Below the pieces are notes generated by a model. That model was not told the origin of the DNA. It saw nothing but the letters and a program-made list of their open reading frames with translations, and searched no databases. From positions 12,611 through 76,610 of the forward strand of contig DAOTXM010000492.1 in the NCBI GenBank assembly GCA_034435215.1: 64,000 nucleotides of DNA, read 5' to 3'. This document shows, in pieces, positions 1 to 64,000 of the stretch (positions are counted from its first letter, which is position 1; every line of letters starts with the position of its first letter). The position numbers and the translations under genes are program-made. The DNA comes from Anaerolineales bacterium (GTDB taxonomy: Bacteria > Chloroflexota > Anaerolineae > Anaerolineales > Villigracilaceae).

Positions 1-343
1 AAGGCGGAGCGTGCGGCCGAACTGCATACGACAGCGGATTGAAATCCTTACCACGTATAATCACGTTCTCACCGCACTTAGAGGCGAAATTTGGCCGACA
101 TCTTATTGATATACAACCACGGTTATGCTAAACTAATGATAGAAAGATGCCTGCCGCGTCTTAGCCTCTTTCACCTCTTTGATAAGCCGTCTTATTGATG
201 ATGAGAACGATACAAAGCAACGAGGCAAATCGAAGTAGCAATTCTAAGCGGGGATATCGAATACAGTACTGTATAGATGTTTGTAGCGGTAAAACGGTTG
301 GCCACTGGTCCTATTTTGCTATTTCTAGTGAAAAGGCGTCCAT

Positions 344-706
344 ATGGCTACACCAACACCTGTTACAGAGCTATCACCACTAGATCAAATTCGTCTGGTC
401 GAAGCAGAAATAACGCGCAAAATTGTCACGGCTCGTGAAGAATCTGAGTGCATTATTGCGAATGCACGTACACAAGCCACTCTTCTCAAAAAACAGGCGT
501 ACGATTCTGGGATCCGTGCAGGACAGATCCATTATAAGGAAATCATATCCAAAGCCGAGGAGGAAGCGCGAGCAATCGTAGAACACGCGTACAATCGGGC
601 GGCTGACCTGCGGCGGAAGGGGCAGGCTAGTATGGAGGCAGCGATTCAGGAGACCACAAGCATCGTCCTGGGTGTGAAAGGAGGCGGGAAGTCAAATGAA
701 CCTTGA
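344..706 (+). CDS. V/A-type ATP synthase peripheral-stalk subunit (G/H-like)
   Basis: 120-aa charged helical ORF (EEEARAIVEHAYNRAADLRRKG) heading an I-K-E-C-F-A-B-D gene string. Its stop overlaps the subunit I start. Confidence 0.7.
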   Translation: MATPTPVTELSPLDQIRLVEAEITRKIVTAREESECIIANARTQATLLKKQAYDSGIRAGQIHYKEIISKAEEEARAIVEHAYNRAADLRRKGQASMEAAIQETTSIVLGVKGGGKSNEP

Positions 707-2582
707 GATGGTCCCCATTGAGATCATAGGGCTAAAAACCAGTATTCAAGCAGCTGTTCACACATTGCGGCAGTTGGGTTGCATGCACATCGAGGAATTG
801 GCCGATATACCCGAGGTTTCGGCACGACCGTTATCGCTGGATCGAGATACGCTTCGGCGGCAGGAGGAGCTTAGTCTGCTGCTCGCGCGTATCGGGGGGT
901 TGTTGGATGCTCTGAACGGCGCTCACCTAACGCCCGCTTTTTTCCCTATCGAGAATTATCTGACCGAGGCCCGCGCAGGAGTGGAAGAACTCATGCCCAC
1001 AGTAAAGTCGCTTACTTCCCGGCGCGAGCGGCTCGAATCCGAACTTGCTTCTCTACCCCGTTACGAGGCGACGCTCCGCAAGTTGCTACCGATCATGCCG
1101 GAGTCGGTACGCGAATCGGGAAACAGATCGGTGGGCATCCTGGTCAGCCGCGAACACATGGACATCCTGGATGGAATCGGCAAGCGCGTCTTCGATCTGA
1201 CTCAGGGGCATGCTGAGGTGGTTGCCAGCGATGTGGACGTTTCCACGCGTGCTATGTTGATCGTCTTCCCTGAGAAATTCACCAAGGAGATCGAAACCCT
1301 GCTGGGGCGCGAGGATATTTCACGCCTGCGCCTGCCCGCCGAGTTGGGAGAAGGAACTCCTGACATTGTCCTGGCGGCTTTGTATCGCCGCATGGCAGCC
1401 ATCCCCGAACAGGTCAAAGAGATCGACCATGAACTGGCCGGACTGTCTGCGCAATGGAATGGAAAACTGGCCGCCTGGCGCGCTGCCCTGCAGGATGAGA
1501 TCGAAACATCGCGTATCCTGCCGCGCTTTGGGGAAACCGACCTGACCTTTGTGCTGGCAGGCTGGGTTCCCGCCAGGGATGTCGAAAGGGTCGAGGCAGC
1601 CCTTCTGGAGAACGTCGGCAATACCGTCTTCATCCAGCGCTTGAAAATGACCCCGGAAATGAAAAAGAGCGCACCGGTTATCCTGCAAAATCCACGGCTG
1701 GCCAGACCCTTCGAGAGCCTGGTTAGATTGCTAGCCCTGCCGCGTTACGGTCACATTGATCCGACACGTATGATGGCGTTCTTCCTGCCCATCTTCTTCG
1801 GCATGATCCTCGGCGACGTGGGGTACGGGATCCTGGTCCTGGCGCTCAGCCTGGGATTCTTGCGCCGCTTCAAAGCCGGCATTGTGCGCGATATCCTCAT
1901 CGTGCTGGCCATGGGAGCTGGCTGGAGTATCCTGTTCGGATTTTTGTACGGCGAGGTTTTCGGCACGTTGGGTGAACATTTCGGGATGCATGCCCTGTGG
2001 TTCGACCGTACCAGCTCAGAGCACGTGATGGGGTTGCTGCTCATGACGGTTGCGATTGGCGCAGTACACATCACACTCGGTTTGATCCTGGGTGTTTGGG
2101 AAGCCGTCAAAGACAAAAGCCGCAGTCATCTGCTGGAACGCGGAGGCATGCTCGTAGGCCTGATCGGTCTCTTTTTCATGGTTGGCGTGTTGACAAATTT
2201 CCTGCCGCAGGGCTTCATGAGTCTTGCCATCGCCATTGTGATCATCGGCATCGTATTGTTGAGCGCATCGCTCGGCTGCCTGGGCGTCATCATGGGACCG
2301 ATCGAGTTCATCACATTGATCGGCAATGTACTTTCCTATCTACGTATTGCGGCAATCGGACTGGCTTCGGTCTACCTGGCAAAGGTGGCAAATGAAGTAG
2401 CAGGGATCGTGGGCAATCTCGTCGTGGGCGCAATCCTGGCCATCCTGATCCACGCTCTGAATCTCGTCCTCGGCATGTTCAGCCCCACCATCCACAGTCT
2501 ACGTTTGCATTACGTGGAATTCTTTCGCAAATTCTACGAAGGCGGCGGAAAGCCGTATGAGCCGTTCAGGAGTCGAATGTAG
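696..2582 (+). CDS. atpI: V/A-type ATP synthase subunit I (membrane a-subunit)
   Basis: 628 aa with a soluble N-terminal half followed by multiple TM helices. Conserved SYLRIAAIGLA arginine motif and a C-terminal LRLHYVEFFRKFYEGGG. Confidence 0.93.
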   Translation: MNLEMVPIEIIGLKTSIQAAVHTLRQLGCMHIEELADIPEVSARPLSLDRDTLRRQEELSLLLARIGGLLDALNGAHLTPAFFPIENYLTEARAGVEELMPTVKSLTSRRERLESELASLPRYEATLRKLLPIMPESVRESGNRSVGILVSREHMDILDGIGKRVFDLTQGHAEVVASDVDVSTRAMLIVFPEKFTKEIETLLGREDISRLRLPAELGEGTPDIVLAALYRRMAAIPEQVKEIDHELAGLSAQWNGKLAAWRAALQDEIETSRILPRFGETDLTFVLAGWVPARDVERVEAALLENVGNTVFIQRLKMTPEMKKSAPVILQNPRLARPFESLVRLLALPRYGHIDPTRMMAFFLPIFFGMILGDVGYGILVLALSLGFLRRFKAGIVRDILIVLAMGAGWSILFGFLYGEVFGTLGEHFGMHALWFDRTSSEHVMGLLLMTVAIGAVHITLGLILGVWEAVKDKSRSHLLERGGMLVGLIGLFFMVGVLTNFLPQGFMSLAIAIVIIGIVLLSASLGCLGVIMGPIEFITLIGNVLSYLRIAAIGLASVYLAKVANEVAGIVGNLVVGAILAILIHALNLVLGMFSPTIHSLRLHYVEFFRKFYEGGGKPYEPFRSRM

Positions 2583-2668
2583 CGTATGACCCTAAAGGTT
2601 TCGCCCCCCCACTCCGTTCGGGGATGCTGCGCAAAACCTTTAGGGTCTGTACCGTGAAGGAGGCAAAA

Positions 2669-2908
2669 ATGGAAATCGATCTGACTGCAATCGGGACCGG
2701 ACTGACCGCAGTTGGCGCGGGACTGGCAATCGGTCTTGCCGCTATCGGCACCGGCCTGGCGCAAGGCAGGATCGGCTCTGCCGGTGCCGGCGTGATCGCT
2801 GAAAAACCCGAAGCCCTGGGGATCGTCATCCTGCTCATCGCCATCCCTGAGACGATGGTCATCCTGGGATTCGCGGTGGCGGCGATGGTGTTACTACTCG
2901 GCGGATAA
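2669..2908 (+). CDS. atpK: V/A-type ATP synthase proteolipid subunit K (c-ring)
   Basis: 79-aa two-helix hairpin, Gly/Ala-rich (GLAIGLAAIGTGLAQGRIG) with carboxylate motif IPETMVILGF. Start moved to the ATG at 2669, which follows GGAGG. The track ORF begins at 2624. Confidence 0.93.
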   Translation: MEIDLTAIGTGLTAVGAGLAIGLAAIGTGLAQGRIGSAGAGVIAEKPEALGIVILLIAIPETMVILGFAVAAMVLLLGG

Positions 2909-2909
2909 G

Positions 2910-3533
2910 ATGGGATTGCAGGCCATCCTGGAGAAGATTCGCGCGGAGGGAGAGGCGCAAGTCCAGGAGATCGAACAGAGCGCACAGATCCAGGTGAATG
3001 GTATCCTGGCACAGGCCCGGGCAGAGGCACGCCAGATCGAAGAAGACGCCTGTGCCGAGGTCAGCGCGCCCGCCGTTGCAGAACGTGCGCGCATCCTCCA
3101 CCGGGCGCGTCTGGAGGCTTTGCGCATCATTGGGGATGTAAGGGAGGAACTGGTAGACACCGCCATCACCCGCGCACGTGAACGTCTTGCGTCCATCCGC
3201 GCTGACCGGTCTTACCCCGAGGTGGTACGCACACTGACCGAAGAAGCGTTGGCCGAACTAAACTCAGGCGACGCTGGAAACGCTCAACTTCTGGCGGATC
3301 CGCGTGACCGGGCTATTCTAGCAAGCGTTCTCGACGATCTGGAGTTGGATCTACCTGTGGACTACGGGCTGAACTGCTGGGGCGGGTTGATCGCTAAAAG
3401 CAAGGATGGCCGCGTAGTCGTTATCAACACCTTCGAATCCCGGCTGGAACATGCCACCGCGTTCTTACGCAGCCACCTGGCCGCGTTTTTCGAGCAGGAA
3501 CAACCTGCCTTGAGGGAGACGCTCCGTGTCTGA
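2910..3533 (+). CDS. atpE: V/A-type ATP synthase subunit E
   Basis: 207 aa with a long N-terminal charged helix (ILEKIRAEGEAQVQEIEQSAQ) and a globular C-terminus. Position between K and C. Confidence 0.85.
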   Translation: MGLQAILEKIRAEGEAQVQEIEQSAQIQVNGILAQARAEARQIEEDACAEVSAPAVAERARILHRARLEALRIIGDVREELVDTAITRARERLASIRADRSYPEVVRTLTEEALAELNSGDAGNAQLLADPRDRAILASVLDDLELDLPVDYGLNCWGGLIAKSKDGRVVVINTFESRLEHATAFLRSHLAAFFEQEQPALRETLRV

Positions 3534-4602
3534 TTACGATTATGGCAACGCGCGCCTACGTGTGATGAAATCCAGGTTGCTTCCTCGGAGCGAACTGGAG
3601 GCTCTGGCGGGGACTGGCACCCTGCCGGGACTGATCGCAGCCCTGACCAAAACTGTTTACCAGAAATCGGTCGAGGCTGCCCTGACGCGCGTCACCGGTC
3701 TGGAATGCATTGACGAGGCGTTGAGGAACGATCTTATCGGCACTGTCGGGAAGTTGCGTGACTTTTACACGGAAAACGCCGGAAAGACAGTCGCAATCAT
3801 CCTGGGAACTTACGATATTCATAACCTCAAAGCGATCCTGCGTGGACTCGCAAAGAATGTGCCCGCTGGAGATATTCTTACGATCCTGCTGCCGATCGGT
3901 GAATTGAGCATGAGCACGTTGCGCGAACTGGCCCAGTTGAACAACCCGCGCGAGGCGATAGACCTGCTGGCAAGCATGGGTCTCTCGATTGCCTGGCCGC
4001 TTCTCAACGTGCGGGCGGAGGTCCCAGGGGCGGAGACATTCGAGATGGAATTGGCTCTTGACAAGTGGTATCACGAGAAAGCCCGCCAAAGCCTGAGAAG
4101 CGAGACAGGCAGGGTGGACCCGCTGTCTCATGCGCTGGCGTTAGAGGCAGATCTTGTAAATGTGCTGACCGTCCTGCGATTTGCACAGGATCCGCATGCA
4201 CGGGACCTGCTTCGCGACCGGTTAGGTACAGATGAGATCGAGTATTTACTCATCGGACCCGGGCGTATTCCCTACGAACTGTTTTCGAACGCTTACCGGC
4301 AGGACTCGGTGGCCGCTGCGGGTGAAATCCTGTCAGGAACATTCCTGGAGCCGGCCCTGCACGCCGGGTTGGAAGCCTATGCGCGCTCGAACCGCCTGAG
4401 CGACATCGAAAGACAACTGAGACGTTACCGGCTGGAATGGATGACGGAGCAGATCACAAAAGACCCGCTGGGCATTGGCATGGTACTTGGGTATGTGGCA
4501 TTGAAGACCAACGAAATCGGCAACATTCGTTGGATCGCCCAAGGGATCAATCTGGGGTTGAAACCGGATGCCATTCGCGCAGAACTGGAAATGGTTTCAT
4601 GA
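3526..4602 (+). CDS. atpC: V/A-type ATP synthase subunit C (eukaryotic d homologue)
   Basis: 358 aa starting YDYGNARLRVMKSRLL, typical of the AC39/d family. Operon position fits. Confidence 0.9.
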   Translation: MSDYDYGNARLRVMKSRLLPRSELEALAGTGTLPGLIAALTKTVYQKSVEAALTRVTGLECIDEALRNDLIGTVGKLRDFYTENAGKTVAIILGTYDIHNLKAILRGLAKNVPAGDILTILLPIGELSMSTLRELAQLNNPREAIDLLASMGLSIAWPLLNVRAEVPGAETFEMELALDKWYHEKARQSLRSETGRVDPLSHALALEADLVNVLTVLRFAQDPHARDLLRDRLGTDEIEYLLIGPGRIPYELFSNAYRQDSVAAAGEILSGTFLEPALHAGLEAYARSNRLSDIERQLRRYRLEWMTEQITKDPLGIGMVLGYVALKTNEIGNIRWIAQGINLGLKPDAIRAELEMVS

Positions 4603-4943
4603 GCCAATTATTCGTTCTCACACGCCCTGTCCTCGTCCCCGGTTTTCAGCTGGCCGGTGTGGACGCCCACGGCGTAGAAGATGTAGAAAGCGCCCAAGAA
4701 CTGATCGAGAATTGGATGGCCGCCGGAGAAGCAGGTTTGCTGGCAATCGATGATGGCCTGCTGACTCACATGGATGCGGACTTTTTGAAACGTCTCGCCT
4801 CATCCGAACACCTGCCTTATATCGCGATTCCTGGCGGTCAGCCGCTGGGCCCCGAAGCTTCGCAGAGATACCGCATCGCAACGTTGATTCGACAGGCGAT
4901 CGGTTTCCATATCACCTTCAAAGGCGAGGAGGAACAGGAATGA
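4599..4943 (+). CDS. atpF: V/A-type ATP synthase subunit F
   Basis: 114 aa from the internal ATG at 4599 (ATGA overlap with the atpC stop): MSQLFVLTRPVLVPGFQLAGV...LLAIDDGL. The upstream part of track ORF 4437..4943 overlaps atpC in another frame. Confidence 0.88.
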   Translation: MSQLFVLTRPVLVPGFQLAGVDAHGVEDVESAQELIENWMAAGEAGLLAIDDGLLTHMDADFLKRLASSEHLPYIAIPGGQPLGPEASQRYRIATLIRQAIGFHITFKGEEEQE

Positions 4944-6733
4944 TCGAACCCGGGAATGAGGTCGGCAAAGTAATACGCATCGCTGGACCCGTTGTGAGGG
5001 CCGAGGGTCTGGAAAACGTCCGGCTATACGATGTCGTACATGTCGGCGAGATGGGACTCATTGGCGAGGTGATCCGTCTTTCCGAAGGCATCACCACGAT
5101 CCAGGTGTACGAAGATACATCGGGCATTCGTGTCGGCGAACCGGTTCACGGTACGGGGTTTCCCCTGGTCGCCCTGTTGGGACCAGGTCTGTTGGGACAG
5201 GTCTATGATGGGTTACAGAGACCACTCGAACTCCTGGCCAGGGCAAGCGGCGAGTTTATCCAACGCGGCGTGCAGGCCTCACCGTTGCCCGAAGAGAAAC
5301 GCTGGAAATTTACGCCAAGCGTTGCAGTGGGCGCAATGGTGGGACCCGGTGATATTCTGGGCGTAGCACCAGAATCGCGGACAATCGAACATCGTATTAT
5401 GGTTCCACCTCGCCAGCGCGGGCGGGTGGTCAGCATCCGTGAGGGTGAGGTCAACGTCAATGAAACGGTGGCGATCATCGAGTCCGGGGATGAAGCGAGA
5501 AGAAAAAATGTGGAGGTCACGCTCGTTCAGCGCTGGCCTGTGCGCCAGCCACGTCCCTGCCAGGCGCGTCTCGCACCGCGTGAACCGTTGTTGACAGGGA
5601 CACGCATCATCGATGCTTTTTTCCCGGTGGCGAAAGGCGGCTCGGCCATCATCCCAGGCGGTTTCGGGACGGGGAAAACCGTGACCGAACATAGTCTCGC
5701 GCGCTGGGCGGATGCGGATGTGGTGGTTTATGTGGGATGCGGCGAGCGCGGCAACGAGATGACCGAGGTGCTGGAGGAGTTCCCGAAACTGGAAGATCCG
5801 CGTACTGGTGCGCCGCTGATGGAACGCACGGCGCTGATTGCCAATACTTCGAACATGCCGGTGGCTGCGCGGGAGGCCAGCATTTATACCGGCATTACGA
5901 TTGCGGAGTACTACCGCGATATGGGCTACGATGTGCTAATGCTGGCCGATTCCACGTCGCGCTGGGGAGAAGCCCTGCGCGAGATTTCGGGGCGCTTGGA
6001 GGAGATGCCCGGCGAAGAGGGTTACCCGGCGTACCTGGCCGCGCGCCTGGCGGAATTTTACGAACGCTCCGGGCGGGTCATTTGTTTGGGGAATCACGGC
6101 GCAAATACCCAAGGTCGCATAGGTTCCGTGTCGGTGGTTGGGGCAGTGTCGCCTCCTGGCGGCGACTTCTCGGAACCCGTGACCCAAAACTCGATGCGTG
6201 TGGCCAGCACCTTTTGGGCCTTGGATTACGATCTTTCTCGCCGCCGTCATTTCCCGGCGATCAACTGGACGGATAGTTATTCGCTCTACAATTTTCATGA
6301 TTGGTTCGAACGCGAAGTGGGGACCGATTGGGATGAGTTATCGAAAGAAGCCATGGCGCTGTTGCAACGGGAGGTGGAACTGCTCGAGATCGTCCAACTG
6401 GTCGGCCCCGATGCACTGGCTGTACCCGAACGTGCCGTGCTGGCAATCGCGCGCATGTTGCGGGAAGACTTTCTCCAGCAATCGGCTTATGGTGATGTGG
6501 ACCGCTACTGCTCGATCCGCAAGGCTTACTGGATGCTCAAGACGATCATGGAGTTCTATCATCACACGCAGGCTGCTTTGGAAGCGAAGATCCCGTTGGA
6601 ACGCATCACGGCGTTGCCGGTCGCTTCGGATATTGCACGGATGAAGGAAATCCTGGTGGACTCCGCCGAGAAGGAAATACGCGCCATCATGGACCGCGTG
6701 CAGTTCAGTTTTGCAGACCTGGGAGTTGGCTGA
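4940..6733 (+). CDS. atpA: V/A-type ATP synthase catalytic subunit A
   Basis: 597 aa with Walker A GGFGTGKT, the A-subunit-specific insertion, and GERGNEM / [18 protein letters not shown] motifs. Confidence 0.98.
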
Positions 6734-6734
6734 G

Positions 6735-8159
6735 ATGCTCAAGACGCTGCCACTGCCTCGCCTGCTGACCACCGAATACCGGACGGTCTCCCAGATCAAA
6801 GGTCCGCTGGTCTTCGTCGAACGCATTGCGGGCGTGGCGTACAACGAGATCGTGGAGATCATCGGCCCGGATGGCAATGTGCGTCTCGGACAGGTCATGG
6901 AAGTGGATCAGCAGCGCTGCATGGTTCGCATCTTTCTCGGGACCTCCGGTCTGGATCTCGAGACAACGCGAGTGCGCTTCACCGGGGATGTGGCCCGTCT
7001 TGGGGTGTCGCTCTCCATGCTGGGGCGCGTCCTGAATGGTTCCGGTCAGCCGATCGATGGGGGCCCGCCCATCATTCCAGAGCGCTCACTCGACATCAAC
7101 GGGCTGCCGATCAACCCATCGATGCGGACCCACCCGAGCGAGTTCATCCAAACGGGCGTCTCGGCCATAGATGGTCTCAATACCCTGACGCGTGGGCAGA
7201 AGCTCCCCATCTTCTCCGGCGCGGGTTTACCGGCGAACGAACTGGCCGCACAGATTGCGTCGCAGGCGCGCGTGGTTGGCGGCGAGGAGGGGGGGCGCAC
7301 GGCTGGTCGCGGTAGCGAACCGTTTGCAGTGGTCTTCGCTGCGATTGGGATCACACAACGCGAGACATCCTTCTTCATGGATCAATTCCGCGCCAGTGAT
7401 GCAATGGACCGCACGGTGTTGTTCGTCAACCGCGCTGACGATCCGTCCATCGAACGCCTGCTTACCCCGCGCGCGGCGCTGACGGCGGCTGAATATCTGG
7501 CATTTACGCATCACCGTCACGTGCTGGTCATCCTGACCGACATGACGAATTATTGCGAGGCGTTACGTGAGATCGCTGCGGCCAGCGAGGAAGTGCCGGG
7601 CAGGCGCGGTTATCCGGGATACATGTATTCAGACCTGGCAAGTTTGTACGAGCGCTCCGGGCGCATCCGCGGCAATCCTGGCTCGGTGACACAACTGGTC
7701 ATCCTGACCATGCCCGATGACGATATCACGCATCCCATCCCCGACCTGACCGGCTACATCACCGAGGGACAGATCGTAATGAGCCGTGATTTACATCGCA
7801 AGGGCATCTATCCTCCCATTGATGTACTGCCGTCGCTCTCAAGGTTGATGAACGATGGGATCGGTAGAGGCAAGACCCGCGCCGATCATCGCTCTGTCGC
7901 CGACCAGCTTTATGCTTTTTACGCCGAAGGCCGCGACCTGCGTCGTCTGGTGGCAATCATCGGCGAAGCGGCGCTGTCCGCAGAAGATCGCCGTGTGTTG
8001 GATTTCGCCAAACGCTTCGAAGAGACATTCATCGGGCAGGGAACGGTCAACCGTGAAGTCAGTGATACCCTTAATCGCGCCTGGGAATTACTGGCTCCCA
8101 TGCCCGCCGAATCGCTCAAACGGATTCCGAAGGAGTTCATCGAGCAATATCATAGATAA
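6735..8159 (+). CDS. atpB: V/A-type ATP synthase subunit B
   Basis: About 474 aa with [25 protein letters not shown] and [14 protein letters not shown] motifs. ATG 6735 is preferred because it lies just after the atpA stop. Track start is 6711. Confidence 0.97.
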
Positions 8160-8168
8160 AGAGGTAAT

Positions 8169-8247
8169 ATCACTGCGAGTCTTTGGCGAAGCAGTCTCCT
8201 GTAACGAGGGATTGCTTCTTCGGGGAGGGCATCCTCCTCGCAATGAC
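8169..8247. repeat. Palindromic intergenic repeat, copy a (GTCATTGCGAG...GAAGCAATC / GATTGCTTC...CTCGCAATGAC family)
   Basis: ATCACTGCGAG..GAAGCAGTCTCC..GGGATTGCTTC..CTCGCAATGAC nested inverted repeats between atpB and atpD. Same architecture as the copies at 19570, 48658 and 49444. Confidence 0.8.
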
Positions 8248-8260
8248 ATAAGTAAACGAT

Positions 8261-8899
8261 ATGAGCAACGTATCCGTCACCCGCATGGAACTATTAGCCC
8301 GCAAGGCGCAAATCGCGCTGGCGAGCCAGGGAAGGGATTTGCTCGAGCAAAAGCGCATGGCTTTGATGAAGGAGTTCATGCGTACAGCGGATACCGCGCT
8401 GGAACATTCGGACGCGCTCCAGGTCTCGGCGGCAAATGCCAGCCAGTCTCTAGCGCGCACAGAGGCCATGGCGGGGGTAGAATCCGTTCGGTCGGCGGCG
8501 CTGGCCTCTCGTGGCGGATTCAGCCTCGAGGTCACGACCAGCAGCGTGATGGGGGTGAGAGTCCCGCACATCGAACAAAAGAGTGCCTCCCGCTCATTCC
8601 TGCAGAGAGGTTATTCGATTGTCGGCGCTTCGATCAGCATCGACGAAACTGCTTCCGCATTCGAAAGAGAGATCGAAGCCATCATCCAACTGGCGGAGAC
8701 CGAACTACGCCTCGTGCGCTTGGGTGACGAGATCCAGCGCACTTCGAGACGGTTGAACGCGCTCGATCATTTTTTGATCCCGCGCCTCAAAGTGGAACGG
8801 GATTTCATTCAGATGGCGCTGGACGAAAGAGAACGCGCCGATCATTTTCGCCTGAAATTAGTAAAACATGCGTTGGAACGCAAACGAGGAGCTGATTAA
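8261..8899 (+). CDS. atpD: V/A-type ATP synthase central-stalk subunit D
   Basis: 212 aa starting VTRMELLARKAQIALASQGRDLLEQKR, typical of subunit D. Last conserved gene of the operon. Confidence 0.93.
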   Translation: MSNVSVTRMELLARKAQIALASQGRDLLEQKRMALMKEFMRTADTALEHSDALQVSAANASQSLARTEAMAGVESVRSAALASRGGFSLEVTTSSVMGVRVPHIEQKSASRSFLQRGYSIVGASISIDETASAFEREIEAIIQLAETELRLVRLGDEIQRTSRRLNALDHFLIPRLKVERDFIQMALDERERADHFRLKLVKHALERKRGAD

Positions 8900-8917
8900 C
8901 CAAAGTTGGAGGTAAAA

Positions 8918-9175
8918 ATGTCTACGGATATACTAAATGATGCCTTACCATCGACAACGGACGAAATCCATGCTTTATTGGAAAAATGCCTGATCAATGC
9001 ATACTTGAAAAGTAAAGGATATACACACGAAAGCCTGAAGAACTTGCCGGAAGAGAAAGCACACCAAATTTTGAAAGAAGCCTCCACCTACGCCTCAGGC
9101 AAACTTGCAGAAATCGAAATCAGGGCGCGCTTTACTGAAGATCTTCAAGAGAGCGGTCACTCCCTGGAAACTTAA
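8918..9175 (+). CDS. Hypothetical small protein (85 aa)
   Basis: ATG at 8918 preceded by GGAGG, 19 nt after the atpD stop. Visibly lower GC than the operon. No recognisable motif. Confidence 0.45.
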   Translation: MSTDILNDALPSTTDEIHALLEKCLINAYLKSKGYTHESLKNLPEEKAHQILKEASTYASGKLAEIEIRARFTEDLQESGHSLET

Positions 9176-9216
9176 TGCAAACACTATCGCCTCGCAAAAC
9201 GTAATGGTGCCACCTG

Positions 9217-10636
9217 TGTAAAGTCTCATAAATTCGTACCTTAACAGTCTCATAAAATCATACCCCCGCCAAAGGGATCAGGAGTGGCAACTGGAAGGCT
9301 TGCGGAGCAGGCAGTTCTGCAACGGTGTAGCCCAGAATGTCTTCTTTGCTCAATCCACGGGTCGGGAGAGACTGGATTATTTCTCCTTGCTGGGTGCGGA
9401 AGCAAAAGCAGCGCCTTTCTGGCTCAAATTAAGCCGAAATGACTTGTCCGGCATATTTGGCACCCACCGTGTAATAGTGGCCTAATACTGAGACACGTCC
9501 GTTTTTGCTGACTTGCCGTATGGCAATATACCGGCTAACGAAGCGATAGGCGCGTTCCAGGTCGAAGAGCAGCCATTCTTGGCTTGGATCAAAGGGGCGT
9601 CCGCTGCTACGGGCGAAAGGGTAAACCTGCAAAGGCGGCTTACCATGGCAGTGGGCAGCTTGGGACGGATAAGTCTGGTTATAAAACGCGCGCGTTTCAT
9701 CGAGCGTATGTTGCAGGCTCGCCAGGGCTGAGAAGGTCTGGCCTTTGCAAGCCAGGTCAAAGATGGTGCGGTGCTCACGCTCCACTGCGCCCTGGTCGGT
9801 TGGACGTGCCGGACGACTGGTGATGTGTTGAATGCCCAATCCCGCCAGCCAGATGGTAAAGAGCGATGGGTAGTTTTCGTCACTTGACCCGACATACACC
9901 GTTTCATGGTCAGTCTGGATCTCTTCCGGCAACCCCCACTCGCAAAAGGCTTCTCGCAAGGTTGCTTGGACCTCCTGCAAAGTGATTTTTCGCCAACGTT
10001 TTGTGGTGGTGGTGAGAAAGGCTTTCGAGCCAATCATCAACCCAAGCGGGTCACGCACATTGAGCAGGTTGACCTTTTCGCGGGACATCACTGACAACCC
10101 TTCCTGGGCATCCATCTGCCACCGCTGATGAGGTCGAATGACAACGGGCGGCGGCTTTTCCGGGTACGTGCGCTTGTTGCGCTCCTGAACCGCTTGCGGA
10201 CAGCGTTCTTTGAAAAGCACTGCCAGGCGCGAGCAACTGGGAAGTTCTTCGAGCGGCTTCCCCAACTTCTTGGCCAGTTTCAGCCGAACCGTCACCGCTC
10301 CCCAGCCCGGATGCTCTTGTTTCATCTTCACGGCTTCTTCCACAATCTCCGCCGCATAGCTGCTAAGCGTTCCGCTGCAAGGGCGACCGCGAGGCTTTGC
10401 TGCCTGATTGTCGCGCTGGCGTCGCCAGTGCTTGCGCACTGTGTAAATCGAGCAATGCATTTCTGCTGCAATCGCTTTCAGCATCCAACCTTCTTGTTTG
10501 TACTGCACGATTCTTTCTTGTTCCGCCACTGTCAATGGGCGCCAAGGAATTGCCATACCTCCTCCAATTTCGACTTTTGCATGGAGTAGAGGTACGATTT
10601 TATGAGATTGTAAAGGTACGAACTAGAGATTCTACA
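9217..10636 (-). mobile_element. IS481-like insertion sequence (single rve/DDE transposase)
   Basis: Imperfect terminal inverted repeats of about 47 bp: TGTAAAGTCTCATAAATTCGTACCTTAACAGTCTCATAAAATCATACC at 9217 versus the reverse complement of 10590..10636, TGTAGAATCTCTAGTTCGTACCTTTACAATCTCATAAAATCGTACC. Flanked by the direct repeat ACCTG (9212..9216 and 10637..10641). Confidence 0.9.
9429..10556 (-). CDS. IS transposase (N-terminal HTH plus integrase-core rve domain)
   Basis: 375 aa with an N-terminal HTH (CSIYTVRKHWRRQR) and DDE core signatures WQMDAQEG, IQTDHETVY and PTDQGAVEREHRTIFD. Confidence 0.93.
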   Translation of the reverse strand: MAIPWRPLTVAEQERIVQYKQEGWMLKAIAAEMHCSIYTVRKHWRRQRDNQAAKPRGRPCSGTLSSYAAEIVEEAVKMKQEHPGWGAVTVRLKLAKKLGKPLEELPSCSRLAVLFKERCPQAVQERNKRTYPEKPPPVVIRPHQRWQMDAQEGLSVMSREKVNLLNVRDPLGLMIGSKAFLTTTTKRWRKITLQEVQATLREAFCEWGLPEEIQTDHETVYVGSSDENYPSLFTIWLAGLGIQHITSRPARPTDQGAVEREHRTIFDLACKGQTFSALASLQHTLDETRAFYNQTYPSQAAHCHGKPPLQVYPFARSSGRPFDPSQEWLLFDLERAYRFVSRYIAIRQVSKNGRVSVLGHYYTVGAKYAGQVISA

Positions 10637-10668
10637 ACCTGGCTACTATGCAATATGCACAATGGCGT

Positions 10669-11277
10669 TCACGCAAACGGTTGCTTACAAACATTACAAT
10701 AGATTTCCATTCTGTCAAGAGCGGATTTTTTTATCTGAATTGTATGTGGAGGCAGGCAGTCACATCTAGCAGTGACACATTCGTCTTGACTAGATCCGCT
10801 TTTCATTAGGTTTTCTACATAGAGCACAGCCTGGATAAGCCCACTATTCTGACGAATTGATGCGGCAAGAGGCTCTATGAGTGTTTGCCATTTTTGAATT
10901 GCTTCAGGGGCTAATATCCATCGAATGCAATTCGTTTTTGCGTCTCGGATCGCGCATAGGCCAAAGGAACGGGCTGGTTTGATATACCAGGGAGAAAACC
11001 GACTGATATATTCAATCACATCCATAAGCATATTGGCCAGAACAATTTCAGCAGCCTTCTCAGGCGAGGTGATCTCGGCTCCGTCAAACAGGTGCTGAAT
11101 ATCCGGAAGCTCGCCGCCTGAATCATAGTAATCACATAAGGTTCGCCAAGTATGTTCCAGGGTTTCATCCAATTCTTCGATTGGATCAATATAAAGTTTT
11201 TCAAAATGTTTCGGTACCATGATAGCCCTACCCGAAGTACTATCACCGGCAAGACGGTTGAATTTGCAAATCGGCAC
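10669..11277 (-). CDS. Hypothetical protein with Cys-rich C-terminus
   Basis: 202-aa ORF (GTG at 11277, alternative ATG at 11220) directly downstream of the hdrCB fusion on the same strand. Low GC. C-terminal CVTARCDC...YCNVCKQ suggests a small metal-binding module. No family recognised. Confidence 0.5.
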   Translation of the reverse strand: MPICKFNRLAGDSTSGRAIMVPKHFEKLYIDPIEELDETLEHTWRTLCDYYDSGGELPDIQHLFDGAEITSPEKAAEIVLANMLMDVIEYISRFSPWYIKPARSFGLCAIRDAKTNCIRWILAPEAIQKWQTLIEPLAASIRQNSGLIQAVLYVENLMKSGSSQDECVTARCDCLPPHTIQIKKSALDRMEIYCNVCKQPFA

Positions 11278-11294
11278 CGATGAGAAGTCTTATC

Positions 11295-12710
11295 TTAGAT
11301 GAACGCCTTATTTTTCAAAAGTCTGCGAGGATCAATCAAATTTTTGTGAAACGCAGTAGCCTTATCTGACAATCCAAAAGCTAGCGCCATCAATTGGGAT
11401 AAATACAATATCGGCATAGGTTCATCCATTTTCATCTGCGTCTGGCGCGCATCCAGATTGGCATGGCAAAGCGGACAAGCCACCGCGATTATGTCTGCAC
11501 CCGATGCCCGAGCCTGGTTGATTAAACGGCTGCTTAGGGTCAGGACAATATCGGGACGAGATAGCGAGTGCGAGGCTCCGCAGCAACAGGTTTTATAGGA
11601 CCAATCGATCGCATTTGCGCCCAACGCCGATACAATCTCGTCCATGTTGGTTGGATTCTCGACATGCTTTGCGCCAGTCACATCAGCCGGGCGTGTCAAC
11701 AAACAGCCGTAATAGCAAACTACGTTCAAGCCAACCAACCTCTTTACCACCTTCTCTTCCACTTCGCGTAAGCTGACATGTTTAAGAATGGTCTCCATCA
11801 ATGTGTTGATCTCAACCGTATCTTGATACCGGTAACCAATCTTTTCAGCTACCTGCTGAACATGCTGTGGATCATGACGTAATCTATATTGGGCAGTTTT
11901 GTGACGGTTGAAACATGCCGCACAAGGCATGACAACCTCTTTAAAACCACTTTGCTCTATCAGGGACAAGTTCTCTAAAGGCAAGCGTAGAGCTGCATCA
12001 GGGTCAATACGATGTGCGGCGCTGCTTCCACAGCATACCCATCCGCGCGGCTCGATCAGGTCGATCTCCAAAACCTTGAAAATCGCCTGCGTAGAAGAGT
12101 TGAACTCAACAGCAGTTGAATGCAAAGAACAACCCGGATAGTAAGCCACTGAATTAGCTGCGCCGAGAAGGGGTTTCACTTTGCGTGGTGGGAGAGTCGG
12201 GCTGGGTAAAAAACGCAATTTGTTTTTTTGGAACATCTTGATGCCCAAATCCATATCGGCCATGATGTTCATTGTCCGAAGTTTCATTTCAGCAAGTAAG
12301 CCCAACTCATAAGCCCGTCCCCACATCCTGACCTCACGCATAAAGGCCCTGTTGAAATAATCCACTTCAGGGACTTGAGGCCGAATCCCCTGCTGGGATG
12401 CGAGGCGCGTCAAATAGTCCATAATGGAAGCGATGTCTAACCCTTGTGGACAACGCGTGGTACAAGTCTGGCAGGCCGCGCATAGCCAAGGAGTTTGCGC
12501 GTGCAAGGCAATATCTTCCTGACCCAGTTGGAGTGCGCGCATGATTTGGTTGGGTTGCCAATCAAAGAACTCGCTTACCGGACATCCACTGGTGCATTTG
12601 ACGCACTGGTAACAAAGATAGACGTTCTCACCTAGCTCTTCCTGGATTTGTCGCGCCAGATTGGTTTTGATCGTGATCGGTCGGTCGGGTATTTTCTGAT
12701 TCACGCTCAT
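11295..12710 (-). CDS. hdrCB: Heterodisulfide reductase HdrC/HdrB fusion (2x[4Fe-4S] plus two CCG domains)
   Basis: N-terminal CYQCVKCTSGCP / CAACQTCTTRCP ferredoxin motifs (HdrC). C-terminal CCG-type motifs (YYPGCSLH, VCCGSS, YYGCLLTRP, CCCGAS, ACPLCHANL) typical of HdrB. Confidence 0.9.
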   Translation of the reverse strand: MSVNQKIPDRPITIKTNLARQIQEELGENVYLCYQCVKCTSGCPVSEFFDWQPNQIMRALQLGQEDIALHAQTPWLCAACQTCTTRCPQGLDIASIMDYLTRLASQQGIRPQVPEVDYFNRAFMREVRMWGRAYELGLLAEMKLRTMNIMADMDLGIKMFQKNKLRFLPSPTLPPRKVKPLLGAANSVAYYPGCSLHSTAVEFNSSTQAIFKVLEIDLIEPRGWVCCGSSAAHRIDPDAALRLPLENLSLIEQSGFKEVVMPCAACFNRHKTAQYRLRHDPQHVQQVAEKIGYRYQDTVEINTLMETILKHVSLREVEEKVVKRLVGLNVVCYYGCLLTRPADVTGAKHVENPTNMDEIVSALGANAIDWSYKTCCCGASHSLSRPDIVLTLSSRLINQARASGADIIAVACPLCHANLDARQTQMKMDEPMPILYLSQLMALAFGLSDKATAFHKNLIDPRRLLKNKAFI

Positions 12711-12746
12711 CGCTTCATCTCCTGAACATCAGCTTACTTCCGTTAC

Positions 12747-13766
12747 CTAAGCTTCCTTTACAACCGGACGCGGGTACAGCCCCGCCCCTTCCACAATCGG
12801 CTTGACTGCTTCCTCCCACTCGATTGCCATGATGTGCACTCCTGCGACGCCCCTGATTGCACGTAACTGCAGGATGAGTTCGATGCAGATACGAATGCCT
12901 TCCTCCTGCCAGGCCTGTGACCGGGCTTTTTTATCCTCTTTGGTCAGGTCCTCTTTCTTGATGCCAGCCCAGGGTGCGCCAGCTTTTTCCATCCTCGCTA
13001 TTAGCTCATCCGGGACCAGAATCCCAGGTACGCTGTCCTTCATGTAACGCGCCATGCCGGGGCTTTTCAGGGGACCAACCCCTGCCAGGATGTATGTTTG
13101 TTCATGCAGCCCCAGCTCACGGACTTTGTGCATGAAACGCTCAAAGGCCACCACGTCATAAACCAACTGGGTCTGTATGAAATTGGCGCCAGCTTTGACC
13201 TTTTTTGCCAACCGATATGGGCGGAAATCGATTGGATCGGCAAAAGGCGCGGCCGCTGCGCCAACAAAAAAGCGTGGCTCCTGTCCTTTCATCGGGTCGC
13301 CGCACTGAAAGACATGCTCGTCTCGCATGGTTGCGACCATCTGGAGTAATTGTACCGAGTCGAGATCGAATACATTTTTCGCAGTGGGATGGTTGCCAAA
13401 GGTCTGGTGGTCGCCGCTCAGGCAGAGCAGGTTGCGCATTCCGAGGGCGTATGCGCCGAGCAAATCGCTTTGTATTGCCAGACGATTGCGATCCCGGCAG
13501 GTCATTTGGACAACGGGTTCCAGGCCTTCTTGCACGACAATCGCGCCGGAACCAATGCTAGACATGCGCACGATGGCTGTCTGGTTATCGGTGATGTTGA
13601 CCGCATCACAATAGCCTCTCAGCAACGCCGCCTTTTCCCGGATGACATGTTCGTCGGCGCTTTGCGGTGGACCAAGCTCAGCGGTGACAGCAAAATGTCC
13701 GGCCTTGAGTACGCGTTCCAGGTTGGAGCCAACCAGGTATCCATTTGGGCTGATATTCGTCGTCAT
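12747..13766 (-). CDS. metF: 5,10-methylenetetrahydrofolate reductase
   Basis: 339 aa with FAVTAELGPP, VNITDNQ, LCLSGDH and FFVGAAAAPF, characteristic MTHFR TIM-barrel motifs. Confidence 0.93.
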   Translation of the reverse strand: MTTNISPNGYLVGSNLERVLKAGHFAVTAELGPPQSADEHVIREKAALLRGYCDAVNITDNQTAIVRMSSIGSGAIVVQEGLEPVVQMTCRDRNRLAIQSDLLGAYALGMRNLLCLSGDHQTFGNHPTAKNVFDLDSVQLLQMVATMRDEHVFQCGDPMKGQEPRFFVGAAAAPFADPIDFRPYRLAKKVKAGANFIQTQLVYDVVAFERFMHKVRELGLHEQTYILAGVGPLKSPGMARYMKDSVPGILVPDELIARMEKAGAPWAGIKKEDLTKEDKKARSQAWQEEGIRICIELILQLRAIRGVAGVHIMAIEWEEAVKPIVEGAGLYPRPVVKEA

Positions 13767-13769
13767 CTT

Positions 13770-14453
13770 TCACTCCTCCTCGGCAGCCAGGCGCAAATCT
13801 TCCCGCACGATCTTGCGCGGCCCGCCATCACGCGACTTCTGCCAGTTCTTCGGCGGTCGGATTGCATAAATATTTTCGAGTCTGCCCATGCTGGATAAAC
13901 GGTCATAAATGAGCTGCCAGGCACAGGGAATGTTCGGGTCGATTTCACAGTGTCCGGCCTCGGAGCCACCACAGGGTCCGTTCAGAAGCGATTTGGAGCA
14001 GCGTGCAATCGGGCAGATTCCTCCTGTCAGATCCAGAATGCAATCCCCGCAAGCCGCGCAGCGTTCCGACCAGACGCCCTGTTCGGTTGGTAAGCCCAGA
14101 AACGTAGTATTCAACCCCGGCACGACCCAGGTATCCGGGAAATGTTCGGCAATCGCCTGGACGCCGATCCCGCAGCCCAGGGAGAGGACAATGTCCGCAT
14201 CTTTCACCTGCTCGGCGGCTTGATCCAGGTACTCCCATTCACACTGGCGCTGAACGGTGGCATGTGTCACCTGTTTACCGTTCCCATCGAGTTTGGTTGC
14301 CATGCGCAAAGAGGCAGCCAGGATCGCGGCTTCACGTTCACCACCGGCAAAACAAACTGTGACACAGGTGCCACAACCCAGAACCAACACTTTTTCCGCA
14401 CTCCCCAGCAGGGATTTGATTTCCGCAAGTGGTTTTTGTTCTGCAATGATCAT
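13770..14453 (-). CDS. metV: MetV (MTHFR C-terminal-domain-like zinc/FeS protein)
   Basis: 227 aa with LGCGTCVTVC, CAACGDCILDLTGGICPIARCSKSLLNGPCGGS. Immediately upstream of metF, as in acetogen metVF units. Confidence 0.88.
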   Translation of the reverse strand: MIIAEQKPLAEIKSLLGSAEKVLVLGCGTCVTVCFAGGEREAAILAASLRMATKLDGNGKQVTHATVQRQCEWEYLDQAAEQVKDADIVLSLGCGIGVQAIAEHFPDTWVVPGLNTTFLGLPTEQGVWSERCAACGDCILDLTGGICPIARCSKSLLNGPCGGSEAGHCEIDPNIPCAWQLIYDRLSSMGRLENIYAIRPPKNWQKSRDGGPRKIVREDLRLAAEEE

Positions 14454-14962
14454 TTGGACACCTCCGGTTTGGAGCTCAACGTTTGATGCTCCATCGAATT
14501 TTTTTCTTCTGATGATCCGCTATCCTGTAGCTCAGATCTGCGCAACGGGTTCAATCCGAGCTTTTCGATCTTCGAAGTCATCTCCTGCGCGGTCGAAACA
14601 AACTCGCCCGCCATCGCTGACGACATATTGAACATCTGCACACGCTCAGGCTCCAGGCCAATCTGCTCCAACAGTTCCTGCACGCGCTTCACTCGGCGGG
14701 TTGCGTTCAAATTACCTTCCAGGTAATGACAGTCGCCCGGCAGTCAACCTGCCACCATGACGCCATCCACGCCATTCTCAAAAGCCTGCAAAGCCATCAA
14801 AACATCCAGTTTGCCAGCACACGGCAGGAGGATGATTTTCACATTGGGAGGATATTGCATCCGTAAGCCTCCGGCCAGGTCGGCTGCCGCATAGGCGCAG
14901 TGCTCACAACAAAATGCCAGGATTTGAACTTGCTCACCAGGCACAGGTGGCGTATGGCTCAT
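14450..14962 (-). CDS. mvhD: MvhD-like [2Fe-2S] subunit with in-frame TGA (predicted selenocysteine)
   Basis: Track ORFs 14744..14962 and 14450..14710 are in the same frame, separated by one TGA (complement of 14744..14746). Read-through gives ...GVDGVMVAG-U-LPGDCHYLEGNLNATRRVKRVQELL. The U aligns with the Cys of the paralog at 19714..20211 (...GVYEVA-C-PIGNCHHVRGN...). Confidence 0.8.
14711..14727 (-). promoter_or_regulatory. Candidate bacterial SECIS hairpin
   Basis: mRNA AUUACCU-GGA-AGGUAAU (7-bp stem, G-rich loop) starts 16 nt 3' of the UGA. Confidence 0.55.
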
Positions 14963-14974
14963 TCCACAAACTCC

Positions 14975-17900
14975 TTATCGAACTGCCTCGACAGGCACAA
15001 AATCACTCGCCGGACACACTAGCGCGCCAATCTTGGCGGCCATCTGGACATCGGTGTAATGAAGTAACTGAATGGCGCGCGCCGGGCATTCCGCCGCGCA
15101 TACGCCGCAACCCTGGCAGACAGAAGGCTCAATGAAGGCCGCGCCCAGGATATTGCCTACACCAGGCTGGTTTGGCTGGATTTGCGGCACTTGGAAAGGG
15201 CAAATGCGGACACAGGTGAGGCAGCCAGTGCAAAGCTGTTGATCGACCACCGCCACCTGCCCACCCGCGGCCTGCGTGCTGCGACTGAGCACGCGCGCCG
15301 CCCGAGCCGCGGCCGCCTGCGCCTGGATCATGCTCTCATCCAGCAGTTTGGGGTAATGGGCAAAACCAGCCATGAAGATGCCATCCGTAGCAAAGTCAAC
15401 CGGGCGGAGCTTGACATGCGCCTCAAGGAAAAATCCATTCGCGTCGACAGGCACTTTGAACATGGCGGATAGATCGTACACATCCTTGTTTGGCACAATT
15501 GGCATGGATAGCGCCAGCAGGTCGGGATGCAGGATCAAGTCGCGATGCAGTACAGGTTCCCAAACCTTGACACTGATCACTGGCAATTGACCACTGATCA
15601 CTGATGACTGATCGCTGTCCACTGTCACTTCCGGCTTCCTGTCGAAGTCATAGCGGACGAAGGTTACGCCCATAGCGCGCGCCTGGGTGTAGAGCCGCTC
15701 TTTGAAACCATAGGCGCGAATATCGCGATACAGGATGGTGACCTGCATCCCCGGATTCAATTCTTTCAACCGAATGGCGTTCTTCAGCGCCACGGTGCAG
15801 CAGATACGGCTGCAGAACTGTTCGGCGGGGCCAACACACAGGATCATGACTACGGAATTGAGTTCCTGCACACTGGTTTCATCCGTAAGATGCGCTTCAA
15901 GTTCTTGCTGAGTGATAATTCGTGGGTTGGTTCCGTAGCCGTATTCCGGCTGGCGATATTCTTGAGCGCCGGTTGCCAGAATAGTTGCGCCATGCACGAT
16001 CTCAAGTTGCTCACCTGTACCGTTTCTAATCACGCTGGTAAAGTTTCCTTTGAAACCATGCGTCTCGGTCACCCGGCTGTTCAAATGGACGGTAATTTTG
16101 GGGTGGGAATTGATCTGCTCAACCAGTTGTCGAAGCACTTTTTGAGGCTCTCTGCCGTTCAACGGGACATACACATTCCGTAAATTCCCGCCCAACTTGC
16201 TTTCCTTCTCCACCAAGTGAACCGGGAAACCCTGATCGGCTAGCGAGAGCGCAGCGGTCATCCCGGCAGCGCCGCCACCAACCACCAGCGCAACCTGTCG
16301 CACAGGGATTTCGATAGTGTAAATCGGATTTAACAACGCCGCGCGCGAGACAGCCATCCGCACCAGGTCTTTCGCTTTAGCAGTGGCAGCTTCCCGATCC
16401 GTGGAATGAACCCAGGAGCACTGGTTGCGGATGTTCGCCATCTCGAACAGGTAAGGATTCAGTCCCGCCGTTCGCAGACTGTCCCGGAATAACGGTTCAT
16501 GCGTGTGAGGCGTGCAACTTGCCACTACTACGCGGTTGAGCTGATGTTCATTCACCTGTTCGATGATGTGACGGATACTGTCCTGGGAGCAGGTGTATAG
16601 ATTGGATTCAGCATGGACAACATAAGGCAAGGTGGCAGCGTACTCGCTAACAACCGGCACATCCAGGTATCCGGCGATGTTCGAGCCACAATGACAGACG
16701 AACACGCCAATGCGGGGCGGCTCGCCATTGACGTCCCGTTCAGGCGGGAATTCAGGGGTGGTAGTCAGCGTAAAACGGGACCCACTCAAATGTCCGGCCG
16801 CGGCGGCCGCTGCTCCGCTGGCTTCGACAATCGATTCGGGGATGTCCTTGGGCTCGCAGAACGGTCCAACAGCGTAGATTCCCAGGCGGCTGGTTTCCAC
16901 AGGATTGAACTGCGCGGTACGGCAAAAACCATGTTCGTCCAGTTCAACGCCCAAGCGCTGGCCCAGGGCGCGCACATCCGGTGAGATTTCCATACCAACC
17001 GAAAGGACGACCATATCAAAGCGCTTGAAGAATGCTTTTCCATTCTCATCCTGATAGCGCAGGAGCAAATCGCGACTCTCAGGGTCTTCGTGCAAGGCGC
17101 TGATTCGGCAGCGGGTATAGGTGATACCATATCGCTGGCGCGCCCGCTCGTAATACTCCAGGTAGCCTTTGGAGAAAGCGCGCATGTCCATCATGAAAAC
17201 CTGGATATCCAGGTTCGGATGATGTTCCTTGGCCATGATAGCTTCCTTGGTAGCATACATACAGCAGACAGCAGAACAATAATCATGGCTCTGATCACGC
17301 GAACCGATGCACTGCAAGAACGCGATGCGCTTGGGAGTGCTGTCATCCGATGGACGCTGAATATGTCCCATTGTCGGGCCGGAAGCCGATAGCAAGCGTT
17401 CGAATTGCAGCGAAGTCACCACGTTTGGATAGCGTCCAAAGCCATATTCCTGCGAGAGTTCAGCGCGATAGATTTCGTATCCGGGCGCTAAAATGACGGC
17501 TCCCACATCCAGGCTTTGTTCGCGAGCAGGCATATCATGATCGATTGCATTCACCCCACAGGCAAAGACGCAACTCATACATTCAGAACAAATGCCGCAC
17601 GCCAGGCAGCGAGCTGCTTCAGCTTGCGCGCTTTCATCGTCGTAGCCACCCTCGACTTCGGCAAAATTCGAGATGCGTTCTTCGACCGTCAGTTCAGGCA
17701 TGGGTACGCGCGGCTGGAGCTTGATCTCACCGCGGGCGATGCGATCTTCGATTTCCTGTTGGGAGAGTTTGACCACCGGAAGTTCAGGCTTGGGCGGCGG
17801 TTCGAGTGCAGCGCCTCGCAGATAGCGAAGGATGGATTTAGCCGCCTTGTGACCGCTATCCACGGCCTCGATGACGAAAGCCGTACCGGAAACACTATCG

Positions 17901-19546
17901 CCCGCTGCATAAACACCCGGACGGGTGGCAGCGAAGGTATTGGGATTGATGGCAATGGTTTTCGTCGCCGTCAGGCCTACACCGGCATCTTCGGGGATAA
18001 AGGCCAAACCTGCGCGCTGGCCAACCGAAAAGATGACCGTATCACACTCGATGATGTGGTTGGAGTCCGGGACTTTCTCGACCTCCAGGCGGCCAACCTC
18101 GTCGAAGCGGAACGAGCTGACCTGCATGCACTCCACACCCCGCGCTCGACCGTTCCCGTTGCCATGAATCTGTTCAAAGGAACGACTGTTGTAGATTGTG
18201 ATCCCCTCTTCTTGCGCGGCTTCGATCTCCCATGCGTGGGCGGGCATTTCTTCCCGACCTTCCAGGCAGGCCATAGAAACCTGGCAGCCCAGGCGCACGG
18301 CGGAACGGGCTACGTCAATGGCGACGTTGCCACCGCCTAGTACCAGCACGCGCGGGCCAAAGGGTTTTCCATCCGGTGTGCCAATAGAATCATTTTCATC
18401 TCGTTCGTAGCGACCCAAACGCATGTCTCGCAGGAAGTGGGTGTTGATCAACACGCCATCCAAGTTGGCGCCAGGGATTGGCAGGCGCACACCCTCATGC
18501 GCACCAACGGCGATCAACACCGCCGAAAAGCCTTCTTCAAAGAGGTCGTCCAGATTGGATACGGGCGAATTCAAGCGCAATTCCACGCCGAGATCGATGA
18601 TGTCCTGGACTTCGCGCTCGATAATCTCGGCCGGCAGACGGAACTCGGGCACCCCCAGGCGCAGCATCCCACCTGCGACCGGCATCGCCTCGAAAATAGT
18701 GACAGGATACCCATCCCGGATGATATCCTGCGCAGCAGTCAATCCACATGGCCCTGCGCCAATGATGGCTACCCTTTTATCGGGATATTTGATTTCCACA
18801 GGTTTGACCGGCTGGCGCGGCTCGGCGTAGACCTTATCGGTCACGAAGCGTTTCAGGGCGTGGATATTGATCGGTTCATCGACCAAGCCACGGTTGCAAG
18901 CTATCTCGCAGCGATGATTGCAGATGCGTCCGCAAATGCCGGGAAAGGGGTTGTCCATTTTGATGACGCGCAAAGCATCTGCCCAGCGTCCTTCCCTGAT
19001 CAGGGCAATGTACCCCTGGGCGCGCTGTCCTGCCGGACAGGCATCGCGGCAGGGGGCAATGCCGCGCTTCTGGATCGCAAACGCATTTGGTGTGGCTTGC
19101 GGATACTGCTTATAGATAGCATGCCGTTTGGATAATCCCTCATTGAAAAGATCCGGCACAATAACCGGACATACATCAATGCAGTCCCCACAGGCAACAC
19201 ATTTATCTGCGATGACATATCGAGGATTGTGTAGCATGCGCGCGGTAAAATTCCCTACCTGCCCCTGCACATCCAGCACCTCGGTATTGGCCATGATTTC
19301 GATGTTAGGATGTCTGGCTACTTCAACCAGTTTTGGGGAAATTGTGCACATGGCACAATCATTGGTTGGGAAAGTCTTATCGAGCTGGGCCATCTTACCT
19401 CCGATGGCCGACTGCTTTTCCACCAGATAAACCTTAAAGCCCTGATCGGCCAGATCCAGCGCGGCCTGCATCCCCGCAATGCCCCCTCCCACCACCATCA
19501 CTGCTCCAGTGGACTGATTTTCAGGATCATTTACGACCTTGGCCAT
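14975..19546 (-). CDS. hdrL: HdrL-like giant flavoprotein: HdrA with an inserted GltD/NfnB-like NAD(P)H module, an MvhD-like domain and a second HdrA-like unit
   Basis: 1523 aa. HdrA N-terminus (VVGGGIAGMQAALDLA, FPTNDCAMCTISPK). GltD-like segment (GICGRICNHRCEIAC, RVAIIGAGPCGLTAA, VLGGGNVAIDVAR, YAAGD). HdrA core (LQCIGSRD..YCSAVCCMYATKEA). MvhD-like insert (GVFVCHCGSNIAGY). Second FAD unit (VVGGGAAGMTAAL) and terminal 2x[4Fe-4S] motifs. Confidence 0.88.
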   Translation of the reverse strand: MAKVVNDPENQSTGAVMVVGGGIAGMQAALDLADQGFKVYLVEKQSAIGGKMAQLDKTFPTNDCAMCTISPKLVEVARHPNIEIMANTEVLDVQGQVGNFTARMLHNPRYVIADKCVACGDCIDVCPVIVPDLFNEGLSKRHAIYKQYPQATPNAFAIQKRGIAPCRDACPAGQRAQGYIALIREGRWADALRVIKMDNPFPGICGRICNHRCEIACNRGLVDEPINIHALKRFVTDKVYAEPRQPVKPVEIKYPDKRVAIIGAGPCGLTAAQDIIRDGYPVTIFEAMPVAGGMLRLGVPEFRLPAEIIEREVQDIIDLGVELRLNSPVSNLDDLFEEGFSAVLIAVGAHEGVRLPIPGANLDGVLINTHFLRDMRLGRYERDENDSIGTPDGKPFGPRVLVLGGGNVAIDVARSAVRLGCQVSMACLEGREEMPAHAWEIEAAQEEGITIYNSRSFEQIHGNGNGRARGVECMQVSSFRFDEVGRLEVEKVPDSNHIIECDTVIFSVGQRAGLAFIPEDAGVGLTATKTIAINPNTFAATRPGVYAAGDSVSGTAFVIEAVDSGHKAAKSILRYLRGAALEPPPKPELPVVKLSQQEIEDRIARGEIKLQPRVPMPELTVEERISNFAEVEGGYDDESAQAEAARCLACGICSECMSCVFACGVNAIDHDMPAREQSLDVGAVILAPGYEIYRAELSQEYGFGRYPNVVTSLQFERLLSASGPTMGHIQRPSDDSTPKRIAFLQCIGSRDQSHDYCSAVCCMYATKEAIMAKEHHPNLDIQVFMMDMRAFSKGYLEYYERARQRYGITYTRCRISALHEDPESRDLLLRYQDENGKAFFKRFDMVVLSVGMEISPDVRALGQRLGVELDEHGFCRTAQFNPVETSRLGIYAVGPFCEPKDIPESIVEASGAAAAAAGHLSGSRFTLTTTPEFPPERDVNGEPPRIGVFVCHCGSNIAGYLDVPVVSEYAATLPYVVHAESNLYTCSQDSIRHIIEQVNEHQLNRVVVASCTPHTHEPLFRDSLRTAGLNPYLFEMANIRNQCSWVHSTDREAATAKAKDLVRMAVSRAALLNPIYTIEIPVRQVALVVGGGAAGMTAALSLADQGFPVHLVEKESKLGGNLRNVYVPLNGREPQKVLRQLVEQINSHPKITVHLNSRVTETHGFKGNFTSVIRNGTGEQLEIVHGATILATGAQEYRQPEYGYGTNPRIITQQELEAHLTDETSVQELNSVVMILCVGPAEQFCSRICCTVALKNAIRLKELNPGMQVTILYRDIRAYGFKERLYTQARAMGVTFVRYDFDRKPEVTVDSDQSSVISGQLPVISVKVWEPVLHRDLILHPDLLALSMPIVPNKDVYDLSAMFKVPVDANGFFLEAHVKLRPVDFATDGIFMAGFAHYPKLLDESMIQAQAAAARAARVLSRSTQAAGGQVAVVDQQLCTGCLTCVRICPFQVPQIQPNQPGVGNILGAAFIEPSVCQGCGVCAAECPARAIQLLHYTDVQMAAKIGALVCPASDFVPVEAVR

Positions 19547-19569
19547 CTTACTACCTTTCGCTATCTACT

Positions 19570-19700
19570 GTCATTGCGAGCGTTCCTTCCTGACACTGAC
19601 CGTCAGGACGGTGTGCGAAGCAATCCTATTTTCAAGTAATTCACGGATAATTTTGGGCCACGAGATTGCTTCGTCGAGAAGTACGCCTCCTCACAATGAC
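19570..19700. repeat. Palindromic intergenic repeat, copy b
   Basis: GTCATTGCGAG..CGAAGCAATCC...GAGATTGCTTCG..CCTCACAATGAC between the hdrL start and the mvhD stop. Confidence 0.8.
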
Positions 19701-19713
19701 ATAAATGCGCATG

Positions 19714-20211
19714 TTATTTGCGTCTGCCGCGAAATTTGTTCTCCTCTTCTTCGATTTCTTTTTCAGGGACCTTAGCCGCCTCCTTCCAGACCTTTAACGG
19801 GTTCGGCCCTAATTGGCGGATTCGTTCCGTCATGGTTTGGGCGGCCATCGCAAAGGCTTGTCCCTGGCTACCGGACATAAAGAACATATCCAGACGCTCT
19901 TTACCCAAACCAATTTCATCTAATAATTTCTGTGCCCGTTGAATTCTGGCCAGTCCGCGCTCATTGCCGCGTACATGATGGCAATTTCCAATCGGGCAGG
20001 CAACCTCGTAGACGCCGTCCGCCCCTTGTTCGAAAGCCTCTAAAATGTAGCGGATGTCCGTTTTCCCGGTGCAGGGTAGACGGATAAATTTAACGTTGGC
20101 TGGATATTGAATGTACAGTGCGCCAGCCGTGTCAGCCGCCATATATCCGCAGTATACGCAGTAGAAGGCGGTGATCTCAGGTTCAAAGGGTGGAGCTGGA
20201 TTATCCTTCAT
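19714..20211 (-). CDS. mvhD: MvhD-like [2Fe-2S] subunit (Cys form)
   Basis: 165 aa with ITAFYCVYCGYMAADTAG, LPCTGK and ACPIGNCHH. ATGA overlap with the upstream hdrA. Confidence 0.9.
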   Translation of the reverse strand: MKDNPAPPFEPEITAFYCVYCGYMAADTAGALYIQYPANVKFIRLPCTGKTDIRYILEAFEQGADGVYEVACPIGNCHHVRGNERGLARIQRAQKLLDEIGLGKERLDMFFMSGSQGQAFAMAAQTMTERIRQLGPNPLKVWKEAAKVPEKEIEEEENKFRGRRK

Positions 20212-23200
20212 CGCAATATCTCATACCCTTTTCCTGGCAACCAGCTTCCCAATCCGGCAACGTTGCGGAGCATGATCTGGCTGTCGGTGAAATTGACAAG
20301 CTGTATCGCATTGGCAGGGCATTCGCCGGTACAGGTTCCACATCCTTGGCACTGGGCCGAATCAATATAAGCTGCTCCACCCAGTTTTCCGACCCCATAT
20401 CGACCTTCTTCCTGAATGACCTGTGGAATGCCAAAAGGACAGGTGCGAGTGCAAGTCAGGCAACCGACACACTTTTCAGGGTCGACCTGGGCAACTACCC
20501 CGCCCAGGTAAAGCGATTCCCAGGCCAACAGGGTTATCGCACGTGCAGAGGCGGCTAAAGCGTGACTGATACTCTCTTCGATGAACTTAGGATAGTGCGC
20601 CATGCCTGCCAGGAAGATACCCTCACGCATGAAATCCATTGGGCGCAGTTTCAACTGCGCCTCGCTGAAGAACCCTTCACTGGACAGGGGAACGCGCAAC
20701 ATTTGGGCAAGCTCTCTTGTGCCTTCAGATGGTGCAATGGACATACTCAGGGGGATAATATCCGCTGGAAGCAACAGCCAACGATCCAGTGACACATCCA
20801 GCACTTTTACTTCCAGATGGTCCTGAACCCAATTGATTTGGGGAGGATTCTCATCGGTATAACGAACAAAGATCACCCCACGTTGACGAGCTTCTGTATA
20901 GTGCTCTTCGCGAAAACCATACGTAACGATGTTTTTATACAGCACGCTAACCTGACAGTTTGGATTCATCAACTTGATACGAATGGCATTTTTCAATGTG
21001 GCAGTACAACATACTCGCGAGCAATAGTCTGCTTCACCCGGGGGATGCACACATTGGATCATCACCACATTCTTTAAGGCCGCAATTTGCTCAGGATGAT
21101 GAATAACTGTCTCCTCCAACTTTCTCTGCGTAATCACATTGGGGAGATCCAGCCAAGGATGTTTCTGGGTCTCCTGGCCACCGGTCGCAACGATGGTCAC
21201 ACCGTGATCGAAGGCTGTTCTCACAACAGTCCCATCCTGCTGCCGAGTGGTAATCTCAGTCTGGAAATAACCCACATGGCCGGTATGCTTTACCACCTCG
21301 GTACGCGTAAAGACATTGATCCGTTGATGCGAACGGACGCGATTGACCAGATCGCGCAACAGGCGTTGCGGGTTGAAACCTGCAGCAACGTAGTAAATAT
21401 TTAGAAGGTTCCCCCCTAACATTTCAGATTGTTCTACCAAGTTGACGCTGAAACCACTATCTGCAATGGCTAGTGCAGCAGTCAGTCCTGCTACACCTCC
21501 TCCAATGACCAATGCATTTGACCTGCAACGATGCTTCTTTTTGTACACCGGCTGTGCCAAAGCAACTCGGCCCACCGCGATACGGATCGATTCCAGGGCT
21601 TTACGCTGGGCCAAGTCTCGCTGCCACTGGTGGACTCTCCCACATTGCTCGCGCAAATTGACCAATTCTAATAGATAAGGATTCAAACCTGCATGTCTAA
21701 CAGTACGTTGGAAGAGTGATTCATGTGTTCGACTGCTACACGCTGCAATGACGATCCGGTTGATGTTTTCAGTTTGAATCTTTCCTCGGATGTACTCCAG
21801 AGATTCAGGGACACAGGCGAACTCAAGCACCTCGCTTGATACTACACCATCCCATTTGGCCACCTGATTTGCCAGGTCCTTGGTATCCAAGTTTTCACCC
21901 AGGGTATCTTTACAAGAACAGACAAAAACACCCGTGCGCAGAGGCTGATCAGAAACATCCTTTTCGGGGGGTAAACCGTCCACTGATAGGAAAGGCCATT
22001 GACGGGTATAAACATTTGAACACAAACGGTCATTGAGCAATCGCATGACCTCTGCAGCGGCACCGCTGGCGTCAATAACAGTTTCAACAATTTCCTTCGG
22101 TGAAGAAAATGCTCCGCAGACAAATACTCCTGGATGGGTAGTTTGCAAAGGGGTGAATTTTTCCGTCCGGCAGAATCCATATTCGTTCAGTTCGATGTTG
22201 AAACTCTTAGAAAGCTGGGCAGCCGAACTTGGAGGAAGCACTCCGGTTGCCAAAACAACCATTCCATATCGTTGTTGTTTAAGCGGCCCATTGGGATCGG
22301 CATAATTTACGATAACATCATGACTATCCGGGTCTTCTTGAAGTGAAGAGACTCGACAGCGACTGTAATGAATGTTGTACTGGTTCCGTGCCCTTGAAAA
22401 ATATTTGTGGTACTCTTTGTTGAACGCTCGTTCATCCATGATGAAAATCTGGCATTCAATTTCTTCTCCCAAACGCTGCTTGGCCAGGATCGCTTCTTTG
22501 GTGGCATACATGCAACAAATCGATGAGCAATAGGAGTATTCCGGGCTGCGTGAACCTATGCATTGCAACCAGGCGATCGATCGAGGACGTTGACCATCTG
22601 AAGGGCGCACCAAAATTCCTTCCGTCGGACCCGAACGACTGGCAAGCCGTTCGTATTGCATGGCATGTAGTACGTTCGGATATCGCCCATAACCATATTC
22701 TTCCAACTTGGATGGGTCAAAACTCTGAAAGCCTACAGCAAGGACAATAGCGCCAACCTCAACCGAGAGCAATCGCGCTTGTTGATCCAAGTCAATAGCC
22801 CCGGTTGGACATATTTCCGCGCATTTTTTACAATCAGGCTGGCATTGATTACGGTCGATCACGTAAGCATCTGGCATAGCCCGCGCAGCGACTTTATAAG
22901 CCGCCTTGCGAATACTTAATCCCTGTTGGTATTCATCTGCAAGCTCAACCGGACAAACTTGGGAGCAATACCCACAGTTTATACAGCGCGCCGGATCAAC
23001 GAAACGTGGTTCTTGACGCAGTGAAACAGTAAAGTCTCCAGCCTGGCCTTCCGCATCAATAACCAGCGTATTGGTTAAGATCTCAATATTAGGATGCAAG
23101 TTGTGTTGAATATAAGCCGGGGAGATAGAGGGACGGGTACATCCGTAGCCGTGGTCTGATGTGCCTCTACAAAGAACGCAATCATGTTGGGGGAACATAA

Positions 23201-23366
23201 AACCGAGCTGTGCGACTCGCCCACCCAAACAGGGGGTTTGCTCGACCAAATACACTTTCAGGCCAGCATCCGCAAGGTCAAGGGCAGCACGCATTCCTCC
23301 AATGCCGCCACCTACGACCAAAACCATCGGTCTGGCTTGAATGTTTGGAGAGTTTGGAGCATACAT
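20208..23366 (-). CDS. hdrA: Tandem HdrA-like flavoprotein (two HdrA units joined by an MvhD-like domain)
   Basis: 1052 aa with VVGGGIGGMRAALDLA, CINCGYCSQVCP, LQCIGSRS..YCSSICCMYATKEA, GVFVCSCKDTLGE, a second VIGGGVAGLTAALA, and terminal CVGCLTCTRTCP / CQGCGTCTGECP. Confidence 0.88.
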   Translation of the reverse strand: MYAPNSPNIQARPMVLVVGGGIGGMRAALDLADAGLKVYLVEQTPCLGGRVAQLGFMFPQHDCVLCRGTSDHGYGCTRPSISPAYIQHNLHPNIEILTNTLVIDAEGQAGDFTVSLRQEPRFVDPARCINCGYCSQVCPVELADEYQQGLSIRKAAYKVAARAMPDAYVIDRNQCQPDCKKCAEICPTGAIDLDQQARLLSVEVGAIVLAVGFQSFDPSKLEEYGYGRYPNVLHAMQYERLASRSGPTEGILVRPSDGQRPRSIAWLQCIGSRSPEYSYCSSICCMYATKEAILAKQRLGEEIECQIFIMDERAFNKEYHKYFSRARNQYNIHYSRCRVSSLQEDPDSHDVIVNYADPNGPLKQQRYGMVVLATGVLPPSSAAQLSKSFNIELNEYGFCRTEKFTPLQTTHPGVFVCGAFSSPKEIVETVIDASGAAAEVMRLLNDRLCSNVYTRQWPFLSVDGLPPEKDVSDQPLRTGVFVCSCKDTLGENLDTKDLANQVAKWDGVVSSEVLEFACVPESLEYIRGKIQTENINRIVIAACSSRTHESLFQRTVRHAGLNPYLLELVNLREQCGRVHQWQRDLAQRKALESIRIAVGRVALAQPVYKKKHRCRSNALVIGGGVAGLTAALAIADSGFSVNLVEQSEMLGGNLLNIYYVAAGFNPQRLLRDLVNRVRSHQRINVFTRTEVVKHTGHVGYFQTEITTRQQDGTVVRTAFDHGVTIVATGGQETQKHPWLDLPNVITQRKLEETVIHHPEQIAALKNVVMIQCVHPPGEADYCSRVCCTATLKNAIRIKLMNPNCQVSVLYKNIVTYGFREEHYTEARQRGVIFVRYTDENPPQINWVQDHLEVKVLDVSLDRWLLLPADIIPLSMSIAPSEGTRELAQMLRVPLSSEGFFSEAQLKLRPMDFMREGIFLAGMAHYPKFIEESISHALAASARAITLLAWESLYLGGVVAQVDPEKCVGCLTCTRTCPFGIPQVIQEEGRYGVGKLGGAAYIDSAQCQGCGTCTGECPANAIQLVNFTDSQIMLRNVAGLGSWLPGKGYEILR

Positions 23367-23819
23367 TTTTGTTACCTCAGCACCTTAATCCGATGGATAT
23401 TTGTTTTGAAAAGCAAAACACCTCCCTGCCTGATGCAAGGGAGGCGTTAGAGCGAGGCAAGCGTATTGTTTACCTGCCTGTATCAACCAGGGCGGTTGAA
23501 TCAATCAACAAATAAGTAACCTGCAATCAAAATTCAACCTAAAATCATTGTAGCATTTCGAAAAATGAAAGTCAATCAAAATTCTGGAGGTGGGTGTGTA
23601 GTATTTTTTCGGAAAAGTCGTCCACAGCGGCGCAAAAAGCATCTACAACGGCATCGCTAGCGGTTGTAACGAAGGAAGCCTCCGAAAATTTGCTACACAC
23701 CCTCTGGAGGTTTCTGATATACCCAGGTCGGTTGAAAATTGCGCTTTTTTACGAGAAGGAATGCGCAATTTTCAACCGTGGGTATTATATATACTCGTAT
23801 GGTGCAGCGCACGATCTGT

Positions 23820-24707
23820 CTAATTTGTTTCCACGGACTGCGGTTGTCGAGTAAGTTGATACTGGTTTTCCCATTTCTCCGCGAATTTCAAGCGGATATA
23901 CCCATAGCGCACCAAAAGCATGACCACGCCCGCCACCGCCATAATGCCAGCCACCAAGCGCGAGTAGCTCAAGTCCGTGCCGGGGATGCGGGGCTGGTCG
24001 GGCCGGAAGGCTTCGATGATGACGCGGCCCACACCAGCGAGCACCAGCCACCAACTGAACATCGCGCCAGGTTTGAATTTCCCGGGAAATCGTCGTGCAG
24101 CCCATAACAACAAGCCCGCCGCCAGGAAGTTCCAGATCATTTCATAAGCAAAGGTCGGATGGAAACGCGTGCTTTCTGGATAGAGAGTCATATTGCTGTA
24201 TTGCGGAAGGCGATGCTGCGCTTCGATAGGGATACCCCAGGGCAGCATGGTTGGCTGGCCGTAGAGTTCCTGGTTGATGAAGTTGGCCGGGCGGGCAATC
24301 GCCTGTCCGATCATCGTGACGGGTGCGGCCACGTCCAGGAGCAGCCAGGGGTCCAGGTTGTTGCGACGGATATAGAAGATCATCGCCAGCGCGCCAAATA
24401 ATAGTCCGCCAAAAAAGTGCAATCCGCCCTGGGGGATGTTCAGGATCTGGCCGGGGTTGTCTAGGTAGTAAGAATTCCCGCCCAACGTGGCGTTGGCCAC
24501 ATACCACAAACGCGCACCCACCACTCCAACAGGCAAAGCCCAGATGAGCGAATTCCAGATATGTTCACTGTTCTCGCCACGATGGGTGTATTCACGTTCG
24601 GCGATCCAGGCGGCTACGATCACACCCAGCATGACCAGCACGCCATACCAGCGTAACGCAATCGTGATACCGAAAATTTCAAAGGAAAAAATGACAGGAT
24701 CGATCAA
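23820..24707 (-). CDS. lgt: Prolipoprotein diacylglyceryl transferase
   Basis: 295 aa with IALRWYGVLVMLG and GARLWYV, polytopic membrane protein with an Lgt-type profile. Confidence 0.9.
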   Translation of the reverse strand: MIDPVIFSFEIFGITIALRWYGVLVMLGVIVAAWIAEREYTHRGENSEHIWNSLIWALPVGVVGARLWYVANATLGGNSYYLDNPGQILNIPQGGLHFFGGLLFGALAMIFYIRRNNLDPWLLLDVAAPVTMIGQAIARPANFINQELYGQPTMLPWGIPIEAQHRLPQYSNMTLYPESTRFHPTFAYEMIWNFLAAGLLLWAARRFPGKFKPGAMFSWWLVLAGVGRVIIEAFRPDQPRIPGTDLSYSRLVAGIMAVAGVVMLLVRYGYIRLKFAEKWENQYQLTRQPQSVETN

Positions 24708-24857
24708 GAGACACCTCTAGGCTTGGAGTGTGGCCATTATATCATTATGAGTGTGACAGCTATCACCCATGAATTGTGACAAAAAACACATTACTTTAAC
24801 GTCAAAATGCTTACAATAATAGTAAAGGTTTACAAAAAAGGTAAATATTTAGAAACC

Positions 24858-25313
24858 ATGATCCGCATCAACCGCAAGACCGACTATGCCATCCGCGTCA
24901 TCCTGGCCCTCGCCAAACAGGGGGACGAGGCTATATTGTCCACCTCCAAAATCCAGCAGGAAATGCTCATCCCCAAAGCGTTGTCGTTGCGCGTTGTCGC
25001 AGAACTAGCAAAGGTTGGGTTCATCGTTACCTACCCTGGCCGCGAGGGCGGGCTGAAGCTGGCACATCCGGCAGCAGAGATCAACTTGCGCCAAGTAGTG
25101 ATGCACTTCGAAAGCAATTTCACCGTCTCAGAATGTTTACACGGGGGCGGTACTTGCCCCTTCGACCACAGTTGCCCGGTCCGCTGTCGGTGGGCGCGCC
25201 TACAAGCTGTGATTCTTCAAGAATTGGAAAACACCACCTTCGACGAATTGGCGCGGGAAGCAGCCACAGGGGCAACACTGCTTCCGTTCAACACCGAGCA
25301 GGTTGAGGCGTAG
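24858..25313 (+). CDS. Rrf2-family transcriptional regulator (three-Cys cluster-binding type)
   Basis: MIRINRKTDYAIRVILALAK start (ATG 24858). C-terminal CLHGGGTCPFDHSCPVRC resembles IscR/NsrR-type Fe-S ligands. Track ORF starts earlier at 24807. Confidence 0.9.
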   Translation: MIRINRKTDYAIRVILALAKQGDEAILSTSKIQQEMLIPKALSLRVVAELAKVGFIVTYPGREGGLKLAHPAAEINLRQVVMHFESNFTVSECLHGGGTCPFDHSCPVRCRWARLQAVILQELENTTFDELAREAATGATLLPFNTEQVEA

Positions 25314-25420
25314 GAGGAACGCGGAAAGGAGGGCGCAGTCCGGGAGGGACGCTACCGAATCATCTGATCTCATTCATTCAAAAATCAATATCGATCCGAA
25401 TCTATCAAGGAGAATGCACT

Positions 25421-26782
25421 ATGGATGCACTTGTTCTTGCACGCTGGCAATTTGCCATTACCACCATCTTCCACTTCTTCTTCGTCCCGCTGACACTGGG
25501 ATTGTCCATCTTCGTAGCCCTGGTGGAGACGAAGTATGTTCGCAGCGGCGACGAGGTCTACAAGAAGATGGCCAAGTTCTGGGGGACGATCTTCCTGATC
25601 AACTTCGCCATGGGCGTCGTGACGGGCATCGTCCAGGAGTTCCAGTTCGGCCTGAACTGGTCGGAATACAGCCGCTTCATGGGCGACATCTTTGGCGCGC
25701 CGCTGGCCATCGAGGCGCTGCTGGCCTTTTATATGGAAAGCACCTTCATCGGCGTGTGGGTCTTTGGCTGGGGCAAACTTTCGAAGAAGGCGCACCTGGC
25801 CGCTGCCTGGCTGGTAGCCATTGGCTCCAACATTTCGGCGCTGTGGATCCTGATCGCGAACTCGTTCATGCAGAACCCGGTAGGCTACGGGATCGAAGGC
25901 GGGCGCGCCGTGATGAAGGATTTCTTTGCGCTTCTGACCAACCCCAATGTCTGGTACCAGTTCCCGCACGTTCTCTCGGCCGGGATCGCAATGGCGGGCT
26001 TCGTGGTGATGGCCTTCAGCGCCTGGCACCTGCTGCGCAAGCATGATGTGACCATCTTCCGCCCGTCGTTCCAGTGGGCAGCGCGTTATGCGCTGGTCGG
26101 CTCGTTGCTGGTGGGCGTGATCGGCCACTTCCAGGGACAGTTCCTGGTGGAGCACCAACCGCTCAAGATGGCCGCCGCTGAGGCGTTGTGGAAAACCGAA
26201 ACCCCCGCCGGTTTCGCAGTTGTAGCGGGGATCGATGAAGGCGCACAGAGTAACTCCTTCGAGTTGAAGATCCCGGGCGCCTTGTCCTTCCTGTCGTACA
26301 ACAATTTCAGCCAGGAAGTGAAAGGCATCAAGGACCTGCAAGCCGAGGCGGCGGCGCAATACGGCGAAGGGAATTATGTCCCGCCTGTGGCGCTCAACTT
26401 CTGGTCGTTCCGCATTATGGTCGGCGCTGGTTCGCTGATGGTACTGCTGGCGCTGCTGGCGGTCATCTGGAGCGACGGCAAGCGCGAAATTGACAGCAAG
26501 CAGGGTTTCCTGAAAGCGATGATGTTCGCGCCTATCCTGCCCTACCTGGCATCCACCTTCGGCTGGGTGATGGCAGAGACTGGCCGCTGGCCATGGATCG
26601 TCTTCGGCTTGCAAAAGATCGAAAATGCCGTGTCGCCCAACGTCCCGGCCTGGAACGTGGCTTTCTCGCTGGTCGTGCTGGGCTTGCTCTACGCTGCACT
26701 GACCATTGTGGCTGTCAAACTTGGTCTCAAGTACGGCAAGAGTGATATCAAAATCCGCGAATCCGCTGCGGCGGCTGATTAA
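25421..26782 (+). CDS. cydA: Cytochrome bd oxidase subunit I (copy 1)
   Basis: 453 aa with LARWQFAITTIFHFFFVPLTLG and GVVTGIVQEFQFGLNWSEYSRF. Confidence 0.96.
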   Translation: MDALVLARWQFAITTIFHFFFVPLTLGLSIFVALVETKYVRSGDEVYKKMAKFWGTIFLINFAMGVVTGIVQEFQFGLNWSEYSRFMGDIFGAPLAIEALLAFYMESTFIGVWVFGWGKLSKKAHLAAAWLVAIGSNISALWILIANSFMQNPVGYGIEGGRAVMKDFFALLTNPNVWYQFPHVLSAGIAMAGFVVMAFSAWHLLRKHDVTIFRPSFQWAARYALVGSLLVGVIGHFQGQFLVEHQPLKMAAAEALWKTETPAGFAVVAGIDEGAQSNSFELKIPGALSFLSYNNFSQEVKGIKDLQAEAAAQYGEGNYVPPVALNFWSFRIMVGAGSLMVLLALLAVIWSDGKREIDSKQGFLKAMMFAPILPYLASTFGWVMAETGRWPWIVFGLQKIENAVSPNVPAWNVAFSLVVLGLLYAALTIVAVKLGLKYGKSDIKIRESAAAAD

Positions 26783-26796
26783 ATCGGAGGAGAATA

Positions 26797-27813
26797 ATGG
26801 ACCTCAATACTATCTGGTTTATCCTGGTCACCGTCCTGTTCATCGGGTTCTTCTTCCTGGAAGGCTTCGATTACGGGGTCGGTATCCTGCTGCCCTTCCT
26901 GGGCAAGAATGACAAAGAACGCCGCGCCATCATCAACACGATTGGCCCAGTGTGGGACGGCAACGAAGTGTGGATGCTGACGGCGGGCGGCGCCATGTTC
27001 GCTTCCTTCCCACATGTCTATGCCACCCTGTTCAGCGGCTTCTACCTGGCGCTGGTGCTGATGCTGGTGGCGCTCATCCTGCGCGGCGTGGCGTTCGAAT
27101 ATCGCCAGAAATACGCCGACCAGGCCTCGCGGGAGCGCTGGGACTGGGCTATCTTCATCGGCTCGGCCCTGCCCGCCCTGCTGTGGGGCGTGGCGGTCGG
27201 CAACCTGATGCGCGGCGTGGCCATTGACGAGAACATGTACTACTGGGGCGGGCTGCTGCCGTTGCTCAATCCGTTCTCGATCCTGGGCGGGCTGGTCTTT
27301 GTGGCGCTGTTCACGATGCACGGCGCAAATTACCTGGCGTTGAAGACCGAAGGTGCAGTCGAAACACGCGCCAAAGACGTGGCTTTCAAGGCCTGGATTG
27401 CCGCCACCGTCCTGACGGTTGCCTTTGTAGTTTGGACCTTCTTTGCCACCGATATCCTGACCAAACCGGGCGTCAATGGCTTGATCCCGGCGGCGCTGGC
27501 GGCGGCAGCCTTGCTGACGGTCGGTTACTTCAGTAAAGCGGGCGAATACGGTTCGGCCTTCATTGGCGGCTCGCTGGCTGTTGTCTTCGCTACCATCATG
27601 GTGTTCGCCGGGCTGTTCCCGCGCATCCTGATCTCCACCATTGACCCGGCCTACAGCCTCGATATCTGGAACGCCTCGTCCACGCCCTACACGTTGACCG
27701 TCATGACCATCGTGGCCGTCATCTTTGTCCCCATCGTGCTGGCCTACCAGATCTGGACCTACCGCGTCTTCCGCGCCCGTGTCAAGGCGGACCCGAAAAC
27801 CCTGGTGTACTGA
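26797..27813 (+). CDS. cydB: Cytochrome bd oxidase subunit II (copy 1)
   Basis: 338 aa with LEGFDYGVGILLPFLGKND.ERRAIINTIGPVWDGNEVW. Confidence 0.95.
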   Translation: MDLNTIWFILVTVLFIGFFFLEGFDYGVGILLPFLGKNDKERRAIINTIGPVWDGNEVWMLTAGGAMFASFPHVYATLFSGFYLALVLMLVALILRGVAFEYRQKYADQASRERWDWAIFIGSALPALLWGVAVGNLMRGVAIDENMYYWGGLLPLLNPFSILGGLVFVALFTMHGANYLALKTEGAVETRAKDVAFKAWIAATVLTVAFVVWTFFATDILTKPGVNGLIPAALAAAALLTVGYFSKAGEYGSAFIGGSLAVVFATIMVFAGLFPRILISTIDPAYSLDIWNASSTPYTLTVMTIVAVIFVPIVLAYQIWTYRVFRARVKADPKTLVY

Positions 27814-27834
27814 AATCCCGCTGACGTACGAATC

Positions 27835-27863
27835 GGGGCAGGATAACAACCTGCCCCATTTTT
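27835..27863 (+). terminator. Intrinsic terminator after cydAB copy 1
   Basis: GGGGCAGG-ataacaa-CCTGCCCC followed by ATTTTT. Confidence 0.75.
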
Positions 27864-28000
27864 GTCCTCTGGACAAGACTTTTTCTGCCTGTTGTAGTAT
27901 AAATGGTTTGTGACGCCTGTCACGCAAAGACTCATTTGCTGCCCAAACCAACGGCTATCGAAACGCTTTCGTAAGCATAATCACCTTGAATGGAGGTTGG

Positions 28001-29395
28001 ATGGACCCCGTTATCCTTTCCCGCTGGCAGTTTGCCGCGACGACAATCTATCACTTCTTCTTCGTCCCGCTCACGCTGGGACTCTCGTGGCTTGTGGCGC
28101 TGCTGCACACCCAGTATTACCGCACGGGCGATGAAAAATTCAAGCGCCTGACGAAGTTCTGGGGCAAGCTGTTTCTGATTAACTTTGCCATGGGGGTGGT
28201 GACCGGCATCGTGCAGGAATTTCAGTTCGGCATGAACTGGTCGGAATACAGCCGATTCGTGGGCGATATCTTCGGCGCACCGCTGGCCATCGAAGCCCTG
28301 ACGGCCTTCTTCATGGAGAGCACCTTCCTGGGCATCTGGATTTTCGGCTGGGAGCGCGTTCCCAAAGGCCTGCACCTGGCCTCCATCTGGCTGGCAGCCC
28401 TGGGGTCGAACCTCTCGGCGTTGTGGATTTTGCTGGCCAACGGCTTCATGCAGCATCCGGTCGGCTTCGATCCCGCCAGCGTGGAGACCGGCCGCCTGAT
28501 GCTGAACGATTTCCTGGCCCTGGCTACCAACCCGAAAGGTTGGCTGTTCTTCTGGCATACGCTGGCCTCTGGACTGGCGACCGCCGGCTTCTTTGTGTTG
28601 GGTATCAGCGCTTGGCACCTGGCCCGAAAGAAAGATGAAACCTTCTTCAAGTATTCCTTCCAACTGGGTGCCATCGTGTCCCTGCTGTTCACCGTCATCG
28701 TGGGGTTGGGCGGCCACGAACAGGGACGCTACGTGATGGAAACCCAACCGATGAAGATGGCTTCCATCGAGGCGCTCTGGGAGACCGAACAACCTGCTTC
28801 GTTTTCGATTATTACCATCGGCGACTTGACGGGGAAAAACCTGGTTTGGGAAATCCGCATCCCGCGCCTGCTCAGCCTGATCGCCTGCAACAACCTGACC
28901 TGTGAAGTGCGCGGCGTGAACGACGTGCAAGCCGAGTACGAAGCGAAATATGGCCCCGGCGATTACGTCCCGCTGATGGTCATCACTTATTGGGCATTCC
29001 GCTTCATGTTCGGCGCCTCGCTGCTGATGGTGGCGGTCGGCGCGTATGCCGTCTTCCTGGTCGTCAAGGATTGGCCGCAGAAGTGGATGCGCTGGTTGAA
29101 ATGGCTGCCCTGGAGCATTGCCCTGCCCTACATCGCCAACTCCAGTGGCTGGATCCTGACCGAAACCGGACGCCAGCCCTGGATTGTACAGGGACTGTTA
29201 CGAACCGAGCAGGCCAACTCCCCCAACGTGAGCGGCGGAATGGTCTTGTTCACCCTGGTCGGTTTCGTGGTCATCTATGCCGCGCTGATGGCTGCCGATA
29301 TTTACCTGCTGACCCGCTTTGCCAAAGCCGGCCCCGATGCCACTGACAAAGGCGTCATCGGCGACCCGGCCCTGCTGGTGGGCGCACAAGACTGA
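28001..29395 (+). CDS. cydA: Cytochrome bd oxidase subunit I (copy 2)
   Basis: ATG 28001 follows GGAGG. MDPVILSRWQFAATTIYHFFFVPLTLG, closely parallel to copy 1. Confidence 0.95.
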   Translation: MDPVILSRWQFAATTIYHFFFVPLTLGLSWLVALLHTQYYRTGDEKFKRLTKFWGKLFLINFAMGVVTGIVQEFQFGMNWSEYSRFVGDIFGAPLAIEALTAFFMESTFLGIWIFGWERVPKGLHLASIWLAALGSNLSALWILLANGFMQHPVGFDPASVETGRLMLNDFLALATNPKGWLFFWHTLASGLATAGFFVLGISAWHLARKKDETFFKYSFQLGAIVSLLFTVIVGLGGHEQGRYVMETQPMKMASIEALWETEQPASFSIITIGDLTGKNLVWEIRIPRLLSLIACNNLTCEVRGVNDVQAEYEAKYGPGDYVPLMVITYWAFRFMFGASLLMVAVGAYAVFLVVKDWPQKWMRWLKWLPWSIALPYIANSSGWILTETGRQPWIVQGLLRTEQANSPNVSGGMVLFTLVGFVVIYAALMAADIYLLTRFAKAGPDATDKGVIGDPALLVGAQD

Positions 29396-29407
29396 AGGAG
29401 GCTTGCC

Positions 29408-30445
29408 ATGTTACCCGAAACATTACAAACCATCTGGTTCATCCTGATCGCCGTCTTGTGGATCGGCTTCTTCGTGCTGGAAGGCTTCGATTTCGGCGTC
29501 GGGCTGGTGCTACCCTTCCTCGGAAAGAAAGACGAGGAGCGGCGCGCCATCATCAATACCATCGGCCCGCACTGGGATGGCAACGAGGTCTGGCTCATCG
29601 CAGCCGGCGGCGCGATGTTCGCTGCCTTTCCCATGTGGTACGCAACCATGTTCAGTGGTTTCTACCTGGCCTTGTTTCTGCTACTCTTCGGCCTGATCAT
29701 CCGCGGCGTGGCCTTCGAATTCCGCTCGAAGGACTACAACCCCAAATGGCGCAATTTGTGGGATTGGGCTATTTTTTTCGGATCGCTCATCCCCGGTCTT
29801 TTAATCGGTGTAGCCTTCGCTAACCTGGCTGCTGGTGTACCGATCGATGCCAGCATGCACTTCACCGGCAGCCTGTTGACCTTGCTAATCAACGGGAACG
29901 GGTATACGCTGGTGGGCGGTCTGCTGGCGTTGTCCGTATTTGCCTTGCATGGCAGCATCTTCCTCAGCTTGAAACTGAAGGACGATATGCAGAAACGTGC
30001 CCAGATCTTTGCACGCAAACTCTGGGGGCTGGCTATGATCGTGGTGCTCGTTTACGCGGTCTGGACATTCTTCGCCACCGACTTCATCGAGCATCTCGGC
30101 ATCAATCCGGGCATCTATCCACTTGGCGCGGTGGTCACCATGGCGCTGGTCGGGACCGTCTTCCTGCCCCGCAAAATGGATGGCTGGGCTTTTGTGATGA
30201 CCATCTTGCATCTGGTGCTTACGCAGGTTAGTTTCTTCCTGCTGCTCTTCCCGCGCGTCATGATCTCCAGCACCAATCCCGATTACAGCCTGACGATTTA
30301 TAACGCTTCATCTTCGCCGTACACACTGCAGGTGATGTCCATCGTGGCGCTCATCTTCGTCCCAATCGTACTGGCTTACCAGGGATACTCATACTGGGTC
30401 TTCCGCAAGCGTGTCTCAACCGATCCAAAGACACTGACATACTAA
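29408..30445 (+). CDS. cydB: Cytochrome bd oxidase subunit II (copy 2)
   Basis: 345 aa with LEGFDFGVGLVLPFLGKKDEERRAIINTIGPHWDGNEVW. Confidence 0.95.
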   Translation: MLPETLQTIWFILIAVLWIGFFVLEGFDFGVGLVLPFLGKKDEERRAIINTIGPHWDGNEVWLIAAGGAMFAAFPMWYATMFSGFYLALFLLLFGLIIRGVAFEFRSKDYNPKWRNLWDWAIFFGSLIPGLLIGVAFANLAAGVPIDASMHFTGSLLTLLINGNGYTLVGGLLALSVFALHGSIFLSLKLKDDMQKRAQIFARKLWGLAMIVVLVYAVWTFFATDFIEHLGINPGIYPLGAVVTMALVGTVFLPRKMDGWAFVMTILHLVLTQVSFFLLLFPRVMISSTNPDYSLTIYNASSSPYTLQVMSIVALIFVPIVLAYQGYSYWVFRKRVSTDPKTLTY

Positions 30446-30467
30446 CCAAACACCCTTTAAAATTTCG

Positions 30468-30495
30468 GAGTGCGGACTAAGTCCGCACTCATTTT
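30468..30495 (+). terminator. Intrinsic terminator after cydAB copy 2
   Basis: GAGTGCGGAC-taa-GTCCGCACTC followed by ATTTT, 12 nt before the cydDC start. Confidence 0.7.
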
Positions 30496-30506
30496 ATAAT
30501 AAACCA

Positions 30507-33500
30507 ATGCACCGCCGATTGCTGGCCCTTGCTCGCGATAGCCGCTTCAGCCTGGCACTAACGATTCTTTCAGGATCGATGGCCGGGCTGTTGACCATCT
30601 GGCAGGCCTGGCTCATCAGCAGAACAGTCACTGGAGTCTTCCTGGAAGGGCAGACTTTGGTGCAAGTAACAGGCTGGCTGCACCTGCTTCTGGTCATCAT
30701 GACAGGGCGAGGAGTGCTGGCCTGGGTTAACGAGGTGAGCGCCAACGCGGTGGCCGTCAGCATCAAAACCGACCTGCGTAAGCGGCTCTTTGCCCATATC
30801 CAGGCACTGGGCCCCGCCTACACACGCGCCGAACGGACCGGTGAACTGACCATGGCAGCCATGGAGGGCATCGAGGCCCTGGATGCTTATTTCAGCCAAT
30901 ATTTACCACAACTGGTCATTACTGCGCTTGTTCCCCTCTCAATTTTGCTTTTTGTTTTTCCACTCGACCTGCTCTCGGGCATCATCCTGCTCGTTACAGC
31001 GCCACTCATCCCATTCTTCATGATCCTGATCGGCAAAGGCGCTGAGATCGTTACCAACCGCCAGTATGAGACCCTCAGCCGCTTATCCGCCCACTTTCTC
31101 GATAGCCTGCAAGGCCTGACCACGCTCAAGATTTTCGGCCAGTCCAAGGCGCATGCCAAATCCATCGCTAAAGTCAGCGACCAATTCCGTGACAGGACGA
31201 TGGCTGTCCTACGCGTCACCTTCCTCTCGGCGCTGGCGCTGGAACTGCTCGCCACGCTCAGCACGGCAGTCATTGCCGTAGAGATCGGTCTGCGCTTGCT
31301 GTATGCCAGAATGGAATTTCGTGAGGCCTTCTTCCTGCTCATCCTGGCTCCGGAATTCTACCTGCCGCTGCGCATGCTCGGCATGCGCTTTCATGCGGGC
31401 ATGGCGGGCACGAGCGCAGCGAAAAGAATTTTCGAAATTTTAGATCTGCCCTCACCCCTGCTCCCCTCTCCCGCTGGGAGAGGGGATGGGGGTGAGGGAA
31501 AATTTGAAATTATTTCTCTCCAAAATGCCTCCTTCACCTATCCGGGTGAACCCGTTCCTGCCCTGCAAAACATCGACTTGCACATCAAAGCAGGCCAGCA
31601 CATTGCCCTGGTCGGTCCCAGCGGCGCGGGAAAAAGCACGTTGGTTAATTTGCTCCTGGGTTTCATCCAGCCTACTTCTGGACAGATCATCACGCATTAC
31701 GCGCAACGAAATATGCACCAGGCCTCATCCAAAACCATTAACCATTCCCCAATAACCAAATACACAGCCTGGGTTCCACAAAAGCCCTACATCTTTCATG
31801 ACACGATCGCCGCTAACCTTCGTCTTGGCAAGCCAGACGCCACGGAAGAAGAACTGATCGTTGCCGCAAAATCTGCATACCTGCACGAATTCATTATTTC
31901 CCTACCGGCTGGCTACCAGACAGTCGTCGGCGAGGGCGGTGCCCGTCTCAGCGGCGGGCAGGCCCAACGTCTCGCTCTGGCGCGCGCTTTCCTGAAAGAT
32001 GCCCCCATCTTGATCCTGGACGAACCTACCTCCAGCCTCGATCCCGAAACCGAGACCTTGCTCGAAGAATCCACCCGCCGGCTTATGCAAGGAAAGACGA
32101 CGATTACCATCGCTCACCGCCTGAATACCGTCTACCAAGCCGACCAGATCGTGGTGCTCGATAAAGGCCGCATCGTGGAACAAGGCACACACGCCGACCT
32201 GCTGGCAAGGCATGGACTCTACGCCAGCATGGTCGGTGCACAAGCCAAAAGCCACAAGCCTCAGACTGCGCATAACGCTGAACGTTCAACGTCGAATGCC
32301 CGCTCAACCGTTCCTCAATCACTAATCCCCTTCGGAGACGATGTCGCCAATCGTAAATCACAAATCGTCAATCCTAAATCGGAGATCCTGCCTCGTCTTC
32401 TCTCCTTCCTCTCCGGCTCCTGGCGTTGGGTTGCCCTTTCGGTGCTGCTAGGTACGCTGACCATTGGGGCCAACGTCTCGCTGATGGGTACATCCGCCTG
32501 GCTCATCTCGACAGCTGCGTTGCATCCATCCGTGGCGGAACTACAGGTTGCCATCGTCGGCGTGCGTTTCTTCGGCATCAGCCGCGGTGTCTTCCGGTAT
32601 GCGGAACGCCTGGTCTCGCATGATGTTACTTTTCGGCTGCTCTCCCGCCTGCGCGTCTGGTTCTACGCAAAGCTCGAGCCGCTTGCGCCTGCCCGCTTGA
32701 TGGACTATCGCGCTGGTGACCTGCTCGCGCGCATCACCGGCGACGTGGAAACCCTGGAAAACTTCTACGTACGCGTAGTCTCCCCACCACTGGTCGCTGC
32801 GGTTACCGCTTGCGGAGTTGCCATCTTCCTCGCCTCTTTCTACCCGCTACTTGCCACCGTCTTGATTGGCTTTTTCCTTGCCCTTGGCTTGTTTCTGCCG
32901 TTTCTATCCCAACGGCTCAGCCGCGGACCAGGGAAAGCTCTCATCAAACTGCGCTCTGATCTTCACACCCAATTAGTTGACGGCATACAGGGAATGGCGG
33001 ACATCCTTGCTTACGGTCGTGCAGCCGATCGATTGAAGCTCATCGCGAATACCAGCCATGACTATGGGCTCGCCCAACGCAGCATGGCACGTATCAGCGG
33101 ACTGCAATCCGCGATGATGACACTGCTCACCAACCTGAGTATGTGGACAGTGCTTTTCATGAGCATTCCCCTCGTCAGCGATGGACGTCTGGAAGGCGTG
33201 ATGCTTGGTACATTGGCTTTGTTGACTCTGGCATCCTTCGAAGCAGTAACACCCCTGCCTCTTGCCGCACAGATGTGGGTGAGTGTGCAAACGGCTGCAG
33301 GAAGATTATTTGAGATCGTGGATGTGGAACCCATGGTGAATGAGAATGGAGAGCAGAGAGTAGAGAGCAGACCAGGGATGGACGTATTCTCTACCCTCCA
33401 ATTTTCCAATCTCTCTTTTACTTATCCGGGTCAAACGATCCCTGTCATTCAAGACATTTCTTTCCGGTTGGAGTCTGGCAAGTCGCTGGCTATTGTCGGG

Positions 33501-34127
33501 CCGAGCGGTGCGGGGAAGAGCACTCTGGTCAATTTGTTGCTCAGGTTCTGGGAATATAGTTCGGGGGACATCCGCCTGGGTAAAGAATCGCTGCATAGCC
33601 TGGAGCAGAATGAAGTCCGGGCATACTGCGCTGTTGTTCCACAAAATTCGCACTTCTTTAATGCCACAGTCCGCGAAAATCTGGCATTGGCCCGCCCGTC
33701 CGCATCCGTCAGAGAGGTCGAAGAGGCTGCCCAATGGGCAAAAATCCACAAGTTCATCCTGGGATTGCCGCATGGATATGACACATTCATCGGCGAACAA
33801 GGGCAGCGCCTTTCGGGTGGCGAACGCCAGCGGCTGGTAATTGCACGGGCATTGTTGAAGGACGCACCTATTTTGATCCTGGACGAACCCACCGCCAATC
33901 TCGATCCACTAACCGAGAAACAGGTGCTGGAAACGCTCTTCGGTTTGATGAGAGGCAGGACCACTTTGCTCATTACGCACCGGCTGGTCGGGCTGGAGAA
34001 CATGGATGAAATCCTGGTGATGGAACACGGGCGGATCGTCGAGCGCGGCACACAGGTTGGATTGTTGCAGAAAAACGGGATGTATCGCCGGTTATGGGAT
34101 TTGCAAAATAGAATCCTGGAAAGTTAG
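30507..34127 (+). CDS. cydDC: Fused CydD-CydC ABC exporter (two TMD-NBD halves in one ORF)
   Basis: 1206 aa with two Walker A sites (GPSGAGKST twice), two LSGGxxQR signatures and two Walker B sites (ILILDEPT twice), each preceded by a six-helix TMD. A low-complexity linker lies around 32240..32400. Confidence 0.9.
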   Translation: MHRRLLALARDSRFSLALTILSGSMAGLLTIWQAWLISRTVTGVFLEGQTLVQVTGWLHLLLVIMTGRGVLAWVNEVSANAVAVSIKTDLRKRLFAHIQALGPAYTRAERTGELTMAAMEGIEALDAYFSQYLPQLVITALVPLSILLFVFPLDLLSGIILLVTAPLIPFFMILIGKGAEIVTNRQYETLSRLSAHFLDSLQGLTTLKIFGQSKAHAKSIAKVSDQFRDRTMAVLRVTFLSALALELLATLSTAVIAVEIGLRLLYARMEFREAFFLLILAPEFYLPLRMLGMRFHAGMAGTSAAKRIFEILDLPSPLLPSPAGRGDGGEGKFEIISLQNASFTYPGEPVPALQNIDLHIKAGQHIALVGPSGAGKSTLVNLLLGFIQPTSGQIITHYAQRNMHQASSKTINHSPITKYTAWVPQKPYIFHDTIAANLRLGKPDATEEELIVAAKSAYLHEFIISLPAGYQTVVGEGGARLSGGQAQRLALARAFLKDAPILILDEPTSSLDPETETLLEESTRRLMQGKTTITIAHRLNTVYQADQIVVLDKGRIVEQGTHADLLARHGLYASMVGAQAKSHKPQTAHNAERSTSNARSTVPQSLIPFGDDVANRKSQIVNPKSEILPRLLSFLSGSWRWVALSVLLGTLTIGANVSLMGTSAWLISTAALHPSVAELQVAIVGVRFFGISRGVFRYAERLVSHDVTFRLLSRLRVWFYAKLEPLAPARLMDYRAGDLLARITGDVETLENFYVRVVSPPLVAAVTACGVAIFLASFYPLLATVLIGFFLALGLFLPFLSQRLSRGPGKALIKLRSDLHTQLVDGIQGMADILAYGRAADRLKLIANTSHDYGLAQRSMARISGLQSAMMTLLTNLSMWTVLFMSIPLVSDGRLEGVMLGTLALLTLASFEAVTPLPLAAQMWVSVQTAAGRLFEIVDVEPMVNENGEQRVESRPGMDVFSTLQFSNLSFTYPGQTIPVIQDISFRLESGKSLAIVGPSGAGKSTLVNLLLRFWEYSSGDIRLGKESLHSLEQNEVRAYCAVVPQNSHFFNATVRENLALARPSASVREVEEAAQWAKIHKFILGLPHGYDTFIGEQGQRLSGGERQRLVIARALLKDAPILILDEPTANLDPLTEKQVLETLFGLMRGRTTLLITHRLVGLENMDEILVMEHGRIVERGTQVGLLQKNGMYRRLWDLQNRILES
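31449..31498. repeat. GC-rich nested palindrome inserted in frame in cydDC
   Basis: CCCTCACCCC tg C TCCCCTCTCCC gct GGGAGAGGGGA t GGGGTGAGGG, two stems of 10 and 11 bp. Encodes PSPLLPSPAGRGDGGEG between the TMD1 end and NBD1. Confidence 0.8.
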
Positions 34128-34231
34128 TCTTTAAAAATTTCCCATACCAGATTGACTTTCGAATCCATCCTGTTATATACTATGATTACATCGCCAAATT
34201 CCACCCATTCAGTTCAAAGGAGGAGAAATCC

Positions 34232-35938
34232 ATGAATGACCGTCCCTGGTACGCCAAGTATGACAAAGGCGTTCCGAAAACAATCGACTATCCTAAAAAG
34301 CCGCTATATCATTTTCTGGAAGAGTCGGCCAGTAAGTATCCCGATAAGCCATGTACGATCTTCAAGGGAGCCATCATTACATATAAAGAGATGAATGAAA
34401 TGACCGACCGCGTGGCCGCCGCGCTCGCTGATCTAGGCGTGAAAAAAGGCGACCGGGTCGGCATTTTCATGCCCAATACTCCCCAATTTGTAATGGCGTA
34501 CTTTGGCATTCTGAAGGCGGGCGGCGTGGTCGTAGCCACCAACCCATTGTATACGCCCGCTGAAATCGAATACCAGGCCAGTGATGCAGGGATCGAGGTC
34601 ATGTTTGTGATGACCAACTTCTACAAGACCATCAAAGCCGCCCAACCCAGGACAAAAATCAAGAAATTGATCGTAACGAACATCAAAGAGGCCCTGCCGC
34701 CTGTCACGCGTTTGCTCTTCACACTGGTTGTGGAGAAAAAGGGTGGACATCGGGTCGAAGGACCCCTGCCAGAAGGCGATATGTGGATGCAGGAGTTGAT
34801 CGCCAAATATGAACCTTCGGCTCGACCCAAGCTCGAAATTGATCCCGATGATACGGCCTTGTTCCAGTACTCAGGTGGAACGACGGGTGTCTCGAAAGGC
34901 GCGGTGGCGACGCACTTCAACGTGGTGGCCAACGCCCTTCAAATCAAGAGTTGGATGACTAACATCAAGGAGGGCGATGAAATTGTTTTGATGGGCATCC
35001 CGCTCTTTCACGTCTATGGCATGGTGGCAGGCATGCATTTTGGCATGGCCTCTGGCGCCAGCCTGGTCATGATCCCCAATGTGCGCGACCTGAAGGATGT
35101 GCTGGAAAACATCAAAAAATATCGCCCCAGCATCTTCCCCGGTGTCCCTACGCTGTACAACGCGTTGAATAATCATCCGGACGTGGTCTCCGGGAAATAT
35201 GACCTTTCATCCATTAAAGCCTGCATCTCCGGTTCGGCCCCATTGATGCGTGAGACGAAGGAACGCTTTGAAGCGCTCTCCGGCGGGAAAGTTTTCGAAG
35301 GCTTTGGCTTATCCGAAGCACCGACCGCTTCGCACTGCAACCCGTTGCTGGGCGAGAACCGTACCGGATCGATTGGCCTGCCCCTGCCGGATGTAGATGC
35401 CAAAATCATCAGTCTCGATGATGGCGAGACCGAGTTGAACGTGGGAGAAGTTGGCGAACTGGTCCTGAATAGTCCAAATGTAATGAAGGGCTATCACAAT
35501 ATGCCGACCGAGACGGCCAACGCACTGCGCAAGTTGAAGGACGGCAAGACCTGGCTGTTCACCGGTGATATCGCCCGCATGGACGAAGACGGTTATTTCT
35601 ACATTGTCGACCGCAAGAAGGAATTGATCAAGCCGGGTGGCTTCCAGGTCTGGCCGCGTGAAGTGGAAGAGGTGTTGGCTGCGCATCCGAAAGTGCTGGA
35701 AGCCGGTGTGGCGGGTATCCCCGATCCCTACCGTGGTGAAACAGTTAAAGCCTGGATTGTGCTCAAACCCGGTGAGAGCGCTACCGAGGAAGAACTCAAG
35801 GCCTTCTGCAAGGAAAAACTGGCTGCGTATAAGGTGCCGACTCACTACGAGTTTCGGAGCGAGTTGCCCAAGACAACCGTCGGCAAGATTTTGCGGCGCG
35901 AGCTGGTCCGCCAGCATAAGGAAGCGGAAGCAAAGTAG
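34232..35938 (+). CDS. Long-chain-fatty-acid--CoA ligase (AMP-binding family)
   Basis: 568 aa with the AMP-binding motif QYSGGTTGVSKGA, plus GYGLSEA-like FEGFGLSEAP, TGDIARMDEDGYFYIVDRKKELIK and KTTVGKILRRE. Confidence 0.92.
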   Translation: MNDRPWYAKYDKGVPKTIDYPKKPLYHFLEESASKYPDKPCTIFKGAIITYKEMNEMTDRVAAALADLGVKKGDRVGIFMPNTPQFVMAYFGILKAGGVVVATNPLYTPAEIEYQASDAGIEVMFVMTNFYKTIKAAQPRTKIKKLIVTNIKEALPPVTRLLFTLVVEKKGGHRVEGPLPEGDMWMQELIAKYEPSARPKLEIDPDDTALFQYSGGTTGVSKGAVATHFNVVANALQIKSWMTNIKEGDEIVLMGIPLFHVYGMVAGMHFGMASGASLVMIPNVRDLKDVLENIKKYRPSIFPGVPTLYNALNNHPDVVSGKYDLSSIKACISGSAPLMRETKERFEALSGGKVFEGFGLSEAPTASHCNPLLGENRTGSIGLPLPDVDAKIISLDDGETELNVGEVGELVLNSPNVMKGYHNMPTETANALRKLKDGKTWLFTGDIARMDEDGYFYIVDRKKELIKPGGFQVWPREVEEVLAAHPKVLEAGVAGIPDPYRGETVKAWIVLKPGESATEEELKAFCKEKLAAYKVPTHYEFRSELPKTTVGKILRRELVRQHKEAEAK

Positions 35939-35940
35939 GA

Positions 35941-36000
35941 CTGTCGATCAGAAAGAAAAAGCTCTTTCGAGTTTTCGAAAGGGCTTTTTTTCTTCGACAG
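35941..36000. terminator. Bidirectional terminator between convergent acyl-CoA ligase and ftsH
   Basis: CTGTCGA..AAAAAGCTCTTTCGA-gttt-TCGAAAGGGCTTTTTTT..TCGACAG, nested hairpins with T-runs on both strands. Confidence 0.75.
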
Positions 36001-37857
36001 TTATGCCGGTTGCGGTGTCCCGCTTCGTTTTTCGACCGGCGGCGGAAAGATGGCTTCGAATTCCTCGCGGGTGATGCTTTCGGCTTCGAGCAGTTTTTGC
36101 GCCACTGCATCCAGTTCCCGCCGATACTTCCTCAGGATGTCCTGGGCACGGGTATAGGCCTCATCCACAATCTTGCGGACTTCGGCATCGATCTTTTCTG
36201 CAACTGCATCCGAATAATCGCGCTGCTCCGAAATCTCGCGACCTAGGAAGATCAACTCTTCCTTCTGCCCGTAAACCATGTTCCCCAGCGTTTCGCTCAT
36301 CCCAAGACGTGTGACCATGGTGCGCGCCATGCGGGTGACCTGCTCGAGGTCGCCGGATGCACCGGAAGTAATGTCATCGAAGACCTGCTCTTCGGCTACA
36401 CGCCCGCCGAGGGCATAAGCCAGGGTCGCCATGAATTTCTTGCGCGACATCAGCAGGCGATCTTCATCCGGGCGGAACCAGGTGATCCCTCCGGCCTGTC
36501 CGCGACCGACGATGGTCACTTTTTGGACGGGATCGGCTTCGGGGATGGCGTTCCCAACCACAGCATGACCAGCCTCATGGTAAGCAATGATGCGCTTTTC
36601 CTCGTCCGAGATCAGGCGGGATTTACGCTCTGGGCCCATCACAACGCGCTCGATGGCTTCTTCCAGTTCTGGTTGTCCGATGGCTTTCTTATTGCGACGA
36701 GCTGCAAGGATGGCACCTTCATTGACCAGGTTTTCCAGATCAGCGCCGACGAAACCGGGGGTGCCGCGCGCCAGGGAGGCCAGGTCGACCTGCGGATCAA
36801 GCGGTTTCCCCTTGACATGTACTTTCAAGATAGCCTCGCGACCACGTACATCCGGCCGATCCAACGTAACACGGCGGTCGAAACGACCGGGGCGCAACAG
36901 AGCCGGGTCGAGAATGTCGGGTCGGTTGGTGGCTGCGACGATGATGACGTTCGTATCTGTATCGAAACCGTCCATTTCGACCAACATCTGGTTGAGGGTC
37001 TGTTCGCGCTCATCATGCGAACCACCCAAACCGGCCCCACGCTGGCGGCCGACAGCATCGATCTCATCGACGAAGATGATGCAGGGCGAATGGCGTTTGG
37101 CTTGATCGAACAGGTCGCGCACACGGCTGGCGCCCACACCGACGAACATTTCCACGAATTCCGAGCCGGAAATCGAGAAGAATGGGACGCCCGCCTCGCC
37201 TGAGACAGCCTTGGCCAGCAGTGTCTTCCCCGTACCGGGCGGCCCTACCAGTAGTACACCTTTGGGAATGCGTGCGCCAAGCTGAATGAACTTTTGCGGT
37301 TCGCGCAGGAATTCCACCACCTCAGCCAGTTCTTCTTTGGCCTCTTCTACGCCAGCCACATCCGAGAATGTGACCGTGGGATGATCGCCGCTGAACATAC
37401 GCGCACGGGACTTGCCGAATGCCATGGCCTGGTTATTGCTACCCTGCGCCTGCCGGAAGATGAACCACAAGACCCCGCCCATCAACAAGACCGGCAGGAT
37501 AAAAACAAGATTGCTGAGAATCCCAACCCAGGTAGAAGGCGGTTTAACTTCGAGTTTTATATTATCAGGTGCCAGTTGCTCTGCCGTCACACCCAAACCT
37601 GCGAGTTGCTCCACCAGGGTGGCTCCCGGTTCCTTTTGAGAGGACTTTTCCGTGCCATCCCCATATACAACCTGGATCTTATCATCACTTGCGACAATAA
37701 CCCGGTTAATCTTGCCAGTTTGAATATCGTAAGCAACCTGATTTATTGTTAATACATCCTCACTGGTCGTGTCTTGCCGGAAACCCATGTAAAACATGGC
37801 AACCAGGGCAACGATCAGCAGGAAATAGACGAGAAACGATTGATTTCGCGAATTCAC
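36001..37857 (-). CDS. ftsH: ATP-dependent zinc metalloprotease FtsH
   Basis: 618 aa with Walker A GPPGTGKT, Walker [32 protein letters not shown] and zinc site HEAGH. Confidence 0.98.
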
Positions 37858-37990
37858 TTAATCCTCCAGTACCGATACGATTATACCAATCTACTCTTAT
37901 GACGAGTAGTACAGGATAATTCTTATAATAATTTTCTTATATATCCCTGTCAAAACCAATCAAATTCGGGGCTTGAGGGCTTTTTTCGTA

Positions 37991-38752
37991 TCATTCGAGG
38001 AGGAGTTCCACCGGACAATGGTCCGAGCCCTGCATGTTTTCATGAATGATCACGTCTTTGACGTGCGGGACAAGCGCTTCTGAAACCAGATAATAGTCGA
38101 TCCGCCAGCCAATCCCACGCTGACGCGCATTAAAGCGATAGGTCCACCATGTATATTGCACGCGTTCCGGGTAAAGCCTGCGGTATACATCCACAAAGCC
38201 ATGATCAAGGAACTTCTGTACCCATTCCCGCTCTTCAGGCAAAAAACCGGAAGTTGTCTCGTTCTCTTCGGGGTTCCTCAAATCGATAGGCATGTGGGCT
38301 GTATTGAAATCACCCGTGATGATGATTTGCTCTCCCGCTGTATGCAGCGCACCACAAATTTCCAATAAATGGGCATAAAAATCCAGTTTATAGTTCACAC
38401 GCTCCTGGCCGCGTTGACCATTAGGGAAGTAGATATTGTAAAGCAGGAAGCCTGGGTGACGGGTGCGAATGACGCGCCCTTCAACGTCGAACTGTGGCGC
38501 TTGCATGCCAAGCTCAACCTCCAACGGTTCTTCACGCGCAAAGGTAGCTACACCGCTATATCCGGGGCGCTCGGCCGGATTCCAGATCACCTGGTATCCC
38601 GGGAAGTCCCGTTGTTCCTCGGTCAATTGCTCGGGGCGGGCTTTGATTTCCTGGAGGCAGAGCACGTCCGGAGTCCAGGAAAGGACCGCGCTGAGTGCAT
38701 CCTTCTTCAATGCGGCGCGCAAGCCGTTTACATTCCAGGTAACAATTTTCAC
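37991..38752 (-). CDS. xth: Exodeoxyribonuclease III
   Basis: (V)KIVTWNVNGLRAALKK start at GTG 38752, preceded by GAGG. LCLQEIK, TGDFN, SDHCPV. The longer track ORF (to 38947) would overlap the divergent response-regulator gene. Confidence 0.93.
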   Translation of the reverse strand: MKIVTWNVNGLRAALKKDALSAVLSWTPDVLCLQEIKARPEQLTEEQRDFPGYQVIWNPAERPGYSGVATFAREEPLEVELGMQAPQFDVEGRVIRTRHPGFLLYNIYFPNGQRGQERVNYKLDFYAHLLEICGALHTAGEQIIITGDFNTAHMPIDLRNPEENETTSGFLPEEREWVQKFLDHGFVDVYRRLYPERVQYTWWTYRFNARQRGIGWRIDYYLVSEALVPHVKDVIIHENMQGSDHCPVELLLE

Positions 38753-38796
38753 ATTGCCTCGCTTTGTGGTAAACTTGCCCGTAGGACAGGCATTAT

Positions 38797-39195
38797 ATGA
38801 ACGATACAGAAACCAAACATATCCTATGCATCGAAGACGAACCGGAAATGATCGATTTGATTCGTCTGATCCTTGGTCGGCGGGGATTTGAAGTGATTGG
38901 CGCAGCGGGCGGCAAAGAAGGCCTGGAAAAAGTGCGCCAGGAACCACCCGATTTGATCCTGCTCGACCTGATGATGCCAGACATGGACGGGTGGGAAGTA
39001 TACCAGCAAATAAAAGCCGACGAAAAAACCAAAACGATCCCAGTCATCGTGGTTACAGCAAAAGCGCAAAGCATCGATAAAGTGCTTGGACTGCATATTG
39101 CCAAAGTCGATGACTACATTGCCAAACCGTTCAGTCCACAAGACCTTTTGAACAGCGTGGACAAAGTGTTCGGCGCAAAAAACTTGTCGGCCTGA
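38797..39195 (+). CDS. Single-domain response regulator (CheY-like receiver)
   Basis: 132 aa with ILCIEDEPE, LILLDLMMPDMDGWEV and VVTAK. No output domain. Confidence 0.92.
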   Translation: MNDTETKHILCIEDEPEMIDLIRLILGRRGFEVIGAAGGKEGLEKVRQEPPDLILLDLMMPDMDGWEVYQQIKADEKTKTIPVIVVTAKAQSIDKVLGLHIAKVDDYIAKPFSPQDLLNSVDKVFGAKNLSA

Positions 39196-39251
39196 CCACC
39201 ACAGCACACAAACGGGGCGGCGCAAGTCGCCCTGTTTTCTTGTTACGATAG

Positions 39252-39629
39252 ATGATGTCTCGCTTCATTTTTGTACGCAACCTGAACCAACCGGACCTGA
39301 CGCCAGCGCGTGTCAAATATTGCGACTCCTTCTTGTGCCGCCTGCGCGGATTGATGTTCCGGCAGCGCCTCGACCGGGACGATGGCCTGCTTCTGGTCCA
39401 GGGGCGACGCGACAGCCGGATCGACTCAGCCATCCACATGCTGTTCGTCCCGTTCGACCTGAATGTGGTCTGGATCGATGCCAGTCTGACGGTTGTGGAC
39501 AAAGTCATCGCCAAAGCCTGGCGGCCGGCCTACGTTCCAGTCAGACCCGCCTGCTATATACTCGAAATCCACCCGGAGCGCTGGGAGGACTATCAAATCG
39601 GGGATAAAGTGGTATTCCAGGATGTTTAA
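39252..39629 (+). CDS. DUF192-family protein
   Basis: 125 aa with LCRLRGLMFRQ, IHMLFVPFDLNVVWID and YILEI, matching the DUF192 pattern. Confidence 0.75.
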   Translation: MMSRFIFVRNLNQPDLTPARVKYCDSFLCRLRGLMFRQRLDRDDGLLLVQGRRDSRIDSAIHMLFVPFDLNVVWIDASLTVVDKVIAKAWRPAYVPVRPACYILEIHPERWEDYQIGDKVVFQDV

Positions 39630-41037
39630 ACGTTTTATCCCGACCATTGCCCTTATCATTATCTTGTTCTTATTTTCCCACCCTGCATCCGCGCAGACAG
39701 CGGAAGGGCCGATCTATATCGTGCAATCCGGCGATACGTTGTCTTTGATCTCCGCTCGCTTCAACGTCGACCTGGCAGAGCTGATGAACGCCAACAACAT
39801 CAGCGATCCCAACCTGCTTTCCGCTGGGCAGCAACTGGTCATTCCCGGCCTGGAGGGGATCAGCGGCGTACTGGTAACCGAGTTCGTGCAATTCGGCGAT
39901 TCCTTTCGCAGCATCAGCCGCCGTGCACAAATTGGGGAACCCACCCTGCGTAAGCTCAACCGGCTGGTCAGCCCGACTGAGCTGTACGTGGGCGTCAGCC
40001 TGATCGTACCGCAACAAACGGGGGAGAATCGACTGACCGCGCGTATCACGCCTTCCAACGGTGAATCGCTGCTCGAACTGGCTGTCAAGAATAACACCGA
40101 TCCCTGGACACTGACCCACATCAACAGATTGAGCGGCACCTGGGATGCACTTCCTGGCGACGTGCTGTATGTGACTGGCAGTGTATCTGAAACGGTCGCC
40201 AGCGGTCTCCCGGCTGTTTTCAAAGATGCAAAAGCCAGTCCCCTGCCCCTCAAACAAGGCGGGACGACCGTCATCCGCGTGCAGGTGCCGGAGGGAGTAA
40301 CCGTCAGTGGCATGCTGGTGGATCATGCCCTGCATTTCTTCCCGGACGGTGAAAGTGCCCCTCAGGGGGATGGCAGCCAGGTTGCGTTGCAGGGCGTACA
40401 TGCCCTGCTCGAGCCGGGTCCCTACCCCCTGCGTCTGGAAGCGACTTTACCCGATGGCAGCAAACAATCTTTCGAGCAAATGGTGCTGGTAACGACCGGA
40501 AATTACCAACGGGAAGACCTATACGTCGAATCCAGCACGATCGACCCCGCCGTGACAGAACCGGAAAACGAACAAATCCTGGGGTTGACAGCCAATGCCA
40601 ATCCCGAAAAATTCTGGAACGGTGTTTTCGGCTCCCCAGCGGTCTACCCGGATTGCTTTACGTCAAGGTACGGAACCCGACGGACTTATTATGGTGTCAA
40701 TACAAACGTCGAAATCCAGGGATTCCACACCGGCCTGGATTTCTGTGGTGGCGAAGGCCTGCAGATTACAAGTCCCGCGCCGGGGATCGTGGTATTTGCC
40801 GGTCCGTTGGCCGTGCGCGGGAACGCCACCGTAATCGACCATGGCTGGGGTGTATACAGCGGTTTCTGGCACCAATCGCAAATCGACGTTCAGGTTGGAG
40901 AGCGGGTCGAAGGTGGTCAGGTGATTGGCCTGGTTGGCGGGACGGGACGCGTCACCGGGGCGCACCTGCACTGGGAAGTGTGGGTCAACGGCGTGCAGGT
41001 CAATCCGCTGGATTGGCTGCAACAGGCATATCCCTGA
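39622..41037 (+). CDS. Secreted LysM-repeat M23 peptidase
   Basis: ATG 39622 gives the signal peptide MFKRFIPTIALIIILFLFSHPASA. LysM-like YIVQSGDTLSLISARF. C-terminal M23 motifs HTGLDF and GAHLHWEV. Confidence 0.9.
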   Translation: MFKRFIPTIALIIILFLFSHPASAQTAEGPIYIVQSGDTLSLISARFNVDLAELMNANNISDPNLLSAGQQLVIPGLEGISGVLVTEFVQFGDSFRSISRRAQIGEPTLRKLNRLVSPTELYVGVSLIVPQQTGENRLTARITPSNGESLLELAVKNNTDPWTLTHINRLSGTWDALPGDVLYVTGSVSETVASGLPAVFKDAKASPLPLKQGGTTVIRVQVPEGVTVSGMLVDHALHFFPDGESAPQGDGSQVALQGVHALLEPGPYPLRLEATLPDGSKQSFEQMVLVTTGNYQREDLYVESSTIDPAVTEPENEQILGLTANANPEKFWNGVFGSPAVYPDCFTSRYGTRRTYYGVNTNVEIQGFHTGLDFCGGEGLQITSPAPGIVVFAGPLAVRGNATVIDHGWGVYSGFWHQSQIDVQVGERVEGGQVIGLVGGTGRVTGAHLHWEVWVNGVQVNPLDWLQQAYP

Positions 41038-41041
41038 GAGA

Positions 41042-41092
41042 ATGTCGAAAATAAAGGTGGCGTGTGCAGCGCGCCACCTTTATTTTCGACAT
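41042..41092. terminator. Bidirectional terminator (21-bp perfect stem)
   Basis: ATGTCGAAAATAAAGGTGGCG-tgtgcagcg-CGCCACCTTTATTTTCGACAT between convergent genes. A T-run follows. Confidence 0.8.
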
Positions 41093-41121
41093 CTTTTCGC
41101 AAACAATATATATCGACTTGA

Positions 41122-43521
41122 CTACTTGTTCACCCAGAATCCCAGGTGGTTAGAGACAGCCGATTCGTTTCCGGGGATATTGCCTTCGATGGGTGAGTTC
41201 AACACGAACGGTCCTCCCAACGCCCCTTCGATGACCATGGCGGAAGAACCACCGCCATCCAGGTTGATTCCAGTGTAAGCGCCCAGCGAGATCAGGAAAT
41301 CGGCCATGTCCGGGAAGGTCGCGCCTTCGCTATAACCCGGCTGGCGTCCGTCGATCACCACCAGGAACAGCCAGCGTCCATTCTGGTTGAGCCCGGCCGC
41401 TGTGCGCGGCTCGACAGATTGGCTTTCTAGATTGGCAATTCGTTTGCCCTTATCCACCAGCATCCGGTCGCCGGAAACAGCATTGTAAATGGCACCCAGT
41501 GGTGTGTTGAAAGAGACCTCATTATTCTTATTGATATACATGATTGGCCTGCCCTCCCATTGCTGGGAGTACACCGTACCGCGGGAGGCTGCATAGCTGT
41601 TGACCTTGACAGGTTCGCCGCCATTGGGACAATACTGCTGTGGGTTATACGTATCCTGGTCGAGATACTTGAAGCCATCGCCATTGACCGCCACTTGCAA
41701 GCCGAAGTCCTGTAAGAATTTGGAAGTTTTGCGCGTGCAAATCAAACCGCTGGCATGGCTGGGTGGCGTCACCAGGCATTTCAGGCCGGTGGTACGCATA
41801 TCGATTGCCAGAACGTGGGCGACCATTCTGCGTGGCGTCTTCATCTCCTTCCGGAAATACGTGACGCCAGTAAAAATCCTTTGCGTCAATTGTTCAGGCG
41901 CTGTGGTTCCCAAGTCAGTCAGATAGGAAACAGCACACCAACCCACCAAGCCGTCGAAGCGTTGGACGCGGACCCAGCTCCCGTCCTCGTTGGATTCCAG
42001 CGCCACGACAATCTGGCCCTGCGCCAGGGAACCAACCTTGTTGCTGGAAGTGCTCGGCCCCTCGCGCACGTTCAAGGTCGCGACCTTGACCTGGTACCAG
42101 TTTTTCGGAGGGGTGACGGGGGGAGGCGGTTCCCCGCCACCAGGTGGCGGCGTGGGAGCAGTCGTCAACACCAGGTAGCTGGCAAAACACCAGCCGGTCA
42201 GCCCGTCCGATTCGCGGCGAATTTTGATCCAACTCCCGTCGCTGTTCTTTTCGAGCGCCTTGACAACCTCATTGAAAGCCAATGAGCCGATCTTGGCCTC
42301 GCTTGTGCTGGGACCCTGGCGAACGTTCAAAACCGAGGCTGTGACGCGATACCATTCCACCACGCTGGGCGGTTCCCCTGTATCGGGTGGCGCGGTCGTC
42401 TCTTGCAGGTAAGCGGCATAACACCAGCCAGTCAGCCCGTCTGAGGGCCGATAGATTTTGATCCAACTGTTGGCGACAGCGAATTCGAGCGCCTTGACCA
42501 CTTCACCTTGCGCCAGGGTCCCAACATTATCGTAGCTCGTGCTGGGACCAGAACGCACGTTCAAGGCAGTCGTGGTAACGCGGTACCATTTTGGTTCCGT
42601 GGTGGGTGGTTCCTCCGTATCCGGCGGTGTGGGGCTTTCGATTTTTATCAGGTGTGTCTTGTATATCCAGCCAGTCGTTCCATCAGTCCTTTTGACCTGC
42701 ATCCAGCTTTCATCGACGGTCGTATCGAGCAGTTCCAGGACTTCATCCTGCTGTAACGCACCAATCACGGTTTCGTCCACGCCCGGGCTGGTGCGTATGC
42801 TCAACTCGACACGGTATTTCCCTTCTACCTGACCGCCACCCGGAGGCGGTTCACCGGGTTCGGCAATCCCAAAACGTTGACGGAAGGCTACTGCATCGCC
42901 GTTGAAGTAATTTAAGTCGATGCCCTTGCTTTCCACACCATAGAGCTTGCCATCGCCAACTTCCGTGAACTGCCAGAACAACCATTCCTTCGGCCCCCAC
43001 GGTTTGGGGATGCTGGGTTCCGCCACGCCGTAGTTGGCAATCCACAAGGGATATTGGTGGAAATATTCCAAGCTCTGGGCTTCACTGGTCGCATTGGGAG
43101 CATTGTCCCGCCAGTAATAGAAGGCGGTATAAATCGCAATTTCCTTCTTGTCGACCAGCTGCTTGAGCCGCTCCAGAAAATCGTACCAGCTACGCCAACC
43201 CTTGTACGTGCCTCCATAAGCATCCTCGAAATCTGCAAACAGCGGCAATTCCCCCAAATCCCCATTCAACAAATCGACCCACAGTTCGGCCTGTCGTTTG
43301 GGGTCGGCGCGGCTGTCATAGAACCAATAGGTGCCACGCGGGAGTCCAGCATCCTTGGCCGCAACCCAATTATGCTTGAAATCCCTGTCGGGCCACAGGT
43401 TCTGTCCGGCGCGGATAATGACAAAATCCGCGGCCTTTTTCATTTTAGCAAAATCAATACGCTCCGGAGTCGTCGGTTCGTCTTGATAAAAACTTATATC
43501 AGGACCGATTGCATTTCCCAT
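41122..43521 (-). CDS. GH25 muramidase - 4x SH3b - phosphodiester glycosidase (NAGPA-like) multidomain protein
   Basis: 799 aa. N-terminal GPDISFYQ...FVIIRAG...GTYWFY (GH25). Four about-70-aa repeats (W/K)Y(R/Q)V...LNVR.GPSTS...G.L....V.ALE....SW.K(I/V).R.DG.TGW with Pro-rich linkers. C-terminal AVNGDGF...INLDGGGSSAMV (phosphodiester glycosidase family). No N-terminal signal peptide visible. Confidence 0.8.
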   Translation of the reverse strand: MGNAIGPDISFYQDEPTTPERIDFAKMKKAADFVIIRAGQNLWPDRDFKHNWVAAKDAGLPRGTYWFYDSRADPKRQAELWVDLLNGDLGELPLFADFEDAYGGTYKGWRSWYDFLERLKQLVDKKEIAIYTAFYYWRDNAPNATSEAQSLEYFHQYPLWIANYGVAEPSIPKPWGPKEWLFWQFTEVGDGKLYGVESKGIDLNYFNGDAVAFRQRFGIAEPGEPPPGGGQVEGKYRVELSIRTSPGVDETVIGALQQDEVLELLDTTVDESWMQVKRTDGTTGWIYKTHLIKIESPTPPDTEEPPTTEPKWYRVTTTALNVRSGPSTSYDNVGTLAQGEVVKALEFAVANSWIKIYRPSDGLTGWCYAAYLQETTAPPDTGEPPSVVEWYRVTASVLNVRQGPSTSEAKIGSLAFNEVVKALEKNSDGSWIKIRRESDGLTGWCFASYLVLTTAPTPPPGGGEPPPPVTPPKNWYQVKVATLNVREGPSTSSNKVGSLAQGQIVVALESNEDGSWVRVQRFDGLVGWCAVSYLTDLGTTAPEQLTQRIFTGVTYFRKEMKTPRRMVAHVLAIDMRTTGLKCLVTPPSHASGLICTRKTSKFLQDFGLQVAVNGDGFKYLDQDTYNPQQYCPNGGEPVKVNSYAASRGTVYSQQWEGRPIMYINKNNEVSFNTPLGAIYNAVSGDRMLVDKGKRIANLESQSVEPRTAAGLNQNGRWLFLVVIDGRQPGYSEGATFPDMADFLISLGAYTGINLDGGGSSAMVIEGALGGPFVLNSPIEGNIPGNESAVSNHLGFWVNK

Positions 43522-43714
43522 ACTGTTCTCCTTTAACTTAAATGCTCAAGAAATTGTACCAGCAAACTTGCGCGTGTGCGAAAATGTCTCTTTGTGAAGT
43601 CATTATCAGTAGATCACGAAATAGCTTGGAGAAACCCAAATGATTTGACAGATCGGAAAACTGAACCGATAATGGTTAAGGCATCTCATAAATTTCAAAT
43701 TTTGGAGCGTTACG

Positions 43715-45022
43715 ATGACAACCAAAACAGTGATGGTGATCGGGGCCGGGATCGCCGGCCTGACAGCCGCCTACCAGCTCAAGAAGGCAGGGCACAACGT
43801 TCTGGTCCTGGACATGAACAACTACGTTGGCGGGCGCATGGCCAACGTCGAATGGGAAGGCTTCCTGGTGGATATCGGGGCGAAATTCGTCACCACCGCC
43901 GACAAGTCGCTGTTGAAGATGGTCGAGGAGCTGGGGTTGAGCGACCAGATGGTCAAATCGACGGAAGGATTGACGATCACGATCTACCGGGATGGCAAGT
44001 TACATAGCGCCAATTTCCTGTCGATCCCCTCCTATTTTGGCTGGAGCGGTGTCTCTCTCAAGGCGCGCCTGGCAATGCTCAAACTGCTGCCGTATTTCCT
44101 GAAAGTAGGCAAGTTGGAGAGCGTTTATCACCTGGAGCGTGCTGCCTTGCCGGATGTGGATGAAACCTACGAACAGTTCTTCAAAGAGCACATCAGTGAG
44201 GAAATGTTCGAATATTGGGCTATTCCCATGTTCGAAACCATGTGCGCCTACACAGGCGAGGATGTTTCACGCAAGGCTTTCCTGGCAATGATGATGAGCT
44301 ACCTGAACGCCGACTCGGTCACGTTCCGGGATGGGATCGGGGTACTTCCGAAAAAACTGGCGGAGCAGGTCGAAGTCGAGCTGACGGCCCGGGTGAACGG
44401 GATCAGGATGGAGCAGGATGGAAGCGGTGTGGACGTCCGCTATAGCGTAGACGGCAAATCGAAAACGGTCGGCGCGGACCGTGTGATTGTCGCCGTTCCC
44501 GGGAACCACGTCCTGCCCCTGTTGGAGGACCCGCGGCCCGCCTGGCAGGCATTCTTCCCCAAGGTGCACTACAGCACCGGGGCGCTGCACTACCACATCG
44601 CAGAGACGGACTATCGGCCGCCCGTCAAAGGGACGTTCGTGCCGCGTTCGACAGGGCTGCCGATCAACAGCGTGGCCTTCGAGCGCCACCAGGACGGGCG
44701 CTGGCTGATGTTGACCGATCCGAGCGTATACACCTTCGACATGGCGCAGGACCCGGACATGCTGGCTGCGCAGGCGCAGGAGGTGGCCTGCACCATCTTC
44801 CCGGCATTGAAAGGGACCTTCCGCGCACACCGCATCTTCAAATGGCGCGACAAACTGCCCACCTTCCGTCCCGGCTACCTGGATGCACTGGCGCGCTTCT
44901 GGGAGAACCCGCAGGAGGGACCGGTCTATTTCTGCGGCGACTGCTTTGCCGGGCCGAGCACGGGCGGAGCGTTATACACCGGCATGGAATGCGCGGAACG
45001 TGTGCTCCAATCTTTTGGGTAG
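43715..45022 (+). CDS. FAD-dependent oxidoreductase (amine oxidase / protoporphyrinogen oxidase superfamily)
   Basis: 435 aa with the dinucleotide fold VMVIGAGIAGLTAAYQLKKAGHNVLVLDMNNYVGGR and a C-terminal FCGDCFAGPSTGGA. Confidence 0.8.
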   Translation: MTTKTVMVIGAGIAGLTAAYQLKKAGHNVLVLDMNNYVGGRMANVEWEGFLVDIGAKFVTTADKSLLKMVEELGLSDQMVKSTEGLTITIYRDGKLHSANFLSIPSYFGWSGVSLKARLAMLKLLPYFLKVGKLESVYHLERAALPDVDETYEQFFKEHISEEMFEYWAIPMFETMCAYTGEDVSRKAFLAMMMSYLNADSVTFRDGIGVLPKKLAEQVEVELTARVNGIRMEQDGSGVDVRYSVDGKSKTVGADRVIVAVPGNHVLPLLEDPRPAWQAFFPKVHYSTGALHYHIAETDYRPPVKGTFVPRSTGLPINSVAFERHQDGRWLMLTDPSVYTFDMAQDPDMLAAQAQEVACTIFPALKGTFRAHRIFKWRDKLPTFRPGYLDALARFWENPQEGPVYFCGDCFAGPSTGGALYTGMECAERVLQSFG

Positions 45023-45078
45023 TACCCTTTTTACCGAAGTGGAACCTGTGTCTTTGTCAGCTGAAGTTCAACTTGCAC

Positions 45079-45108
45079 TTGACTAAAGAACATTTGTTCT
45101 AATATAAT
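45079..45108 (+). promoter_or_regulatory. Near-consensus sigma-70 promoter with embedded LexA-type SOS box
   Basis: TTGACT (45079..45084) - 18 nt - TATAAT (45103..45108). The spacer contains AGAAC-ATTT-GTTCT (45087..45100), a perfect GAAC-N4-GTTC palindrome. ATG of the next gene is at 45116. Confidence 0.7.
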
Positions 45109-45115
45109 TCTAAAC

Positions 45116-45538
45116 ATGTTCCTGCTCCCATCCCGCCTGCGCAAGCTCCTGCAAAGGGCCAAGGGGTCGGATTCGCGCACCTTCAGCGCGGACCAGGAGT
45201 TGTTGGCCGCCATTCAAGAAGCTGCGCAAGCACAGGGCCGCAGCGAAGAAGAAATCTGGATGGACTTTGCCAGGGCCGGCCGGGAACAGTACCGGCAGAG
45301 TGGCGCGCTGGAAGCCCGCTGGGATTCGCTCTCGGAACGCGAGCAGGAGGTCACGGCACTGGCCTGCATGGGGTACAGGAACTACGAAATCGCCAAAACC
45401 CTGGGCATCTCCCACGAAACGGTCAAGACTCATTTGCAGAATGTCTTCATCAAATTCGATATCCACAGCCGCAAGGAACTGCGCCTGGCGCTCAGGGATT
45501 GGCGCTTCGATGAGTGGTGGGAGGATCGCAGCCCATAA
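45116..45538 (+). CDS. LuxR/GerE-type HTH regulator
   Basis: 140 aa. C-terminal LSEREQEVTALACMGYRNYEIAKTLGISHETVKTHLQNVFIKFDIHSRKEL is a canonical GerE HTH. N-terminal 70 aa not recognised. Confidence 0.85.
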   Translation: MFLLPSRLRKLLQRAKGSDSRTFSADQELLAAIQEAAQAQGRSEEEIWMDFARAGREQYRQSGALEARWDSLSEREQEVTALACMGYRNYEIAKTLGISHETVKTHLQNVFIKFDIHSRKELRLALRDWRFDEWWEDRSP

Positions 45539-45612
45539 GCAGCTATAGGGGGTGAAATTGCTCCGCCCCCACCCCTGCCTCCCCCAACGGCCTACCCCGA
45601 AAATCCCCCGCA

Positions 45613-45639
45613 CAATCCCCTGGCAGGGGATTGTTTTTT
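45613..45639 (+). terminator. Intrinsic terminator after the LuxR-type gene
   Basis: CAATCCCC-tggca-GGGGATTG followed by TTTTTT. Confidence 0.8.
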
Positions 45640-45665
45640 CATGCGTCCAACTTTATGCTGAGAAT

Positions 45666-46193
45666 ATGAACAAATTTTCTATATTACAACCCGGTCGTTG
45701 GACGCTGGCCCCTTTGCCGCGACATGAGCAACGGGAACAGGTGCTGGCTTGCATCGCAACCCTGGCGCTGGAAGGACCGGTCCTAGTTCTGGACGGCGGC
45801 GTGCTTTTCAATGTCTACAGGGTCGTGATGGCAGCCCACGGCCAGACGCGCCTCCTGAACCGCATCCGCTTCGCGCGCGCCTTCACCTGTTACCAGATAG
45901 TCGCCCTGCTCGAGCGTACGCCCGCCGAAGAGTTTTTCGTAGTCATTCTGGATTTGCTGGCGACTTTCCAGGATGAGAACGTACCCGCGGGCGAGCGCCT
46001 GCGCCTGTTGAAAACCTGCCTGCCGCACTTAACCCGCTTGAGCCGCCCACGCGGAGCGCTGGTTAGCGTGGGGCCGATTGCCAACATGCCGCCTGAATCC
46101 CGACCCCTGTTCCAGCTTCTTGAACGGGAAGCCGCGCAAGTGGTTGGATGGCAAACGCCCGCGCTCCCCGAGGGGCCTGCCAGACTCTTTTGA
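45666..46193 (+). CDS. RecA/Rad51-fold protein lacking a Walker A loop (ImuA/SulA-like)
   Basis: 175 aa from ATG 45666. VLVLDGGVLFNVYRV, RIRFARAFTCYQIVALLE and FFVVILDLLATFQDE...ERLRLLKTCLPHLTRLSR parallel RecA/Rad51 strands and the Walker B region, but no GxxxxGK(T/S) is present. Confidence 0.55.
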   Translation: MNKFSILQPGRWTLAPLPRHEQREQVLACIATLALEGPVLVLDGGVLFNVYRVVMAAHGQTRLLNRIRFARAFTCYQIVALLERTPAEEFFVVILDLLATFQDENVPAGERLRLLKTCLPHLTRLSRPRGALVSVGPIANMPPESRPLFQLLEREAAQVVGWQTPALPEGPARLF

Positions 46194-46194
46194 A

Positions 46195-46461
46195 ATGGGC
46201 CGCAATCTTCCCTCCATCACACAGGTCTTCCAGGAAGACAAAGAGTATCTTGTCCGCTTCCGCCGCCTGCTGCCCCGGCACGAGCACTGGATCATCGACG
46301 AGCTGCTGGCTTTCGCCCACCGGCACATCCCCGCGGTTGCTTATGCCGGGCATCCCCTGCCGTTCGTCATGTTCCTGCTGGCCATGCTGGTCGAACAACA
46401 CAAGCAACTCAAACGGCTGGAAGACGCGCTACATGCCATAAAAGAAGGGCGAAATGGGTGA
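46195..46461 (+). CDS. Hypothetical 88-aa protein, translationally coupled on both sides
   Basis: ATG lies 1 nt after the upstream TGA. Its stop overlaps the PolB start by 8 nt. No recognisable motif. Confidence 0.5.
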   Translation: MGRNLPSITQVFQEDKEYLVRFRRLLPRHEHWIIDELLAFAHRHIPAVAYAGHPLPFVMFLLAMLVEQHKQLKRLEDALHAIKEGRNG

Positions 46462-48787
46462 TTACACCGGCTGGCTGCTGGACCTGTACACCCATCCGCG
46501 TGACGGCCTGGTGCTCTGGCTGCTGTGCGACGACACCCGCCGGCGCCGCTTCCGGCAGGATTTCCCGGTCACGTTCTACGCCGCCGGCCCCGACCAGCGC
46601 CTGCGCGCGCTGTGGAAATTTCTGCGCGACCAGCCTGTGCAGGTCGAACTCTCCCGCGAAGAGCGGCGGGACTTGTTCTGCGGTCCGGTCACAGTGCTGG
46701 CGGCGCGCGTCCGGAATCCGCACCAACAGCCTGGCCTGTTCTGGCAGGTTGCGCGCCGGTTCCCGGATTTGAACTTTTACAACGCCGATATCCCCATCCA
46801 TCTGCACCATGCCGCGGCCTATGGCACCTTCCCGCTGGCGCGCTGCCGTACGCAAACAGACGGGCAGGGGAACATCGTTCACGTCGAAATGCTGGACTCG
46901 CCCTGGAAGCTGCACTCCCGCCCACCGCCGTTGCGCACTCTGACGGTCGAACCCGATGCCGATCCCTTCCACGCTTCGCCCAGGCGCCTGGTCCTGCGTA
47001 CCGCGCTCGGGCATTTTTCCATCCCCCTGGAACCCCGCGCGGACCTGCTGCGGACGTTACAGGAACGCCTCCTGCGCTACGACCCTGATCTGCTGTTGAC
47101 TGCCTGGGGTGACACCTGGCTGCTGCCAAAGTTATTGGAATGGGCCGAACAGCATAAAATGCGCCTGCCTCTCAACCGCGAACTGGGCGCAGGCGTGGTC
47201 CGGCGCGCCGAGCGCTCCTATTTTGCCTACGGGCAGGTTATCTATCGGGGACAGCAGGTCAAGCTGTTTGGGCGCTACCATATCGATATCCACAACGCAG
47301 TCATGTACCGCGATTACGGCCTGGACGGCATTTGGGAACTGGCGCGCGTCACCTCCCTGCCTGTGCAAACCGTGGCGCGTGTCTCACCGGGGACGGGCAT
47401 CTCCGCCATGCAGATTGTCACCGCCTTGCGGGAGAACATCCTCGTTCCCTGGCACAAGCAGGAACCAGAAGCGCTGCGCTCCGCGGCCGGGCAGTCCCGC
47501 ACGGACCTGGGCGGCCTGGTTGCCCAGCCGCCGGTCGGCCTGCACCGCGATGTGGCGGAGATCGATTTCATCTCCATGTATCCCAGTATCATGCGCCACT
47601 TCAACATCTCGCCGGAATTGGTGGGGGTGCCGGGCAATGAACCTGGCTTGGTCCCCAAGACGCTGGCGCCCCTGCTGGACAAGCGCGTTGCCCTCAAGCG
47701 GGCTCTCATGACGCTGCCAAAGGACGACCCCAACTACGTGCGCTTCAAGGCCTGTGCTTCCGCGCACAAGTGGCTGCTGGTCACCTGCTTCGGTTACCTG
47801 GGATACAAGAACGCCCGCTTCGGGCGCATCGAGGCGCATGAAGCGGTCACCGCCTTGGGGCGCGAAGTCCTTTTGCAGGCCAAGGAAGTCGCGGAAGGCA
47901 TGGGTTTCACGGTGCTGCATATGTACGTGGACGGCCTTTGGATCAAGAAAGAAGGCTGCAAAACGGTCAAGGACTTCGAGGCTTTGCTGCTCTCGATCCA
48001 CGAGCGGACAGGTCTCCCCATTGCGCTGGATGGCGTCTTCCGCTGGATCGCCTTCCTGCCATCCAGGCAGGATGCGCGCCTCTCGGTCGCCAATCGCTAT
48101 TTCGGTGTCCTCCAGGATGGCTCGACCAAGGAGCGTGGCATCGAACTGCGCCGCCAGGATACGCCGCCCTTCGTGGCGAAGGTACAGAGAAAAATACTGA
48201 ATATCCTGGCGCGGGCGGAGGATGCACGCGATTTGCCCTTTTATCTCCCCGAGATCCGGACGCTCGTGAACGAAGGGTTGGATGCTTTACGGCGCGGGGG
48301 GATTCCTTTGGAAGAACTCATCGTCCGCCAGCGCCTGAGCCGCGAACTGGACGCGTATCGCATGCCTTCGCCCGCCGCCCGCGCCGCCGCGCAATTGAGG
48401 GAAATCGGCAGGAATTTGCGGCCAGGGCAATCGGTGCGTTTGCTGTACATACGCGGTGAACCGAATGTCCGCGCCTGGGATTTGCCCACAGCGCCCGATC
48501 CGGCAGAGATCGACCTGGCCTGTTATCGGAAATTATTGTTAGAAGCGGTACAGGCGATTCTAGAACCGATACAGGAAAGTAAGAATCTTTTCCCTTATCA
48601 AATTCCACTTCCAAACCTGGAGGAGAATCCTTTGGTTGAGTTCCCTAGCGTAGATTTGTCATTGCGAGCCGGTCTTTGGCGAAGCAATCTCCTTGGGATA
48701 AGGGAAACCCCGGCAAAAGGGAGATTGCTTCAGGAAAACCACTCTCGTAATGACACCCTTTTGGTAGATAGCATTAGCGTACGATGA
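46454..48787 (+). CDS. Family-B DNA polymerase, divergent (eroded exonuclease motifs, atypical motif C)
   Basis: 777 aa. Motif A DFISMYPSIM, motif B-like KWLLVTCFGYLGY, motif C position VLHMYVDGLWI, KxY-like ANRYFG, GIELRRQD. The last about 45 aa are encoded by a palindromic repeat (48658..48754). Confidence 0.85.
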   Translation: MGDYTGWLLDLYTHPRDGLVLWLLCDDTRRRRFRQDFPVTFYAAGPDQRLRALWKFLRDQPVQVELSREERRDLFCGPVTVLAARVRNPHQQPGLFWQVARRFPDLNFYNADIPIHLHHAAAYGTFPLARCRTQTDGQGNIVHVEMLDSPWKLHSRPPPLRTLTVEPDADPFHASPRRLVLRTALGHFSIPLEPRADLLRTLQERLLRYDPDLLLTAWGDTWLLPKLLEWAEQHKMRLPLNRELGAGVVRRAERSYFAYGQVIYRGQQVKLFGRYHIDIHNAVMYRDYGLDGIWELARVTSLPVQTVARVSPGTGISAMQIVTALRENILVPWHKQEPEALRSAAGQSRTDLGGLVAQPPVGLHRDVAEIDFISMYPSIMRHFNISPELVGVPGNEPGLVPKTLAPLLDKRVALKRALMTLPKDDPNYVRFKACASAHKWLLVTCFGYLGYKNARFGRIEAHEAVTALGREVLLQAKEVAEGMGFTVLHMYVDGLWIKKEGCKTVKDFEALLLSIHERTGLPIALDGVFRWIAFLPSRQDARLSVANRYFGVLQDGSTKERGIELRRQDTPPFVAKVQRKILNILARAEDARDLPFYLPEIRTLVNEGLDALRRGGIPLEELIVRQRLSRELDAYRMPSPAARAAAQLREIGRNLRPGQSVRLLYIRGEPNVRAWDLPTAPDPAEIDLACYRKLLLEAVQAILEPIQESKNLFPYQIPLPNLEENPLVEFPSVDLSLRAGLWRSNLLGIRETPAKGRLLQENHSRNDTLLVDSISVR
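48658..48754. repeat. Palindromic repeat, copy c (inside the 3' end of the PolB ORF)
   Basis: GTCATTGCGAG..CGAAGCAATCTCC...GGAGATTGCTTC..CTCGTAATGAC. Confidence 0.8.
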
Positions 48788-49320
48788 ACAGCCAGCAAAA
48801 ACCAAACAAGTCCAGGGTTTTCGTCATCCACGGCCGGGATGAAGGGATGCGCCGCGCGCTCTTCGATTTCTTGCGTTCCATCGATTTGAAGCCCATCGAG
48901 TGGAACGAAGCCGTTGCGCTGACCGGAAAACCGTCTCCATTTGTGGGCGAAATCCTGGATGCGGCCATGCAGTATGCACAGGCCATTCTCGTACTCTTTA
49001 CCGGTGACGACCAGGCGCGGCTGAGGGATGAATTCCTGTCGTGCAATGATCCCGCTTATGAAAGGGAGACCACTCCACAGTCCAGGCCGAACGTGATCTT
49101 CGAAGCCGGTCTGGCCTTGGGGAAATATCCTGAGCGCACTATCCTCGTCCAGGTTGGAAATCTCAGACCGTTCAGCGATATTGCCGGCCGGTATCTGATC
49201 CGGCTGAAGAATACTTCCAAGTCCAGGCAGGAGCTGGCGTTGCGCCTGCGACTTGCGGGCTGCGAAGTGGATCTCTCTGGGACAGACTGGCATGATGCCG
49301 GGACGTTTCCGGTGAAATAA
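48784..49320 (+). CDS. TIR-like nucleotide-binding domain protein (COG4271 / CAP12-Pycsar-TIR type)
   Basis: 178 aa with RVFVIHGRDEG...FL...LKPIEW...ILVLFTGDD...RPNVIFEAGLALGKYPERTILV...PFSDIAGRY, matching the pattern of stand-alone bacterial TIR-like proteins. ATGA overlap with the PolB stop. Confidence 0.75.
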   Translation: MNSQQKPNKSRVFVIHGRDEGMRRALFDFLRSIDLKPIEWNEAVALTGKPSPFVGEILDAAMQYAQAILVLFTGDDQARLRDEFLSCNDPAYERETTPQSRPNVIFEAGLALGKYPERTILVQVGNLRPFSDIAGRYLIRLKNTSKSRQELALRLRLAGCEVDLSGTDWHDAGTFPVK

Positions 49321-49323
49321 AGG

Positions 49324-49384
49324 CGTCCCGAAGATTGAATTTGAGATTATTTGCTTTTTCGCGAAAAACCTTCGGGACGTTTTT
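49324..49384 (+). terminator. Terminator after the TIR-like gene
   Basis: CGTCCCGAAG...(36-nt loop with inner TTTTTCGCGAAAAA hairpin)...CTTCGGGACG followed by TTTTT. Confidence 0.6.
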
Positions 49385-49443
49385 GATAAGAAAGCCTTCC
49401 CGTCGATTGGACAGGAAGGCCTATCAAACTTTTCTACGCAAAT

Positions 49444-49550
49444 GTCATTACCTCACCAAAGTACGGCGGGGTTGCGAGGAGGGCGTTCTTCCCGCAAAGC
49501 AATTCCCTTCTGCAATGAGATTGCTTCGCCGCTACGCGGCTTGCAATGAC
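49444..49550. repeat. Palindromic repeat, copy d
   Basis: GTCATTACC..GCAAAGCAATTCC...GAGATTGCTTCG..CTTGCAATGAC, between the TIR-like gene and the ppdK stop. Confidence 0.75.
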
Positions 49551-49556
49551 ATATGT

Positions 49557-52316
49557 TTACTTATCTTCCGCAATACTCTTGCCACTATGTTTCAAGGCCA
49601 CATGCGCCGCGGCCAGGCGCGCCACCGGCACGCGGAACGGCGAGCAGGAGACGTAGTTATTGCCAATGATGTGGCACCATTCGATGGACTCGGGATCGCC
49701 GCCGTGCTCGCCACAGATGCCCACTTCCAATTCAGGACGGGTCTTGCGGCCCTCGGCAATCGCCATATCCATCAGCCTGCCCACGCCCTCGCGGTCGAGC
49801 GTCTGGAAGGGATTCTTTGGCAGGATGCCCTGCTCCACATACGTAACCAGGAAGTTGCGCTCGGCGTCGTCGCGCGAGTAGCCAAAGGTCATCTGGGTCA
49901 GGTCGTTGGTGCCAAAGGAGAAGAACTGCGCCAGTTTGGCCACCTCGCCAGCCGTCACGGCAGCGCGTGGGATTTCGATCATCGTCCCGAACTTGTATTC
50001 GAACTCGATGCCTTTCTCTTTCATTACAGTCGAGGCAATGCGCTCAAGGCGCGGCTGGATCCATTCCAGTTCCTTGACCGTGCCGGTCAGCGGGATCATC
50101 ACTTCGGGCTTAACCACGATACCGCGCTTGGAGCAATCTGCAGCGGCCTCGAAGATGGCGCGTACCTGCATCTCGACGATCTCGGGCATAGCAATGCTCA
50201 GGCGCACGCCGCGCAGACCCATCATTGGGTTGGATTCGTGCAGGCTTTTGATGGCTTTCAGCAAGTTTTCTTTTTCTTGCAAGCCTTTGGTCTCGCCCTT
50301 CACGCGCATGGTGATGACTTCTTCGAGCAGGGCTTCTTCGTCGGGCATGAACTCATGCAAAGGCGGGTCGATCAGGCGAATGATGACGGGATAACCATCC
50401 ATCGCTTCGAACAGGCCATCGAAGTCAGAACGCTGGCTGGGCAACAGCAGGTTCAGTTGTTTGGTGCGCTCTTCGCTGGTATTCGCCAGGATCATCTTCT
50501 GGACAATGGGCAGGCGTTCGGGTTCGAAGAACATGTGCTCGGTCCGGCACAGACCGATGCCCACCGCGCCGTACGAGCGGGCGCGTCGCGCATCCTTGGG
50601 ATAGTCGGCGTTGGTCCACACCTGCAGGCCGCGGGTGGGATAACCCTTTGGCCCCTTGCGCATGCCGTCGCGGGCGCAGATCTCGTCAGCCCAGTTGAGC
50701 AGGGTCATCAGCTCGGTTTGTTCCTCGAGCGAGGGCGCACTCGTCGGGATTTTGCCGACGAACACCTCGCCGGTGGTGCCGTCCACTGAAATCCATTCCC
50801 CTTCTTTGACAATCTTGCCATCCACGGACATCTGGCGTTTTTCGAGATCGATCTTGATGGCTGACGCACCCACTACACATGGAATGCCGAACTGACGGGC
50901 GACCACCGCTGCATGCGACGTGGCGCCGCCCTCGCTGGTGAGCACGCCCTGGGAGGCGATCATGCCATGTACGTCATCCGGTTTAGTGAACGGTCGCACC
51001 ATGATCACTTCCTGCTTGCTCTCCTTGGCCATTTTCTCGGCTGTGTCAGCATCGAAATATGCCTGGCCGACGGCCGCGCCCGGGGAAGCATTGACGCCTT
51101 TGGCAAAGAATGCTCCGGATCCTTCGGCTGCCTTCTTGGCTTTGTCATCGAACTGTGGGTGCAGGAGCGCATCCACATTCTCCGGGCTGACGCGCAGAAC
51201 CGCCTCATCCTTCGAAATCAGACCTTCGTTAGCCATATCCACCGCAATCTTGACCGCGGCCTTGGCCGTCCGCTTGCCGCTACGAGTCTGGAGCATCCAC
51301 AGTCTGCCGCGTTCGATGGTGAACTCGACATCCTGCATTTCCTTATAGTGTCGCTCCAGTTTATCGGTAATTTCCATGAACTGGGCATATGCTTCGGGCA
51401 GAGTCTTCTGCATATTGACGATCGGTTCAGCATTGCGGATGCCGGCCACCACGTCTTCGCCCTGGGCATTGAGCAGGTAGTCACCCAACATCTTTTTCTC
51501 GCCTGTGGACGGATCGCGGGTGAAGGCCACGCCGGTGCCCGAGTCGTCTCCCATGTTGCCGAAGACCATGGTTACGATGTTGACAGCCGTACCCAGATCA
51601 TCCGAGATCCCGGTAGCACGACGATAATCCACGGCGCGCTTGCCATTCCAGGATTTGAAGACCGCTTCGGTTGCCAGTTCCAGTTGCTTGTAAGCATCCT
51701 GTGGAAAGTCCTGACCGGTTTCTTTCTTGAACACATCCTTGAACGTGGCGACCAACGCCTTCCAGTCCTCGGCTGTCAGTTCGGTATCGCTTTTATAACC
51801 CTTCTTGGCTTTGTATTCCGCCATTGGATGCTCGAAGGCTTCGTCGGCAATATCCATCACCACGGTGCCGAACATTTCGACCAGGCGGCGGTAAGAATCG
51901 TACACGAAGCGTGGATTGTCCGTCAGCTTGACCATCCCCTCAGCGGTGTCATCGTTCAGGCCAATATTAAGCACCGTATTCATCATGCCCGGCATGGAGA
52001 ACTTGGCCCCCGAGCGGCAGGAAACGAGCAGCGGATTGTTGGCATCGCCGAACTTCTTGCCGGTTTTCTCTTCCACCGCTTTCATGGCTGCCAGTTCCTG
52101 CTCCCACTGACCCGGAGGGAACTTACCCGTTTTGCGATATTCGTTACAAGCCTCGGTTGTGACCGTAAAACCGGGGGGGACCGGCACGCCTGCGCGGGTC
52201 ATATCCGCCAGCCCGGCGCCCTTTCCACCCAGCAGGGCGCGAACACCTTCCCAATCGCCGGCGTACTTCTCAGCCTCGGCGACTTCCTCGAAAAGGTAAA
52301 CCCATTTTTTTGACAT
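49557..52316 (-). CDS. ppdK: Pyruvate, phosphate dikinase
   Basis: 919 aa from ATG 52316 (MSKKWVYLFEE..GGKGAGLADM). Catalytic-His region TSEGGATSHAAVVARQFG. C-terminal GICGEHGGDP. The track ORF is extended 51 aa upstream. Confidence 0.97.
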   Translation of the reverse strand: MSKKWVYLFEEVAEAEKYAGDWEGVRALLGGKGAGLADMTRAGVPVPPGFTVTTEACNEYRKTGKFPPGQWEQELAAMKAVEEKTGKKFGDANNPLLVSCRSGAKFSMPGMMNTVLNIGLNDDTAEGMVKLTDNPRFVYDSYRRLVEMFGTVVMDIADEAFEHPMAEYKAKKGYKSDTELTAEDWKALVATFKDVFKKETGQDFPQDAYKQLELATEAVFKSWNGKRAVDYRRATGISDDLGTAVNIVTMVFGNMGDDSGTGVAFTRDPSTGEKKMLGDYLLNAQGEDVVAGIRNAEPIVNMQKTLPEAYAQFMEITDKLERHYKEMQDVEFTIERGRLWMLQTRSGKRTAKAAVKIAVDMANEGLISKDEAVLRVSPENVDALLHPQFDDKAKKAAEGSGAFFAKGVNASPGAAVGQAYFDADTAEKMAKESKQEVIMVRPFTKPDDVHGMIASQGVLTSEGGATSHAAVVARQFGIPCVVGASAIKIDLEKRQMSVDGKIVKEGEWISVDGTTGEVFVGKIPTSAPSLEEQTELMTLLNWADEICARDGMRKGPKGYPTRGLQVWTNADYPKDARRARSYGAVGIGLCRTEHMFFEPERLPIVQKMILANTSEERTKQLNLLLPSQRSDFDGLFEAMDGYPVIIRLIDPPLHEFMPDEEALLEEVITMRVKGETKGLQEKENLLKAIKSLHESNPMMGLRGVRLSIAMPEIVEMQVRAIFEAAADCSKRGIVVKPEVMIPLTGTVKELEWIQPRLERIASTVMKEKGIEFEYKFGTMIEIPRAAVTAGEVAKLAQFFSFGTNDLTQMTFGYSRDDAERNFLVTYVEQGILPKNPFQTLDREGVGRLMDMAIAEGRKTRPELEVGICGEHGGDPESIEWCHIIGNNYVSCSPFRVPVARLAAAHVALKHSGKSIAEDK

Positions 52317-52435
52317 AGTTGAACTCCTGAATAAAAAAGTTATGATAGCGACAAATCCAGCAAAGTTTACCACAAAGGATATTTTGAGGTATGGATGATT
52401 TCGCCGTGTGCACGCAAAACATATCAGGGACAACC

Positions 52436-52480
52436 CGCGAAAATGGGTGGGCGCTCGAAGCACGCCCACCCATTTTCGCG
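52436..52480. repeat. Perfect 18-bp-stem palindrome upstream of ppdK
   Basis: CGCGAAAATGGGTGGGCG-ctcgaagca-CGCCCACCCATTTTCGCG in the divergent ppdK / response-regulator intergenic region. Confidence 0.85.
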
Positions 52481-52618
52481 GTATTTTCTGACAACCTTTG
52501 CATGCACACTTTCGCCTTTACCAATGACCTGTGGATGAAGTCCCCAATTTGTTAATAGTTTGCAAAGTCAGGATGACGAAAAATAGGTCATAATAAGGCA
52601 ACAAGGAACTCTATTGTT

Positions 52619-53044
52619 ATGCCAAAAACTGTCCTAACCATAGATGACGATACCGCCATCACCGAGTTGTTAGCCATGTTGTTGCGTACGCATGGATATG
52701 AAGTGAAAACCGTCAACAGCGGTGAAGAAGGTGTCGAAGCTATAAAAAAATTGGATCCGCACGTAGTGATCCTTGATCTGATGATGCCTGGCATGGATGG
52801 ATGGCAGGTATGTAAGAGCGTGCGCGAATTCAGCAATGTGCCGATTGTGATCCTCTCTGCCCTCGATGACCCTGCCATGATCGCCAGCGCCTTGGATGCC
52901 GGCGCGGATGACTATCTGGTCAAGCCGGTTTCTAGCAGCATCCTGGTCGCTCACCTGAACAGGTTGATTCGCCGGACCGGCACTTTGGAGGCCCCCAACG
53001 GGTCGGTGATTCGCCCGGCGAGAACCCAGGCTCAAATTTCCTGA
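52619..53044 (+). CDS. Single-domain response regulator
   Basis: 141 aa with VLTIDDD, VVILDLMMPGMDGWQV, ILSAL and DDYLVKP. Confidence 0.9.
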   Translation: MPKTVLTIDDDTAITELLAMLLRTHGYEVKTVNSGEEGVEAIKKLDPHVVILDLMMPGMDGWQVCKSVREFSNVPIVILSALDDPAMIASALDAGADDYLVKPVSSSILVAHLNRLIRRTGTLEAPNGSVIRPARTQAQIS

Positions 53045-53087
53045 CTAAGGTAAAATAGAATATCCAAAATTTTTCAGGAGGCACACT

Positions 53088-53384
53088 GTGCAAACCTGTT
53101 CGCTTTGTAATGCTTCGTCCCCAGATCAGGCCAGTCATTGTGTCCATTGCAAGGCAGATCTTTCTGAACATTCCACCACGGCTTATGCGCTCAAACGTTT
53201 CAGAGCGAATCCGCGTGTCAAAGCGGTCACTGTTTCATCCTCACATAACGCCTGTTCCTATTGCTACGAACAATTAGGAACCTATCCAGTTGATCAAGTA
53301 CCGCCCCTTCCGCACAAAGGTTGTTCGCACACAAACGGTTGCCGGTGTTTCTATATCCCGGTGCTGAACGATATCTATCCATAG
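53088..53384 (+). CDS. Small zinc-ribbon protein
   Basis: 98 aa with CSLC..x12..CVHC at the N-terminus and CSYC...HKGCSHTNGCRC at the C-terminus. Confidence 0.5.
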   Translation: MQTCSLCNASSPDQASHCVHCKADLSEHSTTAYALKRFRANPRVKAVTVSSSHNACSYCYEQLGTYPVDQVPPLPHKGCSHTNGCRCFYIPVLNDIYP

Positions 53385-53487
53385 TCAGTAGATCACGAAA
53401 TATCTGAAAAATGCCCGAAAACAGGGGTGCGAGTGAACGCCCGCACCCCTGTTTTCGGGACCTCTTTTGATTTTCGTGAAGTACTGA
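53385..53487. repeat. Composite palindromic element / bidirectional terminator
   Basis: Outer arms TCAGTAGATCACGAAAT / ATTTTCGTGAAGTACTGA enclose an 18-bp perfect hairpin, CCCGAAAACAGGGGTGCG-agtgaacgcc-CGCACCCCTGTTTTCGGG. The 18-mer TCAGTAGATCACGAAATA recurs at 43606..43623. Confidence 0.75.
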
Positions 53488-53589
53488 TAGCGGCTTATCA
53501 CAAAAACGGGTGAGGAGTAACTCCACTTTCCCCCTTCCTTAGAAAGCACCATTGTAAAAAAGAGAGACCGGATGGGCCGCTCTTTTGCT

Positions 53590-54354
53590 TCATAGCAAAC
53601 TTCTCAGGGTGGTTGCTGTGACCCATGGGTTTTCCAACATAGGCATGTGACCAACGCCTGATAGCTCCATGAGCGTTGCGTGCGGAATGAATGCTTTGAT
53701 TTCCTGCGCACGTTGGATGGGGATCAACTCGTCCGCTTCGCCATGAATGACAACTACTGGAAAATCGAAGTTGGACAAGGCGGAAGTCGAATCGTCCCGT
53801 TCAGCCATTGCCTTGAGCGCGCCGGCCAGTCCTGCTGGTGATTGCCGCGCGATCAAACTGCGGACGAGGGCCTGCACCCGCTCATCGGGCGTCAACTTGC
53901 CCGGCATCGACTCGGCCACTGCTCCCACGCCGGATTTCATGATCTCGGCAGCTGCTTCGTAGCGCCCCCGTTTGCGTTCGGGGGGATCAGCCAGCGCCTG
54001 GGATGCGACCAGGTCCAAGCCCGACATGCGTTCCGGATAAGCACGTGCAAACGCCAGCGAGATATAGCCCCCCATCGAATGCCCGGCGATGACAGCTTTT
54101 TCGATCCCAAGGTGATCAAGCAACCCGGCGATATCTGCCGCCATATCTGACATCTGGAATTGGCTCTCGACCACCTGGCTTTGACCGAAACCGCGCAGGT
54201 CGGGCAGGACAACGTCGAAGTCGCGCTCCAGCAAAGGAAGGACTTCGTTCCAAATCGTATGATCCAACGGATAGCCGTGTACCAGGACTAACGGTTTCCC
54301 TGCCCCTCGTCGCACAAAGGCAATTCGAACACCGTTAACGTTTGCTTTTTCCAT
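53590..54354 (-). CDS. Alpha/beta hydrolase
   Basis: ATG 54354 follows GGAGG. LVLVHGYPLDH, nucleophile elbow GHSMGG and C-terminal GHMP. Confidence 0.88.
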   Translation of the reverse strand: MEKANVNGVRIAFVRRGAGKPLVLVHGYPLDHTIWNEVLPLLERDFDVVLPDLRGFGQSQVVESQFQMSDMAADIAGLLDHLGIEKAVIAGHSMGGYISLAFARAYPERMSGLDLVASQALADPPERKRGRYEAAAEIMKSGVGAVAESMPGKLTPDERVQALVRSLIARQSPAGLAGALKAMAERDDSTSALSNFDFPVVVIHGEADELIPIQRAQEIKAFIPHATLMELSGVGHMPMLENPWVTATTLRSLL

Positions 54355-54356
54355 TT

Positions 54357-54893
54357 CTACCTCCAATTGACAGCCACTTTCAATTTACTGCCCAACTTCG
54401 ACCGGTAGTGCACGAATCCATTGTCACGCCCGTATTCATAGACCTGGCGGGTGATGTCTGCGTCCACTTTGCAATATTCGGCCACCTTTTCCAGTTCGCC
54501 TGCACGGAACCATTCCACGGCTTTAAGCCCGTCTGCGGATTTCTTTGTGCCCAGTGTAGCTTCGGCAATGGCGTCGAGACTCAACCTGAAACCCAGAACC
54601 CGGTGAATGTCCTGGAGCAGGTCAAGGGTGCGGAGCGAGGCGAAATTGAAGGTCGGGGCGTAGGGACGCAGCACCAGATAGTCGAAGCCTATCAAGTTGA
54701 AACCAACCACGCGGTCCGCAGCTTTGAGTTCATCGATCAAGGCCCAAGCATCCTTCTCCCAGTAGACAGCAAAGTCGTTCCGTACGGTGGAAAAGGTGAC
54801 GCCGCAAGCCAGGCGCAGTTTCTCGATGCCGGTTCGCCCGCCCACATCCTGGAAGAGGTTTTGCGATTCGAGGTCGAAAAAGACGAGGTTCAT
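54357..54893 (-). CDS. DEDDy 3'-5' exonuclease (RNase H-like fold)
   Basis: 178 aa with ExoI FFDLES, ExoII GFNLIGFDYLVL and ExoIII YCKVDADITRQVY. Confidence 0.75.
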   Translation of the reverse strand: MNLVFFDLESQNLFQDVGGRTGIEKLRLACGVTFSTVRNDFAVYWEKDAWALIDELKAADRVVGFNLIGFDYLVLRPYAPTFNFASLRTLDLLQDIHRVLGFRLSLDAIAEATLGTKKSADGLKAVEWFRAGELEKVAEYCKVDADITRQVYEYGRDNGFVHYRSKLGSKLKVAVNWR

Positions 54894-54913
54894 TCGATTT
54901 CCGATTTACGACT

Positions 54914-56605
54914 TTAGATTTTGGATTTGCGATTACCATCGCTGGCCAGCCACGCGCGTGCAAAGGCAAAGGCTTCTTCGCGGGTATGAATTTTGCCAAC
55001 GGCCTGGGCCTCGCGGATGGCTTCCAATACTTCGCCTACGCTTGGGCCGGGCTTAAGATCGAGTTCCTTCATCAGCGCATTGCCATCTAACAGGCGGGGC
55101 GGGGCGACTGTTTCTGTGGGCTTTTCCCAGTAGTTTTCGAGGAAGATGCGGCATACATCCAGCGTAGCCGTCCAGGTCTCCTGGGTGAGCGTGTGGCCGC
55201 GCGTGGCACGCGTATCGGCCAACGCCAGCAGGATCAAATCGACACCCGCTTCTCCGGCCTCGCGGAAGAAACGGTAAATGGCCTTGCGCGAAGGCGTCCT
55301 GTGTTCGCTTTCCATGCGATTGCTGTAAAAATGCACGCGCATATGATACCGAACGATCAATCGCAGGCGCTGGATTTCGTCGTTGCTCAGGTGCAGGGCG
55401 TGTGCACGCGCAACGGCCAACTCCGCGCCTTGCTCGTCGTGGCCCCAAAAGCGAATGCGACCGTCGTCGCCAGTTATTTTGCAAACCGGCTTGGCGACAT
55501 CGTGATACAAGGCTGCGAGGAACAACAGGGCGCGCACCGAGCGGTCGGCGTTGAGGGTGTTGGCAAAATGTGTGGCAAGCTGCTCACGGTAACGTCCCAG
55601 GCGCAGGATCAGCAGGCCGGTGAACAGGTCGCCTGTCGATTCGGGATCGTAGCCGGGAGCCAGGGCAGCCAGGATGTCATCGAGCTGGTTCATCACAGCC
55701 AGTGTGTGCGTCCAAACATCATAGACATGCGGTGCGGGTTGTTCCACACCTTTGAGCGCGGGCAACTCGGGCAGGAGGTGCGGCAGCACGCCCAGCATTT
55801 CCAAGGCGCGGATGGCCGTGCCCGGTTGCGGACCCTCCAGGATGCGAAACAACTCATCCCGCAGGCGTTCAGGAGAGACGCTTTGCAACTGCCCAGTGGC
55901 CTGCTTCATCTTCTGACGGGTTTCCAAGTCGATCTGGAATCCCAACCCGGCTGCCAGACGGATCCCGCGCAACACACGCACCGGATCATTTTCCAGGGAT
56001 TCCGGTGCGCAGGTGCGAATGCGCTTTGCTCGCAAGTCGTTTGCACCATTCAAAGGGTCGAAAAACGATCCGACGCGTAAATCGTAAGCAATGGCGTTGA
56101 TCGTGAAATCGCGGTCGCGCAGGTCGGCTTCGATATCCGCGCCACGATAGGTGGCAAAATCCAAAATGGTACGCACGCCGTTTTCCAGGGTCAGGACAAC
56201 ACGTCCGGTATCGCGCTCGTTGTCCAGTGGGTAGAACGCTCCCCGTAATTTATTGGCAACGCGCCGCGCCAGTTGGATGCCATCGGCAGGCACGGCAAAG
56301 TCCAGGTCGTGTGACATTCGTCCCAACAGGGCGTCACGCACTGCGCCACCAACCAGGTAGATTTCCTGGCCAGCGGGCAGTGCTTCCTGCACGGAAATCA
56401 ATAAAGGGGAAAAGGAAAAAGGCGAAGGCATGAAGATGATTTCGGGAATTTCCTTGTGACGGTGAGTCTGCGCCGCGCGGCGCGCTTCTTCGGGGGTATT
56501 GCCCTGGGCAATGATTTTTCCGTGCAGGCGCGCCACCCAGCGTCCGGCGTAGGGAGAAGCAGAGCGAGAGTCCGGCTGCCCTTTTTTATCTGTCATTTCA
56601 TCCAC
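54914..56605 (-). CDS. CCA-adding enzyme / poly(A) polymerase family nucleotidyltransferase with HD domain
   Basis: 563 aa with LVGGAVRDALLGR..HDLDF, RDFTINA and an HD region (LYHDVAKP). An extra N-terminal segment of about 60 aa. C-terminal GNRKSKI is encoded by a short dispersed repeat. Confidence 0.85.
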   Translation of the reverse strand: MDEMTDKKGQPDSRSASPYAGRWVARLHGKIIAQGNTPEEARRAAQTHRHKEIPEIIFMPSPFSFSPLLISVQEALPAGQEIYLVGGAVRDALLGRMSHDLDFAVPADGIQLARRVANKLRGAFYPLDNERDTGRVVLTLENGVRTILDFATYRGADIEADLRDRDFTINAIAYDLRVGSFFDPLNGANDLRAKRIRTCAPESLENDPVRVLRGIRLAAGLGFQIDLETRQKMKQATGQLQSVSPERLRDELFRILEGPQPGTAIRALEMLGVLPHLLPELPALKGVEQPAPHVYDVWTHTLAVMNQLDDILAALAPGYDPESTGDLFTGLLILRLGRYREQLATHFANTLNADRSVRALLFLAALYHDVAKPVCKITGDDGRIRFWGHDEQGAELAVARAHALHLSNDEIQRLRLIVRYHMRVHFYSNRMESEHRTPSRKAIYRFFREAGEAGVDLILLALADTRATRGHTLTQETWTATLDVCRIFLENYWEKPTETVAPPRLLDGNALMKELDLKPGPSVGEVLEAIREAQAVGKIHTREEAFAFARAWLASDGNRKSKI

Positions 56606-56620
56606 CCTGCATCGTCCGGA

Positions 56621-57178
56621 TCAGTTTGCCTGGAGTTTTTCTAAATCGACAACGCCGATGAAGGGCAGGTTGCGGTAGTATTCGTCCAGGTCGAGTCCAT
56701 AGCCGAAGACGAACTTGTTGGGGATTACGAATCCGCGATAATGAATGGGGACAACCACTTCGCGGCGTTCCGCTTTGTCGAGCAACGAGCAGACCTTCAG
56801 GCTGCGCGGCTGGCGGGTGGAGAGCAATTCCAGCACGTGCGAGATGGTGTGACCACTGTCGATGATATCTTCCACCAAAAGCACATCCTTGTCGCGGATG
56901 TTGGTTTGCAGGTCGAGCGTCACACGGACGTTGCCGTCTGATTCGCGCGCGCCGGCTCCATAGGATGTGATTGCCATGAAATCAACCTGATGCGGGACGG
57001 TAATACGGCGCATCAAATCCACAAGAAAGACGATGCCGCCACGCAAAATGCAGATCAAGAGCAGGTTGTCGGTGTCAGCGTAATCGCGACTGATTTCTTC
57101 CCCGATCTCTACAATGCGGTTTTGCAGGGTATCTTCGTCGATCAGGGTTTCAGCCAGAAACTCATGATAATCTTGCAT
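56621..57178 (-). CDS. hpt: Hypoxanthine phosphoribosyltransferase
   Basis: 185 aa with LLICILRGG and the PRPP motif VLLVEDIIDSGHT. Confidence 0.95.
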   Translation of the reverse strand: MQDYHEFLAETLIDEDTLQNRIVEIGEEISRDYADTDNLLLICILRGGIVFLVDLMRRITVPHQVDFMAITSYGAGARESDGNVRVTLDLQTNIRDKDVLLVEDIIDSGHTISHVLELLSTRQPRSLKVCSLLDKAERREVVVPIHYRGFVIPNKFVFGYGLDLDEYYRNLPFIGVVDLEKLQAN

Positions 57179-57220
57179 AATAACTCCAACATAAACACCT
57201 CTTTGCAGGACATCGTACCC

Positions 57221-57790
57221 TTAGCGGGGTACCTCATGGTGTTCACGGCAGCGAGCTTCATATAACTCAGAAGCGCCAACGATCACGACCGGGTCATCGT
57301 AGCGCGCCGGTTTGCCGTTGACCAGGCGCTGGGTGCGCGAGGCCTCGTCGCCACAGGTCATGCAAATGGCGTGCAGCTTGTCCACTTTCTCGGCTTTTGC
57401 CATTAATATCGGCATGGGGCCAAACGGTTCGCCGCGGAAGTCCATGTCCAGGCCGGCCACGATGACACGCACGCCATGTTCCGCCAGTTCCTGGGCCACA
57501 TCCACGACTTCGGGATCGAAAAACTGGGCTTCATCGATGGCCACGACCGTTGTATCCTGGTCGATGCGTTCACGGATGGTTGCCGCCTTTTCCACCGGGA
57601 TGGCATCGAAGTTTGCGCCAGCATGCGACGTGACTTTTTCCACTGCATACCGGACGTCGATGGCGGGTTTGAACACCTGCACCTTTTGTCTGGCAATGGT
57701 AGCACGCACCAGGCGGCGGATGAGTTCATCCGTCTTGCCGCTGAACATGGAACCGCAGATTACTTCGATGGAACCGGTGTGATGTTTCAT
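57221..57790 (-). CDS. tdk: Thymidine kinase
   Basis: 189 aa with [23 protein letters not shown] and the zinc motif C..C(GDEA). Confidence 0.95.
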
Positions 57791-57901
57791 AGCTTCCTTT
57801 CCAATTCTAGCATTCGTAATGGTTCTTCAGGCTTCGCCGTGAAAGGAGGCCGAAGAAATGGCGGGGCTTAGTTTTTTTTCAGGGAGTTCTTCATGCAGCA
57901 A

Positions 57902-57930
57902 AACAGGCAGATGCGTTGCACCTGCCTGTT
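57902..57930 (-). terminator. Possible terminator downstream of rpmE
   Basis: AACAGGCAG-11 nt-CTGCCTGTT hairpin 33 nt after the stop. The U-tract on the minus strand is weak. Confidence 0.4.
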
Positions 57931-57962
57931 AAGTTTACCTGAGTTTGCGAAAGACGCAATCC

Positions 57963-58433
57963 TTAGGCGACTGTTTCCGCTTCCGGGAATTCGTATCCCA
58001 GGGCGCGTAATTTCTTCTTGGCGTCGATCAGGGACTTTTGACCAAAACCTGTAATTGCCAGCACAGCCTCTTCGCCCTCGGCGAGTTTATTCATGAACTG
58101 GCCTACTTTTTTGATGCCTGCCTTGGCCAGCGCCTCGGTTGGGCGTTTGCCCAATTCGAGATCGGCCACCGGGCGCTCGGGGGAAACTTTCTCGGTCTCC
58201 CGCGCTTTCTTTTCCGCTACATAATCCTGGCGAGCTTGAAGTTTTTTGTAGAAGCGATCGACCTGGCCTTCGATGTCTACGATACGGGCCTGTTCCCCAG
58301 AAAAGAACGGGTGACAATTGGAACAGATTTCGACTCGGATTTCTTTCCTGGTCGAACCGGTTTTCCAGGTATTCCCACAGGCGCAGGTCACGGTGGCATC
58401 CACATAGAATGTGGGATGGATATCTTTCTTCAT
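57963..58433 (-). CDS. rpmE: Ribosomal protein L31 fused to an RNA polymerase alpha-CTD-like helix-hairpin-helix domain
   Basis: Residues 1-66, [32 protein letters not shown], make a complete zinc-type L31. Residues about 85-150, [45 protein letters not shown], follow the alpha-CTD pattern (DLEL.VR....L...I..VGDL....L....N.G.KSL.EI...L...G). Confidence 0.85.
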
Positions 58434-58445
58434 ACCAGTATCCTT

Positions 58446-58703
58446 TTATTCCTCGGCAGGAACAACGTTGACCCGTTTGCGACCATGGATCAGATCGAAT
58501 GTTACGATCCCGTTCGTTGTAGCGAACAGGGTGTCATCGCTGCCTTTGCCAACGTTAAGACCAGGTTTGATGCTTGTACCTCGCTGGCGAACCAGGATGT
58601 TGCCTGAAAGCACAAACTGACCTGCGTAGCGTTTCACGCCCAGGCGCTGGGAATTGCTATCTCGTCCGTTGCGGCTCGAACCGCCGCCTTTTTTATGTGC
58701 CAT
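58446..58703 (-). CDS. rpmA: Ribosomal protein L27
   Basis: [24 protein letters not shown], canonical L27 N-terminus. 85 aa. Confidence 0.98.
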
Positions 58704-58715
58704 TTCTACCTCGCA

Positions 58716-59261
58716 CTATTTCTTTTTTGTCTTGGTCGAAGAAGATTTGTCAGTGGTCTTCTTCGCTGTAGTCTTCTTAACCGGAGCCTTTTTAGCCTGT
58801 TCCTCTTTCGCAGCCGGTTTCTTCCCCTTTGGGGACGATGTGGCTGTTCCTTTTTTCTTTTCGAGCTTCTTTTCAACCTTGGCTTCGGCTTGCTCTTCAG
58901 CAGGGGCTTCCGCTTTCTCGACCCTGGCAGCCTTGCGCACCTCGCCGGGTTTTCCAATCCCATCCACCATCAAACGTGTGTATTGCTGGCGATGGCCGAC
59001 TTTGACGCGGATGCGTTTCTTCGGGCTGTATTTGAAGACGGTAAGTTTGGGGCCCTTGAAATGGTTCAACACCGTGGTATTGATCTGTACACCGTCAATA
59101 GTGGGCATTCCAACGGTAACTTCTTCACCGTTTACCAACATCAACACGCGTTCCAGACCAACTTTTTCGCCAGCGTCGACCGGCAGACGATCGACCTCGA
59201 TGGTCTCGCCTTCGACGGCCTTGTATTGCTTGCCGCCGCTTTCCACAATTGCATATTTCAT
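58716..59261 (-). CDS. rplU: Ribosomal protein L21 with Lys/Ala-rich C-terminal tail
   Basis: ATG 59261: MKYAIVESGGKQYKAVEG...HRQQYTRL (L21 core of about 103 aa), then about 78 aa of AEAPAEEQAEAKVEKKLEKKKG..KKPAAKEEQAKKAPVKKTTAKKTT..TKTKKK. Confidence 0.9.
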   Translation of the reverse strand: MKYAIVESGGKQYKAVEGETIEVDRLPVDAGEKVGLERVLMLVNGEEVTVGMPTIDGVQINTTVLNHFKGPKLTVFKYSPKKRIRVKVGHRQQYTRLMVDGIGKPGEVRKAARVEKAEAPAEEQAEAKVEKKLEKKKGTATSSPKGKKPAAKEEQAKKAPVKKTTAKKTTDKSSSTKTKKK

Positions 59262-59387
59262 TTTTTCTCCTGGCATTTCACTTCGCCGCACGAACCGCGG
59301 GAGGTTTCTCCTTCGCCGATGTGCGGGGAAGCCGGGTTACAAACGACCGCCCCGGCTGGTCTCGCTGCCAGGGCAGAAGCGGACGGT

Positions 59388-59416
59388 ATTATACCTGTTG
59401 CGGGGTTCTGTGTCAA
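59388..59416 (-). promoter_or_regulatory. Consensus sigma-70 promoter of the rplU-rpmA-rpmE operon
   Basis: The minus strand reads TTGACA - 17 nt - TATAAT (perfect hexamers), about 125 nt upstream of the rplU ATG. Confidence 0.75.
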
Positions 59417-59534
59417 CGCTTAGACAGACTGAATCCATTAATCCAACTGTAAATATCCAATTGACAAACAGCTTAGGCTCATATATGCTGTTATTATCAC
59501 ACTAACAGTGTTTTTCAAGATAACGGGAGTATGG

Positions 59535-60386
59535 ATGAAATCAGAAAATTCCAAAACCTTATGGGAAGTAATCCGCAGCTGGCTGCCCTGGACTTTGATC
59601 CCGTTGATTCTAGGCGTTCTAGCTGCTATTGCAATCCCCATCCCAAAGATCGGCGTTATATCATTCAATGATGCCATCTACGATTACAGCGGCCAGTACT
59701 TGATAGCTCAGATCCGCTATGCGCGTGAACACCCCGAAATCCGTGCCGTGGTGCTGAAAATCAACAGCCCGGGCGGGACGGTGGTGGACACCGAAGCTGC
59801 CTACCTGGAACTCGTCCGTTTGCGCCAAGAAAAACCGGTGGTCGCCTCGGTTGGCGGGATGGCTGCCAGCGGTGGATATTACCTGATCTCCGGCGCGGAC
59901 TATGTTTACGCCAAGCCAACTTCTATGATCGGCAATGTCGGTGTAATTGGATATTTGCCTCCCGAGCCTTTCTTATTCGAAGAAATCATCTCCACTGGCC
60001 CCTACAAATTATGGGGCTCTCCCCGCGACACATACCAGCGGGAAATCGAAGCAGTCAAACAGGGTTTTTATCAAGCTGTCATCGCAGGCCGCGGCGAGCG
60101 CTTGAAGATTGGCCCGGAGACCTTGCTGCGAGGGCAGATCTGGCTCGGGACTGAAGCGCTGGAATTGGGTCTGATCGATGCGCTTGGCTCTGACTCAGAC
60201 GCTATCGAGGAAGCTGCTGAAATGGCAAAGGTCTGGCACTACGATGTAATCGATGTTATCGGTTTGATCATCGAAACCTTCGAGCCCACCAAATTCTACG
60301 CATCGGCAGATGGCGTGAATTTGTCATACCCCGAAAAACCGGGGCTGTACATGCTTTATATCCCGCCGCTCCCGACAAGTAAATAG
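59535..60386 (+). CDS. sppA: Signal peptide peptidase SppA (S49, 36K type)
   Basis: ATG 59535 follows GGGAG. One N-terminal TM helix, NSPGG and MAASGGYY motifs. Confidence 0.88.
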   Translation: MKSENSKTLWEVIRSWLPWTLIPLILGVLAAIAIPIPKIGVISFNDAIYDYSGQYLIAQIRYAREHPEIRAVVLKINSPGGTVVDTEAAYLELVRLRQEKPVVASVGGMAASGGYYLISGADYVYAKPTSMIGNVGVIGYLPPEPFLFEEIISTGPYKLWGSPRDTYQREIEAVKQGFYQAVIAGRGERLKIGPETLLRGQIWLGTEALELGLIDALGSDSDAIEEAAEMAKVWHYDVIDVIGLIIETFEPTKFYASADGVNLSYPEKPGLYMLYIPPLPTSK

Positions 60387-60395
60387 GAGGCTGAC

Positions 60396-61841
60396 ATGAA
60401 CCGCAACAAATTTTGGTTTGGCCTGTTGGCCTTCGTTCTCCCTATCCTGTTGAGGGTTGTATGGTACTACAATGGAATAACTACCCGCCCGGAAATCGTT
60501 ACGCCCAATTATGGCAAGATCACATTACCTCAACCCGCCTTTTCTACGCCAGAAACACGAGAGGCGGCTGTCTCAACGAGTAAGGTCATTCTGTTCGACG
60601 CCGCACACACCAACCTGTACGATGCCGGGGAGATCCAGCCACTGGTAGAGGCGCTCACCCGCGCGGGTGGGCGCGTCGAAATGTACGACAGTTCGTCTGA
60701 CTTGAAAACCAGCTTAAAATATGCCAGTGCATATGTAGTCATCTCACCTACCCTTGCCTACAGTGCGGAAGAGATCCTGACGGTGCAGAAATTTGTCCAT
60801 AGCGGCGGCAGGCTGCTCGTCCTGAGTGACGCGACGCGCGGCACAAGCATAGATTACGATACCGGCATCACTGAATTCATCCCGGATGTAAACACCCTCA
60901 ATCCCGTGTTGGCTCCATATGACCTTCGTTTCAATTTCGATTACATATACAATATTCAGGAGAATGAGGGTAATTTTCGAAACGTCTATTTCAGCGATTT
61001 CGGCGAGGCTGATTTCACGGCGAACCTGGGGAGGGTGGTGCTATATGGCGCTCATTCCGTCGAATCAGACTCGGGGACCTTACTCCTGCTCGGCGATCAA
61101 ACTACGCTTTCTTCGCTGACAGATTCCAACGAGGGCGGGCTGGCAGCTGCGGCCCTGAGCGCAGAAGGCAATGTACTGGCAATTGGCGATTTCACTTTCC
61201 TGAGCGCTCCATATAACCAGGTGGAAGATAACGGCTTGCTAGTACAGCATGTGGTCGAGTTCCTGCTGGCCGGTGAGCGCATACCTGGGTTGGATGACTT
61301 GCCGTATCTATTTTCCCAACCAGTTGTGAGCGTGCTGCCGGTGGGTGATGCGCAGTTGAATGCTGGAACAATCCCCATCCTTGTGGGCCTGCAGTCCATG
61401 CTCGATAAAATGGGAAAGAAGATGGAGATCGTGGACGAAACGCCAGCCTCGGGTGATGTGCTTGTCTTCGGTACAATCCCCCCCGATGAAATCTTGAAGC
61501 CTTACCTGGGTGAATTCGATATCACGCTGGATGAGTCCGCGGAGTATATCGAAATCCCCGGCTTCGGCGAAGTTGATCCTTCCGGTATTGGCCTGGTATT
61601 GTTCAAGCCAGATCGATCTGGCAATACCCTGGTCCTGTTGACCGATTCTGCCGACAACCTGCCATTGCTGTTCAACGCCCTGGTCAATGAATTTTCGACC
61701 AGTTGCGTCACGAGCGGCAATATAGCCATTTGCAATACCAGTTCCGGCAAAAGTTCGTCGGAAGAGGTAGTAGAAGAAACACCGGGTGAAGAAGATGCGG
61801 GCGGCGAGAACATGACGCCCACCACGACCCCGGCTGGATAA
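60396..61841 (+). CDS. Membrane-anchored hypothetical protein (possibly DUF4350/GldG-like)
   Basis: 481 aa with an N-terminal TM helix (FWFGLLAFVLPILL). VILFDAAHTN...YVVISP...GGRLLVLSD resembles the class-I amidotransferase-like fold of DUF4350 proteins. Acidic Ser/Glu-rich C-terminus. Confidence 0.5.
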   Translation: MNRNKFWFGLLAFVLPILLRVVWYYNGITTRPEIVTPNYGKITLPQPAFSTPETREAAVSTSKVILFDAAHTNLYDAGEIQPLVEALTRAGGRVEMYDSSSDLKTSLKYASAYVVISPTLAYSAEEILTVQKFVHSGGRLLVLSDATRGTSIDYDTGITEFIPDVNTLNPVLAPYDLRFNFDYIYNIQENEGNFRNVYFSDFGEADFTANLGRVVLYGAHSVESDSGTLLLLGDQTTLSSLTDSNEGGLAAAALSAEGNVLAIGDFTFLSAPYNQVEDNGLLVQHVVEFLLAGERIPGLDDLPYLFSQPVVSVLPVGDAQLNAGTIPILVGLQSMLDKMGKKMEIVDETPASGDVLVFGTIPPDEILKPYLGEFDITLDESAEYIEIPGFGEVDPSGIGLVLFKPDRSGNTLVLLTDSADNLPLLFNALVNEFSTSCVTSGNIAICNTSSGKSSSEEVVEETPGEEDAGGENMTPTTTPAG

Positions 61842-61960
61842 AATCTTGTGGTGGAATATTCCGCGGCTGGCTGTTACAGCAATTGAATGAAAAGTACATG
61901 GTACACCAAATGGCGCGCCACGCACTTTGGTACAGAGATCGACCGGTTACAACCAAGTGA

Positions 61961-63001
61961 TTAGAAGCCAATTGTCCGATAATGTAGAAGGATCATACTA
62001 AGTATCCAGAAGAATGGGACGATCCAACGCGTCATGAGATGGAGTTTTTTAGCCTGTTCAGTTTTTTCTTTGCCCAGTAATAGGAATAAAGCAACCGCAA
62101 TGCCGAGCGCAATCGTGATAAAGATATATTGAAGGATCATGAATTGGTCGGCATACGTCAGGTACCCAACAGGCGGGACGGAGGCCGTAAGGGTCATGTG
62201 ATAGAAAATTGCGCTGGCCAGCGTTGCGGCGGTCAAATTCAGGCGATCCTCGGCATCCTCGTGCGGCATAAGGAACGACAACATCCCCACCCCGATAATC
62301 ACGATGGCTGCGAACAATCCTTTCAGGAATGAGGATTGCCAGGGGTGGGAAATATTCACGCTGAAAATATAGCGCGAGTAGCCCTCGTTATTGAAAACTG
62401 GATAGGGATGATTCTCGACCCTTGCCTGCCAGTCATCTTCCGTGTTGGGGGTGTCCAGCCCGTTTAAATCCCATCCCGAGACGATTACATATTCATCCAC
62501 CCCACTGCCTGCTTTGTCGACGACGTAAACAAGCTCATTGGTCGTCAGGCTCTTATCTTCGATTTCAATTGTAAGCGCATGAGCGTCGAAGGGATAGTCT
62601 TCCAGGTCGAGTCTGGTTGCCAGGTTGGCACGCACGCGATAACTGTAGCGCCTGTCCGTGGCGGATTGCAGATCTTTGTAGATCTCATCGGTTGCGTTCA
62701 TGATATCGAATTGCGGTTCCGGACAGGGCCGATTACATGTAAGGGTCAGGTAAAAATCGATCGTGTACCCGCCAGTGGTCATGTCCAGGTTCCCGACGCT
62801 CAGAATATAGATGCCCACCTGGACCTCCACAGGCCCGTCCCCGGATTGTAAGCTCGGGAGTGGGGAGCTTGCCTGCTCAGAAGCAATGGAAGCTTGCGCG
62901 GCAACAGGCTGGCTGCCCTTTGTCCCAAACGTAATAACCGTCATCAGAGCCAGGGCCAACAAGAACAACCCACTCCATCGAAAAATGTTTTTCTGTTCCA
63001 T
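61961..63001 (-). CDS. Prokaryotic pentameric ligand-gated ion channel (GLIC/ELIC family)
   Basis: 346 aa with a signal peptide and a beta-rich extracellular domain (VQVGIYILSVGNLDMTTGGYTIDFYLTLT). The Cys-loop equivalent is DYPFDAHALTIEIE. Four TM helices follow, with the M2-like segment DRLNLTAATLASAIFYHMTLTASVP. Confidence 0.8.
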   Translation of the reverse strand: MEQKNIFRWSGLFLLALALMTVITFGTKGSQPVAAQASIASEQASSPLPSLQSGDGPVEVQVGIYILSVGNLDMTTGGYTIDFYLTLTCNRPCPEPQFDIMNATDEIYKDLQSATDRRYSYRVRANLATRLDLEDYPFDAHALTIEIEDKSLTTNELVYVVDKAGSGVDEYVIVSGWDLNGLDTPNTEDDWQARVENHPYPVFNNEGYSRYIFSVNISHPWQSSFLKGLFAAIVIIGVGMLSFLMPHEDAEDRLNLTAATLASAIFYHMTLTASVPPVGYLTYADQFMILQYIFITIALGIAVALFLLLGKEKTEQAKKLHLMTRWIVPFFWILSMILLHYRTIGF

Positions 63002-63319
63002 GGTATCTCCAATTATATAAATTCAAAATAGAGCTGAAATTTCATTAATTTTACATTTGAATTGTCATGAAACAATTTACAAAACGGAAATGTCCCCGCC
63101 AAACTAAAGCAGGCCTGATCAACCCTGAATTTGATTTTGGACGCAGATAACACTGATTCACACTCATAAAAAGAAAAACCGGTATTTCACCTGCCCTTCC
63201 TGCGCATGCGTTCGGGGCAAGTGTGGGGGCGGTGCAAGGGTCCGTGTGAGTCAACGTGCTTATTTGACTGGAAGATATGACTCACCCCGAAAGATCGATT
63301 TCAGGGCAAATCATGTTCA

Positions 63320-63727
63320 CTATTGTTTGACCGCGATTGTCACGGTAAATGTCTCTATGGGTGGAACACTTTCCCAGGGTCGCATGTATCCCAGATTCAG
63401 CTTGGTCTCACCTTTGCCAATAGCCTTGAAGCGGAAGGTCTCTGTGCCGCCCGCGCCGACCAGACCTTCCGAGCCCGGCGATTGCTGATATTCAGGCTCG
63501 CCATCCTGGACGAGAACAGTCGCATCGACTTCCATCACCTGCCAGCTATAGCCTGTTGTTGGGTTCGAGACGAGCGTCAGGGTCACAATGTCACCGGGCT
63601 GCACGGTGATCTGCTTGCCGTTATCCGCATCCGAGAGGCTGGTCCCATTTGCGCCACAGCCGGAAAACAGAGCGAGCATCAGAAAAAAAGACATCACAAC
63701 AACAGTGCGCATCAGTTTGTCGGCCAT
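63320..63727 (-). CDS. Chagasin-family (I42) cysteine-peptidase inhibitor lipoprotein
   Basis: Lipobox LFSGC after the signal peptide. Signature SNPTTGYSW, GAGGTETFRFKA. Confidence 0.88.
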   Translation of the reverse strand: MADKLMRTVVVMSFFLMLALFSGCGANGTSLSDADNGKQITVQPGDIVTLTLVSNPTTGYSWQVMEVDATVLVQDGEPEYQQSPGSEGLVGAGGTETFRFKAIGKGETKLNLGYMRPWESVPPIETFTVTIAVKQ

Positions 63728-63836
63728 TTCTCTCTCCTTTCCGAAAACACATTCTCCTAAAATGAATGACGTTCACCATCTGAAAAAGGTTCCTTTGCCC
63801 ATTGACAAAGCCGCCTGCCTCCGCTAATCTTGGAGC

Positions 63837-64000
63837 ATGGCAAAGCCAGATGCTGCGCAACGAAAAATAGTCCATGCCTCATTGGATGCAAAGATTTTTC
63901 TCTCCGGGCCGGCTGGATGCGGCAAGACCACCGTCGGCGTGGAACGGATGAAGCACCTGCTCGAGCAGGGCGTCCGTGCGGACTCGCTCCTGGTGCTGAC
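63837..64000 (+). CDS. UvrD/PcrA-like helicase, N-terminal fragment (runs off the window)
   Basis: ATG 63837 follows GGAG: MAKPDAAQRKIVHASLDAKIFLSGPAGCGKTTVGVERM (Walker A). A TTGACA-17-TAATCT promoter-like sequence lies at 63802..63830. Confidence 0.6.
   Translation, partial: MAKPDAAQRKIVHASLDAKIFLSGPAGCGKTTVGVERMKHLLEQGVRADSLLVL

Follow-up and report, generated by a model that had tools for sequence, protein, structure and literature searches.

A bacterial PolB2 operon with a putative LexA-controlled promoter in an Anaerolineales genome

Introduction

DNA polymerases of the PolB2 group and of its bacterial offshoot, "G2", are proofreading-dead members of the B family whose defining motif features were set out in publications of 2008, 2014, 2020, and 2025. 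The PolB2 enzymes Dpo2 of Sulfolobus islandicus and S. solfataricus, when purified, are robust polymerases without 3'-5' exonuclease activity that efficiently extend mismatched or lesion-opposed termini (PMC8764526). In archaea, the polymerase is encoded in an operon with an inactivated RadA homologue (iRadA) and a protein of ~90 amino acids that begins with MGR(T) (PPB2).

Eukaryotic Pol zeta (Rev3-Rev7-Pol31-Pol32) retains both motif C aspartates. It resembles the PolB2 mutasome in being a B-family, multi-subunit translesion extender with a dead exonuclease, an analogy suggested by a first-pass annotation of the DNA analyzed here and also drawn in the literature (PMC11791011); its accessory subunits, however, are unrelated and include no RadA-like partner. 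The Escherichia coli Pol V mutasome (UmuD'2C-RecA) is a translesion polymerase as well, multimeric and induced by the SOS response; it binds the clamp and a protein of the RecA/Rad51 family, and an N-terminal arm of its small subunit lies near the active site (PMC11791011), although its catalytic subunit belongs to the Y family and its RecA is active and shared with recombination. E. coli Pol II (polB), a bacterial B-family polymerase under SOS regulation, as is probable for the enzyme described below, has the same overall fold (TM ~0.58) but acts as a single-subunit enzyme whose DEDDy exonuclease and DTD motif are intact, which neither is in the PolB2 studied here. The bacterial ImuA-ImuB-DnaE2 cassette is under LexA control and brings together an error-prone polymerase, an accessory protein, and a RecA-like protein without ATPase motifs. 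The cassette described here has a comparable make-up, with probable LexA control, with the difference that the polymerase in the former is the C-family enzyme DnaE2 and the inactive member is the Y-family-like ImuB, whereas here the B-family protein is the probable catalyst.

We analyzed a stretch of 64,000 nucleotides (the window) from a genome of the Anaerolineales (Chloroflexota). Its open reading frame at 46454-48787 had been singled out by the first-pass annotation for unusual polymerase motifs; the frame is real, and every motif string quoted for it is present. The encoded protein is very probably an unexceptional bacterial representative of the PolB2 (G2) polymerases already described in the literature. 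The earlier reading had overlooked that PolB2/G2 is a named group and that polB2 closes the core of an iRadA-PPB2-PolB2 operon preceded by a LexA box. We put the probability that the frame encodes the catalytic subunit of a bacterial PolB2 (G2) mutasome at roughly 85%. The unusual motifs are the published signature of the group and do not define a new kind of polymerase. The operon is compact and its polymerase has a full-length exonuclease-like domain, making it suited to testing the predicted mutasome of PolB2, iRadA, PPB2, and clamp.

Organization and Conservation of the Operon

The following features were identified, in order along the window:

45079-45108, forward strand: promoter-like site, TTGACT and TATAAT separated by 18 nt (promoter scan, 11 of 12 matches)
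45087-45100: LexA (SOS) box AGAACATTTGTTCT within the promoter spacer, with GAACN4GTTC at 45088-45099
45116-45538, forward strand: GerE/LuxR-type helix-turn-helix protein of 140 aa (Pfam GerE, 1.8e-15), first gene after the SOS box
45612-45634, forward strand: terminator-like hairpin (stem of 10 bp, loop of 3 nt, then a T-run) in the interval from the GerE gene to iRadA
45654-45659, forward strand: -10-like hexamer TATGCT, 6 nt before the iRadA ATG, with no SOS box
45666-46193, forward strand: iRadA, an inactivated RadA/Rad51 homologue of 175 aa lacking the Walker A P-loop and the N-terminal domain and ending in ...EGPARLF
46195-46461, forward strand: PPB2 (arCOG07300 / DUF8156), 88 aa, a small protein, helical by family, with the N-terminal arm MGRNLPSITQ
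46454-48787, forward strand: PolB2 (bacterial G2 group), probable catalytic subunit, 777 aa
48784-49320, forward strand: TIR-like protein of 178 aa (Pfam PF10137, 3e-28; PADLOC candidate system PDC-S35, 3.6e-20)

The genes for iRadA, PPB2, and PolB2 are co-oriented, with a gap of 1 nt between the first two and an 8-nt overlap of PPB2 with the start of polB2. Related loci were retrieved with the clade-specific peptide patterns AHKWLLVT and CFGYLGYK, which returned only Chloroflexota-type loci. In most of the 83 related loci the order iRadA-PPB2-PolB2 is kept; counting the window, an iRadA homologue was found in 70 of 84 loci and a PPB2 homologue in 77, many of the misses being contig ends. PolB2 is very common in Anaerolineae, with matches in at least 556 species-level genomes. 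Three metagenome-assembled genomes among the matched loci are labeled Syntrophothermus sp., Bacteroidota, and Gammaproteobacteria, possibly through mis-binning.

A profile of 43 iRadA homologues matches Pyrococcus furiosus RadA with an E value of 1.3e-7, and also Rad51, Rad51D, and DMC1; the match to RadA begins past the Walker A strand and spans aRAF/aRAF and the Walker B-like LvLDlL/lIvDSL, and the 175 residues of the window iRadA contain no GxxxxGK[ST]. Pfam (E up to 10) and NCBIfam (E up to 1) scans gave no match for iRadA or PPB2. DUF8156 (PF26485) is recorded for PPB2 homologues in precomputed gene tables, yet went unmatched in the local Pfam copy. The window PPB2 gave no BLASTP alignment with Sulfolobus PPB2, and hhalign compared the bacterial iRadA profile with Sulfolobus iRadA at a probability of 0.3%. 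Similarity between the bacterial and Sulfolobus partners is detectable only at the N-terminus of PPB2, which in the Sulfolobus protein of the published supplement begins MGRTQPSYT. Given this lack of similarity to the crenarchaeal partners, iRadA and PPB2 were recognized by RadA homology, the N-terminal motif, and synteny. Among the related loci, PPB2 begins with MGRT in most, with MGRN in the window and one relative (L001), and with MGNV or MGSV in one subclade. A search for usable literature on DUF8156, or on PolB2 in Chloroflexi, returned none.

The C-terminus of iRadA, ...EGPARLF, resembles a beta-clamp-binding motif. Other loci end mostly in ...RLF, ...ALF, ...SLF, or ...SLL, giving the pattern [QP]..(R/A/S)LF or ..SLL.

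Motifs of the Polymerase

Motif register was set by aligning the PolB2 sequence and a 24-sequence profile with the solved archaeal PolBs 5mdn, 4fm2, and 5h12. The diagnostic strings are LTVEPDAD (residues 163-170), TAWGDTWLLPKL (216-227), DFISMYPSIM (371-380), KWLLVTCFGYLGY (439-451), HMYVDGLW (489-496), and ANRYFG (546-551). In motif C, H489-M-Y491-V-D493-G aligns with YGDTDS; the first Asp is replaced by Tyr and the second retained, leaving the single Asp that the first-pass annotation had noted, and both Y491 and D493 are invariant in 84 of 84 homologues. Motif A D371 and motif B K439 are equally invariant (84/84 each), and H489 is found in 81. Elsewhere in motif B, Asn has become V443 and Tyr F446, while the KxY motif reads N547-R-Y549, its Lys being replaced by Asn in all 84 homologues.

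The same annotation judged that the catalytic Asp residues of Exo I and Exo II appear lost, which needs a small correction at Exo I. At Exo II, W-G219-D220-T-W222-L223-L-P-K-L aligns with NGDsFDlPYL and the catalytic Asp is indeed replaced by L223 (82/84, with Ile in the other two). At Exo I, V165-E166-P167-D168 aligns with F-D-I-E, and the acidic pair is swapped around a Pro (D to E, E to D) rather than absent; E166 is kept in 69 of the 84 homologues and D168 in 67. No Exo III YxxxD was found in either alignment to the archaeal PolBs. Ungapped extension puts R274...D278 at this position, although the predicted model gives this segment strand structure rather than a helix start; D278 is, like E166 and D168, a conserved acidic residue. 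The broader description, that of a B-family polymerase whose exonuclease site is not intact, thus holds up: the alignments reveal no intact DxE/FD/YxxxD set and no two motif C aspartates in register. The conserved E166-P-D168 might have acquired a new function unrelated to proofreading. Sequencing error was considered as a source of the odd motifs and ruled out, since the substitutions are conserved across 84 homologues.

Probable Placement within PolB2 and Predicted Structure

Placement in the PolB2/G2 group rests on motif signatures, pairwise scores, and published trees, the latter including Anaerolineae sequences of this type. Anaerolineae PolB2 entries in the published dataset have 'YVD' as their motif C triad, belong to operon type 1a (iRadA-PPB2-PolB2), and show a clamp motif on iRadA (PMC11791011); cultured genera listed there with the operon are Bellilinea, Ornatilinea, Longilinea, and Pelolinea. 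The window protein shares with archaeal PolB2/Dpo2 the distal Asp alone in motif C, the loss of the Exo II Asp, the B2-type motif B (KW[IL]LV..FGY.GY.N..FG.IE), and the Asp of the D(K/R) motif. H489 is the counterpart of the His that is invariant in the PolC motif of PolB2 (PMC8764526). The operons correspond as well, and a clamp motif on iRadA and a probable association with damage regulation are common to the archaeal mutasome, G2, and the window.

The best curated NCBIfam matches are NF004416 (E 9e-120) and NF004418 (2e-86), both named 'type B DNA-directed DNA polymerase'. Models for archaeal 'DNA polymerase I' (1.6e-37) and for Pol II (7.7e-18) rank far behind them. By sequence similarity the protein is closer to archaeal PolB (E 3e-34) than to E. 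coli Pol II (1e-10). The archaeal PolB2 sequences used for comparison are fragments from a published supplement. BLASTP against the S. solfataricus fragment (E 8e-34) aligns D351 with D253, the Asp of its 'DK' motif, and HMYVDGL with HGIIDSL, and the match to Haloferax PolB2 (E 3e-28) extends into the exonuclease domain. Identity across the motif B-C block is 34/62 with S. solfataricus and 34/61 with Haloferax PolB2 (55-56%), compared to 23/62 (37%) with the PolB3 structure 5mdn; across the entire stretch 292-498, the two values come close together, with 33% for S. solfataricus PolB2 and 30% for PolB3.

An AF2 model shows the full PolB fold, with TM scores of 0.62 to 5mdn and 0.58-0.59 to E. 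coli Pol II. The N-terminal and exonuclease domains are well predicted, whereas confidence is low in loop 312-342, just before D351. In the published mutasome model, the region ahead of the D(K/R) motif contacts iRadA. The C-terminal tail (709-777) is non-conserved and predicted to be disordered.

Several features set the window apart from the archaeal systems. Of the D(K/R) motif, which lies in the loop ahead of motif A, 83 of 84 homologues keep the Asp (D351), but the second residue is Leu in the window and Q or M in most Anaerolineae (among 74 loci: Q 33, M 25, L 5, K or R only 9). The PPB2 arm is MGRN instead of MGRT; a search across the loci for covariation of the PPB2 N-terminus with the position following D351 found none. 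Exo I retains the conserved E-P-D, and Sulfolobus Dpo2 has a much less complete N-terminal and exonuclease half than the window protein. Control is associated with a LexA box instead of Orc1-2, often with an extra GerE-type gene, and in the lineage of the window a TIR-like gene has been appended.

Polymerase Activity and Proposed Working

Whether this protein polymerizes at all, or acts as an ImuB-like scaffold, was raised by the first-pass annotation. The metal-coordinating residue of motif C in B-family polymerases is the second Asp, which is the residue that is invariant among the 84 homologues (D493). Dpo2, a PolB2 enzyme with motif C and Exo II changes as in the window protein, is robustly active (PMC8764526), which speaks against a scaffold. 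The window PolB2 is therefore most likely a working translesion polymerase, an activity extrapolated from crenarchaeal enzymes of ~33% identity, since among the publications found there is no assay with a bacterial member.

A catalytically dead structural subunit, comparable to ImuB or to the C-terminal half of Pol epsilon, that recruits another polymerase to the clamp via iRadA was the original view of the family in 2008 (PMC2527604). The lack of a bacterial assay and the substitutions at the first Asp of motif C, at the Lys of KxY, and at Asn and Tyr in motif B would agree with such a role. We nevertheless consider it improbable, because the metal ligands D371 and D493 and motif B K439 are invariant, a pattern expected of a working active site, and Sulfolobus Dpo2 is active with the same substitutions.

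Even less likely is an assignment of the polymerase to a mobile element or an anti-phage defense system, as the PolB of a self-replicating element or the partner of a defense effector. The start codon of the TIR-like gene overlaps the polB2 stop (ATGA), and the G+C content at 46-48 kb is 0.63 compared to roughly 0.48-0.60 elsewhere in the window, both of which could be read in this way. The TIR-like gene, however, lies beside PolB2 in only two of 84 loci, the window and its 87%-identical relative L001, and was rejected as a conserved PolB2 partner; it is a lineage-specific addition. The cassette is chromosomal, residing in contigs of 1.6-3 Mb, and its flanking genes are housekeeping genes that vary between loci, with no integrase, terminal repeats, or Cas1 nearby. 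PADLOC gave no defense match for iRadA or PPB2, and PolB2 matched only a long model labeled 'homing endonuclease'. The chance that PolB2 is instead an ordinary proofreading, Pol II-like repair polymerase with motifs misaligned by eye is very small: the overall PolB fold, the well-predicted N-terminal and exonuclease domains, and the conserved acids E166, D168, and D278 near Exo I and Exo III would suit it, but in the profile alignments Leu (or Ile) replaces the Exo II Asp, Tyr replaces the first of the motif C aspartates, and YxxxD is absent, Pol II models rank far below the two top 'type B' models, and the gene sits in an iRadA-PPB2 operon whereas Pol II is a single-subunit enzyme.

For the mutasome reading, what is observed here (motif states with their conservation, the operon, a partner homologous to RadA, the N-terminal motif of PPB2, and where the SOS box lies) can be combined with archaeal orthologues and published models, which suggest catalysis, the extender role, stoichiometry, clamp binding, and damage induction. 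DNA damage would trigger LexA cleavage and de-repress the promoter at 45079-45108. The products of the translationally coupled iRadA, PPB2, and PolB2 genes would assemble into the published predicted 1:1:3 complex, which may bind the beta sliding clamp by the ...RLF end of iRadA. PolB2 would then polymerize without proofreading, its metals coordinated by motif A D371 and by D493, the second motif C Asp, and would mainly extend mismatched or lesion-opposed primer ends, resulting in damage-induced mutagenesis.

Proposed Regulation by LexA and a GerE-Type Protein

The position of the SOS box suggests damage-inducible expression of the cassette via LexA. The box contains GAAC-N4-GTTC, which we take to be the LexA site of Gram-positives and Chloroflexi. 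In related loci the box lies ~21-60 nt upstream of the first cassette gene, as do most of the 64 boxes in 840 kb. The motif occurs twice more in the window, at 22422 and 42551, both inside long ORFs, three matches per window being within chance expectation.

The -10 element of the promoter that holds the box ends 7 nt ahead of the GerE ATG, so the GerE mRNA is probably leaderless. NCBIfam matches of the encoded protein are to LuxR-type regulators only. A GerE-type homologue lies upstream of iRadA in 43 of 84 loci and is thus an optional cassette member, in line with the published operon tables, where GerE is a frequent PolB2 neighbor with 127 cases in operon group 1a (Suppl. Table S1, PMC11791011).

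Since, in the window, the GerE gene lies between the SOS box and a terminator-like hairpin, with iRadA beyond the latter, direct control of polB2 by LexA is not certain. A similar hairpin with a T-rich tail, at the same distance to the iRadA ATG, was found in 24 of 57 loci compared to 7% of shuffled controls, and these 24 hairpins have 19 different stem sequences. The count comes from a per-sequence search with a shuffled control that replaced RNAalifold, which gave no consensus structure on the intergenic alignment as differing loop lengths put the hairpins out of register. Rfam had no match in the window or leader region. The hexamer TATGCT is a probable leaderless iRadA promoter: alignment A3 (34 sequences) shows an invariant A in TAnnnT, conservation of 90% or more at each of the two T positions, and a fixed distance to the ATG.

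These elements allow for a two-step cascade, which we regard as doubtful, in which LexA would act on the PolB2 mutasome indirectly in about half of the Anaerolineae loci. The SOS box would reside only in the leaderless promoter of the GerE/LuxR-type regulator gene, which is followed by a conserved terminator, while iRadA-PPB2-polB2 would use their own leaderless promoter without an SOS box, and the GerE-type protein would serve as an activator that licenses the mutasome. If this were so, error-prone synthesis would be delayed relative to the rest of the SOS response. The window operon could also serve to study the timing of SOS mutagenesis in Chloroflexota, which may involve an intermediate regulator of the GerE type. 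Some of the GerE-bearing loci have a GGGTTAACCC-like palindrome ~76 nt ahead of the iRadA ATG.

Conserved motif substitutions in the window polymerase

The polymerase discussed here, whose sole Pfam match is DNA_pol_B, is assigned to PolB2/G2, a published group of proofreading-dead B-family polymerases with G2 as its bacterial branch. Its odd motifs are the defining signature of this group and are already known. Every motif string quoted in the first-pass annotation was found in place in the protein. To set the motif register, solved archaeal PolB structures were aligned first to the window protein alone and afterwards to a 24-sequence profile.

PolB2 and its motifs in register with archaeal PolB structures
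46454..48787, + strand: PolB2 ORF, 777 aa
Exo I: F-D-I-E reads V165-E166-P167-D168; acidic pair swapped in order, both present
Exo II: NGDsFDlPYL reads W-G-D-T-W-L223-L-P-K-L; catalytic Asp replaced by Leu
Motif A: DFISMYPS, with D371
Motif B: K439 retained; canonical Asn replaced by V443, Tyr by F446
Motif C: YGDTDS reads H489-M-Y491-V-D493-G; first Asp replaced by Tyr, second kept
KxY: N547-R-Y549

The alignment bears out the single motif C Asp noticed at first pass, with Y491 standing for the first Asp and D493 kept. The accompanying claim that the Exo I and Exo II acidic residues are substituted holds for Exo II, where L223 replaces the Asp, but the Exo I acidics are transposed, not deleted. 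The YxxxD of Exo III could not be placed in the window protein against archaeal PolB structures by single-sequence or profile alignment. In these alignments the Exo II Asp, the first motif C Asp and YxxxD are all missing in register.

Y491, D493, D371 and K439 are each present in 84/84 homologues (the window and 83 related loci), and L223 in 82/84. These motif states are fixed across the homologues; the substitutions are real and under selection. At Exo I, E166 is found in 69/84, P167 in 79/84 and D168 in 67/84; E-P-D is conserved here, whereas published descriptions of B2/G2 call Exo I ‘not conserved’, a minor difference. The corresponding codons (46949-46957, residues 166-168) encode two conserved acidics reversed around a proline. 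A further minor departure from the family description is that the C-terminal 70 residues lack conservation and are predicted to be disordered.

Assignment to PolB2/G2

The window PolB2 matches more than 4,800 clusters in databases, of which the named ones are Anaerolineales or Chloroflexota. Among species-representative genomes, 556 relatives were confirmed, and the labels of the 80 best are nearly all of Chloroflexota type (Anaerolineae, Anaerolineales, Chloroflexota, ‘Chloroflexia’). The top curated models, NF004416 (9e-120) and NF004418 (2e-86), share the name ‘type B DNA-directed DNA polymerase’ and outscore by a wide margin both Pol II and the archaeal ‘DNA polymerase I’ models. Archaeal PolB2 fragments printed in a published supplement (PMC11791011) served for closer comparison. 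The Sulfolobus solfataricus fragment aligns with an E-value of 8e-34, which puts D351 opposite the D of ‘DK’ and pairs HMYVDGL with HGIIDSL, while the alignment to Haloferax PolB2 (3e-28) extends into the exonuclease domain. Identity over the motif B-C block is 55-56% to both archaeal PolB2s, in contrast to 37% to the PolB3 structure 5mdn.

These features agree with an ‘inactivated’ archaeal PolB clade, including a few bacterial homologues, whose members retain the distal YGDTD Asp alone and have a disrupted Exo I (Rogozin et al., 2008; PMC2527604). The bacterial subclade, nested within archaeal B2, was later named G2 and has one conserved motif C Asp and a D(K/R) motif, with Exo I non-conserved and Exo III missing (Kazlauskas et al., 2020; PMC7544198). 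More recently, polB2 operons were analyzed and a PolB2-iRadA-PPB2(x3) ‘mutasome’ was modelled; the supplementary table includes Chloroflexota/Anaerolineae entries in which the triad is ‘YVD’, the operon is of type 1a and iRadA has a clamp motif (Timinskas et al., 2025; PMC11791011). The window differs from D(K/R) in a minor way, carrying Leu after D351, where most Anaerolineae have Q or M and only 9/74 loci have K or R.

An AlphaFold2 model of the window protein (mean pLDDT 73.8) shows the full PolB fold. Structural comparison ranks 5mdn (TM 0.62) and KOD (0.61) highest; the score for E. coli Pol II is 0.58-0.59. The matches listed are all canonical PolBs of 17-21% identity, with no PolB2 structure among them. 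Residues 312-342 (47387-47479), a loop directly ahead of D351, fall below pLDDT 50. According to the published model of the complex, the stretch ahead of D(K/R) folds against iRadA in the manner of a Rad51 oligomerisation motif (PMC11791011), and the low confidence of the loop would fit a segment ordered only inside the complex.

The cassette and its partners

Among the core genes of a compact cassette, polB2 comes last.

Features of the cassette
45079-45108: near-consensus promoter TTGACT-18-TATAAT, AGAACATTTGTTCT within the spacer
45116-45538: GerE/LuxR-type HTH gene, first behind the SOS box in 43/84 loci
45612-45634: terminator-like hairpin 3' of the GerE gene, position conserved
45654-45659: TATGCT, 6 nt before the iRadA ATG
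45666-46193: iRadA (inactivated RadA homologue), 175 aa
46195-46461: PPB2 (small partner protein), 88 aa, N-terminus MGRNLPSITQ

Pfam and NCBIfam searches with iRadA returned no match; a profile of 43 homologues matches Pyrococcus furiosus RadA (1.3e-7), Rad51 paralogues and DMC1. The RadA alignment begins directly after the Walker A strand, and the window sequence has no P-loop. The protein ends in PARLF, and the terminal motif conserved across loci ([QP]..RLF, ALF or SLF) resembles a beta-clamp-binding motif. PPB2 homologues occur in 77/84 loci. Most start with MGRT, from which the MGRN of the window differs slightly; in the published model this arm is inserted between PolB2 and iRadA (PMC11791011). 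The PPB2 gene and the start of polB2 share 8 nt. Related loci examined show the order iRadA-PPB2-PolB2, in agreement with the sole order reported in bacteria (PMC11791011).

In three loci (L016, L017, L021; polB2 at ~4998-7289), a LexA box lies ~50 nt upstream, and iRadA and PPB2 were undetectable within 5 kb upstream of polB2; these may represent a stand-alone or split form of the system. Two MAGs gave two different loci each (L044 and L066; L011 and L032), which may mean that two copies are present in some genomes.

Putative SOS control

Across 840 kb (83 loci and the window) there are 64 GAACN4GTTC sites, most ~21-60 nt upstream of the first cassette gene, which is GerE if present and otherwise iRadA, or polB2 itself in three loci. 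We take this palindrome to be the LexA site of Gram-positives and Chloroflexi. Its placement agrees with the reported enrichment of lexA in the neighborhood of bacterial polB2 (PMC11791011).

The hairpin behind GerE is found in 24/57 loci, with 19 different stems, versus 7% of shuffles. A near-invariant TAnnnT 6 nt ahead of the iRadA ATG suggests that iRadA has a leaderless promoter of its own, one that lacks an SOS box. The GerE and iRadA start codons lie 6-7 nt past a -10-like hexamer, with Shine-Dalgarno sequences absent at the usual distance; cassette mRNAs thus seem to be leaderless throughout the clade. In 19/68 loci, a GGGTTAACCC-like palindrome clusters ~76 nt ahead of the iRadA start codon, and Rfam gave no match in 45079-45665. 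Taken together, GerE behind the SOS box, the hairpin, the SOS-free iRadA promoter and the palindrome allow, and suggest, a cascade from LexA through GerE to the mutasome. GerE is tabulated without discussion in the 2025 paper (PMC11791011). The residual interest of the locus is modest and lies in the bacterial PolB2 branch and this possible GerE-mediated control.

Predicted mechanism

DNA damage would relieve LexA repression, upon which iRadA, PPB2 and PolB2 would assemble and dock on the clamp via iRadA. PolB2 would catalyze through D371 and D493 and would extend distorted termini without proofreading. We infer this mechanism from experimental work with archaeal orthologues. In S. islandicus, no polymerase other than Dpo2, the Sulfolobus PolB2, is damage-inducible (PMC7390963), and PMC8764526, citing that study, describes its gene as the one polymerase gene that damage-induced mutagenesis requires there. 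Once purified, Dpo2 polymerizes robustly, shows no exonuclease activity and extends mismatches and lesion-opposed ends; the authors of that work predict that bacterial G2 behaves likewise (PMC8764526).

The first-pass interpretation is partly right: its reading of a specialized, exonuclease-dead translesion-type PolB matches the PolB2/G2 signature. Its suggestion of a non-polymerising scaffold has in its favor that the literature found reports no assay of a bacterial PolB2 enzyme; it is unlikely given the activity of Dpo2 and the G2 prediction, and by analogy with this orthologue the doubt about polymerisation is already answered for the family.

Neighboring genes

Genes flanking the cassette
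48784-49320, + strand: TIR-like gene, 178 aa; PF10137 (3e-28), PADLOC PDC-S35 (3.6e-20)
41122-43521, - strand: large GH25 muramidase/SH3/NAGPA protein
39493-41037, + strand: LysM-peptidase M23 protein

The ATG of the TIR-like gene overlaps the polB2 TGA, and the PDC-S35 match covers the C-terminal half of the protein alone. Among the loci compared, the gene is confined to the window and its close relative L001 (8348-8884), a distribution that marks it as a recent addition to the operon. The products of 41122-43521 and 39493-41037 are cell-wall hydrolases unconnected to the polymerase cassette.
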